Source: an uncultured delta proteobacterium (GTDB taxonomy: Bacteria; Myxococcota; Myxococcia; Myxococcales; Myxococcaceae). From it: a DNA stretch of 64,000 nt. The stretch lies in contig CAVZMH010000020.1 in assembly GCA_963776345.1 (NCBI GenBank), positions 32,001 to 96,000 of the forward strand, in the 5' to 3' direction. The notes below the pieces were generated by a model. That model searched no databases, was not told the origin of the DNA, and worked only from the letters and a program-made list of their open reading frames with translations. Of this stretch, positions 1 to 64,000 are shown piece by piece (positions within the stretch are counted from its first letter, which is position 1; the number at the start of each line of letters is the position of its first letter). Made by a program: the position numbers and the translations under genes.

Positions 1-460
1 ACAGCGCCGTCGCCTCGCCCTCGACGTCCGGGTTGGTGGCGACGATGACCTCCTCCGCCTTGCCGTCCTCCAGCCGGACGAGGAGCTCCTGGATGCGCAG
101 CTGCTCCGGGCCGATGCCCTCCAGCGGGGAGAGCACGCCGTGCAGCACGTGGTAGCGGCCCTTGAACTCGCGGGTCTTCTCCAGGGCCATGAGGTCGGCG
201 ATGCCCTCGACGACGCAGAGCAGGCGGTCGTCGCGCCGCGGGTCGGTGCAGAAGCCGCAGAGCTGCCCCTCGGTCAGCGCGAAGCAGCGGCTGCAGAGCC
301 GGACCTTGCTCTTCACCTCCTGGAGCGCGTTGACCAGCTCGGCGGCGTACTCGGGTGGCGCGCGGAGGATGTGGAAGGCGAGCCGCTGGGCGGTCTTCTC
401 CCCGATGCCGGGGAGCTTCGAGAGCTGGGCGACGAGGCGGTTGAGGGGGTCCGGCGTCAT
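1..460 (-). CDS. recR: Recombination mediator RecR (3' end runs off the window)
   Basis: Manual translation MTPDPLNRLVAQLSKLPGIGEKTAQRLAFHIL...CSRCF...CGFC...YHVLHGVLSPLEGIGP...ATNPDVEGEATA shows HhH, C4 zinc finger and Toprim motifs. ATGA overlap with ybaB. Confidence 0.96.
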   Translation of the reverse strand, partial: MTPDPLNRLVAQLSKLPGIGEKTAQRLAFHILRAPPEYAAELVNALQEVKSKVRLCSRCFALTEGQLCGFCTDPRRDDRLLCVVEGIADLMALEKTREFKGRYHVLHGVLSPLEGIGPEQLRIQELLVRLEDGKAEEVIVATNPDVEGEATAL

Positions 461-777
461 CCGGTGATTCCGGGGATCTTCAGGCCGCCGGAGACCTTCC
501 CCAGCTCACGCTCGGCGAGCTCGCGGGCCTGGGTGAGGGCGGCGTTGACCGCGGCGGCGATGAGGTCCTCCATCATCGCCACGTCGCCAGCGGCGAGGAC
601 CTCCGGGGAGATCTTGATCGAGCGGACGTCACCCCCGCCGGTGGCGACGACCTTGACCCGGCCGTCGCCGGCCTGGCCCTCGACGGTCTCCTCGGCCAGC
701 TCCTTCTTCCGCTGCTCGAGCTTCTCGGTCAGCTTGCTGGCCTGGCGCATGAAGTAGTTGAGGTCGACTCCGGGCAT
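457..777 (-). CDS. ybaB: YbaB/EbfC nucleoid-associated protein
   Basis: 106 aa, EG.AG.G.VKV...MEDLIAAAVNAA motif; canonical dnaX-ybaB-recR order. Confidence 0.95.
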   Translation of the reverse strand: MPGVDLNYFMRQASKLTEKLEQRKKELAEETVEGQAGDGRVKVVATGGGDVRSIKISPEVLAAGDVAMMEDLIAAAVNAALTQARELAERELGKVSGGLKIPGITG

Positions 778-797
778 GGCGTGCTCCCGAGGATGGT

Positions 798-1748
798 TCA
801 GGGCTGCTCGTCGATGACGTCGCTGCCGGGGGCTCCGGTGCGCTCGTGCTCCAGGACCTGGATGTGCTCCAGCTCGCCCCCGAGGATGCGCAGGGTGGCG
901 AGGATGGCCGGGTGGTTGCGGACCGACTGCCCGGTGGCGCGCTCGTGCTCGGCGCGGGCCTCGGCGTCCAGCTCGGCGATGGTCTTGCCGCCGGCGGCCG
1001 CGCCCGGGCTCTCGTCGACCAGGAGGCGGGTGGGTCGGCCGAAGTGAAGCGAGAGGAGGCGCTCGACCACGGGACGTCCGCTCTGCCCGCTGACGGTGGT
1101 GCGGTGGAAGCTGGCGTCGCCGCGGAAGGCGATGCCCACCTCGCCCTCGCGGAGGTGGAGGAGCCGGGCCTGCTTCAGGCTGGCCGAGTGCCGGGGCGAC
1201 TCGGTGGCAACGGTGTCCAGCGCCGCACGCCAGCGTTCGAGGAGCGGACGCGACGGGTCGTCACGTCCGCGCGCCGGGGTGGCGGCCCCGGGCAGGCACT
1301 CGCCGGTGGCGCATCCACCGGGGCTGGTGTCGACCACCAGCGGGGCATCCGACCCCTTCCGGCTCGGTGCGTCCGGGGCGGCCGCCGACGCCGTCGACGG
1401 GCCGCGAGCTCGAGCTGGCTCGTCGTTCGACCCGTTCGCCGGAGCCGCACGGGAGGGCGTTGCGCTCACGCTGGCCTGGACCTGGGCCGGTGCGCTTGCC
1501 GCCGCGGCGGGAGTGAGCGGTCGCGACGATGCGCCCGCTGCGGGCGTGGGTGGTAGCTCGGAGGCGCGCCGGGGCGCGGCGGGCGTCTCGGCACGGGCAG
1601 CGGCGGGAGCACGTGCCGGCGGGGGCTCGGCGGCCTCGGCGCGCCGGGACGGAGTGGTGCCCTCGACGCTGCGGGCGGACGGAGCTCCGGTGGCGCGCAC
1701 CGCGCCGGCGGCGACGGGACCCGGGCGGGCTGGCGGCGGCTCAGCCGC
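798..1748 (-). CDS. dnaX: DnaX tau C-terminal part (Pro/Ala linker plus C-terminal domain), in the +1 frame relative to dnaX
   Basis: Open frame running from the end of dnaX to just before ybaB. Ends ...ERWRAAL...LKQARL...VGIAF...LSLHFGRPTRLLV...VRNHPAILATLRILGGEL, resembling tau C-termini. No convincing start of its own. Confidence 0.75.
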   Translation of the reverse strand, partial: AAEPPPARPGPVAAGAVRATGAPSARSVEGTTPSRRAEAAEPPPARAPAAARAETPAAPRRASELPPTPAAGASSRPLTPAAAASAPAQVQASVSATPSRAAPANGSNDEPARARGPSTASAAAPDAPSRKGSDAPLVVDTSPGGCATGECLPGAATPARGRDDPSRPLLERWRAALDTVATESPRHSASLKQARLLHLREGEVGIAFRGDASFHRTTVSGQSGRPVVERLLSLHFGRPTRLLVDESPGAAAGGKTIAELDAEARAEHERATGQSVRNHPAILATLRILGGELEHIQVLEHERTGAPGSDVIDEQP

Positions 1749-2958
1749 GAAAGGGCTGGGGAGCGGGACGACCTCCGGGCGTCCCGCCGGGCCGGGCGGC
1801 CGCGCGTGTCTCGGGCGCGGCGCCGGGGCCGAGGAGCTTCTCCACCCGGTTGAGCAGCTCGGGGATGGAGGCGGTGGGGGCGAGCTGGACGGCCTTGAGG
1901 AGGGCCATCTCCAGCGCGAGCCGGGGCTGGGCGGCGCGGCCCACGTCCCAGACCGAGCCGTGGACCACGTCGAAGAGGCGCGCGAGCTGGGCCGGGTCGG
2001 CCTCGCGGGCGAGCTCGACGACCATCTTCTGCTCCACCTCGGCCAGCTCGGCGGGCGGCTTGCCGGTGGCGCGGGTGACGAGCACGTGACGGAGCTCGAG
2101 GGCCAGCTCCTCGGCGAGGCGGCGCAGGTCGGCGCCGCGCATGAAGACGTCCTCGACGGACTCGAGGAGCGACCTGGCGTCGCGGCGGACGAGCGCGGCG
2201 GCCATCTGCTGCACGATGGTGCGGTCGATGGCCCCCAGTGCCTCGGCCACCGCGGCGTCGCTGGCGCCCGGGCCGCAGGCGGACATCACCTGATCGAGGA
2301 GGGAGAGGGCGTCGCGCATCCCGCCCTCGGCCTGGCGGACGATGAGGGCCAGCGAGGCGTCGGACAGGCCGGCCTTCTCCTCGGAGGCGATCTGCTTCAG
2401 GCGGGCGAGCATCAGCTCGGCCGGGATGCGCCGGAAGTCGTGGCGCTGGCAGCGGGAGAGGATGGTGTCCGGGAGCTTGTGGGGCTCGGTGGTGGCGAAG
2501 ATGAACTTCACATGCCCCGGCGGCTCCTCGAGCGTCTTGAGCAGCGCGTTGAACGCCGCCCCGGAGAGCATGTGCACCTCGTCGATGATGTAGATCTTGT
2601 GCCGGTCGCGCTGGGGCAGGTACTTGGCGTTCTCGCGAATCTCCCGGACGTTCTCCACGCCGTTGTTGGAGGCGCCGTCGATCTCCGCGACGTCGACCGA
2701 GGTGCCGGCGGCGATCTCCATGCAGGGCTGGCACACCCCGCAGGGGGTCGGGGTGGGGCCGTGGACGCAGTTGAGGGCCTTGGCGAGGAGGCGAGCGGCG
2801 GTGGTCTTGCCGACGCCGCGCGGGCCGCAGAAGAGGTAGGCGTGGGCGACCCGGTCCAGCTTGATGGCGTTGGCCACCGTCCGGACCACGTGCTCCTGGC
2901 CGGTCATGTCGTCGAACGTCTGGGGGCGCCACTTCCGCGCCAGCACGAGGTAGCCCAT
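1741..2958 (-). CDS. dnaX: DNA polymerase III subunit gamma/tau, AAA+ clamp-loader part (405 aa)
   Basis: MGYLVLARKWRPQTF, Walker A GPRGVGKT, zinc-binding Cys cluster, DEVH, SRC motif. Confidence 0.97.
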   Translation of the reverse strand: MGYLVLARKWRPQTFDDMTGQEHVVRTVANAIKLDRVAHAYLFCGPRGVGKTTAARLLAKALNCVHGPTPTPCGVCQPCMEIAAGTSVDVAEIDGASNNGVENVREIRENAKYLPQRDRHKIYIIDEVHMLSGAAFNALLKTLEEPPGHVKFIFATTEPHKLPDTILSRCQRHDFRRIPAELMLARLKQIASEEKAGLSDASLALIVRQAEGGMRDALSLLDQVMSACGPGASDAAVAEALGAIDRTIVQQMAAALVRRDARSLLESVEDVFMRGADLRRLAEELALELRHVLVTRATGKPPAELAEVEQKMVVELAREADPAQLARLFDVVHGSVWDVGRAAQPRLALEMALLKAVQLAPTASIPELLNRVEKLLGPGAAPETRAAARPGGTPGGRPAPQPFRG

Positions 2959-3014
2959 AGGGAGCGCGCCAATGTAACAGCGCAGGTCTCCCCGTCTACA
3001 CTGGCCAGCCGAGC

Positions 3015-4460
3015 GTGACCGACGCCGACGCTGCACCGTTCTCACCCGGGCGGGCCGAGCTCGCCCAGCTGCCGGCCGGAGGCGCGCTGGGGGCATCCCG
3101 GTGGCGCCGCTGGGCGACTCCCGAGCGCTGGGCGGTGGTGCTGGCGCTGGTGCCGGCGGTCAGCGCGGTGGCGGTGCTCGGCCGCCTGCACCCGGACGAG
3201 GTGTACCAGTTCCTCGAGCCGGCCTACGTGCGGGCGCACGGCTACGGGGTGCTCGCCTGGGAGTGGCAGCAGGGGCTCCGGAACTGGGCGGTGCCGCTGG
3301 CGCTGGCGGCGGTGCTCCGGATGGGCGGCTGGCTCGGGCTGACCGACCCCTGGGTGGCGCGGGGGCTCCTGGCGATTCCACTCTGGACGCTCCAGGCGTG
3401 CGGGCTGGTCGCGGCGGTGCGTCTCGGCCGTGGCCGCGCAGGCGCGCTGGGCGGCTGGGCCGCGGCGTTCGCGCTCGGGTGTCTGCCGCTGTTCGTGGTG
3501 GTCGCCGGCCGGACGCTGGGTGAGGCGCTCTCGGCGGCGCTGCTGCTGGTCGCGGCCGAGGCGCTCTCACGCGACGAGCGCCCGCGCGGGAGCGGGCTCC
3601 TGGGCGGCGCCGCGCTCGGCCTGGCGTTCGTGGTCCGCTACGGCTCGTTGCCGGCGATGGCGGCGGCGCTGGCCTGGGTGGCGGCGCGGCGCCGGTGGGG
3701 GTTGCTCGGATGGACCGCGGTCGGCCTGGGCATCGTCCTGCTCGCCCTGGGCGCGCTGGACTGGGCGAGCTGGGGCACGCCGTGGCACTCGGTGGGCCGG
3801 TGGTTCGCCTTCAACGTGGGGAGCGCCGGGGCCGCGCGGACGTTCGGCGCGGAGCCGCCGGGCTACTACTGGCACTTCCTCTGGAGGCAGGTGCCGCTCT
3901 GGGTGTGGCCGGCGCTGGTGCTCGGCGTGCGCTGGCTGCGGCCGCGGCTGGGCGTGGCGGGAGCGATGGCCGGGGTGATGCTCCTCGCGCTGCTCCGCAC
4001 GGCGCACAAGGAGGAACGCTTCCTGTACCCGGTGGTGGTGCTCCTCGTCGCCGAGGCGGCGCCGGCCCTGGGCGCGCTGCTCGCGCGGCTGAAGGCGAGG
4101 TGGCAGCAGGGCACGGTGGCCGTGCTCGCGCTGGCGTCGACCGTCGTGGCCGCGCGGCCGTCGATGGACCTGCGCGGGGATCAGTTCCGGGCCATCGTGA
4201 AGGCGACGCGGCCGGCGGACGTGACCGGGCTGCTCATCGTGAACGAGGGGCTGTGGGGGTCGGGGGGCTTCTTCTACGTGGGGAAGCACATCCCCTGGCT
4301 GACCTGCGACTGGCCGCGGGACGGGGCGTTCCAGGCGGCGATGCGCGACTCGCGCTTCAACCGGGTGGTGACGTTCGAGGACCGCGCGCTGGCGGAGCTG
4401 CAGGGGGCGGGCTTCCGGGTGCTCGGCCGCGAGGGACGGGAGACGATCCTCGGGCGCTGA
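3015..4460 (+). CDS. Multi-TM GT-C glycosyltransferase, Alg9/PIG-B-like mannosyltransferase (GT22)
   Basis: HPDEVYQFLEPA, WEW..GLR and HKEERFLYP motifs typical of Alg9/PIG-B; many hydrophobic segments. Confidence 0.8.
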   Translation: MTDADAAPFSPGRAELAQLPAGGALGASRWRRWATPERWAVVLALVPAVSAVAVLGRLHPDEVYQFLEPAYVRAHGYGVLAWEWQQGLRNWAVPLALAAVLRMGGWLGLTDPWVARGLLAIPLWTLQACGLVAAVRLGRGRAGALGGWAAAFALGCLPLFVVVAGRTLGEALSAALLLVAAEALSRDERPRGSGLLGGAALGLAFVVRYGSLPAMAAALAWVAARRRWGLLGWTAVGLGIVLLALGALDWASWGTPWHSVGRWFAFNVGSAGAARTFGAEPPGYYWHFLWRQVPLWVWPALVLGVRWLRPRLGVAGAMAGVMLLALLRTAHKEERFLYPVVVLLVAEAAPALGALLARLKARWQQGTVAVLALASTVVAARPSMDLRGDQFRAIVKATRPADVTGLLIVNEGLWGSGGFFYVGKHIPWLTCDWPRDGAFQAAMRDSRFNRVVTFEDRALAELQGAGFRVLGREGRETILGR

Positions 4461-4476
4461 TTCCGCTGTCCGTCCA

Positions 4477-4504
4477 CACCTCCGGGGGAGAACCCCCGGA
4501 GGTG
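4477..4504. terminator. Perfect 12-bp GC-rich hairpin between the convergent GT22 gene and ffs
   Basis: CACCTCCGGGGG-AGAA-CCCCCGGAGGTG; no long U tract. Confidence 0.5.
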
Positions 4505-4521
4505 CGAACGAACCGACGAAG

Positions 4522-4615
4522 AGGAACGGCCGGGACACACGCGAAGGTGCGCTACCGTTGCTTCCTTCCGGACCTGGCGGGGTTCACGTCCCCGCGTCGT
4601 CCCGACCACAAGCTG
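4522..4615 (-). ncRNA. ffs: Signal recognition particle RNA (small type); ends approximate
   Basis: Minus strand carries GTGAACCCCGCCAGGTCCGGAAGGAAGCAACGGTAG (SRP domain IV) enclosed by GGTCGGGAC/GTCCCGGCC pairing. Confidence 0.92.
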
Positions 4616-4637
4616 TTGCTCCAGAGCTCTCTAGCAG

Positions 4638-4724
4638 CGGAGAGGGTGGGATTCGAACCCACGATACCCTTTCAGATATGCACGCGTTCCAGGCGTGTGC
4701 CTTCAACCGCTCGGCCACCTCTCC
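4638..4724 (-). tRNA. tRNA-Ser(GGA)
   Basis: GGAGAGG acceptor, anticodon arm CACGC-CTGGAAC-GCGTG, long variable arm, GTTCGAATC. Confidence 0.96.
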
Positions 4725-4731
4725 AGCCTTG

Positions 4732-4818
4732 CGGAGAGCGTAGGATTCGAACCTACGGTACCGTTGCCGGTACGCCTGATTTCGAGTCAGGTGCCTTCGA
4801 CCACTCGGCCAGCTCTCC
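4732..4818 (-). tRNA. tRNA-Ser(CGA)
   Basis: Anticodon arm CCTGA-CTCGAAA-TCAGG, long variable arm, T-loop GTTCGAATC. Confidence 0.96.
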
Positions 4819-4831
4819 AGCGATTCAGTTG

Positions 4832-5296
4832 TCAGTCTTCCGGGGTCGTCCGCAAGCCCTGGAAGAAACGGGTCAGTCGCGCCGCGCACTCGGCCTCCAG
4901 GACGCCCGAGCGCACCGTGAGCCGGTGATTGTGGGGCAAGGCGTTCAGGTCGAAGAGCCCTCCCAGCGCGCCCGCCTTGGGACTGGGAGCCCCGAAGACC
5001 ACCCGGTCCACCCGCGCCTGCAGTGCCGCGCCGACGCAGAGCGAGCACGGCTCCAGGGTGACGACCAGCGAGACCCCGCTCAGCCGCCACCGGTCCAGCC
5101 GCCGGGCAGCCTCGGACAGCGCCCGCATCTCGGCGTGGGCGAAGGGATCCCGGTCGGTCTCGCGGCGGTTGGACCCGCGTCCGACCACGGCGCCCTCGAA
5201 CACCGCCACCGCGCCGACCGGCACCTCGCCGAGCGCCCCGGCCTGGTCGGCGAGCTCGAGCGCCTCGCGCATGAAACGTTCGTCGGCGTCGTCCAT
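4832..5296 (-). CDS. tadA: tRNA adenosine(34) deaminase
   Basis: GEVPVGAV, HAE, TLEPCSLC, NH motifs. Confidence 0.93.
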   Translation of the reverse strand: MDDADERFMREALELADQAGALGEVPVGAVAVFEGAVVGRGSNRRETDRDPFAHAEMRALSEAARRLDRWRLSGVSLVVTLEPCSLCVGAALQARVDRVVFGAPSPKAGALGGLFDLNALPHNHRLTVRSGVLEAECAARLTRFFQGLRTTPED

Positions 5297-5313
5297 GGAG
5301 CGGAGCGGAAAAA

Positions 5314-5390
5314 TGGCGCGCCCTAGAGGATTTGAACCTCTGGCCTTCGGATTCGTAGTCCGACGCTCTATCCAACTGAGCTAAGGGCGC
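5314..5390 (-). tRNA. tRNA-Arg(ACG), CCA encoded
   Basis: GCGCCCTTAGCTCAGTTGGATAGAGCG...TCGGA-CTACGAA-TCCGA...GTTCAAATC...GGGCGCGCCA. Confidence 0.97.
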
Positions 5391-5496
5391 GTGCGAAGTA
5401 CCCGCAGTTGCACCGTTTTCAAAGACCGAAACAGCGAGCGAGGCGTCCTATCCTCTCGTCTCCCACAGTGCAAGGAGCGCCAGGGACAGGGCGAAG

Positions 5497-5583
5497 CGGA
5501 GAGAGAGGGATTCGAACCCTCGATACCCTTTCGAGTATGCAGGTTTAGCAAACCTGTGCCTTCAGCCTCTCGGCCATCTCTCC
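5497..5583 (-). tRNA. tRNA-Ser(GCT)
   Basis: Anticodon arm CAGGT-TTGCTAA-ACCTG, long variable arm. Confidence 0.96.
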
Positions 5584-5613
5584 TCTCTAGAAGCGCTCAA
5601 AGAACAACGGCGA

Positions 5614-5700
5614 CGGAGGAAGTAGGATTCGAACCTACGAAGGGCGTGAACCCTTGGCGGTTTTCAAGACCGCTGCCTTCAGCCGCTCGGCCATTCCTCC
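5614..5700 (-). tRNA. tRNA-Ser(TGA)
   Basis: Anticodon arm GCGGT-CTTGAAA-ACCGC, long variable arm. Confidence 0.96.
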
Positions 5701-5795
5701 CGGGGGTGAGCCCACTGCAGGCGACCCTTCCCGGGCCAAAAAGGGCCGCCTTCATACTCGATTCGCCCCCCGTTGCAACCCAGGGGGGGCGGACG

Positions 5796-7100
<1,305 letters not shown>

Positions 7101-10100
7101 CTACTTGGACAGGTAGTAGATCTCGTCCTCGATGTCCTTCTTGTCCTTCGCGTCCGGCGTCTTGGCCAGGTAGTTCTGGAAGGCGTTCACCGCCTCGCGC
7201 TTCTTGCCGCGCTCCTTCAAGGCGTAGCCGAGGTGGTACCAGGCCTGGGCGTTGTCCGGGCTGGCCGAGAGGGCCTTCTGGTAGAAGGCGATGGCCTTGT
7301 CGTACTGGCCCATCTCGCTGTGGGCCCGGCCGAGCCGGTAGTAGAGCCCGGTGATGCTCGGGTCGGTCTTCAGCGCGGCCTGATAGCTGGCGACGGCCTG
7401 GGTCCACTTTCCCGCCTGGAAGTGCGCGTCGCCGATGCTCCCCAGCACCCGGGCCCGCCCCGGGTCGGCCTTGAGCGCCGCCTCGAAGGCCGCGATGGCG
7501 TCCTTGTAGCGGCCGGCCTCGAGGTAGGCCTGGCCCATCGCCTCCCAGGCGTCGGCGTAACCGGGGTCGAGCTTCACCGCCTGCCGCCACGCCTCGATCG
7601 CCTCGGGCACCTTCCCCGAGCCGCGGAGGATCTGCCCCAGCTCGTGGTGGTACGCGGCGCGGGTGGGCGCCCGGTCGAGCGCGGCGCGGATGGACTCCAG
7701 CGCCAGGCTCCAGTCGGCCTTCTTGTCGTGCACCCGGGCCATCCAGAAGTTCGCCTCGGGGTTGCCGGGCTCGGTCCGCAGCACGCCCGAGAGGAGCGTG
7801 GCCGCGGTGTCGGTGTCGCCCTGCTCGAAGCGCACCGCCGCCAGCGCCACCTCGAGCTTGCTGTTGGGCCCGGCGCTCCGGGCGGCCTCGAGCTCCTTGG
7901 CCGCCCCGTCCAGCTCACCGAGCTTCCAAAGCGCCAGGCCGTGGACGAAGTGGCCGTCCGCCACGTCGGGGTCGAGCGAGAGCGCCTTCTCGGCGTGGGC
8001 CCGCGCCTCCTTCCACGACCTGCGCTCCAGCGCCAGGCGCGCCCGCGCCACCCAGGCGTCGGGCATCTCGGGAGCGAGGCTGGTGGCGCGCTCGAACTCG
8101 GTCTGGGCGCTGGCCAGCTCGCCGGTGGCCAGGGCGAGGTCCCCGAGCCCCAGCCGGAGCCGCGCGTCCTGCGGCCGCTTCTCGGTGACCACGGTGAGCG
8201 CCGCGCGCGCATCGTCTGTCCGCCGCTGCCGGAGGTAGAGCCGCGCGAGCCCCAGCGCCGCGTCCAGGTCCGCCGGGTCGAGCTTGCTCGCTGCCTTGTA
8301 GCTGTCCTCGGCGTCGGTGATCCGGTCGAGCAGCTCCTGCGCCCGGGCCACCACCAGGGCCGTCGGCTCGTCCTTGGGGAAGGCCGAGCGGGCCTTCGCC
8401 GCCGCGGCGAGCGCCTCCTCCGACTTCTTGAGCGCGGCCAGCGACTGGACCTGTCCGGAGGCCCACACCGGATTCTCGGGCTCGCCGGCGACTGCCGCCT
8501 CCCACAGGGGGAGCGCCTTCTCGTCCTGCTTCAGCGCCGCGTACGCCCGGGCCAGGGTGCCCTTGGCGAACACCGAGCTCGGGTCCGCCTTCACCGCCTC
8601 CTCGAGACCGGCCACCGCATCCGCGGGCTTGCCGAGCTGGAGCATCGCCGCGCCGCGGAGCGCGAGGCCCCGGGCCCGCTCGGGGCGAGCGAGCGCCCCG
8701 GCGTCGGCGAGCGCTGGCTCGAGCGCCTTCAGGGTGGCCTGCGCCTCCTTCCGGCCGAGCGCCAGCTGGGCGAGCTCGAGCGCCGAGGACAGGTGCTGCG
8801 GGGCGACCTTGAGCGCGGCCTCGAAGTCAGCCTGGGCCTTGTCCGGCTTCTTCAGCTTCAGATGAAGGAGCCCCAGCGCGTGCCAGCCCGCCCCGGACGG
8901 CGCGTTCTTCACCGAGGTGTCGAGCACCTGGGCGGCCTCGCCGGCCTGGCCCTGCTGGAGGAGCGCCTCGGCCTCGAGCAGCGGGCCGTCGGGGTCCAGC
9001 TTGGCCGAGCGGATGAGCGCGAGCGCGGCGTCGGGCTGCCTGCCGAGGAGCGCCTGGCCGATCTCGGCCCTCAGCCGCTCGGGGTTGCCGCGGGGCAGGA
9101 CCTTGAGGTCCTCGAGCGCGGCCCCCGCCTGGGCGACCAGCGCCGGGTCGGCGGTTCCCCAGCGGCGCTGCTCGAGGAAGACGGACTGCGCCCAGACGGC
9201 GCGCACCTCGGGGTAGGCGCGGCGGGCGAGCAGGCCCTCCAGCGCGGCCCGCCCCTTCCTGAGCCCGGGCCAGGTGTCCTCGGCCAGCGCGGCGCGCGCC
9301 TCGGCGAAGCTCTTGCCCTCGGCCGAGCTGGCCGAGACGTGGGCCGGGAACAACCAGCGGAGCCCGAACGCGCCGTACTGGGTGAAGCCGAGGCTGGCCC
9401 CGGCGCCGATGAGCGCGAGCACCCCGAGCACCCCGGCGCCGGCCATCAGGAGCCGCTTCCGCCTGCGCGCCTGGGCGTCGCCGTCCACGACGCTGACCAC
9501 CGCCATCCGGCCGCCGTAGGCCTGGGCGAGCTGGTCGAGGTCGAGCCGGGGCGGCGGCGCGGGGGCGGCGGCGGGGCGCGGGGCGGGCGCCGACGCGGGC
9601 GCGGCCACCAGCCGCTGCATCGCCTGGGCGAAGGTGGGGACGGCGGCCATCCCGCTCCAGCCCTCGCCGTCGGTGGAGACCTCCTCGCTTCCGAGGAGCT
9701 GCCCATCCTCGAGCATCTTCACGATGACGCCCGGCTCGAAGGGGCCGAACACCTTCCCGCTCCTCCGGCGCACGTGGTACCGGGTGAGGCGTCCGGTGCG
9801 CGGGCGGATCTCCTTCGCCGCCTCGTCCAGGAAGCCCAGCACCTCGAGCCCGTCCTCCGCGGGGCGCACCGTGGCAGGCAGCGGCCTGGAGAGGTCGGCC
9901 TCCAGGTCCTCGGGCGCGGGCCGGCTGGGGTCGAACTCCAGCGGGTCCGACGGCGGGCCGCCCTCGAGCTCCTTGAGCGCGTGGGTCTTGGGCAGGTTGG
10001 AGAGGTCGAGCATCTCCGGCGCGGCCGGAGCGGGCTCGGTCCAGGTCACCTCGTCGCCGCCGGGCAGCGGATCGTCCGCGGGGATGGGGAGCGCGGTGGC

Positions 10101-10874
10101 GTTGGCGTCGTCCCCGCCGAGGTCGACCGTGCCGAACTCGGGGGAGCGCCCGCCGTCCCACGGCTCGGCGACGTCGGGATCATGCCCCCCGGCGGCCGCT
10201 GGCTCGGCGGGGGTCACCGGCTCGGCGGGTTCGGGCGGGGTGTCCTCGTGCAGCGGCTCGGCGCCATAGGAGCCGTCGAGGCCGTCGTCGAGCGCGTCGG
10301 CCCCGGCGCCTGCGTCCGAAAGCGCCGCGTCGTCGAAGCCGGCCTCCTCGAAGCCGGGGAGCGGAGCGTCGGGCGGAACGGCCGGCGGCGGGACCGCCGC
10401 GCCGGTCCGGGAGGGCGCGGAAGGCGCAGGCAGCTCCACCCGCGCAGTCGGCGCCGGCGCGACCACGGTGCGCTCGGCTCGACGCGCAGGAATGGCCGGG
10501 GGAACGGCGGTCACTGGCGGGACGCCGGCCGGCGTCGCCGAGTGGGCGGGAGGCAGGGGGATGGCCCCGGTGGTGAGCGACTCGGCGACGGGCGGAGCCT
10601 CGGGCGCGCGCGCGGTGATCCGCGGCAGCGGCCCCTGCGCGGCGCCGGCCGGGGGCAGGTCCAGCCCCGGCAGGGGCACCGCACCTTCGTCGAGCCGGAC
10701 GCCGACGGACGACGCGGGCGCACGCGCGCGCGGGGGCGGAGCCGCCGCCCCCTCCGGAAGACGGAGGGGAATCAGCGTCTGGCAGGAGCTGCACTTGAGC
10801 TTGGCGCCGCCGGGAGGGATTCGCCGCTCGTCGATGTTGTACGCCGTCTGGCAGGACGGACAGGTGACGCGCAT
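7101..10874 (-). CDS. Zinc-ribbon (MJ0042-type) / GYF_2 / single TM / long TPR-array protein
   Basis: MRVTCPSCQTAYNIDERRIPPGGAKLKCSSC zinc ribbon; Pro-rich linker; VFGPF...MLEDGQLLGSEEVSTDGEGW (GYF_2); one TM; numerous TPRs. Confidence 0.85.
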   Translation of the reverse strand: MRVTCPSCQTAYNIDERRIPPGGAKLKCSSCQTLIPLRLPEGAAAPPPRARAPASSVGVRLDEGAVPLPGLDLPPAGAAQGPLPRITARAPEAPPVAESLTTGAIPLPPAHSATPAGVPPVTAVPPAIPARRAERTVVAPAPTARVELPAPSAPSRTGAAVPPPAVPPDAPLPGFEEAGFDDAALSDAGAGADALDDGLDGSYGAEPLHEDTPPEPAEPVTPAEPAAAGGHDPDVAEPWDGGRSPEFGTVDLGGDDANATALPIPADDPLPGGDEVTWTEPAPAAPEMLDLSNLPKTHALKELEGGPPSDPLEFDPSRPAPEDLEADLSRPLPATVRPAEDGLEVLGFLDEAAKEIRPRTGRLTRYHVRRRSGKVFGPFEPGVIVKMLEDGQLLGSEEVSTDGEGWSGMAAVPTFAQAMQRLVAAPASAPAPRPAAAPAPPPRLDLDQLAQAYGGRMAVVSVVDGDAQARRRKRLLMAGAGVLGVLALIGAGASLGFTQYGAFGLRWLFPAHVSASSAEGKSFAEARAALAEDTWPGLRKGRAALEGLLARRAYPEVRAVWAQSVFLEQRRWGTADPALVAQAGAALEDLKVLPRGNPERLRAEIGQALLGRQPDAALALIRSAKLDPDGPLLEAEALLQQGQAGEAAQVLDTSVKNAPSGAGWHALGLLHLKLKKPDKAQADFEAALKVAPQHLSSALELAQLALGRKEAQATLKALEPALADAGALARPERARGLALRGAAMLQLGKPADAVAGLEEAVKADPSSVFAKGTLARAYAALKQDEKALPLWEAAVAGEPENPVWASGQVQSLAALKKSEEALAAAAKARSAFPKDEPTALVVARAQELLDRITDAEDSYKAASKLDPADLDAALGLARLYLRQRRTDDARAALTVVTEKRPQDARLRLGLGDLALATGELASAQTEFERATSLAPEMPDAWVARARLALERRSWKEARAHAEKALSLDPDVADGHFVHGLALWKLGELDGAAKELEAARSAGPNSKLEVALAAVRFEQGDTDTAATLLSGVLRTEPGNPEANFWMARVHDKKADWSLALESIRAALDRAPTRAAYHHELGQILRGSGKVPEAIEAWRQAVKLDPGYADAWEAMGQAYLEAGRYKDAIAAFEAALKADPGRARVLGSIGDAHFQAGKWTQAVASYQAALKTDPSITGLYYRLGRAHSEMGQYDKAIAFYQKALSASPDNAQAWYHLGYALKERGKKREAVNAFQNYLAKTPDAKDKKDIEDEIYYLSK

Positions 10875-10937
10875 GGGAAGAGCACCGGAGGCTAGCAGAC
10901 TGCCCAGGGGTTCACGTGCTAGGCGAACCGTTCGATC

Positions 10938-12257
10938 GTGAGCGGGAACACCCACATCCGACCCGTGCTCATCCTCGGCGGCGGCCTCGCCGGACTGTCC
11001 ACGGCGTTCCACCTCCGGAGGCCCTGGCTCCTGGTGGAGAAGGAGTCGCGCGTCGGAGGGCTGGTCCGGACCGAGCTGATGCACGGCGGCTTCCGCTTCG
11101 ACCCCACCGGCCACTGGCTGCACCTGCGCGACCCGGGGATGAGGGCGCTGGTGCACGAGCAGCTGCTCCCGGACGGGCTGGTCACCGTCGCCCGGAGAGC
11201 GGCGGTCTTCACCCGGGGCGTGTTCACCCGGTTTCCCTACCAGGTGAACACCCATGGGCTCCCGGCCGAGGTGGTGGCGGAGAACCTACTCGGCTTCGTC
11301 GAGGCGACGCTCGGTGAGGGCGGGCGAGCGCTCCGCGAGCGCGAGCCGGCCAACTTCGAGGAGTTCATCCTCCGGCACCTCGGCGCGGGCTTCGCCCGGA
11401 ACTTCATGGTGCCCTACAACACCAAGCTCTTCGGCGTGCCGCCGCGTGAGCTGAGCGCGGCCTGGTGCGGCCGCTTCGTGCCGAAGCCGACGCTCAAGGA
11501 GGTGGTGGACGGCGCGCTCGGCCTGGGCTCGGACGCGCTGGGCTACAACGCGAGCTTCGTCTACCCGAAGGAGGGCGGCATCGAGGGGCTGGCCCGGGCG
11601 CTCCACGGCGTGTTGACCGGCGGCGAGGTGCGGGTCTCGACCGAGCCCACCTCGCTCGACTGGGAGCGGCGAATGGCGCGGTTGTCGGACGGCAGCGAGG
11701 TGCGCTGGTCCGGGCTGGTCTCGACGGTGCCGCTCCCGCTCCTGGTGGACCTGCTCCACCTGGTGCCGGACGAGGTGCGCGCCGCGGCGGGGAAGCTCCG
11801 GGCGACGGACGTGACGTGGGTGGCGGTGGGCGTGCGCGGCCCGAACGCGCAGCCCTGGCACTGGGTCTACACGCCCGAGCCCGAGCTCACGACCTACCGC
11901 ATCGGCTCGCCCTCGGCGGTGTTCCCCGGGACGGCGCCGGCCGGGACCTCGTCGTTCTACGTGGAGTACTCCGGCCCCCGCTCTCCCCAGGCGTGCGCCG
12001 GGGCGGCGGTGGAGGACCTGGTTCGTGCGAGGATGATCCGGAGCGCGGCCGAGGTGCTCTTCGCCGAGCCGCGCGTCATCCGGAACGCCTACGTGCTCTA
12101 CGACGCCCACTACGGACAGGCCCGCCAGACGGTGATCGACTTCCTCGCCCAGGTGGGGATCCGCACCGCGGGGCGCTACGGCAACTGGGAGTACTCGTCG
12201 ATGGAGGACGCGCTGCTCGGGGGGCGCGCGGCTGCGGAGCAGGTCGAGCGCGCGTGA
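10938..12257 (+). CDS. FAD-dependent oxidoreductase (protoporphyrinogen oxidase / UDP-galactopyranose mutase-like)
   Basis: ILGGGLAGLS dinucleotide motif, GGL.RT, YPKEGG, GRYGNWEYSSM. Confidence 0.8.
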   Translation: MSGNTHIRPVLILGGGLAGLSTAFHLRRPWLLVEKESRVGGLVRTELMHGGFRFDPTGHWLHLRDPGMRALVHEQLLPDGLVTVARRAAVFTRGVFTRFPYQVNTHGLPAEVVAENLLGFVEATLGEGGRALREREPANFEEFILRHLGAGFARNFMVPYNTKLFGVPPRELSAAWCGRFVPKPTLKEVVDGALGLGSDALGYNASFVYPKEGGIEGLARALHGVLTGGEVRVSTEPTSLDWERRMARLSDGSEVRWSGLVSTVPLPLLVDLLHLVPDEVRAAAGKLRATDVTWVAVGVRGPNAQPWHWVYTPEPELTTYRIGSPSAVFPGTAPAGTSSFYVEYSGPRSPQACAGAAVEDLVRARMIRSAAEVLFAEPRVIRNAYVLYDAHYGQARQTVIDFLAQVGIRTAGRYGNWEYSSMEDALLGGRAAAEQVERA

Positions 12258-12970
12258 TGGCTGCCCCACGGCTGACCGTGGTCATCCCGGTCTACAACGA
12301 GGAGCGCATCCTCCCCTCGGCGCTGGCGGAGCTCACCGCCGGGCTGGAGAGCCGCCGGCTCGACTACGAGGTGGTGCTCGCCGAGAACGGCTCCACCGAC
12401 GGGACGCCGGCGCTGCTCGACCAGCTCACCGCGACGAATCCCCGCCTCCGCTGGTTTCACTGCGCCACCCCCAACTACGGCGCGGCGCTGAAGCAGGGGA
12501 TGCTGGAGGCACGGGGCGAGATCGTGTTCTGCGACGAGATCGACCTCTGTCACCTCAGCTTCTACGACAGCGCGCTCGGGCTGCTCGCCGATCCGACGCT
12601 GGATCTGGTGGTGGGGAGCAAGGCCTCGCGGGGAGCGGTGGACCGCCGTCCGCTCATCCGCCGGGTGGCGACGCGGGTCCACAACGGCCTGCTCCGGCTC
12701 CTGCTGGGGTTCCAGGGCACGGACACCCATGGGCTGAAGGCCTTCCGGCGCGAGCGGCTGCTCCCCGTGGTCCGCGCCTGCGTGGTGGACCGGGACGTCT
12801 TCGCCTCCGAGTTCGTGGTGCGGGCCTGGCGGGGCGGGTTCCGGGTGCTGGAGATCCCCATCCAGCTCGCGGAGAAGCGCGAGCCCTCCATCAATCTCAT
12901 GAAGCGAGTGCCCAACGTGCTCCGGCAGGTGGCGAAGCTGGTGTGGGTCATCCGGGTGCGAGGCGGCTGA
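12257..12970 (+). CDS. GT2 glycosyltransferase (polyprenol-phosphate sugar synthase-like)
   Basis: VVIPVYNEE, ENGSTDGT, DEID, DTHGLKAF. Confidence 0.88.
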   Translation: MAAPRLTVVIPVYNEERILPSALAELTAGLESRRLDYEVVLAENGSTDGTPALLDQLTATNPRLRWFHCATPNYGAALKQGMLEARGEIVFCDEIDLCHLSFYDSALGLLADPTLDLVVGSKASRGAVDRRPLIRRVATRVHNGLLRLLLGFQGTDTHGLKAFRRERLLPVVRACVVDRDVFASEFVVRAWRGGFRVLEIPIQLAEKREPSINLMKRVPNVLRQVAKLVWVIRVRGG

Positions 12971-12977
12971 GCGGCGG

Positions 12978-13946
12978 ATGCCCGGGCTGGCCTCCATCTC
13001 GGTGGACCTGGACGGGCTCGGGCACTACGCGGCCATCCACGGCCTCGACGCGGGGGAGGTGTCCGCCGAGGCCCGCGCGCTGGTGCACCAGGTCGCGGTG
13101 CCGCGCTTCGCCGGGCTCCTCGAGGGCGTGGGCGGACGGGGCACGCTGTTCGTCATCGGCGGCGAGGTGGACGAGGCGGCGCGCGGGCCGCTGGGCCAGG
13201 CGCTCCGTGGCGGACACGAGCTGGCGAGCCACAGCCACGCGCACGACTACGCGCTGTCCCGCGCCGCGCCGGAGGACATCGACCGGGACCTCGCCCGGGC
13301 CGAGGGGGTGCTCTCCGGGCTGGGCGCGCCCGGGCCGCTCGGGTTCCGCGCGCCCGGGTACACGCTCTCGCCGGCCCTGCTCCAGGCCCTGGCCGCCCGC
13401 GGCTACGCCTACGACGCGAGCATCTTCCCCGCCGCGCCGTACTGGGCGGCCAAGGCGCTGACCCTGGGGTGGCTCCGGCTCCGTGGCCGGCGCTCGGCGG
13501 CCATCCTCGACAGCCCCCGCGTCTTGCTGGCGCCGCGGCTGCCCTACCGGCCGGACCTCGCGCGGCCCGAGCGGCGGGGGACGGCGCCCCTGCTCGAGCT
13601 GCCGATGTCAGTGACGCCGGGGGGACGGGTCCCCTTCATCGGGACCTTCGTGGTGCTCGCTCCCTGGCCGATGGTGCGCGGTGCGTACGCCCGGCTCCGG
13701 AAGGGGCCGTTCCTCTCGCTCGAGCTGCACGCGGTGGACCTCCTGGGCCCCGAGGACGGGCTCCCGGCAGCGGTCGGCCGCTCCCAGCCGGACCTCCGGC
13801 TCCCCCTGGCGATGAAGCTCGGCCGGCTCCGCGAGGTGCTGGAGTGGGCGGCGCGGGACTTCGAGCTCGTGCCGCTCCGGGAGGCCGCCCGGTCGCTGGA
13901 CGGACCGGGCACGTCCCCAGTTCCCGCGGACGCCGCGCGCAACTAG
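12978..13946 (+). CDS. Polysaccharide deacetylase family protein
   Basis: SVDLD, TLFV, HELASHSHAH, GFRAPG, YDAS. Confidence 0.85.
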   Translation: MPGLASISVDLDGLGHYAAIHGLDAGEVSAEARALVHQVAVPRFAGLLEGVGGRGTLFVIGGEVDEAARGPLGQALRGGHELASHSHAHDYALSRAAPEDIDRDLARAEGVLSGLGAPGPLGFRAPGYTLSPALLQALAARGYAYDASIFPAAPYWAAKALTLGWLRLRGRRSAAILDSPRVLLAPRLPYRPDLARPERRGTAPLLELPMSVTPGGRVPFIGTFVVLAPWPMVRGAYARLRKGPFLSLELHAVDLLGPEDGLPAAVGRSQPDLRLPLAMKLGRLREVLEWAARDFELVPLREAARSLDGPGTSPVPADAARN

Positions 13947-14044
13947 GTCAGGGCGGCCGCGCTCGGGGTCCGGGTAGGGTTGGTCTGGCGGGCTGCAGTC
14001 GGCGGGGTCACGGCGGCCGCAGTCAGCTAAAAGGGCCCCGGGCC

Positions 14045-14893
14045 ATGTTCGAGCGCTTGAGCGAGGAGACGAGGAAGCGGCTGAAGCGGCTCACCCTGGA
14101 GCTGGCCGGGGACCGCGGTCCGGCGCTCGAGGCGATGGCCCACCACAGCACCGGCGAGTTCGGCGTGGACCCGTTCGGCTTCGACCCGGACTACGCGCTC
14201 TCGGCCATCGCGCCCTTCGTTTGGCTGTACAAGAAGTACTTCCGGGCGGAGACCCACGGCATCGAGCGGGTGCCCTCGGGGCGGGTGTTCCTGGTGGGCA
14301 ACCACGCCGGGCAGATCCCGATCGACGGGGCGATGGTGGGCGTGGCGATGCTCGTCGATCACGACCCGCCGCGGCTGGTGCGGGCGATGACCGAGAAGTG
14401 GGCCGCCTCGCTGCCCTACATCTCGACGCTGTTCGCCCGGAGCGGGCAGATCGTCGGCACGCCCGAGAACTGCCGTCGCCTCCTCCAGAGGGACGAGGCG
14501 GTGATGGTCTTCCCCGAGGGCGTGCCAGGCATCAGCAAGCTCTGGCCCGAGCGCTACCAGCTCAAGGACTTCGGCCTCGGCTTCATGCGGCTGGCGCTGG
14601 AGACGGCCACCCCCATCGTGCCGGTGGCGATCATCGGCTCGGAGGAGCAGGCCCCCGCGGTGCTGAACCTCCGCTCGGTGGGCAAGCTGATCGGCTTCCC
14701 GGCGCTCCCGGTGACGGTGACGCCGATTCCGCTCCCCACCAAGTACCGGCTCTACTTCGGGGACCCGCTGGTCTTCTCCGGGAGCGCGGACGACGAGGAC
14801 GCCGAGCTGGACAAGAAGGTCCGGGTGGTGAAGACCACCCTGCAGGGACTGCTCCAGCAGGGCCTCGAGGAGCGGCAGCACGTCTTCTGGTGA
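14045..14893 (+). CDS. Lysophospholipid/glycerol acyltransferase (PlsC-like)
   Basis: NHAGQIPID, VFPEG, PIVPVAIIG. Confidence 0.9.
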   Translation: MFERLSEETRKRLKRLTLELAGDRGPALEAMAHHSTGEFGVDPFGFDPDYALSAIAPFVWLYKKYFRAETHGIERVPSGRVFLVGNHAGQIPIDGAMVGVAMLVDHDPPRLVRAMTEKWAASLPYISTLFARSGQIVGTPENCRRLLQRDEAVMVFPEGVPGISKLWPERYQLKDFGLGFMRLALETATPIVPVAIIGSEEQAPAVLNLRSVGKLIGFPALPVTVTPIPLPTKYRLYFGDPLVFSGSADDEDAELDKKVRVVKTTLQGLLQQGLEERQHVFW

Positions 14894-14903
14894 GCGGCCA
14901 GCC

Positions 14904-15851
14904 ATGAGCCCCGAGTCACGACAGGTGGTGGTGGTCACCGGGCTCAGCGGGAACCTGGGCCGCACCCTGACCAAGCTGCTCCACCGGACCGAGCGCATCG
15001 TCGGCCTCGACCGCCGGCCGTTCCCCGGCGCACCCAAGGACGTGGAGCTCTTCCAGCTCGACCTCCGCAAGAAGAAGGCCGAGGACGTCTTCCGCATCCA
15101 CGAGGTGAAGGCGGTCATCCACATGGGGATCATGCACGACCCCCGGATGTCCTCCGAGGAGCACCACTCGTTCAACGTGGTGGGCACCACCCGCGTCCTG
15201 GACGCGGTGGCGAAGTACGGGGTGAAGAAGGTGGTGGTGCTCTCCTCGGCCGACGTCTACGGCCCGAGCCCGGACAACTCGAACTTCCTCACCGAGGACG
15301 CGCCCCTGATGGCGGCCTCGCGCTTCTCGGGCGTCCGCGACCTGATCGAGGTCGACATGCTCGCCCACGGCTTCTTCTGGCGGCACCCGGACATCGAAAC
15401 GGTCATCCTCCGGCCGGTGCACATCTTGGGGCCGACCATCCGGAACGCGCCGTCGAACTACCTGCGCCTGCGCCACCCCTGGGTGCTGGCGGGGTTCGAC
15501 CCGATGCTGCAGCTCATCCACCAGGAGGACGCCGCGCGGGCGATGGTCGAGGCGCTCAGGCCGGGGCTGAGGGGCGTCTACAACGTCGTTGGTCCGGGTG
15601 AGGTGCCGCTGTCCGCCGTGCTCCGCGAGCTCGGGCGGACGCCCATCCCCGTACCGCATCCCCTCGCCCGCCCGCTGCTGGGCGCGCTGTTCCGCTACCG
15701 GCTGGCCAACTTCCCGCCCCCGGAGCTGGACCACATCCAGTTCCTCTGCATGGTGGACGGCAGCCGCTGGCGCGCCGACGTGGGCTGGGTGCCCCAGCAC
15801 TCGATGAAGGACACCATCCGCTCGGTGGACGGCGAGCGGGCCGCGGCGTAG
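14904..15851 (+). CDS. NAD-dependent epimerase/dehydratase (extended SDR)
   Basis: VVTGLSGNLG, NVVGT, SSADVYG. Confidence 0.88.
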   Translation: MSPESRQVVVVTGLSGNLGRTLTKLLHRTERIVGLDRRPFPGAPKDVELFQLDLRKKKAEDVFRIHEVKAVIHMGIMHDPRMSSEEHHSFNVVGTTRVLDAVAKYGVKKVVVLSSADVYGPSPDNSNFLTEDAPLMAASRFSGVRDLIEVDMLAHGFFWRHPDIETVILRPVHILGPTIRNAPSNYLRLRHPWVLAGFDPMLQLIHQEDAARAMVEALRPGLRGVYNVVGPGEVPLSAVLRELGRTPIPVPHPLARPLLGALFRYRLANFPPPELDHIQFLCMVDGSRWRADVGWVPQHSMKDTIRSVDGERAAA

Positions 15852-16042
15852 CAGCTCCACGGCCGCCCCGGCGGGGGGGAGAGCGACGCGCGGCCCCGGG
15901 TGCGTTGAACGGACTCGTGTCCTGCCCTGAGGACGTCGGGGTCTTGGGGGCGCGAGCGCTCGCCCACGACCGGGCGGCCTCCGCGATCCGGGGCGCTCCG
16001 GGGATGCACGGGTCGCCCGCCGGCCGAACCGAAGTCGTCGAT

Positions 16043-16097
16043 AGAAAGGAAACTCACCTGTCTATTCCCGCGAAATAGACAGGTGAGTTTCCTTTCT
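16043..16097. repeat. Perfect 24-bp inverted repeat (REP-like palindrome)
   Basis: AGAAAGGAAACTCACCTGTCTATT-cccgcga-AATAGACAGGTGAGTTTCCTTTCT; degenerate relative at 46063-46110. Confidence 0.85.
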
Positions 16098-16349
16098 TCC
16101 TCGTGCCCCTCGGAGCGCCCGGAGCCACTCCCTCCGTGGCAACCTGCCACCGCCCGGAGCTCGGGCCAGCCACGCGCCCCGGCACCCAGGGTCCGATCTT
16201 CCGGGGAAGCCCGGCTCTCCCTGGGCAGCGCAGGCGCTTCGGCAGTCGTCACGACGACCGCGACAACAATGTCGTGGTTCGGGGCGCGGGTCACTCAGAC
16301 TCCGAGGAAACTCGGCAGCCAATATCCTGAAATCACCCGGGATGCCGCG

Positions 16350-16365
16350 TGGCACCCGCCTTGCT
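16350..16365 (+). promoter_or_regulatory. Sigma54 (-24/-12) promoter
   Basis: TGGCAC-CCGCC-TTGCT, exact match to TGGCAC-N5-TTGCW. Confidence 0.7.
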
Positions 16366-16375
16366 CACTCCTGAA

Positions 16376-16452
16376 CCCGTGAGGGCGTCCCATCGGGGGA
16401 CGCCCGACGCCCACCGTCCCGGCCGGCCCCGGGGCGGTGGGCGCTTTTATTT
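16376..16452 (+). ncRNA. Candidate sigma54-dependent small RNA (two stem-loops, intrinsic terminator)
   Basis: Directly after the -24/-12 motif: 9-bp hairpin 16383-16405, 15-bp hairpin 16408-16443, then CTTTTATTT; no coding ORF. Confidence 0.55.
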
Positions 16453-16866
16453 GCGGGGCGCGAGGTCCGGGTAGGGCCCGCCCTGCATCGACTCGAGGCG
16501 CCACTGCCCGTCCCGGGCGACCCAGGTGGCCTTCGCCTCCTGGACCTGCTCCGACGCCGACGGCAAGCGGAGCCACCGCCAGCGGGCGGTCACCACGCTG
16601 CGCTCCCCGTCGGCGCTCGGCGTGACGTCGAGCAACTCGATGTCGGTGATGCTCAGGTCCGAGGCGTCGCGGGCGCGCGCGGCGAGGAACTCGCTCCGCC
16701 GCTCGGGGACCAGCAGCTGGGCCACGGCGGCGGACTCGCTCCAGCGGGCCTTCAGCTGGAAGTCCTCGTAAGTGCTCTTGAGTGCGCTCTGCGTGGCCCC
16801 CCCTTGGTGACATCCCACGACACCGAGGAGCAGGCAGGCGAGGAGGGGGCGCGTGGTAGCCTTCAT
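16447..16866 (-). CDS. Putative lipoprotein
   Basis: MKATTRPLLACLLLGVVGC signal peptide with lipobox-like Cys; GC3-rich codons. Confidence 0.75.
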   Translation of the reverse strand: MKATTRPLLACLLLGVVGCHQGGATQSALKSTYEDFQLKARWSESAAVAQLLVPERRSEFLAARARDASDLSITDIELLDVTPSADGERSVVTARWRWLRLPSASEQVQEAKATWVARDGQWRLESMQGGPYPDLAPRK

Positions 16867-16878
16867 CGGCTGACAACG

Positions 16879-19800
16879 ATGCCCGAATCCCTGGTGGAGC
16901 GGTACGAGCAGCTCCTCGCCACCAATCCCACCTCCACCCTCTTCGTGGAGCTGGCTCGGGTGCTCGTCGAGCAGGGTGAGAACGCCCGCGCGGCCGAGGT
17001 GTGCCAGCAGGGGCTCGTTCACCATCCGGACAGCATCCACGGGTACGTGCTCTGGGGGAAGGCCCTCATCAGCCTGGGCCGCCCCGCCGAGGCGATGGAG
17101 CAGTTCGACCGGGCGGTGGCGGTCGACCGGTCCGACCCGCTCGCATACCACCTCATCTCGGAAGTCCTGGTGAGCAAGGGGCTGTACCGCTCGGCGCTGC
17201 CGCTGCTCCGCAAGGCGGTGGCCCTCTCGCCCGGGGACGACGAGGTGAAGACCTGGCTCGAGCAGACCCAAGGGGCGCTCGCCGGCGGCCCGGTCCCCAC
17301 CGTCCGGCCGGCGGTGCTGGACAACCCGCCCGAGCGGCCCCTTCGTCCGCGGGCCAACGGCAGCCCCACCGGGCGCAACGCCGCCGTCCGGTCCACCCGG
17401 ACCGGGAGCCTGCCGCCGCCGCCCCCGCCCGAGGCGCTGAGCGAGGCGGCAGGGGAAGACGCCGCTGCCCGAGCGAACGGGGTCGGGTTCCATCCCCGCG
17501 GCGGGCGACGGTCCGACGACGCCCGGTCCGAGCGATTACCCGGCGAGCGCCGTCGCCGCGAGCGAGGCCGGGCCGACCGGGGTGGAGACCGGGCCGCTCG
17601 CCGAGCCGAGCCTCCTGGCCGACGTGCCCGATGCCCCCGCGCCGACGGGCGCCATCCCCGCGGTGAAGCGGCCGCTCGCCACCGGCACCACCGAGGCCAT
17701 CGCCAAGGAGTACGAGAAGGCGCTCCGGGCCAAGGTGGCCGAGAAGGCACGAGACAGGAGCTGGATCCAGGTCCACGCCCTCAAGCTCGCCATCGCCACC
17801 GTGACGCTGGTGGCCCTGGTCGCGGGCGGGCTCGTGTACCGGCACACCCGGGCGGTCAACCAGGGCCGGAACCTGGCCGACGCGCTCGCCAGCGCGCGCA
17901 AGGCGCTGGCGCTGGACACGGCGGCGGGCGACCGGGCGGCGCTCGAGTCGCTGGCCCAGGCGCTCCGGATGGAGGAGGACAGCCCCGCGGCCTGGGACCT
18001 GACCGCCTACGCCCGCGCGGCGCTGGCGGACGAGCACGGCGGCACCGCGCAGGACCGCGCCCAGGCCGTGACCGCGCTCGGGCGCCCGAAGGCGGGCTCG
18101 AGCCACCCGGGCCTGGTCCTGGTGGCCCGGGCGATGGCCACGGAGGGCGCCGAGCGGGACGCCGCACGGAAGGCCATCCTCGAGTCGCCGCTGGACCTCT
18201 CCGAGGTGCACGACGCGGCGGGCCGGCTGCTCCTGGCCAAGGGCGACCCCAAGGCCGCGGTGCTCCACTTCAAGCGCGCGCTGGAGCTGAACGCGGGGAA
18301 CGTCCGGGCCCTGGTGGCGCTCGGCGACTACTACCGCGAGGCGGGCGACGACGCCGCCGCGCTCACCGTCTACTCCAGCGCCGAGCAGCTCTCGCCGGAC
18401 CACCCGGGCCGGGCGCTGGGCGAGGCCGAGAGCCGGCTCGCGCTGGAGCAGGACGTCACCCAGGCCCTGGCCGAGGTGGACAAGCTGGTGCCCGAGTCGC
18501 TCACCCCGGAGATGGCCGCCCGGCGCGCGCTGGACCGCGGGCGGCTGCTCTCGGCCAACGGGGCGCACGAGCAGGCGGTGAAGGTGCTCACCGAGGGCGC
18601 CTCCGGCGGGAAGCGGGCCTTCGACTTCCAGGTGGCGCTCGGCGACGCGCTCCGGGCGAGCGGTGACCTCACCGCGGCGCAGAAGGCGCTCGAGGCGGCG
18701 GTGAAGCAGAGGCCGAAGAGCGAGGAGGCGAAGGAGGCCCTGGGCCGGGTGCTGCTCGGGCGCGACCGCGAGCGCGAGCTCCTGCAGCGCTTCGCCGACG
18801 ACGCCGGTCGGCGGATGGCCCTCCTCCGGGGCGTCGCCTGGGGCCGGCTCCGAGATTGGAAGCGGGCGCGGGCCGAGCTGGCGAGGACCTCGGTCTCGGG
18901 GAAGTACCCCATCGAGGCGGTGGCCTGGCTCGCGCTGGCCGATGCGGCCGAGGGCGAGCCGGACAAGGCGCAGACGGTGCTCGAGCGCACCCTGGGGGCG
19001 GCGAAGCGGCCGAGGGCGGACGTGGCGGTGGCGCTGGGGAAGGTCTACTGGCAGCGCGGCATCCTGGACCGGGCCAAGGCCCAGTTCGAGGGCGCGAGCC
19101 GCGACCCGCGCGACTACGAGGGCGCGTGCGCCCTGGGCCGGCTGCTCTGGGTGTCGGGCTCCCCCGAGCGGGCGGTGGAGCCGCTCCAGCTCTCCATCCA
19201 GCGGAACCGGAGCCACGGCGAGAGCCGGCACGCGCTCGCCCGGGTGTACCTGGCGCTGGCCAAGCCGGCCGAGTCGCTGGCCCAGGCCGAGGCGTGGGCG
19301 GCGGAGAACCCCTCCAGCGCCGCCGCGCACAAGGACGTGGCGCTGGCCCTGGCGCAGGAGGGCAAGTGGAAGGAGTCCGAGACGGCGCTGAACCGCGCGC
19401 TGAAGCTCGACCCGCAGGACGCCGAGTCCCACCGGCTCCGGGCGAGCGTCCTCTTCGCCCGGGGCGACGGGCGCGGCGGCTTCGCGGCGCTGCAGAAGGC
19501 GAACACCCTCGCCCCGAAGGACAGCGAGGTGTTCTGCGCCATCGCACGGGCGTTCGTCCGGCAGGGCAATCTCCAGCAGGCGCAGAAGGCCTACCAGGCG
19601 GCGGTGCGCGAGGAGCCGGCCAGCGTGTGCGGCTTCGCGGGCGACGTGCTGCTCAAGCCGGCCGCGGGCAAGCCGCAGCTCTCGAAGCTCCAGGGCCTGT
19701 CGTCGGCGGCGCCGCGGGCGACGGATCGCGCCTGGGCAGCGGTCGCCGCGTCGCGGGTGGCGCTGGCGGCGGGCCGGGTGCAGGACGCCAAGCACAGCGC

Positions 19801-20107
19801 CGAGCTTGCGGTGGAGCTCCAGCCGTACCTCTCGGACGCGGCGCTCGCCCAGGGGCTGGTGCTCCGGAAGCTGCGCGACGAGACGAAGGCCCGCGAGCTC
19901 CTGGTCAAGGCGGTGCAGCTCGATCCCTCCGACGGGCCGGCCCGTCTGGCGCTCGCCGACGCGCTCGCCGCCGGGGGTGACACCGACGCTCGCCGGGCGT
20001 ACGAGGAATACGTGAACTTCACCCGCCTCGCCGCGAAGTCGCCGGACATGGCCCGGGTCAAGAAGCTGCTGCCGGCCCTCAAGAAGCGGGCGGCCCGGGC
20101 GCCGTGA
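16879..20107 (+). CDS. TPR-repeat membrane protein (one frameshift near 17480, probably an extra G)
   Basis: N-terminal TPRs in the frame of 16879; TM plus long TPR array in the frame of 17582; removing one G from GGGG at ~17479-17482 joins them. Confidence 0.8.
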
Positions 20108-20457
20108 ACCCGCGGCGCTTCCTCCAGGTCGTCGCCGGGAATGCGCTGGCGCTCTCGGCGCTGTACCTCGGCATCGGGGTGGTGGTGGAGGCCCTCCGCG
20201 TCCAGGCTCCCTCGGCCGGGGTGATGCGGGTCTCGTACGCGCTGGACGCGCTGCCGGCACGGGTGCTGGAGCGGCTGGGGCTGCTGCTCCCGCTGCGCGA
20301 GGCCTACACCGACGGGCGCATCGGCGAGGCCGTGGTGCGGCTGGTGTTCGGGGCCACGGCGGTGGGATTCGTGTTCGTGCTGGCGCTGGGGCTCGCGGCG
20401 ATGACCTTGCTGGTGCGCGAGCTGGTGATCCGGCGGCGGCATCCCGTCGAACCCTGA
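20104..20457 (+). CDS. Small membrane protein, hypothetical
   Basis: GTGA overlap with the TPR gene; two hydrophobic segments. Confidence 0.7.
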   Translation: MNPRRFLQVVAGNALALSALYLGIGVVVEALRVQAPSAGVMRVSYALDALPARVLERLGLLLPLREAYTDGRIGEAVVRLVFGATAVGFVFVLALGLAAMTLLVRELVIRRRHPVEP

Positions 20458-20873
20458 GCCGGGCCGAGCTGTGGCGAGCTGCGAGGTTCTGACGGGCGCG
20501 GGCGCGGCGCGGGTTCGAGCGGTGCCGATCTGTCCGACGCTGATCGGCCCCGAGCGGAGGCGGTTTCGAGGGCGTGCTCGCCCGGAGCCCGAAGTTGCTA
20601 TGTCCACGATTGCTCCGGACCTGCTCGCCTCGGGGGAGGCTTCCCCGGCGCGCAAGTCCGGCGTGGCTCGATCAGCCACACTCCCTGCCCCGGGCCGGCC
20701 GGGTGCTCGCGCGTGTTCGGTCCGGGCGCCCGCTGTCCGCGGCGCCGCTCTACGGCTGCCGCTCGTGCCGTTCGCCCGGAAGGCAGACCCCGTCAGGGTC
20801 TGGCGCCGCCTCGAAGGTGATCGCCCCGCAGTGACAGCGTCCGTCGATCCGCATTCTGTGTTCGCTCAGAGCC

Positions 20874-22886
20874 TCAGCCCGCGCTTCCGCCCTCGGCCTT
20901 CGGGGCGTGGTCGCGGGCGCCGCGGCAGATCTCCACCACCTTCGGGCCGAAGCGCTCCCAGCTCGTCGCCCCCGTCCCCTTCACCGCGAGGAAGTCCTCG
21001 CGGTTGAGCGGGAGCGCCGTGGCGAGCGCCTGCAGCGTCTTGTCGTTGAAGAGGATGAACGGCGGCAGGTCCAGGTCGCGCGAGAGGTCGCGGCGGAAGC
21101 GGCGCAGCGCCTCGGCGGCCTGGTCGTTCATCGGGCCCTCGGCGACGCGCTCCTTGGACTTGTAGATGCTCGACTTGGTGGTGGTCCGCGCCGGCGGAGG
21201 CTCGACCCGCGTCCGCGTGCCGGAGCAGACGTCACAGCCGTTGCACTCGAGGTCCCGGGTGTCCTCGCCGAAGTAGTTCAGGACGAAGGCCCGCCGGCAG
21301 GTCTTGGCGTAGGCGTAGTCCGTCATCCGGCGGAGGAGGAGCAGCGCCCGGCGCTCCTGGCGGCGCACCCTCTCCAGCGAGAGGTCGAGGGCGTGGAATG
21401 GCAACCGCTGCAGCGGCCGGATGGCTCGGCCGGCGAAGGGCTTCCGGACCGAGATGGCCTTCGCCCGCTCCAGCGCCGAGAGCGCCCGCCGCAGGTCCTT
21501 GTCCGGAAGCCCCACCCGGGCGCAGAGGGCCCGGAGCTGGATGGAGAGCGTGCCGTCGCCCGCCTCCGCCTGGAGCGCCTCGAGCAGCGCCTTCGCCGAC
21601 CGGGCGTGGACGTCCGCCTTCGGGTCCAGCACCCGGATGCCGTACGCACCGGCGCCCGGGGCCTGCATCTCCAGCAGGCCCTCGCGCTCGAGGATGCGCA
21701 GCGCGGCCGAGACCTCGAACTCGCTCGCCCCCACCGCGCTGGCCAGCGCCTCCTGCCCGCGGGCGAAGACCTCCGCCGTCTGGAGCACGTTCCACACGTC
21801 GGCGATGACCGCCTCGGAGGGGTGGTTGCTCTCGATGAGCCGCTCCTGGGTGAAGACGTCGGCGTGGTTGAAGAGGAGCAGCGCGTGGGCCGGTTTCCCG
21901 TCGCGTCCGGCCCGACCCACCTCCTGGTAGTAGGCCTCCACCGCGCGCGGGATGTTGGCGTGGATGACGAAGCGAATGTCCGGCTTGTCGATGCCCATCC
22001 CGAAGGCGTTGGTGGCCACCGCCACCGCCGACGGGTCTCCCATGAAGCGGTCCTGCGCCCGGTGCCGCTCCGCCTCGTCCATGCCCGCGTGGTACACGAC
22101 CGGGTCGTGCCCGCGGAGCCGGAGCGCGGCCTGCATCGCGTCCGCCTGCTTCCGGGTGGCGCAGTAGACGATGCCGCTCCCGCCCTCGGCGATGAGCCGG
22201 GCGCAGGCCGTGCGGCGCTCCTCGTCCCCCGAGATGCGCAGCACCTCGAGGAAGAGGTTGGGGCGGTCGAACCCGGCGACGAAGACCCGCGGGTCCTTCA
22301 TCAGGAGGCTCTTGACGATGTCCTCCCGGACCTCCGGGCTCGCGGTCGCGGTGAGAGCGACCGTCCTGGGCGGGCGAAGCCGCTTCCGGACCTGCCCCAG
22401 CAGCGCGTAGTCGGGCCGGAAGTCGTGCCCCCACTGGCTGATGCAGTGGGCCTCGTCGACGGCGAGGAGCTCGACGCCGACCTCGCCCAGCGCCTCGAGG
22501 AAGCTCGAGCTCCGGAAACGCTCGGGGGCCACGTAGACCAGCCGGTACGCCCCGGCGCGCATCTTCCGGATGCGCTCGGCGCGCTCGAGCTCGGGGACGG
22601 TGGAGTTGATGAGCGTCGCCGAGATGCCGCGGGCCTCCAGCTGCTCCACCTGGTCCTTCATCAGGGAGATGAGCGGGGAGACGACCAAGGTCAGGCCCTT
22701 CAGCATCACCGCCGGCAGCTGGTAGCAGAGGCTCTTCCCGGCGCCGGTGGGCATCAGCACCACCACGTTGCGTCCGGCGAGCACCGAGTCCACCACCTCG
22801 GCCTGGCCCGGCCGGAAGGCGGTGAGTCCAAACGATTTCTCGAGCTCCGCGCGCGCGTCGTCGTGGAACCGGAGCGGCTCCGTCAT
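20874..22886 (-). CDS. recQ: RecQ family ATP-dependent DNA helicase with HRDC domain
   Basis: FRPGQ, MPTGAGKSLCYQLP, DEAHCISQWGHDFRP, ATNAFGMGIDK, QEVGRAGRDG, CRR...C..CDVC, C-terminal HRDC. Confidence 0.93.
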   Translation of the reverse strand: MTEPLRFHDDARAELEKSFGLTAFRPGQAEVVDSVLAGRNVVVLMPTGAGKSLCYQLPAVMLKGLTLVVSPLISLMKDQVEQLEARGISATLINSTVPELERAERIRKMRAGAYRLVYVAPERFRSSSFLEALGEVGVELLAVDEAHCISQWGHDFRPDYALLGQVRKRLRPPRTVALTATASPEVREDIVKSLLMKDPRVFVAGFDRPNLFLEVLRISGDEERRTACARLIAEGGSGIVYCATRKQADAMQAALRLRGHDPVVYHAGMDEAERHRAQDRFMGDPSAVAVATNAFGMGIDKPDIRFVIHANIPRAVEAYYQEVGRAGRDGKPAHALLLFNHADVFTQERLIESNHPSEAVIADVWNVLQTAEVFARGQEALASAVGASEFEVSAALRILEREGLLEMQAPGAGAYGIRVLDPKADVHARSAKALLEALQAEAGDGTLSIQLRALCARVGLPDKDLRRALSALERAKAISVRKPFAGRAIRPLQRLPFHALDLSLERVRRQERRALLLLRRMTDYAYAKTCRRAFVLNYFGEDTRDLECNGCDVCSGTRTRVEPPPARTTTKSSIYKSKERVAEGPMNDQAAEALRRFRRDLSRDLDLPPFILFNDKTLQALATALPLNREDFLAVKGTGATSWERFGPKVVEICRGARDHAPKAEGGSAG

Positions 22887-22897
22887 GCTCCGCATCT

Positions 22898-23623
22898 TCA
22901 CTGTTTGCCTCCAGCCGTCAACGCCTCTCCCGACACGGGCGGGAGCACGTGGAGGAGCCCGGCCCGGGCCAGCGAGACGTACCGCCCGGCTCCGACCACC
23001 AGGTGGTCGAGGACGCGGAGGTGGAAAATTCTGGCACCAGCCTGCAGCTCGCGGGTCAGAGCCAGGTCGGCCTCGGAGGGCTCGGGGTCTCCCGACGGAT
23101 GGTTGTGGGCGAAGATGACCGCGGTGGCCCGCGCGCCGAGCGCCGCCCGGAAGACCTCGCGGGGGTCCACGGTGCAGGCGTCCGTCGTCCCCTCCGCCAC
23201 CCGCGCGTCCGCCAGCAGCACGTTCCGGGTGTTGAACGACAGGACGTGGAACACCTCGCGCCGGAGCAGCGCGATGCGGGGCGCGAGGTAGCGGTACACC
23301 TCGCCGGCGGTGCGGAGCCGGGGCCGGCCGTCCGGGGCCAGGTGGGCGCGCCGGGCGAGCTCGAGCGCGGCCAGCACCTGCGCGGCGCGCTCGCGTCCGA
23401 GGCCCGCCGCGCTGCACAGCTCCGAGGGCTCCATGCTCGCCAGCGCCCGGAGCCCGCCCGCGGCGGCGAGCAGCGACTCGCCCAGGCCGCGCACGGTGCG
23501 GCTCTTGCCGCCGAAGAGCAGGCCGAGGAGCTCGGCGTCGTCCAGCGCCCCCGGCGCCCGGAGCAGACGCTCGCGCAGCGCCTGCACCGTTCCGTCCTCG
23601 GTCTCGGAAGCCCCCCGCTCCAC
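22898..23623 (-). CDS. radC: RadC / JAB-domain protein
   Basis: RERLL..GALDDAELL, HNHPSGDPEPSEAD, VLDHLVVG. Confidence 0.93.
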   Translation of the reverse strand: MERGASETEDGTVQALRERLLRAPGALDDAELLGLLFGGKSRTVRGLGESLLAAAGGLRALASMEPSELCSAAGLGRERAAQVLAALELARRAHLAPDGRPRLRTAGEVYRYLAPRIALLRREVFHVLSFNTRNVLLADARVAEGTTDACTVDPREVFRAALGARATAVIFAHNHPSGDPEPSEADLALTRELQAGARIFHLRVLDHLVVGAGRYVSLARAGLLHVLPPVSGEALTAGGKQ

Positions 23624-23710
23624 GGTCCCGGAAGGGGAGCAAGCGACGTGCCCGGGGCCCCCTGTGAACGAAGGTTCAGCGCGCCGTCCGGAGTGCCGGC
23701 CGCGAGGGTC

Positions 23711-24172
23711 CTAGAACTTGGACATCGCGAACAGCGCCTTCATCTTCTCGTTGGTATCGCGCAGGCGGGCGGAGAGCGTCCGCACCAGCGCCCAGAGCAC
23801 CGAGTACGCGAGCTCCTTGTCGGTGAAGAGGAGCTGGTCCAGCGGATCCCGGCCGATGCGGAGCAGGACCGCCTCTCCCTCGTGGGCGATGGCGTCCGCC
23901 GACCGCAGGCCCTCCTCGACCACCGCCATCTCGCCGAACGCTGCCCCGGGCTCGAGGATGGCCAGCGCCTCCTCACCCATCCCCGGGAGCTGCCGGGAGA
24001 TGCGGACCTTGCCCTCGACGACCACGTACATCGACGCGCCCGGCTCGCCCTCCCGGAAGACGTACTTCCCTCGGGAGACCCGCTCGGCCTCGCAGAGGGC
24101 GGCGAGCTTCTTGAGCTGGGCCTGGCTCAACCCTTCGAACAGCGGCACCCGCGCGAGCAGGTCAAGATTCAT
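23711..24172 (-). CDS. Stand-alone cyclic-nucleotide-binding domain protein
   Basis: VPLFEGL, FREGEPG.SMYVV.EG.V, FGEMA, RSA; no HTH. Confidence 0.9.
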   Translation of the reverse strand: MNLDLLARVPLFEGLSQAQLKKLAALCEAERVSRGKYVFREGEPGASMYVVVEGKVRISRQLPGMGEEALAILEPGAAFGEMAVVEEGLRSADAIAHEGEAVLLRIGRDPLDQLLFTDKELAYSVLWALVRTLSARLRDTNEKMKALFAMSKF

Positions 24173-24207
24173 GGCATTCGTGCCACCCTCGTAGCACTCT
24201 TTCCGCC

Positions 24208-25170
24208 ATGGCCGACACCGTGCATGCCGTCACCATCATTGGCTCCGGGCCCGCGGGGTACACCGCCGCCATCTACGCTGCCCGGGCGAACCTCCACCCC
24301 GTCCTCTACGCCGGCGGCCCCGCGATGGACGAGCCTGCCAGGGTTCCGGGCGGTCAGCTGATGATCACCACCGATGTCGAGAACTACCCGGGGTTCCCCG
24401 AGGCCATCACCGGCCCGGAGCTGATGGAGCGGTTCAAGGCCCAGGCCGAGCGGTTCGGGACGGTCATCCACATGGAGAACGTCACCCAGGTGGACCTCTC
24501 GGCCCGGCCCTTCACCCTCCAGGACGAGAGCGGACGCACCCTGAAGACCCAGACGCTCATCATCGCCACCGGCGCCTCGGCGAAGTGGCTGAACGTGCCC
24601 GGCGAGGCCGAGTACACCAACCGCGGCGTCTCGGCCTGCGCCACCTGCGACGGCGCCTTCTTCAAGGGCGAGGAGGTCTTCGTGGTGGGCGGCGGGGACA
24701 CCGCGATGGAGGAGGCCACCTACCTCGCGAAGATCGTCAAGAAGGTGACCGTGCTGCACCGCCGTGACCAGTTCCGGGCCTCGAAGATCATGCAGCACCG
24801 GGTGCTCGGCAATCCGAAGATCTCGGTGGTCTGGAACACCGTGGTCGAGGAGGTCCTCGGCGACGGCAAGCGGATGACCGGCGCCCGGGTGAAGAACGTG
24901 AAGACGGGCGAGGTGATGACCCTGAGCGCTGGCGGGCTGTTCGTGGCGATCGGCCACCGGCCGACCACCGGGTTGTTCGAGGACTGCCTCGAGACCCACG
25001 AGACCGGCTACCTCAAGACCGTGCCCGGCAGCACCCGGACCAGCGTGGACGGCGTCTTCGCCTGTGGCGACGTGCAGGACTCGGTGTACCGGCAGGCGGT
25101 CACCGCTGCCGGAACCGGCTGCATGGCCGCCATCGAGGCCGAGCGCTTCCTGGTGGAGCACGGGGCGTGA
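24208..25170 (+). CDS. trxB: Thioredoxin reductase
   Basis: [49 protein letters not shown]. Confidence 0.97.
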
Positions 25171-26351
25171 CTTCCCCCGGGAAGCCGGCCACCGTGGCCA
25201 TCCACGCCGGGAGCCGGCTCCCGGAGAGCAGCGCGGTTCCCATCACCCCGGCGGTCTACCCGGCGGCGGTGAGCTGGTTCGACTCGGCCGACGAGCTCGA
25301 CGCCGCGCTGGACGGCAAGGACTTCGTCTACACCCGCATCCGCGGCGAGAACTCGGTGCTGCTCGAGGAGGCGGTGGCCGCGCTCGAGGGCGCCGAGGCG
25401 GCGGCGGTCTTCGGCAGCGGCATGGCGGCGCTCCGGGCGGTCTTCGACGCTCAGGGCCTCGCCCCTGGCGACCGGGTCGTGCTGCCCCTCGACGGCTACG
25501 GCGCCACGCGGGCGCTGTTCAAGCGGCTGGCCGAGCAGCAGCGGGTCGAGCTGCATGCGCTGAAGCTCAGCGACGGGTCGGCGACCGAGCGCATCGCCGC
25601 CATCCGTCCGAAGCTGGTCCTCGCCGAGAGCATGACCAACCCGCTCCTCGCGGTTCCGGACCTCCCGGCCATCGCCCGGGCGGCGCACGGAGTGGGCGCG
25701 GCGTTCGTCGTCGACGGGACGTTCACCTCGCCGGTGCTCCAGCAGACGCTGACCCAGGGCGCGGACTACGCGCTGCACTCGACCACCAAGTGGATCAACG
25801 GGCACTCGGACGCGACCGGCGGCGTGGTCTCGGGGACGCGGGCGCGCATCGAGCCGCTCCGTGGCGCCCGGGTGCTCGAGGGTGCCCTGCTCGGTCCCTT
25901 CGAGTCCTGGCTCACGCTCCGTGGCCTCCGGACGCTCCCGGTCCGGATGGCGGCTCACTGCACGCACGCGCTGCACGTGGCCCGGCGGCTCCGCGAGAGC
26001 GGGCGCATCGCCCGGGTCGTCTACCCCGGGCTCCCGGACCATCCGGACCACGCGACCGCGCGCGGCCTGCTGAAGGGCGGGTTCGGCGGGATGGTGGCCT
26101 TCGAGATCGCCGGCGCGGGCCGGGCCGAGTCGTTCCGCTTCCTCGAGGCGCTGGAGCTCTGCCGCCCGGCGCCCTCGCTCGGCGACGTGACGACGCTGGT
26201 GATGCATGCGGCCAGCGCGAGCGCCCGGCGGCTCACGCCCCAGGAGCGCGCGGCGGCCGGAATCGGCGAGAACCTCATCCGCGTGTCGGTGGGACTCGAG
26301 GATCCGGACGACATCGCCGAGGACCTCCTCCAGGCGGTGGGCCGGCCATGA
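25167..26351 (+). CDS. Cys/Met metabolism PLP enzyme (cystathionine gamma-synthase/lyase family)
   Basis: [47 protein letters not shown]. Confidence 0.92.
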
Positions 26352-26791
26352 AGATGGTGGACGTCGGCGGCAAGGAGCGCACCGAGCGCGTGGCGGTGGC
26401 CACGGCCCGGCTGCGGATGCAGCCCGAGACCGTCGCTCGCATCCGGGACGGCCGGGTGGAGAAGGGCGACGTGCTCGCCGCGGCCCGGCTCGCCGGGGTG
26501 ATGGCCACCAAGCGCACCCCGGACCTGATTCCCCTCTGTCATCCCATCGCCCTCACCGGGGTGACGGTCGAGGTCACCCTGGACGAGGAGGGCGCGCGCG
26601 TCCGGGCCGAGGTGAGGACGCTCGACCGCACCGGCGTGGAGATGGAGGCCCTGACCGCGGCGGCGACCGCGGCGCTGACCATCTACGACATGGTGAAGAG
26701 CGTGGACCGGGGGATGGTCATCGAGTCGGTGCAGCTGGAGCACAAGGCCGGCGGCCGCACCGGCACCTGGGACCGCGGCGCGGCAGGGTAG
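26348..26791 (+). CDS. moaC: Cyclic pyranopterin monophosphate synthase MoaC
   Basis: [37 protein letters not shown]. Confidence 0.96.
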
Positions 26792-26803
26792 GGCGCACGC
26801 TCG

Positions 26804-27565
26804 ATGTCCATCGCGCCGGTGGAGGTCGCCCTCGACGTCCTGCTCGGCGCGGGCATCGGCGTCCTGAGCGGCATCGTGGGCATCGGCGGCGGGCTGTTCA
26901 TCATCCCGCTGCTCGGGGTGGCGTTCGGCCTGACGCAGCAGCGAGCGCAGGGGACGGCGCTGGTGATGGTGGTGCCGAACGTGCTGCTCGGGCTGTGGCG
27001 GTACGCGCGCTACCGCGGCTTCGACCCCCGGGGGGCGCTGGTGCTCTCGCTCTCGGCGCCGGTGTTCACCTACCTCGGCGCCCGGATCGCCACCGCGGCG
27101 CCGTCGAGCACGCTGCGCATCGCCTTCGCCGGATTCATGCTGGCGCTGGCCGTCTTCTACGGGCTGCGGAGCCGCTCGGCCGAGCTCCGCATCGACCCCG
27201 AGGCCCGGCTGCCCGGGCGGCTGGCGGTGGCGCTCGGGGTGGTGGGCGGACTCGTCTCGGGGCTGTTCGGCGTGGGCGGCTCGCTGTTCGCGGTCCCGCT
27301 GATGACCACCCTCCGGGCGATGGGGCAGGCCACGGCGCAGGGGATGGGGCTGGCCCTGGTCGCGCCGGGGACGGTGGTGAACCTCTGGGTGTACGGGCGG
27401 GCCGGGAACGTGGACTGGGTCCGCGGGATCGCGCTCGCGGTGGGCGGCGTGGCGACGATGCCGGTCGGGGTGGCCATCGCCCACCGGCTCCCCGAGCGCG
27501 CGCTCCGCGCCATCTTCGGAGCGGTGGCGCTGGTCAGCGCGGTGGGGCTGTTCCTCCGTCGCTGA
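26804..27565 (+). CDS. TauE/SafE family sulfite exporter
   Basis: Duplicated G.GGG...P motifs, AQGTAL, about 8 TM segments. Confidence 0.88.
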   Translation: MSIAPVEVALDVLLGAGIGVLSGIVGIGGGLFIIPLLGVAFGLTQQRAQGTALVMVVPNVLLGLWRYARYRGFDPRGALVLSLSAPVFTYLGARIATAAPSSTLRIAFAGFMLALAVFYGLRSRSAELRIDPEARLPGRLAVALGVVGGLVSGLFGVGGSLFAVPLMTTLRAMGQATAQGMGLALVAPGTVVNLWVYGRAGNVDWVRGIALAVGGVATMPVGVAIAHRLPERALRAIFGAVALVSAVGLFLRR

Positions 27566-27655
27566 ACGAGGTCGGGCTCAGCTCAGCGCGAGGAGCGCGG
27601 CCAGGCTGGCCACAGCGCCACTGCCCGTGCCGTGGCCACGCCCCGGAGGATGGGG

Positions 27656-28285
27656 TCAGTGCGGCGCGCCGACGAACCAGATCTCGCTGATCACGGTCAC
27701 CCGCAACGTCCGGCCCTCGCCGAGGACGACCTTCGCGTATTCGCCGGGCAGGAGCCGGGTGGCCGCCTCCTGGGAGGGCCGATCGACCCGGATCGGCACT
27801 CCGCCGGGCGGGATCTCCACCTCGCTCGCGGGCTCCACGCGGATCACCTGGGCGAATCCGGTCCCGGCGTGCACCAGGTACAAGCGATCCGGCGTGCCCA
27901 GCGCCCGATAGGCGAGCCCGCGGCCGACGATCGGGGCGACGCGGTCCTCGCGCTCGAGCTGCACCCGGACCCCGTCGGTCAGCCTTCGACCCTCGGGGCT
28001 CTCGGCCCCGAAGCGCCATAGCGCGCCGGTGAGGTGCTGCCCGGCCCGGGTGCTCGCCGGGACCTCGACCACGAGGCGGTACTCGGCGTCGTCGAAGCCG
28101 CGGCTCTCGGGGAGCTCGAGGTGCGTCACCCGCACCCGGGCCAGCCGCAGCGAGTCGCCCGGGCCCGCCGGACCGATGAGGAGGAAGGTCGCCTGCCCGC
28201 TGCCGAAGAGGAGCGGCCCCTGACGCGCCCGCGCGGCCTCCGGCGACAGGGTCAGCGAGAGCACCAGCGCCAGGACCGCGCTCAT
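27656..28285 (-). CDS. Secreted hypothetical protein
   Basis: Signal-peptide-like N-terminus; ATGA overlap with the NUDIX gene. Confidence 0.6.
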   Translation of the reverse strand: MSAVLALVLSLTLSPEAARARQGPLLFGSGQATFLLIGPAGPGDSLRLARVRVTHLELPESRGFDDAEYRLVVEVPASTRAGQHLTGALWRFGAESPEGRRLTDGVRVQLEREDRVAPIVGRGLAYRALGTPDRLYLVHAGTGFAQVIRVEPASEVEIPPGGVPIRVDRPSQEAATRLLPGEYAKVVLGEGRTLRVTVISEIWFVGAPH

Positions 28286-28824
28286 GGGAACAGCCCCTGG
28301 ACCGCGGCCTGGCACATCGTCGCCAGCACCAGCGCGTGGGTGATCTCCCCGCTCGCCACACGCTCCCGCAGCGACGCGGAGGGAACGAGCTCCACCCGGA
28401 TGTCCTCTCCCGGGTCGAGCCGCGGCTTACCCTTCCGCCGGCAGTCGAGGGCGAGGAACGAGTGCAGCCGGTTCTGCTGGATGGCCGGATTGGGATGGCA
28501 CACGCCGAGGAACACCAGGCGCCCGGGAACGAATCCCGTCTCCTCCTCGAGCTCGCGGGCGGCGGCGAGGGCCGGCGTCTCTCCGGGGTCCACCATCCCG
28601 CCGGGGAGCTCCAGGGTGTCGGCGGCGATGCCGGCGCGGAACTGCCGGACCAGGATGGCCTCTCCCCCGCCGGTCACCGCCAGGACGTTCACCCAGTCCG
28701 GGGCGGAGATGATGACCCGCGGGTGCTCGCGCCCGTGGCCGTCCTCCATCGCGTCCTCGCGGATGCGGAGGATGGTGAAGTCGCGCTCGTCGCCTCGGCG
28801 GAGGGTCCGCCAGCCGGTGCTCAA
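28282..28824 (-). CDS. NUDIX hydrolase (ADP-ribose pyrophosphatase-like)
   Basis: RQFR, ELPGGMVDPGETPALAAARELEEETG Nudix box; probable TTG start overlapping the upstream stop. Confidence 0.9.
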   Translation of the reverse strand: MSTGWRTLRRGDERDFTILRIREDAMEDGHGREHPRVIISAPDWVNVLAVTGGGEAILVRQFRAGIAADTLELPGGMVDPGETPALAAARELEEETGFVPGRLVFLGVCHPNPAIQQNRLHSFLALDCRRKGKPRLDPGEDIRVELVPSASLRERVASGEITHALVLATMCQAAVQGLFP

Positions 28825-29663
28825 TTCAGGAACTCCAGCCGGTGGCGGAGCGCCTGGGCGGTCAGCTCGAGCTGCGCCTGGTCCGGTGCGTCGGGCGACA
28901 GCTCGAGGCACCGCTCCACGTCCTTCAGCGCCGCGCGGTACGCCCCGAGCGCGGAGAGGATGGTCGCCCGGGCTCGCAGCTCGCCGGGATGGTCGGGATG
29001 GAGCTGGAGGAGGAGGTCGACCGCCCGCGCCGCGCGCTCCCCTTGCGTCCGCTCCAGCCAGGAGCGCTTCACGTTGTTCAGCATCCGCCAGACGATGACC
29101 TTCGCCGGCGCCGGCGTCAGCAGCCGCGGCTGGAACCTGACTTGCGGAGCGACCGTCGCCAGGAGGTCCTGGCAGCCGGCCTCGGTGAGGATCTTCCCAC
29201 CCTGGAACGGGTCCAGGACCAGCTTCCCGTCCTCCGACGGGCAGGCGACGAGGAAGTGGCCGGGGAACGAGACGCCGAAGAGGGGAACGCCCGCCCGTCG
29301 CGCCACCTCCAGGTAGACGACGGCGAGGGTGATGGGGAGCCCCTTCTTCCGGGCCAGCACCCGGTCGAGGAAGCTGTTCTCGGGCGCGTCGTAGGTGTCG
29401 GTGTCGCCCCAGAGGCCTTCCTCGTCGGCGAGGATCCGGCGGAGCGCCTGGGCCCGGCCGAGCGCGTCGAGGCGGCCGGGCTCGAGCGCCCCCACCCGCG
29501 CCCCCAGCGCGTCGAGGGTGTGCAGCACCTGGCCGACGTCCAGCGCCTCGTCCTCGAGGGCGGCGACCGCGCAGGCCGCCAGGTCGAGCCGCGGCGGCTC
29601 CGAGCCGAGCCCCTCGGACAGGAGCGCGCGCGCCCGGTTGCTGTGGAGGGCCAGGCTGCGCAT
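28821..29663 (-). CDS. SirB1 family protein (transglutaminase-like core + TPR)
   Basis: NSFLDRVL.RKKGLPITL, GVSFPGHFLV, DPFQGG, RMLNN. Confidence 0.9.
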   Translation of the reverse strand: MRSLALHSNRARALLSEGLGSEPPRLDLAACAVAALEDEALDVGQVLHTLDALGARVGALEPGRLDALGRAQALRRILADEEGLWGDTDTYDAPENSFLDRVLARKKGLPITLAVVYLEVARRAGVPLFGVSFPGHFLVACPSEDGKLVLDPFQGGKILTEAGCQDLLATVAPQVRFQPRLLTPAPAKVIVWRMLNNVKRSWLERTQGERAARAVDLLLQLHPDHPGELRARATILSALGAYRAALKDVERCLELSPDAPDQAQLELTAQALRHRLEFLN

Positions 29664-29908
29664 CAGGGAGCCGTTCGCCTCCGGTGCTCGGCCCGGAGCG
29701 CGATCTGCGCCGCGACCAGGCCGCTGAGGAGCCCGTCCTCGAACTCGAAGGTGGGGTGCGCCTTCAGCTCGGGGAAGTCGTGCGGGTTGAGCACGTCGTC
29801 CGGCCCGAGGTTGGGCACCGCCTCGCGGGCGAGCCGCAGCACCTTGGTCCGCTGCTGCGAGATCATCTGCTCCAGCAGGGCCTCGGCGGCCGGGAAGAAG
29901 TCGTCCAC
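29663..29908 (-). CDS. Small conserved-looking hypothetical protein
   Basis: VDDFFPAAEALLEQMISQQRTKVL...PHDFPEL...FEFEDG; stop overlaps the SirB1 start. Confidence 0.7.
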   Translation of the reverse strand: MDDFFPAAEALLEQMISQQRTKVLRLAREAVPNLGPDDVLNPHDFPELKAHPTFEFEDGLLSGLVAAQIALRAEHRRRTAP

Positions 29909-29989
29909 CCCGTTTTCATGCCCCCCCGGTACCCCGCCGGTCAACCTGGGGCCCTTGGCGGCGGCCCCGGGCGGGGTAGTCTGCCCGGC

Positions 29990-30424
29990 ATGGCATCGCC
30001 GCATCGTCTCGAGACCGAGGAAGCCGTTCGCGCCCTGGTGAAGCGCATCAAGCGCGTGGCGGTGCTGGGCATCAAGACCGAGGAGCACTCGGATCAGCCG
30101 GGCTTCTACGTGCCCGAGTACCTGAGCTCGGTGGGCATCGAGGTGGTGCCGGTGCCCGTGTACTACCCGGAGGTGAAGGAGATCCTCGGGAAGCCCGTGT
30201 ACCGGCGGCTGGTGGACATCCCCGGGGAGCTGGACCTGGTCGACGTGTTCCGGAAGCCCAAGGACCTCGAGGCGCACGTCGAGGACATCCTGGCCAAGAA
30301 GCCGAAGGCGGTCTGGCTGCAGGCCGGCATCCGGAACGACGCGGTGGCGGACCGGCTGGCGGCGGCGGGCATCGACGTGGTGCAGGACCGCTGCCTGATG
30401 GTGGATCACCGCCGCTACGCCTGA
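29990..30424 (+). CDS. CoA-binding protein (YccU-like)
   Basis: VAVLG, EILG..VY, DLVDVFR, VWLQAGIRN, VQDRC. Confidence 0.9.
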   Translation: MASPHRLETEEAVRALVKRIKRVAVLGIKTEEHSDQPGFYVPEYLSSVGIEVVPVPVYYPEVKEILGKPVYRRLVDIPGELDLVDVFRKPKDLEAHVEDILAKKPKAVWLQAGIRNDAVADRLAAAGIDVVQDRCLMVDHRRYA

Positions 30425-30670
30425 GCATCGCCCCGGAAAACGAGGACCCGCAGCTGGCCGCCGCGCTCGGGTGGCTCCGATCCGGCCGAGCGACGACGCA
30501 CGACGCGCTCGACTCACCGCGCCGCGCTGGAGCCCGCCCGGGGGCGTCCACCCGGCCGGCCGTCGGCCACGCCGGATCGGGTGCCCCGGCTCCCCCAGGA
30601 GCACAGGTCGCCGTCGCCCCGACTTGCGGCTTGCCGCCGCCTCTCCATCGACGTATGAACACCCATTGAT

Positions 30671-31560
30671 ATGGAGTCCCTCTCCCAGTCCTTCCGTGCC
30701 CTCGGCGACCCGACCCGGCTCCGCATCCTCCGCCTGGTGGCCGCGGCGCCGCTGAACGTCTCCGAGCTGGTCTCCGTCGTGGGGGTGGCCCAGTCCTCGG
30801 TGAGCCACCACCTGGGCAAGCTTCGCCAGCTGGGCCTGGTCCGCGAGGAGCGCGCCGCGGGCTTCACCTACTACTCGCTGGCGGTGGACGCGGGCGACGT
30901 CCAGGCGCCGCTGATCAAGATGGCCTGCGAGGCGGAGGACGGCACCGGCGACCTGGCCCGGCTCAAGGACCTGCTCCGCCAGCGGGAGGACCGGCAGATC
31001 CTGAACGAGCGCCTCCTCGAGCCCGGCCAGTCCTGGTTCCTCTGGGCGAGCGCGCTCGCCTCGCTGCTCCCGCCGCTGGACGTGGCCGACTTCGGCTGCG
31101 GCACCGGCGTGCTCAGCACCTCCATCGCCCGCTGGGCACGCTCGGTGGTGGCCATCGACCAGAACCGCGCGGCGCTGGCCCAGGCCCGCGCCCGTGCGAA
31201 GCGCGAGGGCCTCCGCAACGTGACCTTCCTCCGGGAGGACCTGCACCACCTCTCGCTCCCCTCGGGGAAGACGGGCCTGGTCGTCCTCTCCCAGAGCCTG
31301 CACCACGTGGAGGAGCCGGCCGCGGTCCTCGGCGAGGCGGCGCGCATCCTCGCCCCCGGCGGGAAGGTGGTGGTGCTGGAGCTGATGACGCATCAAGAGA
31401 CCTGGGTCCGCGAGCGTCTCGGCCACCGGCACCTGGGCTTCGAGCCCGCCGAGCTCGAGTCCGCGCTGCGTGCCGCCGGGTTCGAGTCGCTCACCCGCGA
31501 GGTGCATCCGCGGCAGGCGAGCTCTCCCTTCCGGGTCTTCCTGCTCACGGGGGAGAAGCG

Positions 31561-31564
<4 letters not shown>
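30671..31564 (+). CDS. ArsR HTH + SAM-methyltransferase-fold regulator (SahR-like)
   Basis: [28 protein letters not shown] motif; LHH; directly upstream of metH. Confidence 0.88.
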
Positions 31565-35044
<3,480 letters not shown>

Positions 35045-35045
35045 C

Positions 35046-36077
35046 ATGGCCAACGTCCGAGCTGCCCTGGCGCTGCTCCCGCGGGGAGCCATCACCGGCA
35101 TCGGGAGCCTGCCGCACACCCAGATGGAGCTGGCGCTGCAGATGGCGCTGGCGGTGGACGTGCCGTACCTGCCCCAGCTCCCGACGGAGAACCCCTCCGA
35201 GCTGATGGTGCCCGCGGCGCTGGAGGGGCTCCCCGGGCTGCAGGCCGCGGACGATGGCTCCTGCACCGTCGACCTCGAGGCCTGGGAGGCGGGGCGGGGC
35301 GCGCTCGACGCGCGGATCGACACCGCGCTGCGCACCGGTGACGCCTCCGGGTTCCTGCCCGGCGTCGCCTCCACCCGGGCGCTCCGGCCGTTCCTCTGGG
35401 AGGTGCGGGAGCGCAAGCTGGCCTTCGCCAAGGCGCAGCTCGCCGGACCGGCCACGGTGCGGTGGAGCTCGCGGCTGTCGACCGGCGCGCCGCTGTCCGA
35501 CCACCCGGGACTCGATGCGCAGGTCTTCCGGCTGGTGCTGGTGCGCTCGCTGGCCCTGGTGCAGGCGCTCCGGGCGGCCGGGGCGACGGCGGTCTTCTAC
35601 CTGGACGAGCCCGGGCTCTACGCGCTGGACACCAGCGACGCCGCGCACCTCGCGGTGCTCTCCGAGCTCCGGTTGCTGGTCTCGGCGCTCCGGCAGCAGG
35701 GCGCGCTGGTCGGTCTGCACTGCTGCGGCAACACGCGGTGGAGCGCGCTCCTGGACCTGGGCATCGACCTGCTCTCGTTCGACGTCCGGCTGTCGCTGGA
35801 CGCGGTGCTGGACGAGCCCCGGGCGGTGAAGCGCTTCCTCGACCAGGGCGGGGCGTTCTCGCTGGGCCTGGTTCCCACGGACCTGGGCCAGGAGGCGGAT
35901 TCGCAGGAGCTGGCCCGGGCGGTGGAGACCTCGTTCGCCGCCGCGCTGCCGGATCGCCCCGAGGCGCTGCGTCAGTTCCTGGCCACGCCGGCGTGCGGGC
36001 TGGCCATGCGCTCGGTGCTCGAGGCCGAGCGGATCTTCGAGCAGCTCAGGGCCGCGCGGTCAGCCCTGCTGCGCTGA
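35046..36077 (+). CDS. Single-barrel cobalamin-independent (core MetE-like) methionine synthase family protein
   Basis: TGIGSLP, LPQLP, K.QLAGP.T, DEP, zinc-type HCC and TPACGL; lacks the N-terminal folate barrel. Confidence 0.75.
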
Positions 36078-36081
36078 GCCC

Positions 36082-36405
36082 TCAGCCGCAACCGGCCAAC
36101 AGCTCGCGCTCGGCCTGCGTCCAGTTCTCCGAGTCCCGGCCAGCGACGCACCCGGTCTGGAGCCAGATCTCGTAGGCGCGGCGGGCAATCTGCTCCTCGG
36201 TGGGCAGCGGCCGCGGGGGGACCGAGACGCGGTGCAGCTCCGACTTGCGCGGGGCCGGGATGGCGGCGGCGCCACGCGGGGGGCGCGGGGCGGGCGCGGG
36301 CCGGGCGGCGTGCGGCGCTCCGGTCTCGGTGGCGATGGCCGTTGTCCGGCTCGAGCCGGACGGCTCGCGGGTGTCGGCTGCGGTGGAGTGTCTCTTCGAC
36401 GGCAT
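36082..36405 (-). CDS. DUF2934 domain protein
   Basis: EEQIARRAYEIW...GR..ENW.QAEREL. Confidence 0.8.
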   Translation of the reverse strand: MPSKRHSTAADTREPSGSSRTTAIATETGAPHAARPAPAPRPPRGAAAIPAPRKSELHRVSVPPRPLPTEEQIARRAYEIWLQTGCVAGRDSENWTQAERELLAGCG

Positions 36406-36691
36406 TGGCGGTGCGTCCCTTCCTCTTCTTCTCCACCCGGAAGGCCGGGTCCGTCCAGACACGGGGTGTCGCCCGACATTGAGCGAACCGCGAAAAGCCA
36501 GGCAATGTTCCGCACAAGACGCGGGGCGTCGTCCATAGACCGAGGGTGCAACACGGGGGCGTGTTCCAGGGTCCAAGGCACAACGCAGAGCGTCATGCTG
36601 GCCGGCAACGCGTCCGTCGCTGCGGTCTCCTTTTCGCTGGTACGGAAAGACGGGGTGACCTACTCCGGACGACCCGCTGAGGAGTGAATCG

Positions 36692-37870
36692 ATGCACGCC
36701 CGTCGCCTCGTCCTCGCCATCGCCGCCCTCGCCCTCGCCGCCTGTCAGCAGAGCAAGCCCGGGCGGATCGGCATCATCACCGCCCTGACCGGCAGCCAGC
36801 AGGCCTTCGGCCAGGCCCACGACCGCGGGTTCGAGATGGCGCTGGAGGAGATCAACGCCGCCGGCGGCGTGCTGGGGAAGCCCCTGGAGATCGTGAAGTA
36901 CGACGACCAGAGCAAGGCGGACAGCGCGGCCCAGGGCGTGGCGAAGCTGGTGGACCAGGACAAGGTGAGCACGCTCATCGGCTCGTACTCGTCCGAGAGC
37001 ACCAAGGCCATCGTCCCCCTGGTCGCCCGGCGCGGGGTGCCGCTCCTGATGCCCACCGCGACCGCGGACAACGTCCTCGAGAACACCCAGGGCTGGAGCT
37101 TCCGCCTCTGCTCCGGGGCGACCGACTACGCCAACGGCATGGTGAGCTTCTGGAAGGACGCCGGCACGCCGAAGAGCCTTGCCATCGTCTACGAGAACAC
37201 CAACTTCGGGCAGGCCAACGGCGCGGCGATGAAGAAGGCGGCCACCGAGGCGGCCATCCCGATCGTCGCCGACGAGTCGTACACCGCGAAGTCCCCGAGC
37301 TACACCGCGATGCTCCAGAAGGTGAAGGAGAAGTCGCCCGACGCCATCTACTTCGCCAGCTACCTGCTCGACGCCACCAGCCTCATGCACCAGTCGCGGC
37401 AGGTGGACGTGAACGCGCGCTACTTCAGCGCCGCCGGCACCGGCTTCAGCACGCCCGAGTTCCCCACCGAGGACAAGGGCGCGGGCAAGGACGCCGAGTA
37501 CACCTTCAGCGTGACCCAGTGGATGCCCGAGTCGAAGTGGCCGGGCAGCGCGCAGTTCGCCGAGAAGTTCAAGGCCCGGTACGGCTCCACCCCGGCCTAC
37601 CACGCGGTGCAGGCCTACACCGCGCTGAAGGTGATGGCCGCGGCGGTGAAGAAGGCCGGGAAGTGGGACCCCATCGCGATCCGCGACGCGCTCAAGGCGA
37701 CCGACATGCCGGAGACCACCTTCGGCCCGGTGAAGTTCGACGCCCGGGGGCAGAACCTCCATCCGGTACTGGTGACGCAGATCCAGAAGGGGAAGTACGT
37801 CATCGTCCACCCCAGGGCCGAGGCCACCGGGGATCCGATCGTCCCCACCCCGAAGTGGAACGAGCGCTGA
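36692..37870 (+). CDS. Branched-chain amino acid ABC transporter substrate-binding lipoprotein (LivK-like)
   Basis: LAAC lipobox, INAAGGVLGKPLE..YDD. Confidence 0.9.
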   Translation: MHARRLVLAIAALALAACQQSKPGRIGIITALTGSQQAFGQAHDRGFEMALEEINAAGGVLGKPLEIVKYDDQSKADSAAQGVAKLVDQDKVSTLIGSYSSESTKAIVPLVARRGVPLLMPTATADNVLENTQGWSFRLCSGATDYANGMVSFWKDAGTPKSLAIVYENTNFGQANGAAMKKAATEAAIPIVADESYTAKSPSYTAMLQKVKEKSPDAIYFASYLLDATSLMHQSRQVDVNARYFSAAGTGFSTPEFPTEDKGAGKDAEYTFSVTQWMPESKWPGSAQFAEKFKARYGSTPAYHAVQAYTALKVMAAAVKKAGKWDPIAIRDALKATDMPETTFGPVKFDARGQNLHPVLVTQIQKGKYVIVHPRAEATGDPIVPTPKWNER

Positions 37871-37871
37871 C

Positions 37872-38735
37872 GTGTCCTTCCTGCAGGCCTTCCTCAACGG
37901 CCTGCTGGTCGGGGGCGTCTACGCGCTGATCGCCAGCGGCATGGCGCTGATCTTCGGCGTCATGCGCCTGGTGAACTTCGCCCACGGCGCGTTCCTGATG
38001 CTGGGGACCTACCTCGGCTACTACGGCTGGACGCTGCTGGGGCTGAACCCGTACCTCGCCTTCCCGCTCTGGGGCGCGGTGCTCTTCGCCCTGGCGGTGG
38101 GCACGTACTGGCTCCTGGTCCGCCGGGTGATGGGGGCCAGCGATTTCTTGCAGATCCTCCTCACCGAGGGAATCAGCCTGACGATCATCGGCGCCGCGCA
38201 GCTGGCCTTCGGGGCGGACTACCGGCAGATCAACCTCCCCATCGCCAACCGCATCACCTCGCTCGGTCCGCTGCACTTCAGCGTGGGCTACATCCTGAGC
38301 TTCGCGGTGTCGGTGGCGCTGGTGCTGACGCTCCGGCAGTTCCTCGCCCGCACCGAGATGGGGCGAGCCATCCGCGCCGTGGCCCAGAACCGGACCGTGG
38401 CCCCGCTGATGGGCATCCGGGTGGAGCGGGTGTCGGCCATCACGTTCGGGCTGGGCATCGCCTGCGCCGGTGTGGCCGGGGCGCTCCTGCTGCCCATCTT
38501 CTGGACCAACCCCACCGTGGGCGCTCCGTACACGCTCAAGTCGTTCGTCATCGTGGTGCTGGGAGGGATGGGCAGCGTGCAGGGCGCGGCGCTGGGCGGG
38601 CTCCTGCTCGGGGTGGCCGAGCAGTTCACGGCCTACACCTGGGCCGACCGCTACACCGAGGTGGTCAACTTCATCCTCTTCCTCGCGGTGCTGCTCTTCC
38701 GGCCCCAGGGACTCTTCGGAGGGAAGGGCGCGTGA
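37872..38735 (+). CDS. livH: Branched-chain amino acid ABC permease
   Basis: YALIASG..LIFGV..LVNFAHG, GRAIRAVAQN, VLGGMGS. Confidence 0.9.
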   Translation: MSFLQAFLNGLLVGGVYALIASGMALIFGVMRLVNFAHGAFLMLGTYLGYYGWTLLGLNPYLAFPLWGAVLFALAVGTYWLLVRRVMGASDFLQILLTEGISLTIIGAAQLAFGADYRQINLPIANRITSLGPLHFSVGYILSFAVSVALVLTLRQFLARTEMGRAIRAVAQNRTVAPLMGIRVERVSAITFGLGIACAGVAGALLLPIFWTNPTVGAPYTLKSFVIVVLGGMGSVQGAALGGLLLGVAEQFTAYTWADRYTEVVNFILFLAVLLFRPQGLFGGKGA

Positions 38736-39688
38736 GCCGGCTTCCCTGGTGGCCGACGGTGGTCTTCTTCGTCGCACTGACCAGCATGCCGCTGTGGATG
38801 CACGACGGGTACATCCTCCAGCTCGTGTTCCGGGTGGTGGTGTTCGCGGTGCTGGGCATCGCCTGGAACTTCGTGGGTGGGTACGCCGGCCAGCTGAGCC
38901 TGGGCCACGTGGCGTACTTCGGCATCGGCGCCTACGCGATGACCCTCTCCACCGAGCGCATCGGCTGGAACCCCTGGCTGGGCGTGGTGCTCGGCGCGGT
39001 GCTGGCGGCGGTGGCGGCGCTGCTCATCGGGAGCATCACCTTCCGGCTCCGCGGGCCGTACTTCGCGCTCTCCACCATCGCCACGGCGGAGATCATCCGG
39101 GTGCTGGTGCAGAACCAGGACACGCTGACCCACGGCGCGGTGGGCACCAACGCCCCGCTTCTCTTCCAGGCCCCGGACCTGGACGCCAAGTTCTTCTTCG
39201 GCGCCATGCCGCTGCTGGGCGGGGCCTTCGCCCTGGCCACGTGGATCCACACCTCGCGGTTCGGTTACCGGCTCCGGGCCATCCGGGAGAACGAGAACAC
39301 CGCGATGGCGGTGGGTGTGAACCCGGCGGTGGACAAGCTCCTGGCTCTGATCCCCAGTGCGATGGTGACCGCGCTCGCCGGGAGCATGTACGCGAGCTAC
39401 TTCAGCTTCGTGGGGCCGGACACGGTGCTGAACATCGAGATCTCGGTCCAGGCGGCGCTGATCGCCATGCTCGGCGGCGCGGCCACGGTCTGGGGGCCGA
39501 TCCTCGGCTCCATCGTGCTCACCCTCACCGCGGAGATCTTCAAGAACTACTTCGAGCACACGCACCTGGTGGTCTACGGGCTCTTGCTGGTGGTGGTGGT
39601 GGTGTTCCTCCCGGGCGGGGTCATCTCGCTCTTCCAGCGGCGGTGGCGGTTCCGGCGGCAGGCCGGCCCCATCGGCGCGCCGCAGTAG
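38732..39688 (+). CDS. livM: Branched-chain amino acid ABC permease
   Basis: GYAGQLSLGH..FFGIGAY-like motif, RLRGPYFALST, RAIRENE. Confidence 0.9.
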   Translation: MSRLPWWPTVVFFVALTSMPLWMHDGYILQLVFRVVVFAVLGIAWNFVGGYAGQLSLGHVAYFGIGAYAMTLSTERIGWNPWLGVVLGAVLAAVAALLIGSITFRLRGPYFALSTIATAEIIRVLVQNQDTLTHGAVGTNAPLLFQAPDLDAKFFFGAMPLLGGAFALATWIHTSRFGYRLRAIRENENTAMAVGVNPAVDKLLALIPSAMVTALAGSMYASYFSFVGPDTVLNIEISVQAALIAMLGGAATVWGPILGSIVLTLTAEIFKNYFEHTHLVVYGLLLVVVVVFLPGGVISLFQRRWRFRRQAGPIGAPQ

Positions 39689-39697
39689 GCCCTGGCC

Positions 39698-40438
39698 ATG
39701 GCGCGGATCCTCGAGTTCGAGAAGGTGAGCAAGCGGTTCGGCGGTCTGCTGGCGACCAACGAGGTCAGCTTCCACGTCGACGAGGGGGAGATCGTCTTCC
39801 TGATCGGCCCGAACGGGGCCGGGAAGACCACCGTCTTCAACCTGATCACCGGGTACGTGAAGCCGGACGCGGGCACCATCCGCTTCGCTGGCCAGGACAT
39901 CACCGGGAAGGAGCCGTACCAGGCGACCCGGCTAGGAATCGGGCGGACCTTCCAGGTCGTCCAGCCGCTGCCGGCGCTCACCGTGCGCGAGAACGTGATG
40001 CTGGGGACGTTTCTCAAGCACAAGCGCCGGGCGGACGCCGCGGCCCGGGCGGACCAGGTGCTGGAGTTCATGGGGCTGCGTGCGCGCGCCGACCAGCTGG
40101 CCAGCGGGCTGCCGCTGGCGCAGCGCAAGCTCCTGGAGGTGGCCCGGGCCATCGGCACCGGAGCGCGCCTCCTGCTCCTGGACGAGGTGATGGCGGGGCT
40201 GAACCCGCGCGAGGCCGAGGAGGTGGTGGCGCTCATCAAGCGGCTCCGCGAGTTCGGCATCACCAGCGTGGGCGGGGTAGAGCACATCATGCGGATCGTG
40301 ATGTCGCTCGCCTCGCGGGTGGTGGTGCTCGACCAGGGGCGGAAGATCGCGGAAGGACCGCCGGCCGAGGTGGTGCACGACCAGAAGGTCATCGAGGCCT
40401 ACCTGGGCACCAAGTTCGTGGCCGGGGGCGCGCGATGA
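39698..40438 (+). CDS. livG: Branched-chain amino acid ABC ATPase
   Basis: GPNGAGKTT, GIGRTFQ, LLLDE, VIEAYLG. Confidence 0.92.
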   Translation: MARILEFEKVSKRFGGLLATNEVSFHVDEGEIVFLIGPNGAGKTTVFNLITGYVKPDAGTIRFAGQDITGKEPYQATRLGIGRTFQVVQPLPALTVRENVMLGTFLKHKRRADAAARADQVLEFMGLRARADQLASGLPLAQRKLLEVARAIGTGARLLLLDEVMAGLNPREAEEVVALIKRLREFGITSVGGVEHIMRIVMSLASRVVVLDQGRKIAEGPPAEVVHDQKVIEAYLGTKFVAGGAR

Positions 40439-41145
40439 CCGCCCTCCTGGAATTGAACGAGGTGGTGGCCTTCTACGGGGACTTCCAGGCCCTGTTCGGG
40501 GTGAGCTTCGAGGTGCGCCCCAACGAGGTGCTGGCGATGCTCGGGGGCAACGGCGCGGGGAAGACGACCTGTCTCCGGGTCATCTCCGGGCTCCTGCGCC
40601 CGCGCTCGGGGACGGTGCGCTTCGAGGGGAAGGACATCACCCGGACCGCGCCGGACACCATCGTCGACCTGGGCATCGCCCACGTGCCGGAGGCGCGGCA
40701 GCTCTTCCCCGAGATGACGGTGGAGGAGAACCTCTACCTCGGCTCGCAGCTCCGGCGGGCGCGCGCCCACCGGGCGAGGAACCTGGAGCGGATGTACGCG
40801 CTCTTCCCCCGGCTCGCCGAGCGGCGGAAGCAGCTCGCGGGCACGCTCTCGGGAGGCGAGCAGCAGATGGTGGCCATCAGCCGGGCGCTGATGTCCGAGC
40901 CCAAGCTCCTGATGCTCGACGAGCCGTCGCTCGGGCTCTCCCCGAAGCTGACCGAGCAGACGCTGGCCGCGGTGCGGGAGATCGGCAAGTCGGTGACGGT
41001 GATGATCGTCGAGCAGAAGGTGATGGAGGGGCTGGAGATCTCCGACCGGGGGTACGTCATCGAGCACGGGAAGCTGGTGAAGGAGGGCGCGGCGGCCCAG
41101 CTGATCTCCGACCCCGGCATCCGAGAGGCTTACCTCGGGCTGTGA
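40435..41145 (+). CDS. livF: Branched-chain amino acid ABC ATPase
   Basis: GGNGAGKTT, LSGGEQQM, LMLDEPSLGLSP, EAYLG. Confidence 0.92.
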   Translation: MTALLELNEVVAFYGDFQALFGVSFEVRPNEVLAMLGGNGAGKTTCLRVISGLLRPRSGTVRFEGKDITRTAPDTIVDLGIAHVPEARQLFPEMTVEENLYLGSQLRRARAHRARNLERMYALFPRLAERRKQLAGTLSGGEQQMVAISRALMSEPKLLMLDEPSLGLSPKLTEQTLAAVREIGKSVTVMIVEQKVMEGLEISDRGYVIEHGKLVKEGAAAQLISDPGIREAYLGL

Positions 41146-41531
41146 GAACCTGGCGAGCCACGGCGGTCGTCTTGCTCCCCCTGGCGCTCGGCGCCTGCGC
41201 CCGCTCGTCTTCGCCCACGGACGGCACATCGGGCGGCGTGGTCGCCCCGGCCCCGACGGCAGGACGGGAGCCTTCGGTCCCGACGACCGCCTCTCCGTCC
41301 GCCGCTCCCGCGGGGGAGGCGGGGCCTCCGGTCGGGGAGGCCGGCGCGGCGGGCAGGAGCTGCCGCACCGATGCCGAGTGTGGGCGGGGCAAGGTCTGCG
41401 CAGGCTGTGGAGACGGGAAGATGGAGTGCGTCGGCGGGTGCAGCTCGTCGGCCGACTGCCCGGCGGGCCAGAGCTGCGTCCAGGTCCAGTGCGTCCGCTG
41501 TCCGTGCCCCGCGCAGTGCATGAAACGTTGA
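41142..41531 (+). CDS. Cys-rich lipoprotein
   Basis: LGAC lipobox, Pro/Ala linker, C-terminal 12-Cys domain. Confidence 0.7.
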   Translation: MRTWRATAVVLLPLALGACARSSSPTDGTSGGVVAPAPTAGREPSVPTTASPSAAPAGEAGPPVGEAGAAGRSCRTDAECGRGKVCAGCGDGKMECVGGCSSSADCPAGQSCVQVQCVRCPCPAQCMKR

Positions 41532-41557
41532 GCCGGCGGGGGCACACGGAGGGTTTC

Positions 41558-42640
41558 ATGGGCCAGGTCGTGACGGTGCTCGCGCTGCTCCTCTCCGGCC
41601 TGGCCCGGGCCGAGGCGCCCGGCCTCGCGGTCCAGGTGCTCGGCTCCGGCGGACCGCGCCCCTCCGCGCAGGCCTCGAGCGGGACGCTGATCCTGGTGGA
41701 CGGGGTGGCGCGCATTCTGGTGGACGCCGGCCCCGGGACATTGCTTCGGGCCGGAGAATCCCAGGTGGACCTGTCGCAGCTCGACACGGTGCTCCTCACC
41801 CACCTGCACACGGACCACTCGGTCGAGCTGCCCTCGTTCGCGACGGTGCGCTCACTCGATGGCCGCGGCACGACGCGCCTGCGGGTCGTCGGCCCGGACG
41901 GGAACGCCGCGTTCCCGTCCACCCGCGCATTCGTCTCGGCCCTGCTCGGACCGCAGGGCGCGTTCCGTTACGTGCGGCACTTCGGGGCCGAGCTCACCAT
42001 CGAGGCGATGGACGTCCCGGCGGGTCCGCGGGCTGCGCCGAAGCAGCTCGCGCTCGGCGAGGGTCTCGTCGTCACCGCGCGGGGTCACCACCACGGGGAC
42101 GCACCGGCGGTTGCCTACCGCATCGAGCACGCCGGCAAGACGGTCGTCCTCACCGGCGACGTGGACCCGTCCGGACTCTCCTCCGTGGAGCAGCTCGCGT
42201 CGGGGGCGGACCTCCTGGTCATCAGCTGCTCGGTCCTGGACCCACCGGACTCGCCGCCGGGGCTGTACGAGCGCCACAGCCCACCGTCGGCGATCGGCCG
42301 GACGGCCGCGCGCGCCCGGGTGAAGGCGCTGCTCTGCACGCATCTGCCGCCGGCGGTGAGGGCGCATTCGGATGCGCTCCGGCGCTCGCTCGCCGCGGGC
42401 TTCCCGGGCCCGGTCACGCTGGCCACGGACGGGCTCGTCGTCCCGGTCGCTCCGGCGGGCGCGCCTGTCGGCCCGTGCCAGACGGACGCGGACTGCTCGC
42501 CGGCCCAGTCGTGTCTCTCGAGCGGCAGCCGGAGGGCGTGCGTCGCGGACTGCCGGAAGACGGGCTGCGGCGGGGGAGGAAGATGCGTCGAGGTGCACGA
42601 GTGCCGGATGGGTCCGTGCCCATGGGTCTGCGAGCGCTGA
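41558..42640 (+). CDS. Secreted MBL-fold hydrolase (RNase Z/arylsulfatase-like) with Cys-rich C-terminal module
   Basis: Signal peptide, VLGSGGP, LVDAGPG, THLHTDH, TGD, THL. Confidence 0.85.
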   Translation: MGQVVTVLALLLSGLARAEAPGLAVQVLGSGGPRPSAQASSGTLILVDGVARILVDAGPGTLLRAGESQVDLSQLDTVLLTHLHTDHSVELPSFATVRSLDGRGTTRLRVVGPDGNAAFPSTRAFVSALLGPQGAFRYVRHFGAELTIEAMDVPAGPRAAPKQLALGEGLVVTARGHHHGDAPAVAYRIEHAGKTVVLTGDVDPSGLSSVEQLASGADLLVISCSVLDPPDSPPGLYERHSPPSAIGRTAARARVKALLCTHLPPAVRAHSDALRRSLAAGFPGPVTLATDGLVVPVAPAGAPVGPCQTDADCSPAQSCLSSGSRRACVADCRKTGCGGGGRCVEVHECRMGPCPWVCER

Positions 42641-42757
42641 CGGACGCATCAGCGACGCGCGGAGCGTTCGACAACCAGCGCTACTTCGGCCAGGAGTGCG
42701 TGCCAGCCAGCTGAACTCGCCGCCGGGCCGTCCTAGACTTCCCCAGCGAGGCGGACG

Positions 42758-43477
42758 ATGCGCTCGGTTCGCTCGGTCATCGTGGTGCTCTTGCTCGGAG
42801 GCATCGCCGGCGCCGGCGGCCCTGACGCCGGCCCTGCGCCGGACCGCCGCGCCGCCGAGCGGCTGCAGATGGTCGAGCGGTACATCGCGTCCGAGGGGAT
42901 CCGCGACCCGGCCACACTCCAGGCGATGCGGACCGTCCCTCGCCACGAGTTCGTGCCCCCGGGGCTGGTGGGCGTGGCCTACGAGAACCGCCCGCTGCCC
43001 ATCGGCCTCGGTCAGACCATCTCCCAGCCGTACATCGTGGCCTACCAGACCGAGGTCGTCCGCCCCCGCGAGGGCCTCAAGGTGCTCGAGGTGGGGACGG
43101 GCTCGGGCTACCAGGCCGCCGTCCTCGCCGCCGCCGGAGCGCGGGTCTACACGATGGAGATCTTCGCCGAGCTGGCCACCACCGCGCGGCAACGCCTGGA
43201 GCGGCTGGGCTACCGCGCGACCGTGCGCCACGGCGACGGCAACCTGGGCTGGCCGGAGGAGGCCCCCTTCGACGCCATCGTGGTCACCGCCGCGGCCTCC
43301 CACGTCCCTCCGGCGCTGATCGAGCAGCTCAAGCCCGGGGGACGGATGGTCATCCCGGTGGGGAGCATGTTCGGCGCCCAGAATCTGCTCCAGGTCGACA
43401 AGGACGCCTCCGGCACGGTGCGAACCCGCATCCTGCTCCCGGTCGCCTTCGTGCCGATGCTGAGCGGCCTCCGGTGA
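42758..43477 (+). CDS. pcm: Protein-L-isoaspartate O-methyltransferase
   Basis: VPRHEFV, GQTISQPYIVA, VLEVGTGSGYQAA, APFDAIVVTAA, FVP; signal-like N-terminus. Confidence 0.95.
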   Translation: MRSVRSVIVVLLLGGIAGAGGPDAGPAPDRRAAERLQMVERYIASEGIRDPATLQAMRTVPRHEFVPPGLVGVAYENRPLPIGLGQTISQPYIVAYQTEVVRPREGLKVLEVGTGSGYQAAVLAAAGARVYTMEIFAELATTARQRLERLGYRATVRHGDGNLGWPEEAPFDAIVVTAAASHVPPALIEQLKPGGRMVIPVGSMFGAQNLLQVDKDASGTVRTRILLPVAFVPMLSGLR

Positions 43478-45871
43478 GCTCGCCGGAGCAGCGGGGGCTG
43501 ACGACCCGGTGGTCACGCTGCTCTCCGCCGCCACGACCGCGTACGAGATCCTCCTGGTCCGCCTCTTCGGCGTGGAGCAGTTCCACCACTTCGCCACGAT
43601 GGCGATCGGCGTCGCGCTTCTCGGGCTCGGCGCCAGCGGCACGCTGGGCGCCCTCCTTCCGCCGGCAGACGCTGGGGCGGCGGGACGCCGGCTCCGCGTC
43701 GCCGCGATCGCCACCGCGCTGGCCCTGGTCGCCTCGCCCTGGCTCTCCCACCGGGTGAACGTCGAGCCGACCCAGCTGCCCTTCGAGCGGGGCCAGTGGC
43801 TCCGGCTGGCGGTGCTCGTCGCGGGGCTCGCGCTTCCCTTCCTCGCCGGGGGTCTCGCCACCCTGACCGGCTTCGTGCTCGCGCCCGGCCGCACCGGCCG
43901 CCTCTACGGCGCGAGCTTCGCCGGGGGCGCGCTGGGAGTGGCGCTCGCCCTGGTCGTTCTCTTCGTGCTCCCGCCGGCGAGGTCGCTCGTCCTCCCGCCG
44001 GTGCTCGCTGCCCTGGGGGCGATGGCCCTCGGGTGGCGGAGCGTGGCCGGGTCGCTGGCCGCGGTCGGGGGGCTCGTCGGGGCCTGGCTCTTCCTCGGGC
44101 CGGGATGGGACGCTCAGCTCAGCCCGTACAAGAGTCTCCCGCAGCTCTCGGCGCTCCCCGGCGCGCGCCGGGTCGCCGAGCGCTTCAGTCCCCTGGGATG
44201 GGTCCTGGCCATCGAGGCGCCGTCCTTTCACGCCGCGCCCGGCCTGTCGCTGGCCTTCCACGGGAGCTTCCCCCGGCAGACCGCGCTCCTGCTCGACGGA
44301 GACGTCGCCGGGGCGGCCACCGACCTGACCGATCCCGGAGCGGCGGCGCTGGCGGCTGCGCTCCCGACCTCGGTGCCGTACGCGCTGGCCGAGCGCCGTC
44401 GCGTCCTCCTGGTCGGGGTGGGTGATGGGCTCGACCTCGAGGCGGCGCTCGAGTCCGGCGCCGAGCGGGTGATGATGCTGGAGCCAAACCCGGACCTGCT
44501 TCGCCTCGCCCGCGAGCTTGGCCGTCTCAAGTTCTGGCAGGAGGGGCCGCTCGAGGATCGGGTCGGTCAGGCCCGTGCCGTCCTGGCCCGCGGACGGGAA
44601 ACGTTCGATCTCATCTCGCTGGCCCCCGCCACGGGCCACGGAGCCTCGGTGGGCGGGGTTCGCGCCCTGGAGGAGGACTTCCTCCACACGGCCGATGCGT
44701 ACGAGCTCTTCCTGCGCCACCTCGAGCCGGAGGGCGTTCTCTCGGTCACCACCTGGCTGTCGACTCCGCCCCGGGAGAGCGTGCGGACCGTGCTCACGGT
44801 CGGGGAGGCGTTGCGGCGACTCGGCCATCCTCCGGCGCTCAGGCTGATCGTTCTGCGGAGCTGGGGGACGGTCACCGTGCTGGCGCGGCCGGTGGCCTTC
44901 AGCGCCGGGGAGCTGGCGCAGGTGCGTGCTCTGGCCCGTGAGCGCGGGCTCGATCTCGACTGGCCACTGGAGGAGCGCTCCTCCGAGCTCCCGTTCAACG
45001 TGCTCGAGGACACCTCGCTCCGGCAGGCCGCGGCCGTCACCACCCGAACCCCGGAGGACGCGGCCCGCTTCGCGGCGGGGTACCCTTTCGACGTGGCGCC
45101 GGTGGACGACGCGCGGCCCTATCCGCACCACTTCCTGAGGCTGAGGAGCATCCCGGCGCTGGTGCAAGGCGCCCGGGGCTCGTGGCTTCCCTTCGCCGAG
45201 TGGGGCCCGATCGCGATGCTCGCGACGCTGGTGCAGACCGCCCTGGTCGCGATGTTGCTCCTGGTGGTTCCAGTCGCGGTGTGGGGGCGCCGCACCGGAC
45301 GGACCGCTCCGTGGTGGGCGTTGCTTGGGTACTTCGGAGCGCTGGGGTTCGCGTACATGGCGGCGGAGGTCGCGGCCATCCAGCAGCTCGGGCTGCTCCT
45401 CGGTCATCCGGTCTACGCGGTGGCGGGGGTCCTGGTGGTCTTTCTGCTCTGCTCCGGCGTGGGGAGCGCCTGGTCCGACCGGCTCCAGCCCTCGGCGGGC
45501 CGTGGCGCGTGCGTGCTCCTCGCGCTCCTGCTTGCGGGATGGCCGTGGGGCTGCTCGGTCTCGTGCACCGGCTCGAGCCGGTTGCGATGCCAGTCAGGAT
45601 CCTCGCGATCCTGGCCGCCCTGGCTCCAGCGGCCTTCCTGATGGGAGTGCCGTTCGCGCTTGGACTCCGGCGGCTCGCTCCGGAGGGTGGGGCGCTGGCC
45701 TGGGCCTGGGCGTCGAACGGCTTCGCCTCGGTGGTCGCCGCGCCGCTGTCCGCCCTGCTGTCGCTGGAGCTTGGTTCCCGGGTCCTCCTCGCGTCCGCCG
45801 CGGCGGCGTACGCGCTGGCGGGCGCGGTGATCTGGGCGGCGGGACGACAGGGGGCACGCCGCCCGGCGTGA
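43474..45871 (+). CDS. Membrane protein with spermidine-synthase-like SAM domain (frameshifts near 43505 and 45538)
   Basis: YEILL.RLF...FA, LYGASFAG, VLLVGVGDG, YFGALG..YM..EV...LLGHP.Y; C-terminus (AFLMGVPF..GLR...WAWASNG..SV) in another frame. Confidence 0.8.
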
Positions 45872-46062
45872 CTGGCCGGAACAGGCGAGCGGCAACGCGT
45901 CGCTCGCGACTCGAGGGCTGCCGCCTGGACCGAGTGCGTCTCTCACGCCCCCGGCGTGCAGCGAGCCCGAGTCGTCGCATCATCGCCCGGACGGTGCCCC
46001 CCGGGTCGACCGCCTCACCACGTCCCACGGCCCCGGGGGCTCCGCCGGCCCGGCGACTGGAC

Positions 46063-46110
46063 AGGAAACGTACCTGACTATTCCCACGGAGATGATCAGG
46101 TGACTTACCT
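46063..46110. repeat. Degenerate copy of the 16043 palindromic element
   Basis: AGGAAACGTACCTGACTATTCCCACGGAGATGATCAGGTGACTTACCT aligns with AGGAAACTCACCTGTCTATTCCCGCGAAATAGACAGGTGAGTTTCCT. Confidence 0.7.
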
Positions 46111-46144
46111 GACTTTCGAGAGGGTTCCCCGCGCGCGCCCGGGC

Positions 46145-46804
46145 TCAGACGCCGGTCACCAGGCCCACCGGACAGCTGACGCCGGTGCCGCCGATGCCGC
46201 AGTACCCGCCCGGATTCTTGGCCAGGTACTGCTGGTGGTAGTCCTCGGCGTAGAAGAACTCCGGGGCCTGGCGGATCTCGGTGCTGATGCGGCCGTGCCC
46301 GGCGGCGGCGAGGACCTTCTGGTACGCCTCCCGGGAGGCCTCCGCGGCCCGGCGCTGCTCCTCGTCGAAGGTGTAGATGGCGCTCCGGTACTGCGTGCCC
46401 GCGTCGTTGCCCTGGCGCATGCCCTGGGTCGGGTCGTGGCCCTCCCAGAAGGCGCGGAGCAGCTTCTCGTAGCTGGTCACCTTCGGGTCGAACACCACCA
46501 GCACCACCTCGGCGTGCCCGGTGCGGCCGGAGCAGACCTCCTTGTAGGTGGGGTTGGGGGTGAGCCCGCCGGCGTAGCCGACCGCGGTCACCGTCACGCC
46601 GGGCGCCTGCCAGAAGAGCCGCTCGGCGCCCCAGAAGCATCCCATCCCGAACAGGGCCTGCTCCTTGCCCGGCCACGGCCCGACCAGTGGCTGGCCGTTG
46701 ACGAAGTGCCTGTCGGGGACCGGCATCCGCGCGCTCCGGCCCGGGAGGGCCTCGGCGGCGGTGGGGAGGGTCAGCTTGGCGGATCTCGACTCGAAGTAGC
46801 CCAT
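46145..46804 (-). CDS. msrA: Peptide-methionine (S)-S-oxide reductase
   Basis: [39 protein letters not shown]. Confidence 0.97.
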
Positions 46805-46869
46805 GACTCTCACCTTCTAAGGCGCGCCCCCCGGGCGTGCCAGACTCCCCTGCTACGCGAGGTTCCTCG

Positions 46870-47553
46870 ATGAGGTTACGCACGCTCGGTCCCTACCTGA
46901 TGCTCGTGCCGCCGGCGGTGGCGCTGATCCTCCTCGCCGACCAGTTCCCGTTGCGGATGCCGGTGCACTGGGACGCCGCCGGCAGGCCGAACGGCTTCTT
47001 TCCGCGCACTCCGCTCGCGCTCGCCTTTCCCCTTCTGCTCCTCGGGGGGATCTTGCTCCTGTTCGACGCCATCGCGGCGAGCAGCGGACGGACGGGGCCG
47101 GACTCGGTCGGGGAGGGCGTCCGCCGGCTCCTCGGGCCGATTCGCTGGGTCCTGGCGCTCATGGCGACGCCCGCCGCATTCGCCCCGCTGTGGGGGCCGA
47201 CGCCGGTCCTGGTTGGCGCAGCAGCGCTGGTGGTCGTCGTGGTGGTGCAGATCGCCCGTGCCCCGCGCATCACGCCGGCCAGCGACGATGGATGGCGCGG
47301 CGGACTGTTCTACGTGAACGCCGCGGATCCGCGGCTGCTGGTGCCGAAGCGCTCGGGGTACGGCTGGACCTTCAACTTCGCGCGCCCCCTCGCGTGGGTG
47401 TTGCTCGCCGTCCTGATACTCGGGCCTCTCCTGGTCGTGCTCCTCGTGGGGCTCGGCCGCCTCCCAGCGTTGAAAGCGTTGAAAGCGTTGGGCAGCGGGC
47501 TGCGGATCCATCAGCCAGTTGCATCTGGCGTCGTCGCTCCGGAAACCTGGTAG
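46870..47553 (+). CDS. DUF1648/DUF5808 membrane protein
   Basis: [12 protein letters not shown] (DUF1648); [24 protein letters not shown] (DUF5808). Confidence 0.8.
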
Positions 47554-47579
47554 CCGGAACATTCTCCGGAGGGAGGGCC

Positions 47580-48107
47580 ATGGGCTGGGCAGACGGGCTG
47601 GGTCAGGTGCTGCAGAACGTGCTGGGTGGCAATGCCTCGGAGGCGGACGTCCACGCGGCCTTCGACAAGGTCGCCGGCGCGGCGCCCCACGGGGCGCTCG
47701 CCGAGGGGATCAGTCATGTCTTCAACTCGGACCAGACACCGCCCTTCGAGCAGATGGTGGGCGGGCTCTTCGGGCAATCCTCGCCGGACCAGAAGGCGGC
47801 GCTCCTGAACCAGGTGCTGTCCAGCCTCGGCCCGGCCGCGAGCCAGGTGCTCGGGGGCGCGGGTGGTCTCGGCGGGCTCGGGGGCCTCGCCAGCGTGCTC
47901 CAGGGCGGAGGGACGGTGTCCGCGGCCCAGGCGCAACAGGTCTCGCCGCAGGTGGTCGAGGGCCTCGCCGCGAAGGCGCGGGAGATCAACCCGGGCATCG
48001 TCGACGCGATCTCGGGCTTCTACGCGAAGAACCCGGCGCTGGTGAAGGCCATCGGCGCCGGCGCGCTGGCGCTGCTGATGTCGAAGCTCTCCAAGGGAGG
48101 CCGTTGA
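47580..48107 (+). CDS. Hypothetical Gly/Ala-rich protein
   Basis: GGAGGG RBS, GC3-rich ORF, DQTPPFEQMV..LF.QS motif. Confidence 0.7.
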   Translation: MGWADGLGQVLQNVLGGNASEADVHAAFDKVAGAAPHGALAEGISHVFNSDQTPPFEQMVGGLFGQSSPDQKAALLNQVLSSLGPAASQVLGGAGGLGGLGGLASVLQGGGTVSAAQAQQVSPQVVEGLAAKAREINPGIVDAISGFYAKNPALVKAIGAGALALLMSKLSKGGR

Positions 48108-49090
48108 TGCGCGGCTCGCTGCGTGCGTCGGTGCTGCTGCTCGCGCTGTCCGTGGTCCTCCCGCGTCTGGCGCTCGCCGACGACGCGGCCGAGGTCACCT
48201 GCAAGGACGGGACGAAGAGCAAGGGCGGGAGCGGTGCATGCAGCGGCCACGGCGGCGTGGACAAGAGCGCCTCGAAGGCCAAGAGCGAGCCGAAGCCCAA
48301 GAGCGAGAGCAAGGCTAAGAGCAAGAGCGAGAAGAGCAAGTCCGCTGCGTCCGCCGAGGCCGCGCCGGCCACGGCGAGCGCCGGCGAGGCCGGCGAGACC
48401 GAGGTCACCTGCAAGGACGGGACGAAGAGCAAGGGCGGGAGCGGCGCGTGCAGCGGCCACGGCGGCGTGGACAAGAGCGCCTCGAAGGCCAAGAGCGAGA
48501 AGAGCGAGTCGAAGAGCAAGAGCGCGTCCTCGTCCAAGTCGAAGAGCATGTCCGCTCCGTCGGCCGAGGCCGCGCCCGGCGCGGCGAGCGCCGGCGAGGG
48601 TGGCGAGACCGAGGTCACTTGCAAGGACGGGACGAAGAGCAGGGGCGGAAGCGGCGCGTGCAGCGGGCACGGCGGCGTGGACAAGTCGGGCGGAGCCGCT
48701 GCGTCCACCTCGAAGTCGAAGAGCGCTCCGGCGGCCGAGGCTGCGGCGCCCGCTGCGGCGAGCGCCGGCGCGGCCGAGGTGACGTGCAAGGACGGCACGA
48801 AGAGCAAGGGCGGAAGCGGCGCCTGCAGCGGGCACGGCGGCGTGGACAAGTCGGGCGGAGCGGCTGCGGCGAGCGCGGCGGCCCCGGCGGCGGCTCCTGC
48901 GCCCGCGGCTCCGATAGCTCCGGCAGCAGTGCCCGCTCCGACGAAGACCACCAGCGCTCCCGCCGAGGAAGGCGGGCCGGCGACGGCGAAGTGCAAGGAC
49001 GGGACGCTCAGCTACTCCAAGCACCACACCGGCACGTGCTCGAACCACGGCGGCGTCGCGGAGTGGCTCGACGGCTCGCAGGCGCACTGA
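48107..49090 (+). CDS. Secreted protein with five DUF3761-like CKDG...CS.HGGV modules
   Basis: Signal peptide; 4x EVTCKDGTKS(K/R)GGSGACSGHGGVDKS plus C-terminal AKCKDGTLSYSKHHTGTCSNHGGVAEW. Confidence 0.8.
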   Translation: MRGSLRASVLLLALSVVLPRLALADDAAEVTCKDGTKSKGGSGACSGHGGVDKSASKAKSEPKPKSESKAKSKSEKSKSAASAEAAPATASAGEAGETEVTCKDGTKSKGGSGACSGHGGVDKSASKAKSEKSESKSKSASSSKSKSMSAPSAEAAPGAASAGEGGETEVTCKDGTKSRGGSGACSGHGGVDKSGGAAASTSKSKSAPAAEAAAPAAASAGAAEVTCKDGTKSKGGSGACSGHGGVDKSGGAAAASAAAPAAAPAPAAPIAPAAVPAPTKTTSAPAEEGGPATAKCKDGTLSYSKHHTGTCSNHGGVAEWLDGSQAH

Positions 49091-49125
49091 CCCGGGCTGG
49101 CGACGAGCGCCGGCCGACCTGATCG

Positions 49126-49554
49126 CTAGCGAATCGGATCGACGAGTCGGAGGCCGTCGAAGCGCGTGAAGTCGCGGTCGGTGGTGGCGAGCGCGGCGCC
49201 GTGCTCGATGGCCAGCGCTGCGAGATGGGCATCGGACACCAGAGGTCCACGCGCCTGGCTCGCCGAGAGAAGACCGACCAGGATCTCCCAGTGGCCCGGC
49301 CCCGGGCCGGGCACGACGACGCACGGAACCTCCAGCCAGGAGGAGACGATCTCCGTCGCCTCCGCGATGGAGAGAGGACGGGTCAGGACGCGGGGGTTGG
49401 TCGAGATCCGCACGAAGGCCAGGAGCACCGCCCACGGAAGCCCGACCGGGGCGGAGCCCGAGAATTGCTCCTCGAGCCACGAGCGCGCGCCCCGGTGGCG
49501 GCGGGAGGTCGCGTCGTAGGCGTACAGGAGGAGATTGGCGTCGACGATCGTCAA
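49126..49554 (-). CDS. vapC: VapC PIN-domain toxin
   Basis: IVDANLLLYA, F.RI.TNPR, DAHLAALAIEHG..L.T.DRDF.RF. Confidence 0.92.
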   Translation of the reverse strand: MTIVDANLLLYAYDATSRRHRGARSWLEEQFSGSAPVGLPWAVLLAFVRISTNPRVLTRPLSIAEATEIVSSWLEVPCVVVPGPGPGHWEILVGLLSASQARGPLVSDAHLAALAIEHGAALATTDRDFTRFDGLRLVDPIR

Positions 49555-49797
49555 CGGTGCGACGGCCCCTCGACCTGCTTCGAGCAGCCCGCCGATGTCG
49601 TCGTACTCGAGCCCGGGGCGAAGCCCGAGGTCCCGCGGCTTCACCCGGAACGGTGCGCGCGTGCCGGTGCGTCGAGCGTTGAGAGCGAAACGCAGGAGCT
49701 CGTTGACCACCTGCTTGAACGGACGTCCCGACTTCCGGGCCTCGCTCTGCACCCGCGCGGCGACGTCCTCCTCGAGCGTGAGCGTCGTCCTTGGCAC
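49551..49797 (-). CDS. vapB: VapB-type RHH antitoxin (appears fused to vapC through a probable extra base at ~49579)
   Basis: RTTLTLEEDV...FKQVVNELLR; removing one A gives ...LEQVEGPSHR* with TTGA overlap to vapC. Confidence 0.85.
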
Positions 49798-49831
49798 ATC
49801 AAGATGCTATTGAGAGGCATCATGATGTCAA
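49797..49831 (-). promoter_or_regulatory. Sigma70-type promoter of vapBC with two palindromic operator boxes
   Basis: TTGACA (49831-49826), 16 nt, TAGCAT (49809-49804); CATCAAGATG at 49797 and CATCATGATG at 49818. Confidence 0.7.
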
Positions 49832-50121
49832 CGACCCCGCAGCGCGTCGGCGAGCACGGCCGCCTCGTTCGCCCGGAAGCGAGCCTCGGTCCTGAGCGAG
49901 GGAGGGGTCCCGGATCGCTCCTCGGTCCCGGTCCAGAGCGTCCGGCGGCGCTCGCACTCCGCGACGCAGGCCAGCCGCTCCTGCCGGACCGCGGTCCGGA
50001 GCGCCGTCTCCAGGCGGTGCGCCAGGTCCTCGACGCTGGCTCTGCCCAGCGAGGGATGAGCGCGGAGGATGTCCGCGGCGATCATCCCCGCGAGCGCGGT
50101 GAGCGAGAATTCCTGCTCCAC
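49828..50121 (-). CDS. Small hypothetical protein
   Basis: GGAGG RBS upstream; 97 aa ending RANEAAVLADALRGR. Confidence 0.6.
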   Translation of the reverse strand: MEQEFSLTALAGMIAADILRAHPSLGRASVEDLAHRLETALRTAVRQERLACVAECERRRTLWTGTEERSGTPPSLRTEARFRANEAAVLADALRGR

Positions 50122-51177
50122 GGCCTGCCTCCTTCCGGTCCGTGGCCAGCGAGGACGCGCTGGAGCACGGCCTGCATCGCGGCGGACACGCCGAGCGTCT
50201 CAATCTCCCCGGCAGTCGCCCAGCGCGCCCCGTCCGGGGGCTCGAGACGCTCGACCTCGTAGATCTCGAAGCGTGAGCGCGCGGTGGGTCAAGGTCCGCT
50301 CCACGCGCCCGAGCGGGCGGAGCGCCTCGCCCATCTCCGGCCAGCGGGCGCGCAGCGCCTCGACCTCGCTGCCCGGCGCGCACTCGACGCCCGGGAGCTC
50401 CCAGAGCCCGCCGAAGAGTCCCGTCCCGTGACGGCGGACGAGGAGCACCGCCTCGCCCTTCCGCGCCGCCGCCACGGCGAGATGCAGCGCCCGGCGGGCA
50501 GTGCGGACCTTCGGCGCGGGGATGTCCGCCACCCGGCCGGTGGCGAGGGCGACGCAATGGGCCCGCACCGGGCAGAGGAGGCACGTCGGCTGCTCGGGCC
50601 GGCACACGGTCGCGCCGAGCTCCATCAGCGCCTGGTTCCAGTCGCCCGGGCGCTCGCCCTGGACCAGCGCCTCGGCCAGGGCCCACAGCGCCTTCTCGCG
50701 CCCGGCGTCTCCCGTCGCCCCCTCGATGCCGAACAGCCGGGCGAGCACCCGCGCCACGTTCCCGTCGACGAGCGGGACCTCGCGCCGGAAGGCGATCGAG
50801 GCCACCGCACCCACCGTGTACCGTCCGAAACCGGGCAGGGCGCGGAGCGCCTCCACGTCGTCGGGGAGCTGGCCCCCGTGTCGCTCGACGACGGCCTGCG
50901 CCGCCCGGTGGAGATTGCGCGCCCGCGCGTAGTAGCCGAGCCCGCGCCACGCGGCGAGCACCTGGTCCAGGCTCGCCCGGGCCAGCGCGCCCACGTCGGG
51001 GAAGCGGGCGAGGAACGCGGTCCAGTACGGAAGCACCACCGAGACCTGGGTCTGCTGGAGCATCACCTCGCTCACCCAGATGCCGTAGGGGTCGCGGGTG
51101 CGCCGCCAGGGGAGATCCCGGGCCTGCGCGTCGTACCAGCCGAGCAGCGCGGAGCGGAGCTCGGTGGGCGCCGGCAC
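50082..51177 (-). CDS. mutY: A/G-specific adenine glycosylase (frameshift at ~50269)
   Basis: RDLPWRRTRDPY.IWVSEVMLQQT, GLGYYARARNL, HhH LPGFGRYT, VDGNV, Fe-S C.P..P.C..CP....C. Confidence 0.95.
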
Positions 51178-51258
51178 GCTCGCTCGCCGCGTACGCCGCC
51201 CCGGCCTCGTTCGCCCCCCGCTGACAGGGGCCCGGGCTACAGTCCTCTTCGAGCCGAG

Positions 51259-52257
51259 ATGGGCCAGAACGTCCTCACGAACGACTTCAGCTGGTCGAAG
51301 AGCCGCCACGAGAAGTTCCAGGACTGCCGGCGGGCCTACTACCTCCATTACTACGGGAGCTGGGGCGGCTGGGAGGACGGCGCGCATCCCGAGCTCCGCC
51401 AGCTCTGGGTGCTGAAGAAGCTCGCCAACCGCTTCAACTGGGCGGGCAGCGTGGTCCATGCGGTCATCAAGGATGCGCTGCTCGACGTCCGCGCCGGGCG
51501 GCGGCCGGACGCGGCGCGGGCCATCGTCCGGGCGCGGGCCGTCATGCGCGAGGACTACAAGCACTCGCGCGCCCGGGCCTACTGGAAGGAGCGCCGCCGG
51601 CTCGAGTTCATGGGCCTGATGGAGCACGAGTACGGCGAGCCTCTGCCGGACAGCGAGTGGAAGCGGACCTGGGACGGCGTGGAGGCGGCGCTGACCTGGT
51701 TCTTCCAGTCGCCGTGGCTCGAGCGGGCGCGGGCGCTGCAGCCGCAGCAGTGGCTGGAGGTGGACGAGGGCGCCGACCACAGCTGGTTCGAGATGGACGG
51801 GGTGAAGATGTTCGCCATCCCGGACTTCGCCTTCCGCGACCACGACGGCCACATCACCGTGGTGGACTGGAAGACCGGCGCGCCGCACACCGGCTACGAG
51901 GACCAGGTGGTGGGCTACGCGCTGTACCTCGCCCACCGGCACCGGGTGGAGCCGCAGCAGATCCGCTGCCGGCTGGTGTTCCTCAACGCCGGGCAGGAGG
52001 TCGAGGTCCCGGTCGACGCGCAGACCATCGAGCACTTCTCGGTGAAGTTCCGCGAGTCGGTGCAGCGGATGCGCGAGCTCCTGGTCAACGCCGCGGCGAA
52101 CACCCCGCTCGACGCCGCGCAGTTCCCGATGACCGAGGAGCTCTCGCAGTGCGCCCGCTGCGCGTTCCGCCGCGCGTGCGGTCGGCAGAGCGTGACCTTC
52201 GCCTCGCTCCCGCCGCGGCCGCCGCAGCCGGAAGAGCCGAGCGTCAGCGCCGCCTAG
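51259..52257 (+). CDS. PD-(D/E)XK nuclease family protein (PDDEXK_1)
   Basis: SWSKS...FQDCRRAY, PD...VVDWKTG, Q..GYA.Y, C-terminal CARCAFRRAC. Confidence 0.85.
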   Translation: MGQNVLTNDFSWSKSRHEKFQDCRRAYYLHYYGSWGGWEDGAHPELRQLWVLKKLANRFNWAGSVVHAVIKDALLDVRAGRRPDAARAIVRARAVMREDYKHSRARAYWKERRRLEFMGLMEHEYGEPLPDSEWKRTWDGVEAALTWFFQSPWLERARALQPQQWLEVDEGADHSWFEMDGVKMFAIPDFAFRDHDGHITVVDWKTGAPHTGYEDQVVGYALYLAHRHRVEPQQIRCRLVFLNAGQEVEVPVDAQTIEHFSVKFRESVQRMRELLVNAAANTPLDAAQFPMTEELSQCARCAFRRACGRQSVTFASLPPRPPQPEEPSVSAA

Positions 52258-52258
52258 C

Positions 52259-53122
52259 CTAGCGGCCGTGCGCGATGCGGCGGACCACCACGCCCGCCGC
52301 GTTCATCCCGAACACGCTGGTGACAAAGCCCACGCTGCCGTTCACCTGGGTACGGTGATCGCAGGTGTGGAAGTCGTTCTCGCGGCTCGGGCAGACGCAG
52401 AGGAAGCCCTCAGTCGCCGCGTCGTAGGTGAGGGGGACCGGGGTCCGGGGCGGCTCGACCGAGTAGACGGCGGTGATGCCTGTGCGCCGGTCGGTCTCCA
52501 GGCCGTACTTTCGCTTGAGGAGCTTCCGGACGTCCTTGGCCAGCGGGTCCATGATGGTCTCCGAGAGGTCGTCGACCCGGATGGCGGTGGGGTCGAGCCG
52601 GCCGGCGGCGCCCATGCTGCTCACCACCGGGAGCCCGAGCTGCACGCAGCGGTGCAGGAGGTGCAGCTTGGCCTTCACGTTGTCGATGGCGTCGACCACG
52701 AAGTCCCAGCCGGGCTGGAGCAGCTGCTCGGAGCTCTCGGCGCGGTAGAACTCGGCGACCGGCTCGACGCTGCAGTCCGGGTTCACCTCGCGGCAACGCT
52801 GGGCCATGAGCTCGGCCTTGCTCTTGCCCACGGTGCGCACCGTCGCGTGCAGCTGGCGGTTGAGGTTGGTGACGCAGACCTCGTCGAAGTCCACGAGCGT
52901 GAGGTGTCCCACGCCGCTCCGGACCAGCCCCTCCACCGCATAGCTGCCGACGCCGCCGAGGCCGAAGACGACGACCCGGGCCCGGGCGAGCCGCTCCATG
53001 GCCTCGTCCCCGAGGAGCCGGCCGGTGCGGTCCCACCGGCGCGAGAGCCGGAAGGCGCGCGCGGTCTCGTCGCCGGGGCGTGGTGCCGGCGGGGTGGAGG
53101 GACGGAGCGAGGGAGCGGTCAT
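52259..53122 (-). CDS. tcdA: tRNA threonylcarbamoyladenosine dehydratase (ThiF family)
   Basis: VFGLGGVGSYAVEGLVRSGVG, TNLNRQ, DAIDN, SSMGAAGRLDP, DPLAK.VRK, VYS.E. Confidence 0.9.
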   Translation of the reverse strand: MTAPSLRPSTPPAPRPGDETARAFRLSRRWDRTGRLLGDEAMERLARARVVVFGLGGVGSYAVEGLVRSGVGHLTLVDFDEVCVTNLNRQLHATVRTVGKSKAELMAQRCREVNPDCSVEPVAEFYRAESSEQLLQPGWDFVVDAIDNVKAKLHLLHRCVQLGLPVVSSMGAAGRLDPTAIRVDDLSETIMDPLAKDVRKLLKRKYGLETDRRTGITAVYSVEPPRTPVPLTYDAATEGFLCVCPSRENDFHTCDHRTQVNGSVGFVTSVFGMNAAGVVVRRIAHGR

Positions 53123-53304
53123 GGGCGGCCCTTCTCTAGCGCGTCCGGGTCGGCGGTGCGCGGGCCCGTCCCACGGGCCCCCGGGACGGCCCCGGGCGAC
53201 GACCTGGCGCTCGGGCAGGAGGCGGTCGGCTCGTCGCCGGGAGCGTCGGTCTGCAGTCGCGGGGGACTGTGGACCTGGCTGGGCGACGGCTCGCGCGGGC
53301 GTCC

Positions 53305-54091
53305 TCAGAGACGGAAGGCGGGGAACAGTCGCCGGGCATTCTCGGCCACCAGCGCTCCCGTGGCCGCGACGGAGTCCCCGAGGGCCGCCGCGGTCGACTC
53401 GACCACCCGGACCAGGAACGCCGGCTCGTTCCGGCCGCCCCGATGCGGCGCGGGGGCCTGGTCCGGCGCGTCGGTCTCGACCAGCAGCCGGTCGCGGGGG
53501 GTGAGCCGGAGCGCCTCGACCGGCTTCCGCGCCCCGGGCCAGCTCACCGGTCCGGCGAAGCTCAGGTGGCACCCGCGGGCGACGTACGCCGCGACTCGGG
53601 CCGGGCCTCCGCTGTAGCTGTGCAGCACCACGCCGGCCTCGGGCAGCTGCGCGTGGGCGAGCCACTCCTCCAGCGCGGGGTGCGCCCTCTGGCAGTGAAG
53701 GAGGAGCGGGAGCCCGTGCTTCCGGGCGAGCCGTGCGTGTGCCTCGAGCACCCGGACCTGCCGCTCCATCGGAGCCCCGGGGGCGCTGGGCCCGTCGAGC
53801 CCGCACTCTCCCACCGCGACCGCACCGCCGCTGGCCAGGAGCGCGTCCAGCCGCTCGAGCGCGGGTCCGTCACCTTCCTCGGGCAGCTCGGGCAAGCAGC
53901 TGCGGGTGGATGCCGAGTCCGACCTGGACGCGGCGGTCGCTCCGGGGCAGCGCCAGCAGCGCCTCCCAGGCGTCCGGCCCGATGGCCGGGACCAGGATGC
54001 CCTCGACACCTGCCGCCCAGGCGCGCCCGAGCACCGCCTCGCGGTCCGGGTCGAAGCGGGGGACGTCCAGGTGGCAGTGGGTGTCGATCAG
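53305..54091 (-). CDS. tatD: TatD family DNase (frameshift at ~53894; start approximate)
   Basis: IDTHCHLD, GIHP in one frame; AVGECGLD, LHSYSG, LLVETDAP, RNEP in the other. Confidence 0.9.
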
Positions 54092-54138
54092 CCGGCCGGC
54101 CCTCGTGGCAGAGCAGCCGACCCTAGGCCGGCCGGACG

Positions 54139-54348
54139 CTACTGGACCAGGACGATGCGCGCGTGCGCCGCCCGGCCAATCTCCCGGGACGAGAGCAGGC
54201 GGGCCACGTCCCTCACCTCGTTGCCCACCGTGTCGAAGGCGGCGACGATGAGCTCGCCGAGCGTGGTCTGCACCGCCTCCTGGTGCGCCCTTGCCTTCCG
54301 CGTCAACCGCTGCAGCCGCGTGCCCTTCTTCCCCGATGACTTGCGCAT
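54139..54348 (-). CDS. Small basic hypothetical protein (69 aa)
   Basis: GGAG RBS; MRKSSGKK...TTLGELIVAAFDTVG. Confidence 0.65.
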   Translation of the reverse strand: MRKSSGKKGTRLQRLTRKARAHQEAVQTTLGELIVAAFDTVGNEVRDVARLLSSREIGRAAHARIVLVQ

Positions 54349-54568
54349 GGTCTCTCCGTAATCGCCGGGCCGGTGTCCGGCAGCTGTGTCCAGGCCCCGG
54401 AGCGGCCACTGTGCCGTCCAGGGTCTGACCGGAAGGTGTGTCCTTCGCCGGAGTCCGTGACACCGCGCGTCCGGGACCGGCCTGCAACGGGGCATCCCCG
54501 CGTCATCAGGAGCCTCCGAGGAACCCTCTCCCCGCGAGACGGGGTGGGGTGGTACGCCCTCCCACCAG

Positions 54569-55546
54569 ATGCGGATGCACGTGCTCTTCCACGACAACTG
54601 CTTCGACGGCGCGGCCAGCGCCGCCGTGTTCTCGCGCTTCTACCGGGAGCGCATCCGTCCGGACGCGACGCTCACCTACCAGGGCCTGTCACACCAGGCC
54701 AACGGCGCCCCGGTGCTCGAGTCGGCGTTCCAGGGGGACGAGAACGCCATCGTCGATTTCCGGTACAGCCAGTCGCCCGGGCTGACCTGGTGGTTCGACC
54801 ACCACGCCTCGGCCTTCCAGACGCCGGGGGACGAGGCCCACTACCGGGCGGACACCTCGGGCAGGAAGTTCCACGACGCGCGGCGGAAGAGCTGCACGGT
54901 GTACCTCGCCGACGTGGCGCGGGCCCGCTTCGGGTTCGACCCCGGGCCGATGACCGAGCTGCTCGAGTGGGCGGAGATCATCGACGGCGCGCAGTTCCCG
55001 AGCCCGCAGATGGCGGTGGGCCTCCGCGAGCCGGCGCTCCAGCTCATGACCGTGCTCGAGGCCAACCACGATCCGGAGCTGATCCCCGAGGTCATTCGCC
55101 TGCTCCAGCGCCACACCCTCTCCGAGGTGGCGTCGCGTCCGATGATCCAGGAGCCGTTCCGTCCGCTGCTCGAGCGGCACCAGCACAACCGCGAGCTGGT
55201 CCGGAAGAAGGCCGCCATCGACCGGGGCGTGGTCTTCTTCGACGTGGCCGACGAGGGCCTGGACGCGATGAACAAGTTCATCGCCTACGACCTCTTCCCG
55301 GAAGCGCGCTACGTGGTCTGGGTGGGGCGCGGCGCCAAGCGGGCCAAGGTGTCCATCGGCAGCAACCCCTGGCGCCCCGAGCTCCGGCGGCACGACCTCT
55401 CCGCCATCGCCGAGCGCTGGGGCGGTGGTGGGCACCCGGTGGTGGCGGCGATGAGCTTCAAGCCCGAGGAGCTGCCCCGGGCCCGCGAGGCCGCGCGGTC
55501 CATCGTCGAGGAGCTGCGCGCCGAGCCCGTGTCCGCCTCCGCCTGA
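54569..55546 (+). CDS. DHH family phosphoesterase
   Basis: CFDG, VDF, FDHH, GGGGH. Confidence 0.9.
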   Translation: MRMHVLFHDNCFDGAASAAVFSRFYRERIRPDATLTYQGLSHQANGAPVLESAFQGDENAIVDFRYSQSPGLTWWFDHHASAFQTPGDEAHYRADTSGRKFHDARRKSCTVYLADVARARFGFDPGPMTELLEWAEIIDGAQFPSPQMAVGLREPALQLMTVLEANHDPELIPEVIRLLQRHTLSEVASRPMIQEPFRPLLERHQHNRELVRKKAAIDRGVVFFDVADEGLDAMNKFIAYDLFPEARYVVWVGRGAKRAKVSIGSNPWRPELRRHDLSAIAERWGGGGHPVVAAMSFKPEELPRAREAARSIVEELRAEPVSASA

Positions 55547-55567
55547 GCCCGGGGGGATACTGTCGGA

Positions 55568-55966
55568 GACACTGTGCCGCGGCCGCCCTGGTCTCGACGG
55601 CTGCGGGCCTGAGAGTCTTCGACCAGGACCTCGGGCGCGGCCGCGGACGACACTGTGCTGCGGCCGCCTGGTCTCAACGACTGCGGGCCTGAGAATCTTC
55701 GACCAGGACCTCGGGCGCGGCCGCGGACGACACTGTGCTGCGGCCGCCCTGGTCTCGACGACTGCGGGCCTGAGAGTCTTCGTCCAGGACCTCGGGCGCG
55801 GCCGCGGACGACACTGTGTCGCGGCCGCCCTGGTCTCGACGACTGCGGGCCTGAGAGTCTTCGACCAGGACCTCGGGCGCGGCCGCGGACGACACTGTGC
55901 TGCGGCCGCCTGGTCTCGACGGCTGCGGGCCTGAGAGTCTTCGACCAGGACCTCGGGCGCGGCCGC
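55568..55966. repeat. Tandem array of five ~81-bp hairpin units
   Basis: Units start at 55568, 55649, 55729, 55810 and 55891; near-identical, no unique spacers. Confidence 0.95.
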
Positions 55967-55972
55967 CCTGAC

Positions 55973-56539
55973 CTACAGGAGCGGGAACCCGCGGGCCCGG
56001 AGCATCCGGACCACCGGGAGCATCGGGAGCCCCTGCACCGAGGTGCGGTCGCCCTCGAGCCCGGAGACCAGCGCCTGCCCCCGGCCCTCGATGCGGTAGC
56101 CGCCCGCGCAGCCACGCCACTCCTCGGTGTCGAGGTAGCGCTCCAGCTCCTCGGCGGTGAGCGGGTGGAAGCGCAGCGTGACGACGTCGAGCTCGAGCTG
56201 CTCGTCGCCCCCGCCCACCAGCGCCACGGCGGTGAGGAGGCGGTGCGCCCGGCCGAGCAGCGCCCCGAGCTGGGCGCGCGCCGCGTCCCGTGACTCCGGC
56301 TTGCCAAGCACCCGGCCATCCACCTCGGCGAGCTGGTCGGCGCCGAGCACCAGCGCGTCCGGGCGTCGCTCGGCGACGGCGCGCGCCTTGCGGAGCGCGA
56401 GCATCCGCACCGAATCCTCGATCCCCGTTCCCTCGGGGAGGTCCTCGTCCACGCCCGGCGCCTCGACGGAGTAGGGCACCCCGAGCGCGTCGAGCAGGGC
56501 CCTGCGGGCCGGCGAGGTGGAGGCGAGGAACAGGCGCAT
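55973..56539 (-). CDS. maf: Maf family nucleoside triphosphate pyrophosphatase
   Basis: LASTSPARR.LL, KA, GADQ, GKP, AGGY.IEG.G, V.GLP. Confidence 0.92.
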   Translation of the reverse strand: MRLFLASTSPARRALLDALGVPYSVEAPGVDEDLPEGTGIEDSVRMLALRKARAVAERRPDALVLGADQLAEVDGRVLGKPESRDAARAQLGALLGRAHRLLTAVALVGGGDEQLELDVVTLRFHPLTAEELERYLDTEEWRGCAGGYRIEGRGQALVSGLEGDRTSVQGLPMLPVVRMLRARGFPLL

Positions 56540-56690
56540 CGCGGAGCAGGCTCTCTCACACGGTGCCGCGGCGCGCTGCAAGCTTTGCCGACCCACCGGG
56601 CCGGGGATGACCCACCCCCTCCGGTGCGGGGATCCCCGGAACTCGGGACCTTGGTGATGGGACAATGGTTTGCACTGTTCGGCGGTCGCG

Positions 56691-57425
56691 ATGGACCGGC
56701 GAATGGCAAGGAGGCGGAGGCACCCGCGCGGCGCGACGCTCCTGCTGTCGCTCGGGGTGGTGACCTTCCTCACCCTCGGCGCCATCACCACGCTGAACCT
56801 GATCACCGCGCAGTCGGATCCCGCGGGACAGGATCGCCGGGCAAAGGAGGCCTTCTTCGCTGCGGAGGCCGGGCTGGCCGAGGCGCGGGAGTGGCTCCGG
56901 CTGCAGACCGCGGCCATCCCCTCGCCGCAGCCGACCAACGCCATCCTCGCCGCGCTGGCCCCGGCCACCGACGTGGGCGGCTCGACCGACCCCTGGTACC
57001 AGATTCCGCTCGGCAACACGCCGGATGCCTGGGTGGCCTACACGCTCTCCCGTGCGCCCGACGCCAATGGCGCCCAGGCGCTGGACACCGGGGTGACCGC
57101 CGCCGGGCTGGAGCTCACCGCCTCGGACGGCACGCAGTACCTGGCGTACCCTGACGCCTCGCGCGTCACCTACCGCGTCTTCCTCCGCGACGACGACGAC
57201 GGCGACGGCGACCCCACGGTGGACTCGAACGGCACCGTCTGGCTGGTGGCGGTGGGCCAGGTGCAGGTGGGCCTCGGCGTCCCGGTGCAGGCGGTGGTGC
57301 GCGCGCTGGTCCGTCCCGGCACCGGCGCGGTGGGCACCGGCTACAGCTACTCCGACAAGATCTGGGACCCCGTTCACCTGAACGAGAACGCCCCCATCAA
57401 CGCCAACACGACCACCAGTCTCTAG
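56691..57425 (+). CDS. pilX: PilX-like minor pilin
   Basis: RG-ATLLLSL prepilin-like site lacking E5; AFFAAEAGL (PilX_N). Confidence 0.75.
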   Translation: MDRRMARRRRHPRGATLLLSLGVVTFLTLGAITTLNLITAQSDPAGQDRRAKEAFFAAEAGLAEAREWLRLQTAAIPSPQPTNAILAALAPATDVGGSTDPWYQIPLGNTPDAWVAYTLSRAPDANGAQALDTGVTAAGLELTASDGTQYLAYPDASRVTYRVFLRDDDDGDGDPTVDSNGTVWLVAVGQVQVGLGVPVQAVVRALVRPGTGAVGTGYSYSDKIWDPVHLNENAPINANTTTSL

Positions 57426-57434
57426 AGGCCCGAC

Positions 57435-57890
57435 GTGCTTCGCATCGCTCTTGTGGCATCCATCATCGTCTCGCTGCCCGCGCTCGCCGCGAACGCCACC
57501 GTGGGCGCCGAGGCGTTCGCCTCGGGCTGCAGTCGCTGCCACGCCGCGACGCAGGTGCCGGCGGGCGCGACCGAGCCGCATGCCGACCGGCGGAACGCGC
57601 GCCCCGGCGCCGGGCCCGACCTGACCGAGGCGCTCATCGCCCAGGGCTACGACAAGGTCCGGGCGTGGATCGAGAAGCCGGGTCGCGCGAACCGCGAGAC
57701 GACGTGCGACACGCGGCAGGTCCCGCCGGCGCAGCTCGACGACCTGATGGCCTATCTGGTCTCCCAGGTCGTCCCGGCACAGCCGTCGCGGAAGGAGCGG
57801 CTCCGCGGGAAGCTGTCCGAGGAGCAGGCCCGGGCCGCGGCGGCCGGAGTCCCGACCGCACGCGCACGGAAGGGGGGGAGGCGGCCGTGA
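57435..57890 (+). CDS. tfcP: TfcP-like cytochrome c
   Basis: Signal peptide, CSRCH, GPDL, extra Cys (TTCDTR) in place of a distal Met; located between pilX and pilY1. Confidence 0.75.
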   Translation: MLRIALVASIIVSLPALAANATVGAEAFASGCSRCHAATQVPAGATEPHADRRNARPGAGPDLTEALIAQGYDKVRAWIEKPGRANRETTCDTRQVPPAQLDDLMAYLVSQVVPAQPSRKERLRGKLSEEQARAAAAGVPTARARKGGRRP

Positions 57891-60800
57891 AGCGCACGAT
57901 GATCGCCGCGGTCGCGCTGCTCTCCTGCGTGGCGATGGTGGCCCACGCAGGCAGCCTGGCCGCGCTCTGCCAGGACAGCCTGGCCCAGAATCGCCAGCCC
58001 GACTTCGCCGATGGCGGGTTCCAGAGCCTGAAGACGGTGCAGGTGGTGGGGACCCCGGCGGTGCTGCGGCTGAACACCAACCTCGACGTGCTGAACCCGC
58101 AGAAGATCCAGCTCCCGTTCGATCAGAACGTGAGCATCAGCTACGTCTACGAGGCCGGTGGAGCGGGCTGGGCGCTGGGATGGCTCTACGCGGACGACCT
58201 GGTGAAGCGCGGGTACCTGGACGCGAACGGGAACCTGCTCGACTCCGACGGCGACGGCATCCCCGACTTCCACGAGGACATCTACAACCTCTCGCAGAAC
58301 CGGTACGTCGGGAAGTACCGCAAGTGCGGCGCCACGCCGCCCACCTTCACCTGGAACGGGGTGAACCTCGTCGAGCCGGAGATCGCCACCGACTCCTGTG
58401 GCACCACCTTCGGCACCACCAGCAAGACGGCCATCCTGGCCGACGGCGGGATGGGCTCGGTCTCGGGCTGGCAGGTGGGGAAGGCCAGCGGGAGCACGCC
58501 CACCACCCCGACCGTCGAGTACACCGACAACGGGCTGTACGCGCGGATCCCCAACCTCCTCGAGCCCGCGGACCCGCTGAACGGGGGCCTGGGCCTGGGC
58601 CACCTCATCTTCCTCAACGCCGACGACGACAGCGACACCACCACCAAGGCGCTGGTCCCGGTCGCGGACATCTCGAGCAAGGTGGACGGCGTGCCGGACT
58701 ACGACGTCAGCGCCTACGACGGGAACGGCCGGCTGCTCCCCGCGGGCAGCAATCCCGATCCCGGCGTGTCGCTCTACGACCGCACGCTCAACCTGGGCAC
58801 GCTCCCGGGGAGCAGGGAGATCATCTTCTACCTGGTGGTCTACTACACCAGCCAGGGTCAGGCCGGCTGCCTCGGCCGCGTCGGCGGCGTCTGCAAGCTC
58901 TGGCTCAACACGCCGGTCGTCGTCCACTTCAGCCGCACCGACCTGAACATGGACGAGAACCTCAACACCGCGAACCCCGCGGCCACGGTGGACATCGGGT
59001 GCGGGTATCCGAATACATGTAGTCTGGACGGTGGGACGTATACCGGCTGGCTCGACTCGGCGACCCTGACCCGCCTCGCGGCGCCGGACGGCGGCTACGG
59101 GCTGACCATGCCTCACGAGGTGGTGAGCGTTCCCCGTTCCAGCACCAACCGGATGCCGCACGTCATCGTGGGCGCGCCGAGCACCGATCCCTTCCGGTGG
59201 ATCATCGGGTTCGAGGACCTGAGCGGCGGCGGTGACCGCGACTTCAACGACGTGGTCTTCCAGATCAACAAGAGCAACGGCGGGACGGTGACCTCGGGGA
59301 TCGTGTCGAACGACATCAGCCCCACCGACGTCCAGAACCTCACCATCACCAACATCCGCTTCAAGAAGGACGACAACGCCATCTACCAGGCCAGCGGTCC
59401 GGCCAACGCGTGCAGCGGGCCGCCCAAGGCCAGCATCGACTACTACGTCGCGGTGGACTGCAAGGTCTGCGCGAGCGGGGTCTGCACCGAGAACCCCAAC
59501 CCCTCGTGGACGCGCGTGCCGCTGCCGGCGGGCAACCCGTCCGAGGTGACCTTCAACGTCCTCGACCTCGGCTTCACCGGCTCGCAGCTCTGCTGGCAGG
59601 CGCGGCTGTCGAGCCCCAACCAGTACTGCCAGCCCACCATCAACAGCGTCTCGGTGGGCTATCAGGCGGTGCGCTCGGGTTCCTACTCGCGGTCCAGCCT
59701 CTCCACGGTGGGCAACGCCTTCGTCTACGGGACCTACGAGACCCCGGGACAGGGCTGGACCGGCCCCTGGCCCACCAGCCCGCCGGCGCCGTCCACGCGG
59801 AACTACGACGGCAAGCCCGACCTGAGCACCCGCGGGCACCTGTACCTCAAGTCCATCTACGATCCGGAGGCGCCCACGCTGACTCACTCCGTGCAGCGCT
59901 GGGACTCGGGCGGACAGCTGGTCACCGACCTCACCGCCGGCTCGCCGTCGAGCCGCCGGCTCCTGACGGTGGACTCGACCGGGAAGATCGCCGCCCTCTC
60001 CACGGTGAACGCGGCCGAGGACCTGCTCCTCCCTGCGACCCAGCTCTGCCGGGTGAATGGCGGAAGGTACGTCTTCGACCTCAACGGCGACGGGGTCTGT
60101 ACCTCGAGCGATCGCGACTTCGTGAAGGACTGGCTCTATGGCTGGGAGGACAACCAGCCGCCCGGGCCGGTGGGCAGCCGCCGCGCCTGGCCGATGGGCG
60201 GGGTGAACCTCTCCACCCCCGCGGTGGTGGGGCCGCCGACCTATCCGTCCTGGTATTACAACACCACCGGCGACGAGCAGACCGCGTTCCAGACGCGGTT
60301 CGTCAGCGGCGTCCTCAACGGGAGCCCGCTCTCGGCGCGCAACACGTACACCTACGTCAACACCAGCAGCGGCATGCTCCACGCCTTCGCCGCGGGCCAC
60401 TACTCGCCGGCCACCTCGGACCCGTGCCTCGGGCAGCGCGGCACCACCCTGTACCGGGGCTTCTTCCAGCCCACCGGCGCCTGCGTCCCCCCCCCCGGCA
60501 TCAATCCCCGGAACTACGGCACCGGCGCCGAGCGCTTCGTCTTCCTGCCGCGGAGCCTGCTCGGGCGGTACGTGAACAGCTACGTCGGGCCCACCATCAC
60601 CGGCGCGCCGTCGGCCTCGCTCGACGCCTCGCCGGCGGTGGCGGACGTGGACCTCGGCGGCCTGGGCTCCAGCGTGCTGCCCTGGACCATCAGCAACAAG
60701 CTGGGCCAGGGGGCCAAGACGATGCTCGTCTCCGCCGCCGGCCGGGGCCAGAGCACGGTGTTCGCGCTCGACATCACCCAGCCCGATCTCGACACCTACC

Positions 60801-61885
60801 CCATCTTCCAGTGGGAGTTCGACATGAACTCGGTCAACAGCGCGTTCGCCAGCGCGCGGCTGGGCAACCCGAGCGCGCTCCTGCCGGACACCAACGGGAC
60901 GCGGCATGCGCCGGTGGTGGCGCGGGTGGACTTCGGGAGCAGCGGCTCCGCCGACTGCGGGACCGGCACGGGGAGCTGCCGGAAGTGGGTGGCGGCGGTG
61001 GCGACGGACTACCTCCCCGCCTCGGGGTACGCCGGCGCCATCTACCTCATCGACCTCACCACCGGCGCGCCGGTGGTGGTGAACGGGAAGCAGGTGGGGG
61101 TGGTGCCCCTGGAGCAGGGCGAGGGCGTCGGCGGTGAGCCGGCCTACGGCGACGCCACCCCCGGAGACGGCACCTCCGACGTTCTCTACGTGCCCTCGAC
61201 CAGCGGGCGGGTGTACCGGCTGAACCTGAGCAAGCGGGACGAGAGCCAGGCGCTCGGCTCGCGCATTCCCAAGTGCCTCATCGCCAGCGCTCCGCTCGCG
61301 GTGGGCGGGGCCGACGGGCCGCTGGAGGAGATCCACTCCGGTCTGGTCTCCCGGCCGGGCCCGATCACCGACGGCAAGTCCACGGTGATGTTCTTCTTCG
61401 GCACCGCGGACAGCCCGGACGATCCGTACGACGCGACCGCCTCGAGGTACTACGTCTTCGGCTACACCGATCCCGATCCGCTCGGCACCTGCCCCAGCGC
61501 GCCGGTGGCTCCCACCTGGAGCCAGGCGCTCGACGCGGGACAGCGGGTGTGGGGCGGGGTCTCGCTGGACTCGAACTACGTCTACGTGACCACCGCGGTG
61601 GGCAACGCCGCCGACGCCTGCAACCTCAGCAACAACGTGAGCGGCAAGTATTACAGCTTCGGCCAGGGCGACGGAACGGCGCAGTCCGGCAGCGGCAAGG
61701 ACCTGGGCGGCCACTCGCTCAACTCTCCGGTCATCTACGACGGCCACGTGCTCAGCGTCAGCGTCACCGGGCAGGCCACGGCCTACGGCGACGCCGCCTG
61801 GAACAACAAGACCAACTTCACGCCAGCCACCGCGCCGAGGGTCATCCTGTGGGACGTGTCGACACAGTCGCAGCTCCCCAAGTGA
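57887..61885 (+). CDS. pilY1: PilY1-like type IVa pilus tip adhesin with DUF4114
   Basis: Signal peptide, DSDGDGIPD Ca-loop, FEDLSGGGDRDFNDVVF (DUF4114), GMLHAF, DASP.VAD, FALDIT, FFGT beta-propeller motifs. Confidence 0.88.
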   Translation: MKRTMIAAVALLSCVAMVAHAGSLAALCQDSLAQNRQPDFADGGFQSLKTVQVVGTPAVLRLNTNLDVLNPQKIQLPFDQNVSISYVYEAGGAGWALGWLYADDLVKRGYLDANGNLLDSDGDGIPDFHEDIYNLSQNRYVGKYRKCGATPPTFTWNGVNLVEPEIATDSCGTTFGTTSKTAILADGGMGSVSGWQVGKASGSTPTTPTVEYTDNGLYARIPNLLEPADPLNGGLGLGHLIFLNADDDSDTTTKALVPVADISSKVDGVPDYDVSAYDGNGRLLPAGSNPDPGVSLYDRTLNLGTLPGSREIIFYLVVYYTSQGQAGCLGRVGGVCKLWLNTPVVVHFSRTDLNMDENLNTANPAATVDIGCGYPNTCSLDGGTYTGWLDSATLTRLAAPDGGYGLTMPHEVVSVPRSSTNRMPHVIVGAPSTDPFRWIIGFEDLSGGGDRDFNDVVFQINKSNGGTVTSGIVSNDISPTDVQNLTITNIRFKKDDNAIYQASGPANACSGPPKASIDYYVAVDCKVCASGVCTENPNPSWTRVPLPAGNPSEVTFNVLDLGFTGSQLCWQARLSSPNQYCQPTINSVSVGYQAVRSGSYSRSSLSTVGNAFVYGTYETPGQGWTGPWPTSPPAPSTRNYDGKPDLSTRGHLYLKSIYDPEAPTLTHSVQRWDSGGQLVTDLTAGSPSSRRLLTVDSTGKIAALSTVNAAEDLLLPATQLCRVNGGRYVFDLNGDGVCTSSDRDFVKDWLYGWEDNQPPGPVGSRRAWPMGGVNLSTPAVVGPPTYPSWYYNTTGDEQTAFQTRFVSGVLNGSPLSARNTYTYVNTSSGMLHAFAAGHYSPATSDPCLGQRGTTLYRGFFQPTGACVPPPGINPRNYGTGAERFVFLPRSLLGRYVNSYVGPTITGAPSASLDASPAVADVDLGGLGSSVLPWTISNKLGQGAKTMLVSAAGRGQSTVFALDITQPDLDTYPIFQWEFDMNSVNSAFASARLGNPSALLPDTNGTRHAPVVARVDFGSSGSADCGTGTGSCRKWVAAVATDYLPASGYAGAIYLIDLTTGAPVVVNGKQVGVVPLEQGEGVGGEPAYGDATPGDGTSDVLYVPSTSGRVYRLNLSKRDESQALGSRIPKCLIASAPLAVGGADGPLEEIHSGLVSRPGPITDGKSTVMFFFGTADSPDDPYDATASRYYVFGYTDPDPLGTCPSAPVAPTWSQALDAGQRVWGGVSLDSNYVYVTTAVGNAADACNLSNNVSGKYYSFGQGDGTAQSGSGKDLGGHSLNSPVIYDGHVLSVSVTGQATAYGDAAWNNKTNFTPATAPRVILWDVSTQSQLPK

Positions 61886-62400
61886 GGAGCCGGCGCGGGA
61901 CCACGCTCATCGAGGTGATGGCCGCCATGGGCGTGATGGCCATCGGCATCGCGGCGATCGGATCGCTGGTGCTCGCGGCCAGCTCCCAGAACCGGCGGAC
62001 CCTGGCCATGGCCCAGGCGGAGGCGGTGGCCCAGCGTGAGCTGGAGCGGGTGCTGGCGCTGGGATGCAGCAACGGGAACTCGGACACCGCCTTCTGCGAC
62101 AACGTGCGCGCCCTGGACCGGACCGGGTACGACGTGGCCTGGGGCGTCTCCACGCTCCCCGGGACGGCGCCCACCGCCGCGACCCGTCCGTACCACGTGG
62201 ACATCGACGTGGACGGACCGGGCGACTGCAACGGCGCCCCGTGCTTCGAGGGCGGCGAGACCGGCGCCCCGATCCTCGCCCGGACGCTGGTGCCCGGCCA
62301 GCCGCCGCCGCGCCTGCTCAACGTCCGGGTGACGGTGAGCTGGACCGAGCGGGACCGGCCGCGGCAGGCCGTGGCGCTCCAGACGCGGGTGGCCCCATGA
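61882..62400 (+). CDS. pilV: PilV-like minor pilin
   Basis: RRG-TTLIEVM type IV prepilin motif. Confidence 0.8.
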   Translation: MRSRRGTTLIEVMAAMGVMAIGIAAIGSLVLAASSQNRRTLAMAQAEAVAQRELERVLALGCSNGNSDTAFCDNVRALDRTGYDVAWGVSTLPGTAPTAATRPYHVDIDVDGPGDCNGAPCFEGGETGAPILARTLVPGQPPPRLLNVRVTVSWTERDRPRQAVALQTRVAP

Positions 62401-63569
62401 CCCGGCGCGGCTTCACCCTCATGGAGGCCATGGTGGCCAGCGCCATGGGCCTGGTGGTCCTCACCGCGACGCTGACCGTGGGCGTGCAGCTCCAGCGCAA
62501 GGCCATCTTCGAGCAGCAGAGCTCGCTCATCCAGGGCGGGACCCAGGCGGTGGCCGAGTTCTTCGGGCCCATGCTCCAGCGCGCGGGCGAGGGGATGGGC
62601 AACGCCCGCATCAACCTCGGTGGGAATGCCTTCGTCTACGCCATCCAGGTGACCACCGGGGACACCTTCGGCGGCTTCCCCGGCTTCTCCCCCCCGCCGC
62701 CGGCCTACGCCGACCGGATCTCCGACTCGCTCCAGCTCCGGTGGGGCGACCCGACCGCGGTGGTCTCGCTCGGCGCCTGCGCGCTCTCCGGGGCGGACGG
62801 CGGCACGGGTGGTTTCTCCCGCGAGAGCTCGGGGCTGTGCACCGTGACCCAGGCGAGCGCGCTCGACGCCGGCACCCCGGTGTTCGTGGTGAACCCGGAC
62901 CTCCCGGAGGCCTGCTCGCAGATCGTCACCGGCCCGGCCGGGTCCGAGACCCCCGGGGTGCACGCGGCCACGCTGCCGGCGACGCCCTACCCGAACTCGA
63001 CCGACGCCCCGGCGGGCGACGGCTGTGCGATGGGCGGCTCGCTGTTCGCCACCCCGCGAACGGTGGTGATGCCGGCCGGCGGCGTCACCTTCCGGGTCAA
63101 CTGGGAGAGCGGCGCACCGGTGCTCGAGTACACCAACCGGGCGCCGCCGCTTCCCGGCGACACCTGGACCGAGGTGAGCCGCGACGTGGAGCAGATGACC
63201 GTCGCCCTCGGAGTGCACGACCTCACCGCGGACGCGGGAGTCCCCATGACCTGGTACCCCGGCGCGGACGGGGGCGTGCCGATCGACCAGTGCCTGGGCG
63301 CGAGCCCGAGCGGCAGCTGCGCGGTCCCGGGCGGGATGGGCCCTCCGGCGCTGGACCCGACGACCTGGGACGCCCTGATGCGGCGGGTGCGGGCGGTGGA
63401 GGTCCGGCTGGTGGCGCGCTCGAGCCGGCGCGAGCGGCCCGATGCCATGGCAGCGGACGGCGGGAGCTTCGTCCGCGACGAGGACGGGAACCCGGACGAT
63501 GGCTTCGTCCGCCGGACGCTGGTGCTGACGCTCGCCCCGCGAAACTACCAGCTGGCGGGGAGCTTCTGA
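62397..63569 (+). CDS. pilW: PilW-like minor pilin
   Basis: RRG-FTLMEAM prepilin motif; DVEQM.V..G; VRAVEVRLVARS. Confidence 0.8.
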   Translation: MTRRGFTLMEAMVASAMGLVVLTATLTVGVQLQRKAIFEQQSSLIQGGTQAVAEFFGPMLQRAGEGMGNARINLGGNAFVYAIQVTTGDTFGGFPGFSPPPPAYADRISDSLQLRWGDPTAVVSLGACALSGADGGTGGFSRESSGLCTVTQASALDAGTPVFVVNPDLPEACSQIVTGPAGSETPGVHAATLPATPYPNSTDAPAGDGCAMGGSLFATPRTVVMPAGGVTFRVNWESGAPVLEYTNRAPPLPGDTWTEVSRDVEQMTVALGVHDLTADAGVPMTWYPGADGGVPIDQCLGASPSGSCAVPGGMGPPALDPTTWDALMRRVRAVEVRLVARSSRRERPDAMAADGGSFVRDEDGNPDDGFVRRTLVLTLAPRNYQLAGSF

Positions 63570-64000
63570 TGACCCGCCGGGCATTCACCTTGCTCGAGGC
63601 GATGACCACCTGCGCGATCATCGCCGTCCTGGCCGCCCTGGCGATGGAGAGCTGGGATTCGGCCATCGCCCGGGCGCGGGCCAACGACGCGGTGATGGGC
63701 GTCTACGGACAGCTGCTCGCGGCACGGAAGATCGCCCGCACGCACAACCAGCCGGTGCGGCTGGCGATGGTGCCGGACGGGGGCGTCACCCTCGCCCGCT
63801 GGGAGCGGCTCCCGTGTGACAACGAGGTCTTCGGGCTCGGCTGCCCCTCCGCCGCCTGCGCCACCACCGACGCCTGCGGCGGAGGCTCGTGCCCCTGCCG
63901 GGACACGGGCGACTGGGTGACGGTGCCGTCCACCGTGGACCTCAGCGCCTGGGCGGGTCTGTGCTTCCGGGGCGGCACCGGTCAGGCGGTGCCCCGGGTG
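63569..64000 (+). CDS. fimU: FimU/FimT-like minor pilin (runs off the window)
   Basis: MTRRA-FTLLEAMTTCAIIAVLAALA prepilin motif; AR..AR..NQPV. Confidence 0.75.
   Translation, partial: MTRRAFTLLEAMTTCAIIAVLAALAMESWDSAIARARANDAVMGVYGQLLAARKIARTHNQPVRLAMVPDGGVTLARWERLPCDNEVFGLGCPSAACATTDACGGGSCPCRDTGDWVTVPSTVDLSAWAGLCFRGGTGQAVPRV

Follow-up and report, generated by a model that had tools for sequence, protein, structure and literature searches.

Introduction

The dnaX gene described here raises the question of how tau, the subunit holding the replicative polymerase, is made when its C-terminal domain is encoded in another reading frame than the rest of the protein. Antonov et al. (2013, PMC3711429) describe 17 two-ORF dnaX genes that need -1 recoding for tau, 12 of them with poly-A runs, and Atkins et al. 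(2016, PMC5009743) repeat this description. Myxobacteria go unnamed in the main text and the searched supplements of PMC3711429, of which one further supplement file could hold a case, and in the passages searched of bioRxiv 2025.10.02.679949. For the locus in our window (the whole analysed stretch of 64,000 nucleotides from a member of the Myxococcaceae) the original prediction had been that gamma is the default product and that tau arises by a +1 shift at UUU-C, which was called an inverted logic. This is still the best-supported reading: judging from sequence comparison, full-length tau quite probably results from programmed +1 frameshifting of ribosomes at UUU-C, with termination giving gamma. 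The inverted logic in itself is not new, as it is described in PMC3711429.

Results and Discussion

The two reading frames of dnaX

The 0 frame of dnaX starts with ATG at 2958 on the minus strand and ends after 405 codons at TGA 1743-1741, its last codons being GGA GGT CGT CCC GCT CCC CAG CCC TTT CGC GGC TGA. An open +1 frame extends from well 5' of the shift site down to TGA 800-798, and a shift at TTT-C would give a joined product with a computed length of 719 aa (Table 1). In the extent of both frames, as well as in the Shine-Dalgarno (SD)-like GGAGGT at 1776-1771, 18 nt upstream of TTT at 1752-1750, the gene is as originally predicted. The 0-frame product matches the Pfam families PF13177, PF00004, PF22608 and PF12169. 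In this genome (G000) dnaX is single-copy according to tblastn, which found neither a second copy of the tau C-terminal domain nor a second tau gene there, and no promoter- or terminator-like sites were found within 700-3100 of the window. In most loci examined a YbaB/EbfC-like homologue lies downstream of the tau stop; this name and that of the recR-like gene are presumptive, as we took them from the sequence and the usual order dnaX-ybaB-recR and not from a family scan.

Table 1: Features of the dnaX locus, with positions in the window.
Feature	Position	Strand	Remarks
dnaX 0-frame ORF	1741..2958	-	405 aa, AAA+ domains I-II and domain III, gamma-sized; C-terminal end F-R-G-stop
gamma terminator (0-frame stop)	1741..1743	-	3 codons past TTT
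+1-frame ORF	798..1751	-	Pro/Ala-rich linker and tau C-terminal domain; without conserved start
tau C-terminal domain	801..1250	-	homologue of the C-terminal part that continuous DnaX of other Myxococcales families carries in frame
SD-like GGAGGU	1771..1776	-	in hairpin loop, 18 nt 5' of the UUU codon (TTT 1752-1750)
predicted +1 shift site C-UUU-C	1749..1753	-	tRNA-Phe UUU to UUC; next 0-frame codon CGC
conserved 5' hairpin	1762..1788	-	fold, covariation, spacing
next gene, YbaB/EbfC-like	457..777	-	followed by a recR-like gene

Contigs of the public runs X1, X3 and X5 from three studies span the site with 0 gaps (these are assembled contigs and not raw reads, and X1 may be the source of the genome), and the metagenome contig L100 aligns across 1,714 nt at 96.5% identity, also with 0 gaps; the piece from X9 has merely 30 letters on one side of the site. 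The phase is identical in 8 of the 9 other loci from the same genus, the ninth (G004/L023, from a genome 66% complete) carrying further indels including a second break near aa 105. The two-frame layout of dnaX is thereby confirmed as real and not an assembly artefact.

By homology, the second ORF is the C-terminus of tau. A phmmer search with it against the C-termini of continuous DnaX proteins gave E-values from 1e-5 to 1e-24. Its match to the Pfam family DnaX_C is weak and below the cut-off; of the 88 aligned second-ORF members 40 match DnaX_C and 14 match DUF3646. The predicted structure of the C-terminal domain (pLDDT 87) has as its top Foldseek matches chain E of the E. coli Pol III complexes 5fkv and 5fku (5fkv_E and 5fku_E, E about 0.01), which we take to be tau, and the tau domain 2aya follows at rank 6; DnaA domain I scores alike, and nothing was matched at E 0.001 or better. 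Only weak matches resulted from a search of the PDB sequences with the C-terminal profile, among them the Thermus-type tau chain 4iqj_M (E 0.96). The modelled fold thus supports the assignment to tau and does not decide it.

Conservation of the site and the phase

The site was followed through 81 loci, namely 71 entries of the family f1 to which the window belongs (G000 included), six of the sister family f4, one titled record and three metagenome contigs. Family f1 corresponds to the Myxococcaceae, as a record so titled nests within it in the tree. Outside this set stand four duplicates, the loci L023, L085, L094, L103 and L114, three -1 loci that were counted apart, and eight loci ending before the stop (L076, L083, L084, L086, L087, L090, L092 and L116).

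An in-frame TTT-C followed by a stop is present in 81/81 loci, so that the conservation originally proposed as a test (TTT-CGN, stop and +1 ORF in the relatives) holds throughout the family. The next codon is CGN in 79/81 loci and the base before TTT is C in an equal number, and the C after TTT is retained even where the next codon becomes CCC or CTG. The stop (TGA in 65 loci, TAG in 11 and TAA in 5) follows TTT at a distance of 3 codons in 65/81 loci, with a range of 3-9. Among the 74 loci with both parts the tau C-terminal domain is in the +1 frame in all 74, with linkers of 62 different lengths (49-1408 nt); from the site to the domain the +1 frame is open in 74/74 and the -1 frame in 26/74. 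An SD-like hexamer stands exactly 18 nt before TTT in 81/81 loci (GGAGGT 69, GGGGGT 6, GGAGGG 5 and GGTGGT 1); in L076, at a contig end, the distance is 21 nt.

TTT had been noted as very rare in this DNA, and the counts bear this out: in 1,649 long high-GC3 ORFs of this genome it accounts for 620 of 26,268 Phe codons (2.4%), and among the other Phe codons of the compared dnaX genes for 57 of 776 (7%). In the same 1,649 ORFs GGA and GGT make up 8.7% and 5.6% of the Gly codons, and GGA-GGT encodes 59 of 6,568 Gly-Gly pairs; the use of rare synonymous codons at the SD points to selection at the RNA level. TTT followed by C is a codon that, in the P site, allows cognate re-pairing in the +1 frame, and it is kept against the codon bias.

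On the protein level the tail G-G-R-x5-F is present in 113/120 protein hits. Named proteins of Myxococcus, Corallococcus, Stigmatella, Hyalangium, Archangium and Pyxidicoccus have 395-408 aa and carry this tail where inspected, and database annotation covers the ~400-aa protein only. We read the dnaX split as a real recoding signal that extends across the family, lies in a replication gene of essential function and apparently lacks annotation.

A covarying hairpin with an SD-like loop

The main conserved element, which the original prediction had overlooked, is a hairpin whose stem covaries and whose loop carries the SD. Its core stem pairs 1785-1780 with 1770-1765 and is extended by 1788-1786 with 1764-1762, and inner pairs between 1779-1778 and 1773-1772 leave an NGGA loop at 1777-1774 and a bulged U at 1771. 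From the 3' end of the stem to TTT there are 9 nt in the window and 8-12 nt across the 81 loci. When 60 f1 loci were aligned without gaps, standard pairs occupied 354/354 cells of the six-pair core; three of these pairs show compensatory changes on both sides, and flanking pairs covary too; the covariation score was reached by 0 of 500 shuffles, and slid controls paired in 38-56%. This sample consists of related genomes with few events, one compensatory pair coming mostly from one genus. The stability of the window hairpin is not unusual for its G+C content (z -1.36 against shuffles). One stem mismatch each was seen in the weak-scoring loci L104 and L105 and a bulge in L022. In f4 the stem has a different 5' arm and a register moved by 2 nt, with 8/8 pairs formed in five loci, and this shifted register is independent support for the hairpin.

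The loop sequence GGAGGU is complementary to the 3' end of the 16S rRNA of this genome (duplex -10.7 kcal/mol), and the commonest hexamer variants, GGGGGT and GGAGGG, keep the anti-SD pairing. An RNA covariance model of the element built on f1 gave one strong match in 143/150 family genomes (a tally including the unpublished G158), and in the seven others the query with dnaX domain III failed too. In G000 the element occurs once. Beyond f1 the model detected dnaX elements in 2/10 f4 genomes, and 28 outgroup genomes gave no match with a strong E-value, figures that do not speak for the absence of diverged forms, as the model was built on f1 and is weak in f4. No Rfam family covers the element, and no conserved 3' structure was evident by eye in the per-locus folds. 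A second match of the model in G000 (L096, E 0.002) was rejected as background, since it forms a hairpin without TTT-C and lies antisense-like in another gene.

Proposed mechanism and alternatives

From this arrangement we infer a ribosomal shift at UUU-C, in which P-site tRNA-Phe would re-pair from UUU to UUC and the ribosome would enter the +1 frame and make tau; unshifted ribosomes would stop at the 0-frame terminator and release gamma. UUU_Ynn is known to be +1-prone in bacteria without a stop (PMC5009743). Once the ribosome melts the hairpin, GGAGGU of the loop may pair with the 16S anti-SD, which would slow and strain translocation as the spacer lengthens to 15-18 nt. The hairpin could then re-form where the mRNA leaves the ribosome, at a distance of 8-12 nt on the 5' side of the P-site codon, displace the anti-SD and favour the forward slip, so that the gamma:tau ratio would be set by the hairpin/SD element. 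In vitro, SD pairing can be maintained with spacers as long as 21 nt, and it slows translocation (bioRxiv 2020.04.16.045807); on 70S ribosomes, +1 shifts are stimulated by designed hairpins placed upstream (PMC6321510). Provided that the shift takes place, the balance tips modestly towards a stimulator of this type, an anti-SD tether followed by hairpin refolding.

Three observations are counterpoints to the stimulator model: long SD spacers in vitro promoted back-slippage and not forward slippage (bioRxiv 2020.04.16.045807), the designed hairpins lie directly next to the E site, and the shift site has no hungry codon, as the A-site codon CGC is common in this genome (42% of Arg codons). In four metatranscriptome runs no contig bridging the site was found within 1600-2000, a piece from X15 ending at 1759, and a literature search found no published proteomics or ribosome profiling bearing on the site. 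A -2 shift was rejected from the sequence, there being no P-site tRNA able to re-pair.

The main rival is transcriptional realignment, in which a nascent hairpin would make RNA polymerase drop one base (or add two) and tau would be translated from the edited mRNA in the ordinary way. The slippage in IS630 of Roseiflexus likewise combines a 5' hairpin with a 1-nt deletion (PMC5009743), slippage in Thermus concerns the very same gene, and +1 and -1 layouts both occur in f4, a pattern of the kind that Antonov et al. took as realignment (PMC3711429). These known cases, however, need T5C5 or a 9-nt homopolymer, which are absent here: the longest homopolymer has 3-4 nt in 74/81 loci, after a 1-nt forward move the 9-nt hybrid keeps two contiguous 3' matches in 71/81, and its best total is 2-7 of 9 matches compared with 8 of 9 for T5C5. 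Moreover, the stem does not abut the slippery run but ends 8-12 nt before TTT, and the SD-like loop as well as the invariant C after TTT would be left without explanation. Realignment therefore fits poorly, and we regard it as unlikely.

Tau could also be truly split, with the C-terminal domain made from an internal start or by re-initiation past the gamma stop, and the hairpin and SD serving coupling, pausing or mRNA stability. Such a start would find some GTG or ATG in the linker of most loci, in 33/61 behind an SD match of at least 4 bases, and the annotation of just the ~400-aa protein would suit this arrangement. Against it, 37/61 loci have no ATG in the linker, in 7/74 neither ATG nor GTG nor TTG occurs from the site up to the conserved Trp that comes first in the domain, and a start codon between the SD and the site is present in only 1/81. 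Nor would a split tau account for the invariant TTT-C or for a +1 phase that stays fixed across linkers of 62 lengths, and the role of tau needs the domain to be tethered to the clamp loader, as is the case in E. coli. Two separate proteins are for these reasons very unlikely.

The ribosome might further shift into +1 under another driver, either the nascent G-G-R peptide or a protein bound to the GGA of the loop. CsrA/RsmA sites likewise present GGA in the loop of a hairpin, and the peptide is kept to the degree given above (GGR-x5-F in 113/120 protein hits). CsrA (PF02599), however, was found in 0/31 genomes, with the search control positive in 3/14, the loop lacks GGA in 7/81 loci which retain its G-rich anti-SD complementarity, and the rare synonymous codons indicate that selection acts on the RNA; the probability of this variant is accordingly small, and we would expect it only in an exceptional case.

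Finally, the spurious extra T that had been feared originally, and of which indels in dnaX of related long-read assemblies (L023, L085, L094) are a reminder, is refuted by the independent gap-free contigs over the site and by the same phase across 81 loci, single-contig genomes included, and its probability is negligible.

Comparison with known recoding systems

The +1 ribosomal shift at UUU-C shares with the two-ORF dnaX genes described in PMC3711429 that a 0-frame stop just past the shift site gives gamma and that tau needs a change of frame: the gamma-sized product ends after domain III and the overlapping tau frame is open from the site. In contrast to these -1 genes, the shift here would be +1 at UUU-C, with a 5' hairpin and without an A run, and the -1 shift at poly-A of the cluster of Antonov et al. 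is found in none of our loci, the three -1 genomes of f4 using C_CCU_UUY heptamers instead. The dnaX of E. coli (-1 at A_AAA_AAG with 5' SD and 3' hairpin) has in common with our locus the gene, the position after domain III and an SD-like element upstream, but direction and logic are opposite, the SD stands at 18 nt instead of 9-14 nt and the hairpin is on the 5' side. In prfB (RF2) there is also +1 P-site re-pairing with an internal SD, yet the SD is 3 nt away and a stop occupies the A site, whereas here the distance is 18 nt, the A-site codon is the sense codon CGN and the stop comes 3-9 codons on. As known stimulatory SD spacings are 3 nt for +1 and 9-14 nt for -1 (PMC5009743), the 18 nt match neither, so that this SD is not a stimulator of the RF2 type.

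A slip of tRNA-Phe from UUU to UUY is shared with UUU_CGN of influenza PA-X and UUU_Ynn of YopN-TyeA, and CGN is the next codon in 79/81 loci. PA-X differs by its eukaryotic host and its E-site codon UCC (3/81 here), and both differ from our locus with its structured, conserved 5' stimulator in an essential chromosomal gene. Comparable in the stimulator are the designed refolding hairpins of Huang, Cho and Chang (2018, PMC6321510), where a 5' hairpin refolds behind the ribosome with a proposed SD-duplex-like action. These are synthetic, stand beside the E site and act on CUU-UGA without RF2, whereas the hairpin described here is natural and covarying, lies 8-12 nt from the P-site codon and carries the SD in its loop.

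Within the full-text literature searched, a dnaX frameshift in myxobacteria, the +1 direction or an SD-in-loop hairpin at 18 nt were not reported, while subscription papers, GeneTack and Recode could hold such a case. Thus the reversed gamma/tau logic was already known, and it is the +1 direction and the anatomy of the stimulator that we have not found described. If our reading is true, databases annotate gamma alone for Myxococcus, Corallococcus, Stigmatella, Archangium and their relatives and miss tau, and +1 ribosomal frameshifting would join the known routes to two DnaX forms, which would strengthen the case for a selected gamma:tau pair. It would also provide a natural 5' hairpin stimulator backed by covariation, where demonstrations to date have used designed constructs, with an SD spacing outside both textbook ranges, in hosts that are cultured and genetically tractable.

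Variants within the clade

A single ORF encodes tau in 17 loci that belong to other families of this order (f2, f3, f5-f9), and in further families of the phylum the matches listed, which were not inspected singly and besides which 63 more exist, lie mostly within long open frames. The sister family f4 is mixed: of its 10 genomes six are +1, one ends at the site and three need -1. Two of these three belong to one genus and have a hairpin and a stronger SD before C_CCT_TTC, and the third (L082) has C_CCT_TTT and, 6 nt further along, a 3' hairpin, its C-terminal domain having been judged by eye. The E. coli-type -1 arrangement (X_XXY_YYZ, SD at 9-14 nt and 3' hairpin) is absent from the 81 +1 loci, can be recognised in outline in L082 and is partly present in L080/L081. 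The tree, a quick IQ-TREE reconstruction with many open forks, leaves undecided whether f1 and f4 have a common origin of the site or f2 has lost it. With +1, -1 and fused forms in one clade, the influence of upstream duplexes on shift direction would become directly testable.

More tentatively, and with the odds somewhat against so far-reaching a proposal, the hairpin with the SD in its loop may be a new class of natural +1 stimulator working as a two-state spring, with an anti-SD tether at 15-18 nt, after which the hairpin would snap back at the mRNA exit. The essential tau of the whole family including Myxococcus would depend on this stimulator, and a one-base change would have turned it into a -1 signal in the sister family.

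Inside f1, a lineage sister to the genus of the window has a fused tau of 693-703 aa (P0016, P0017, P0174 and P0202), read from the protein alone, as the metagenome scan returned no DNA of this lineage; this fused form, nested inside the family, shows that the two parts belong in one chain. Breaks in dnaX of two f7 genomes (L085, L094) were read as assembly errors, since they lie at differing places without the element and dnaX is continuous in four congeners.

Frame and spacing variants of the predicted dnaX shift site

In the sister family f4, two genomes of genus g27 (loci L080 and L081) carry an in-frame C_CCT_TTC, a -1 heptamer, at the site, and in agreement with each other they encode tau in the -1 frame. 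The hairpin is retained in both loci and the SD is stronger (8-bp, -14.4 kcal/mol). A second -1 cassette is found in a single genome of the same family (G237, locus L082), where the heptamer C_CCT_TTT is followed by a stop after two codons and by a strong 3' hairpin 6 nt downstream, and the -1 frame holds a tau-like domain. This cassette resembles that of E. coli dnaX, but its predicted logic is reversed. In L076, from f4 genome G240, the distance from SD to TTT is 21 nt instead of the usual 18, with the TTT lying at the contig end.

Locations of the dnaX variants and of features around dnaX in the window
Feature	Location	Strand	Context
g27 cassette	L080:1232-1291	+	locus sequence, family f4
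g27 cassette	L081:2426-2485	-	locus sequence, family f4
L082 cassette	1250-1309 plus 70 nt downstream	+	locus sequence of G237, f4
L018 TTT-C region	about 2625-2690	+	locus sequence of G025, f2
Fused-tau junction region	residues about 375-410 of P0016, P0017, P0174, P0202		protein sequences
SRP RNA and five tRNA genes	window 4520-5700	-	upstream of dnaX
Membrane-protein ORF	window 3015-4460	opposite to dnaX	between SRP RNA and dnaX
Two-cysteine short motif	window about 1335-1290	-	tau linker

Continuous tau and variant protein tails

In L018, from the f2 genome G025, tau is continuous, yet a TTT-C occupies the same position as in split dnaX. A TAG stands in the +1 frame two codons past it, the predicted 5' hairpin ends 4 nt ahead of it, and TTT accounts for 2 of the 13 Phe codons. 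In this one genome a +1 shift could yield gamma, i.e. normal logic.

At the protein level, the lineage sister to the window's genus has a single fused tau (P0016, P0017, P0174 and P0202), whose tail looks like the 0-frame G-A-P joined to the +1-frame V-A-P, as if a base had been lost in the SD loop. Two metagenomic proteins, P0114 and P0119, end in G-G-R-x5-C or -L in place of -F; judged from their protein sequences, variant shift codons or errors are possible.

The tau linker is variable apart from its two-cysteine motif, which recurs across several families in both split and continuous DnaX.
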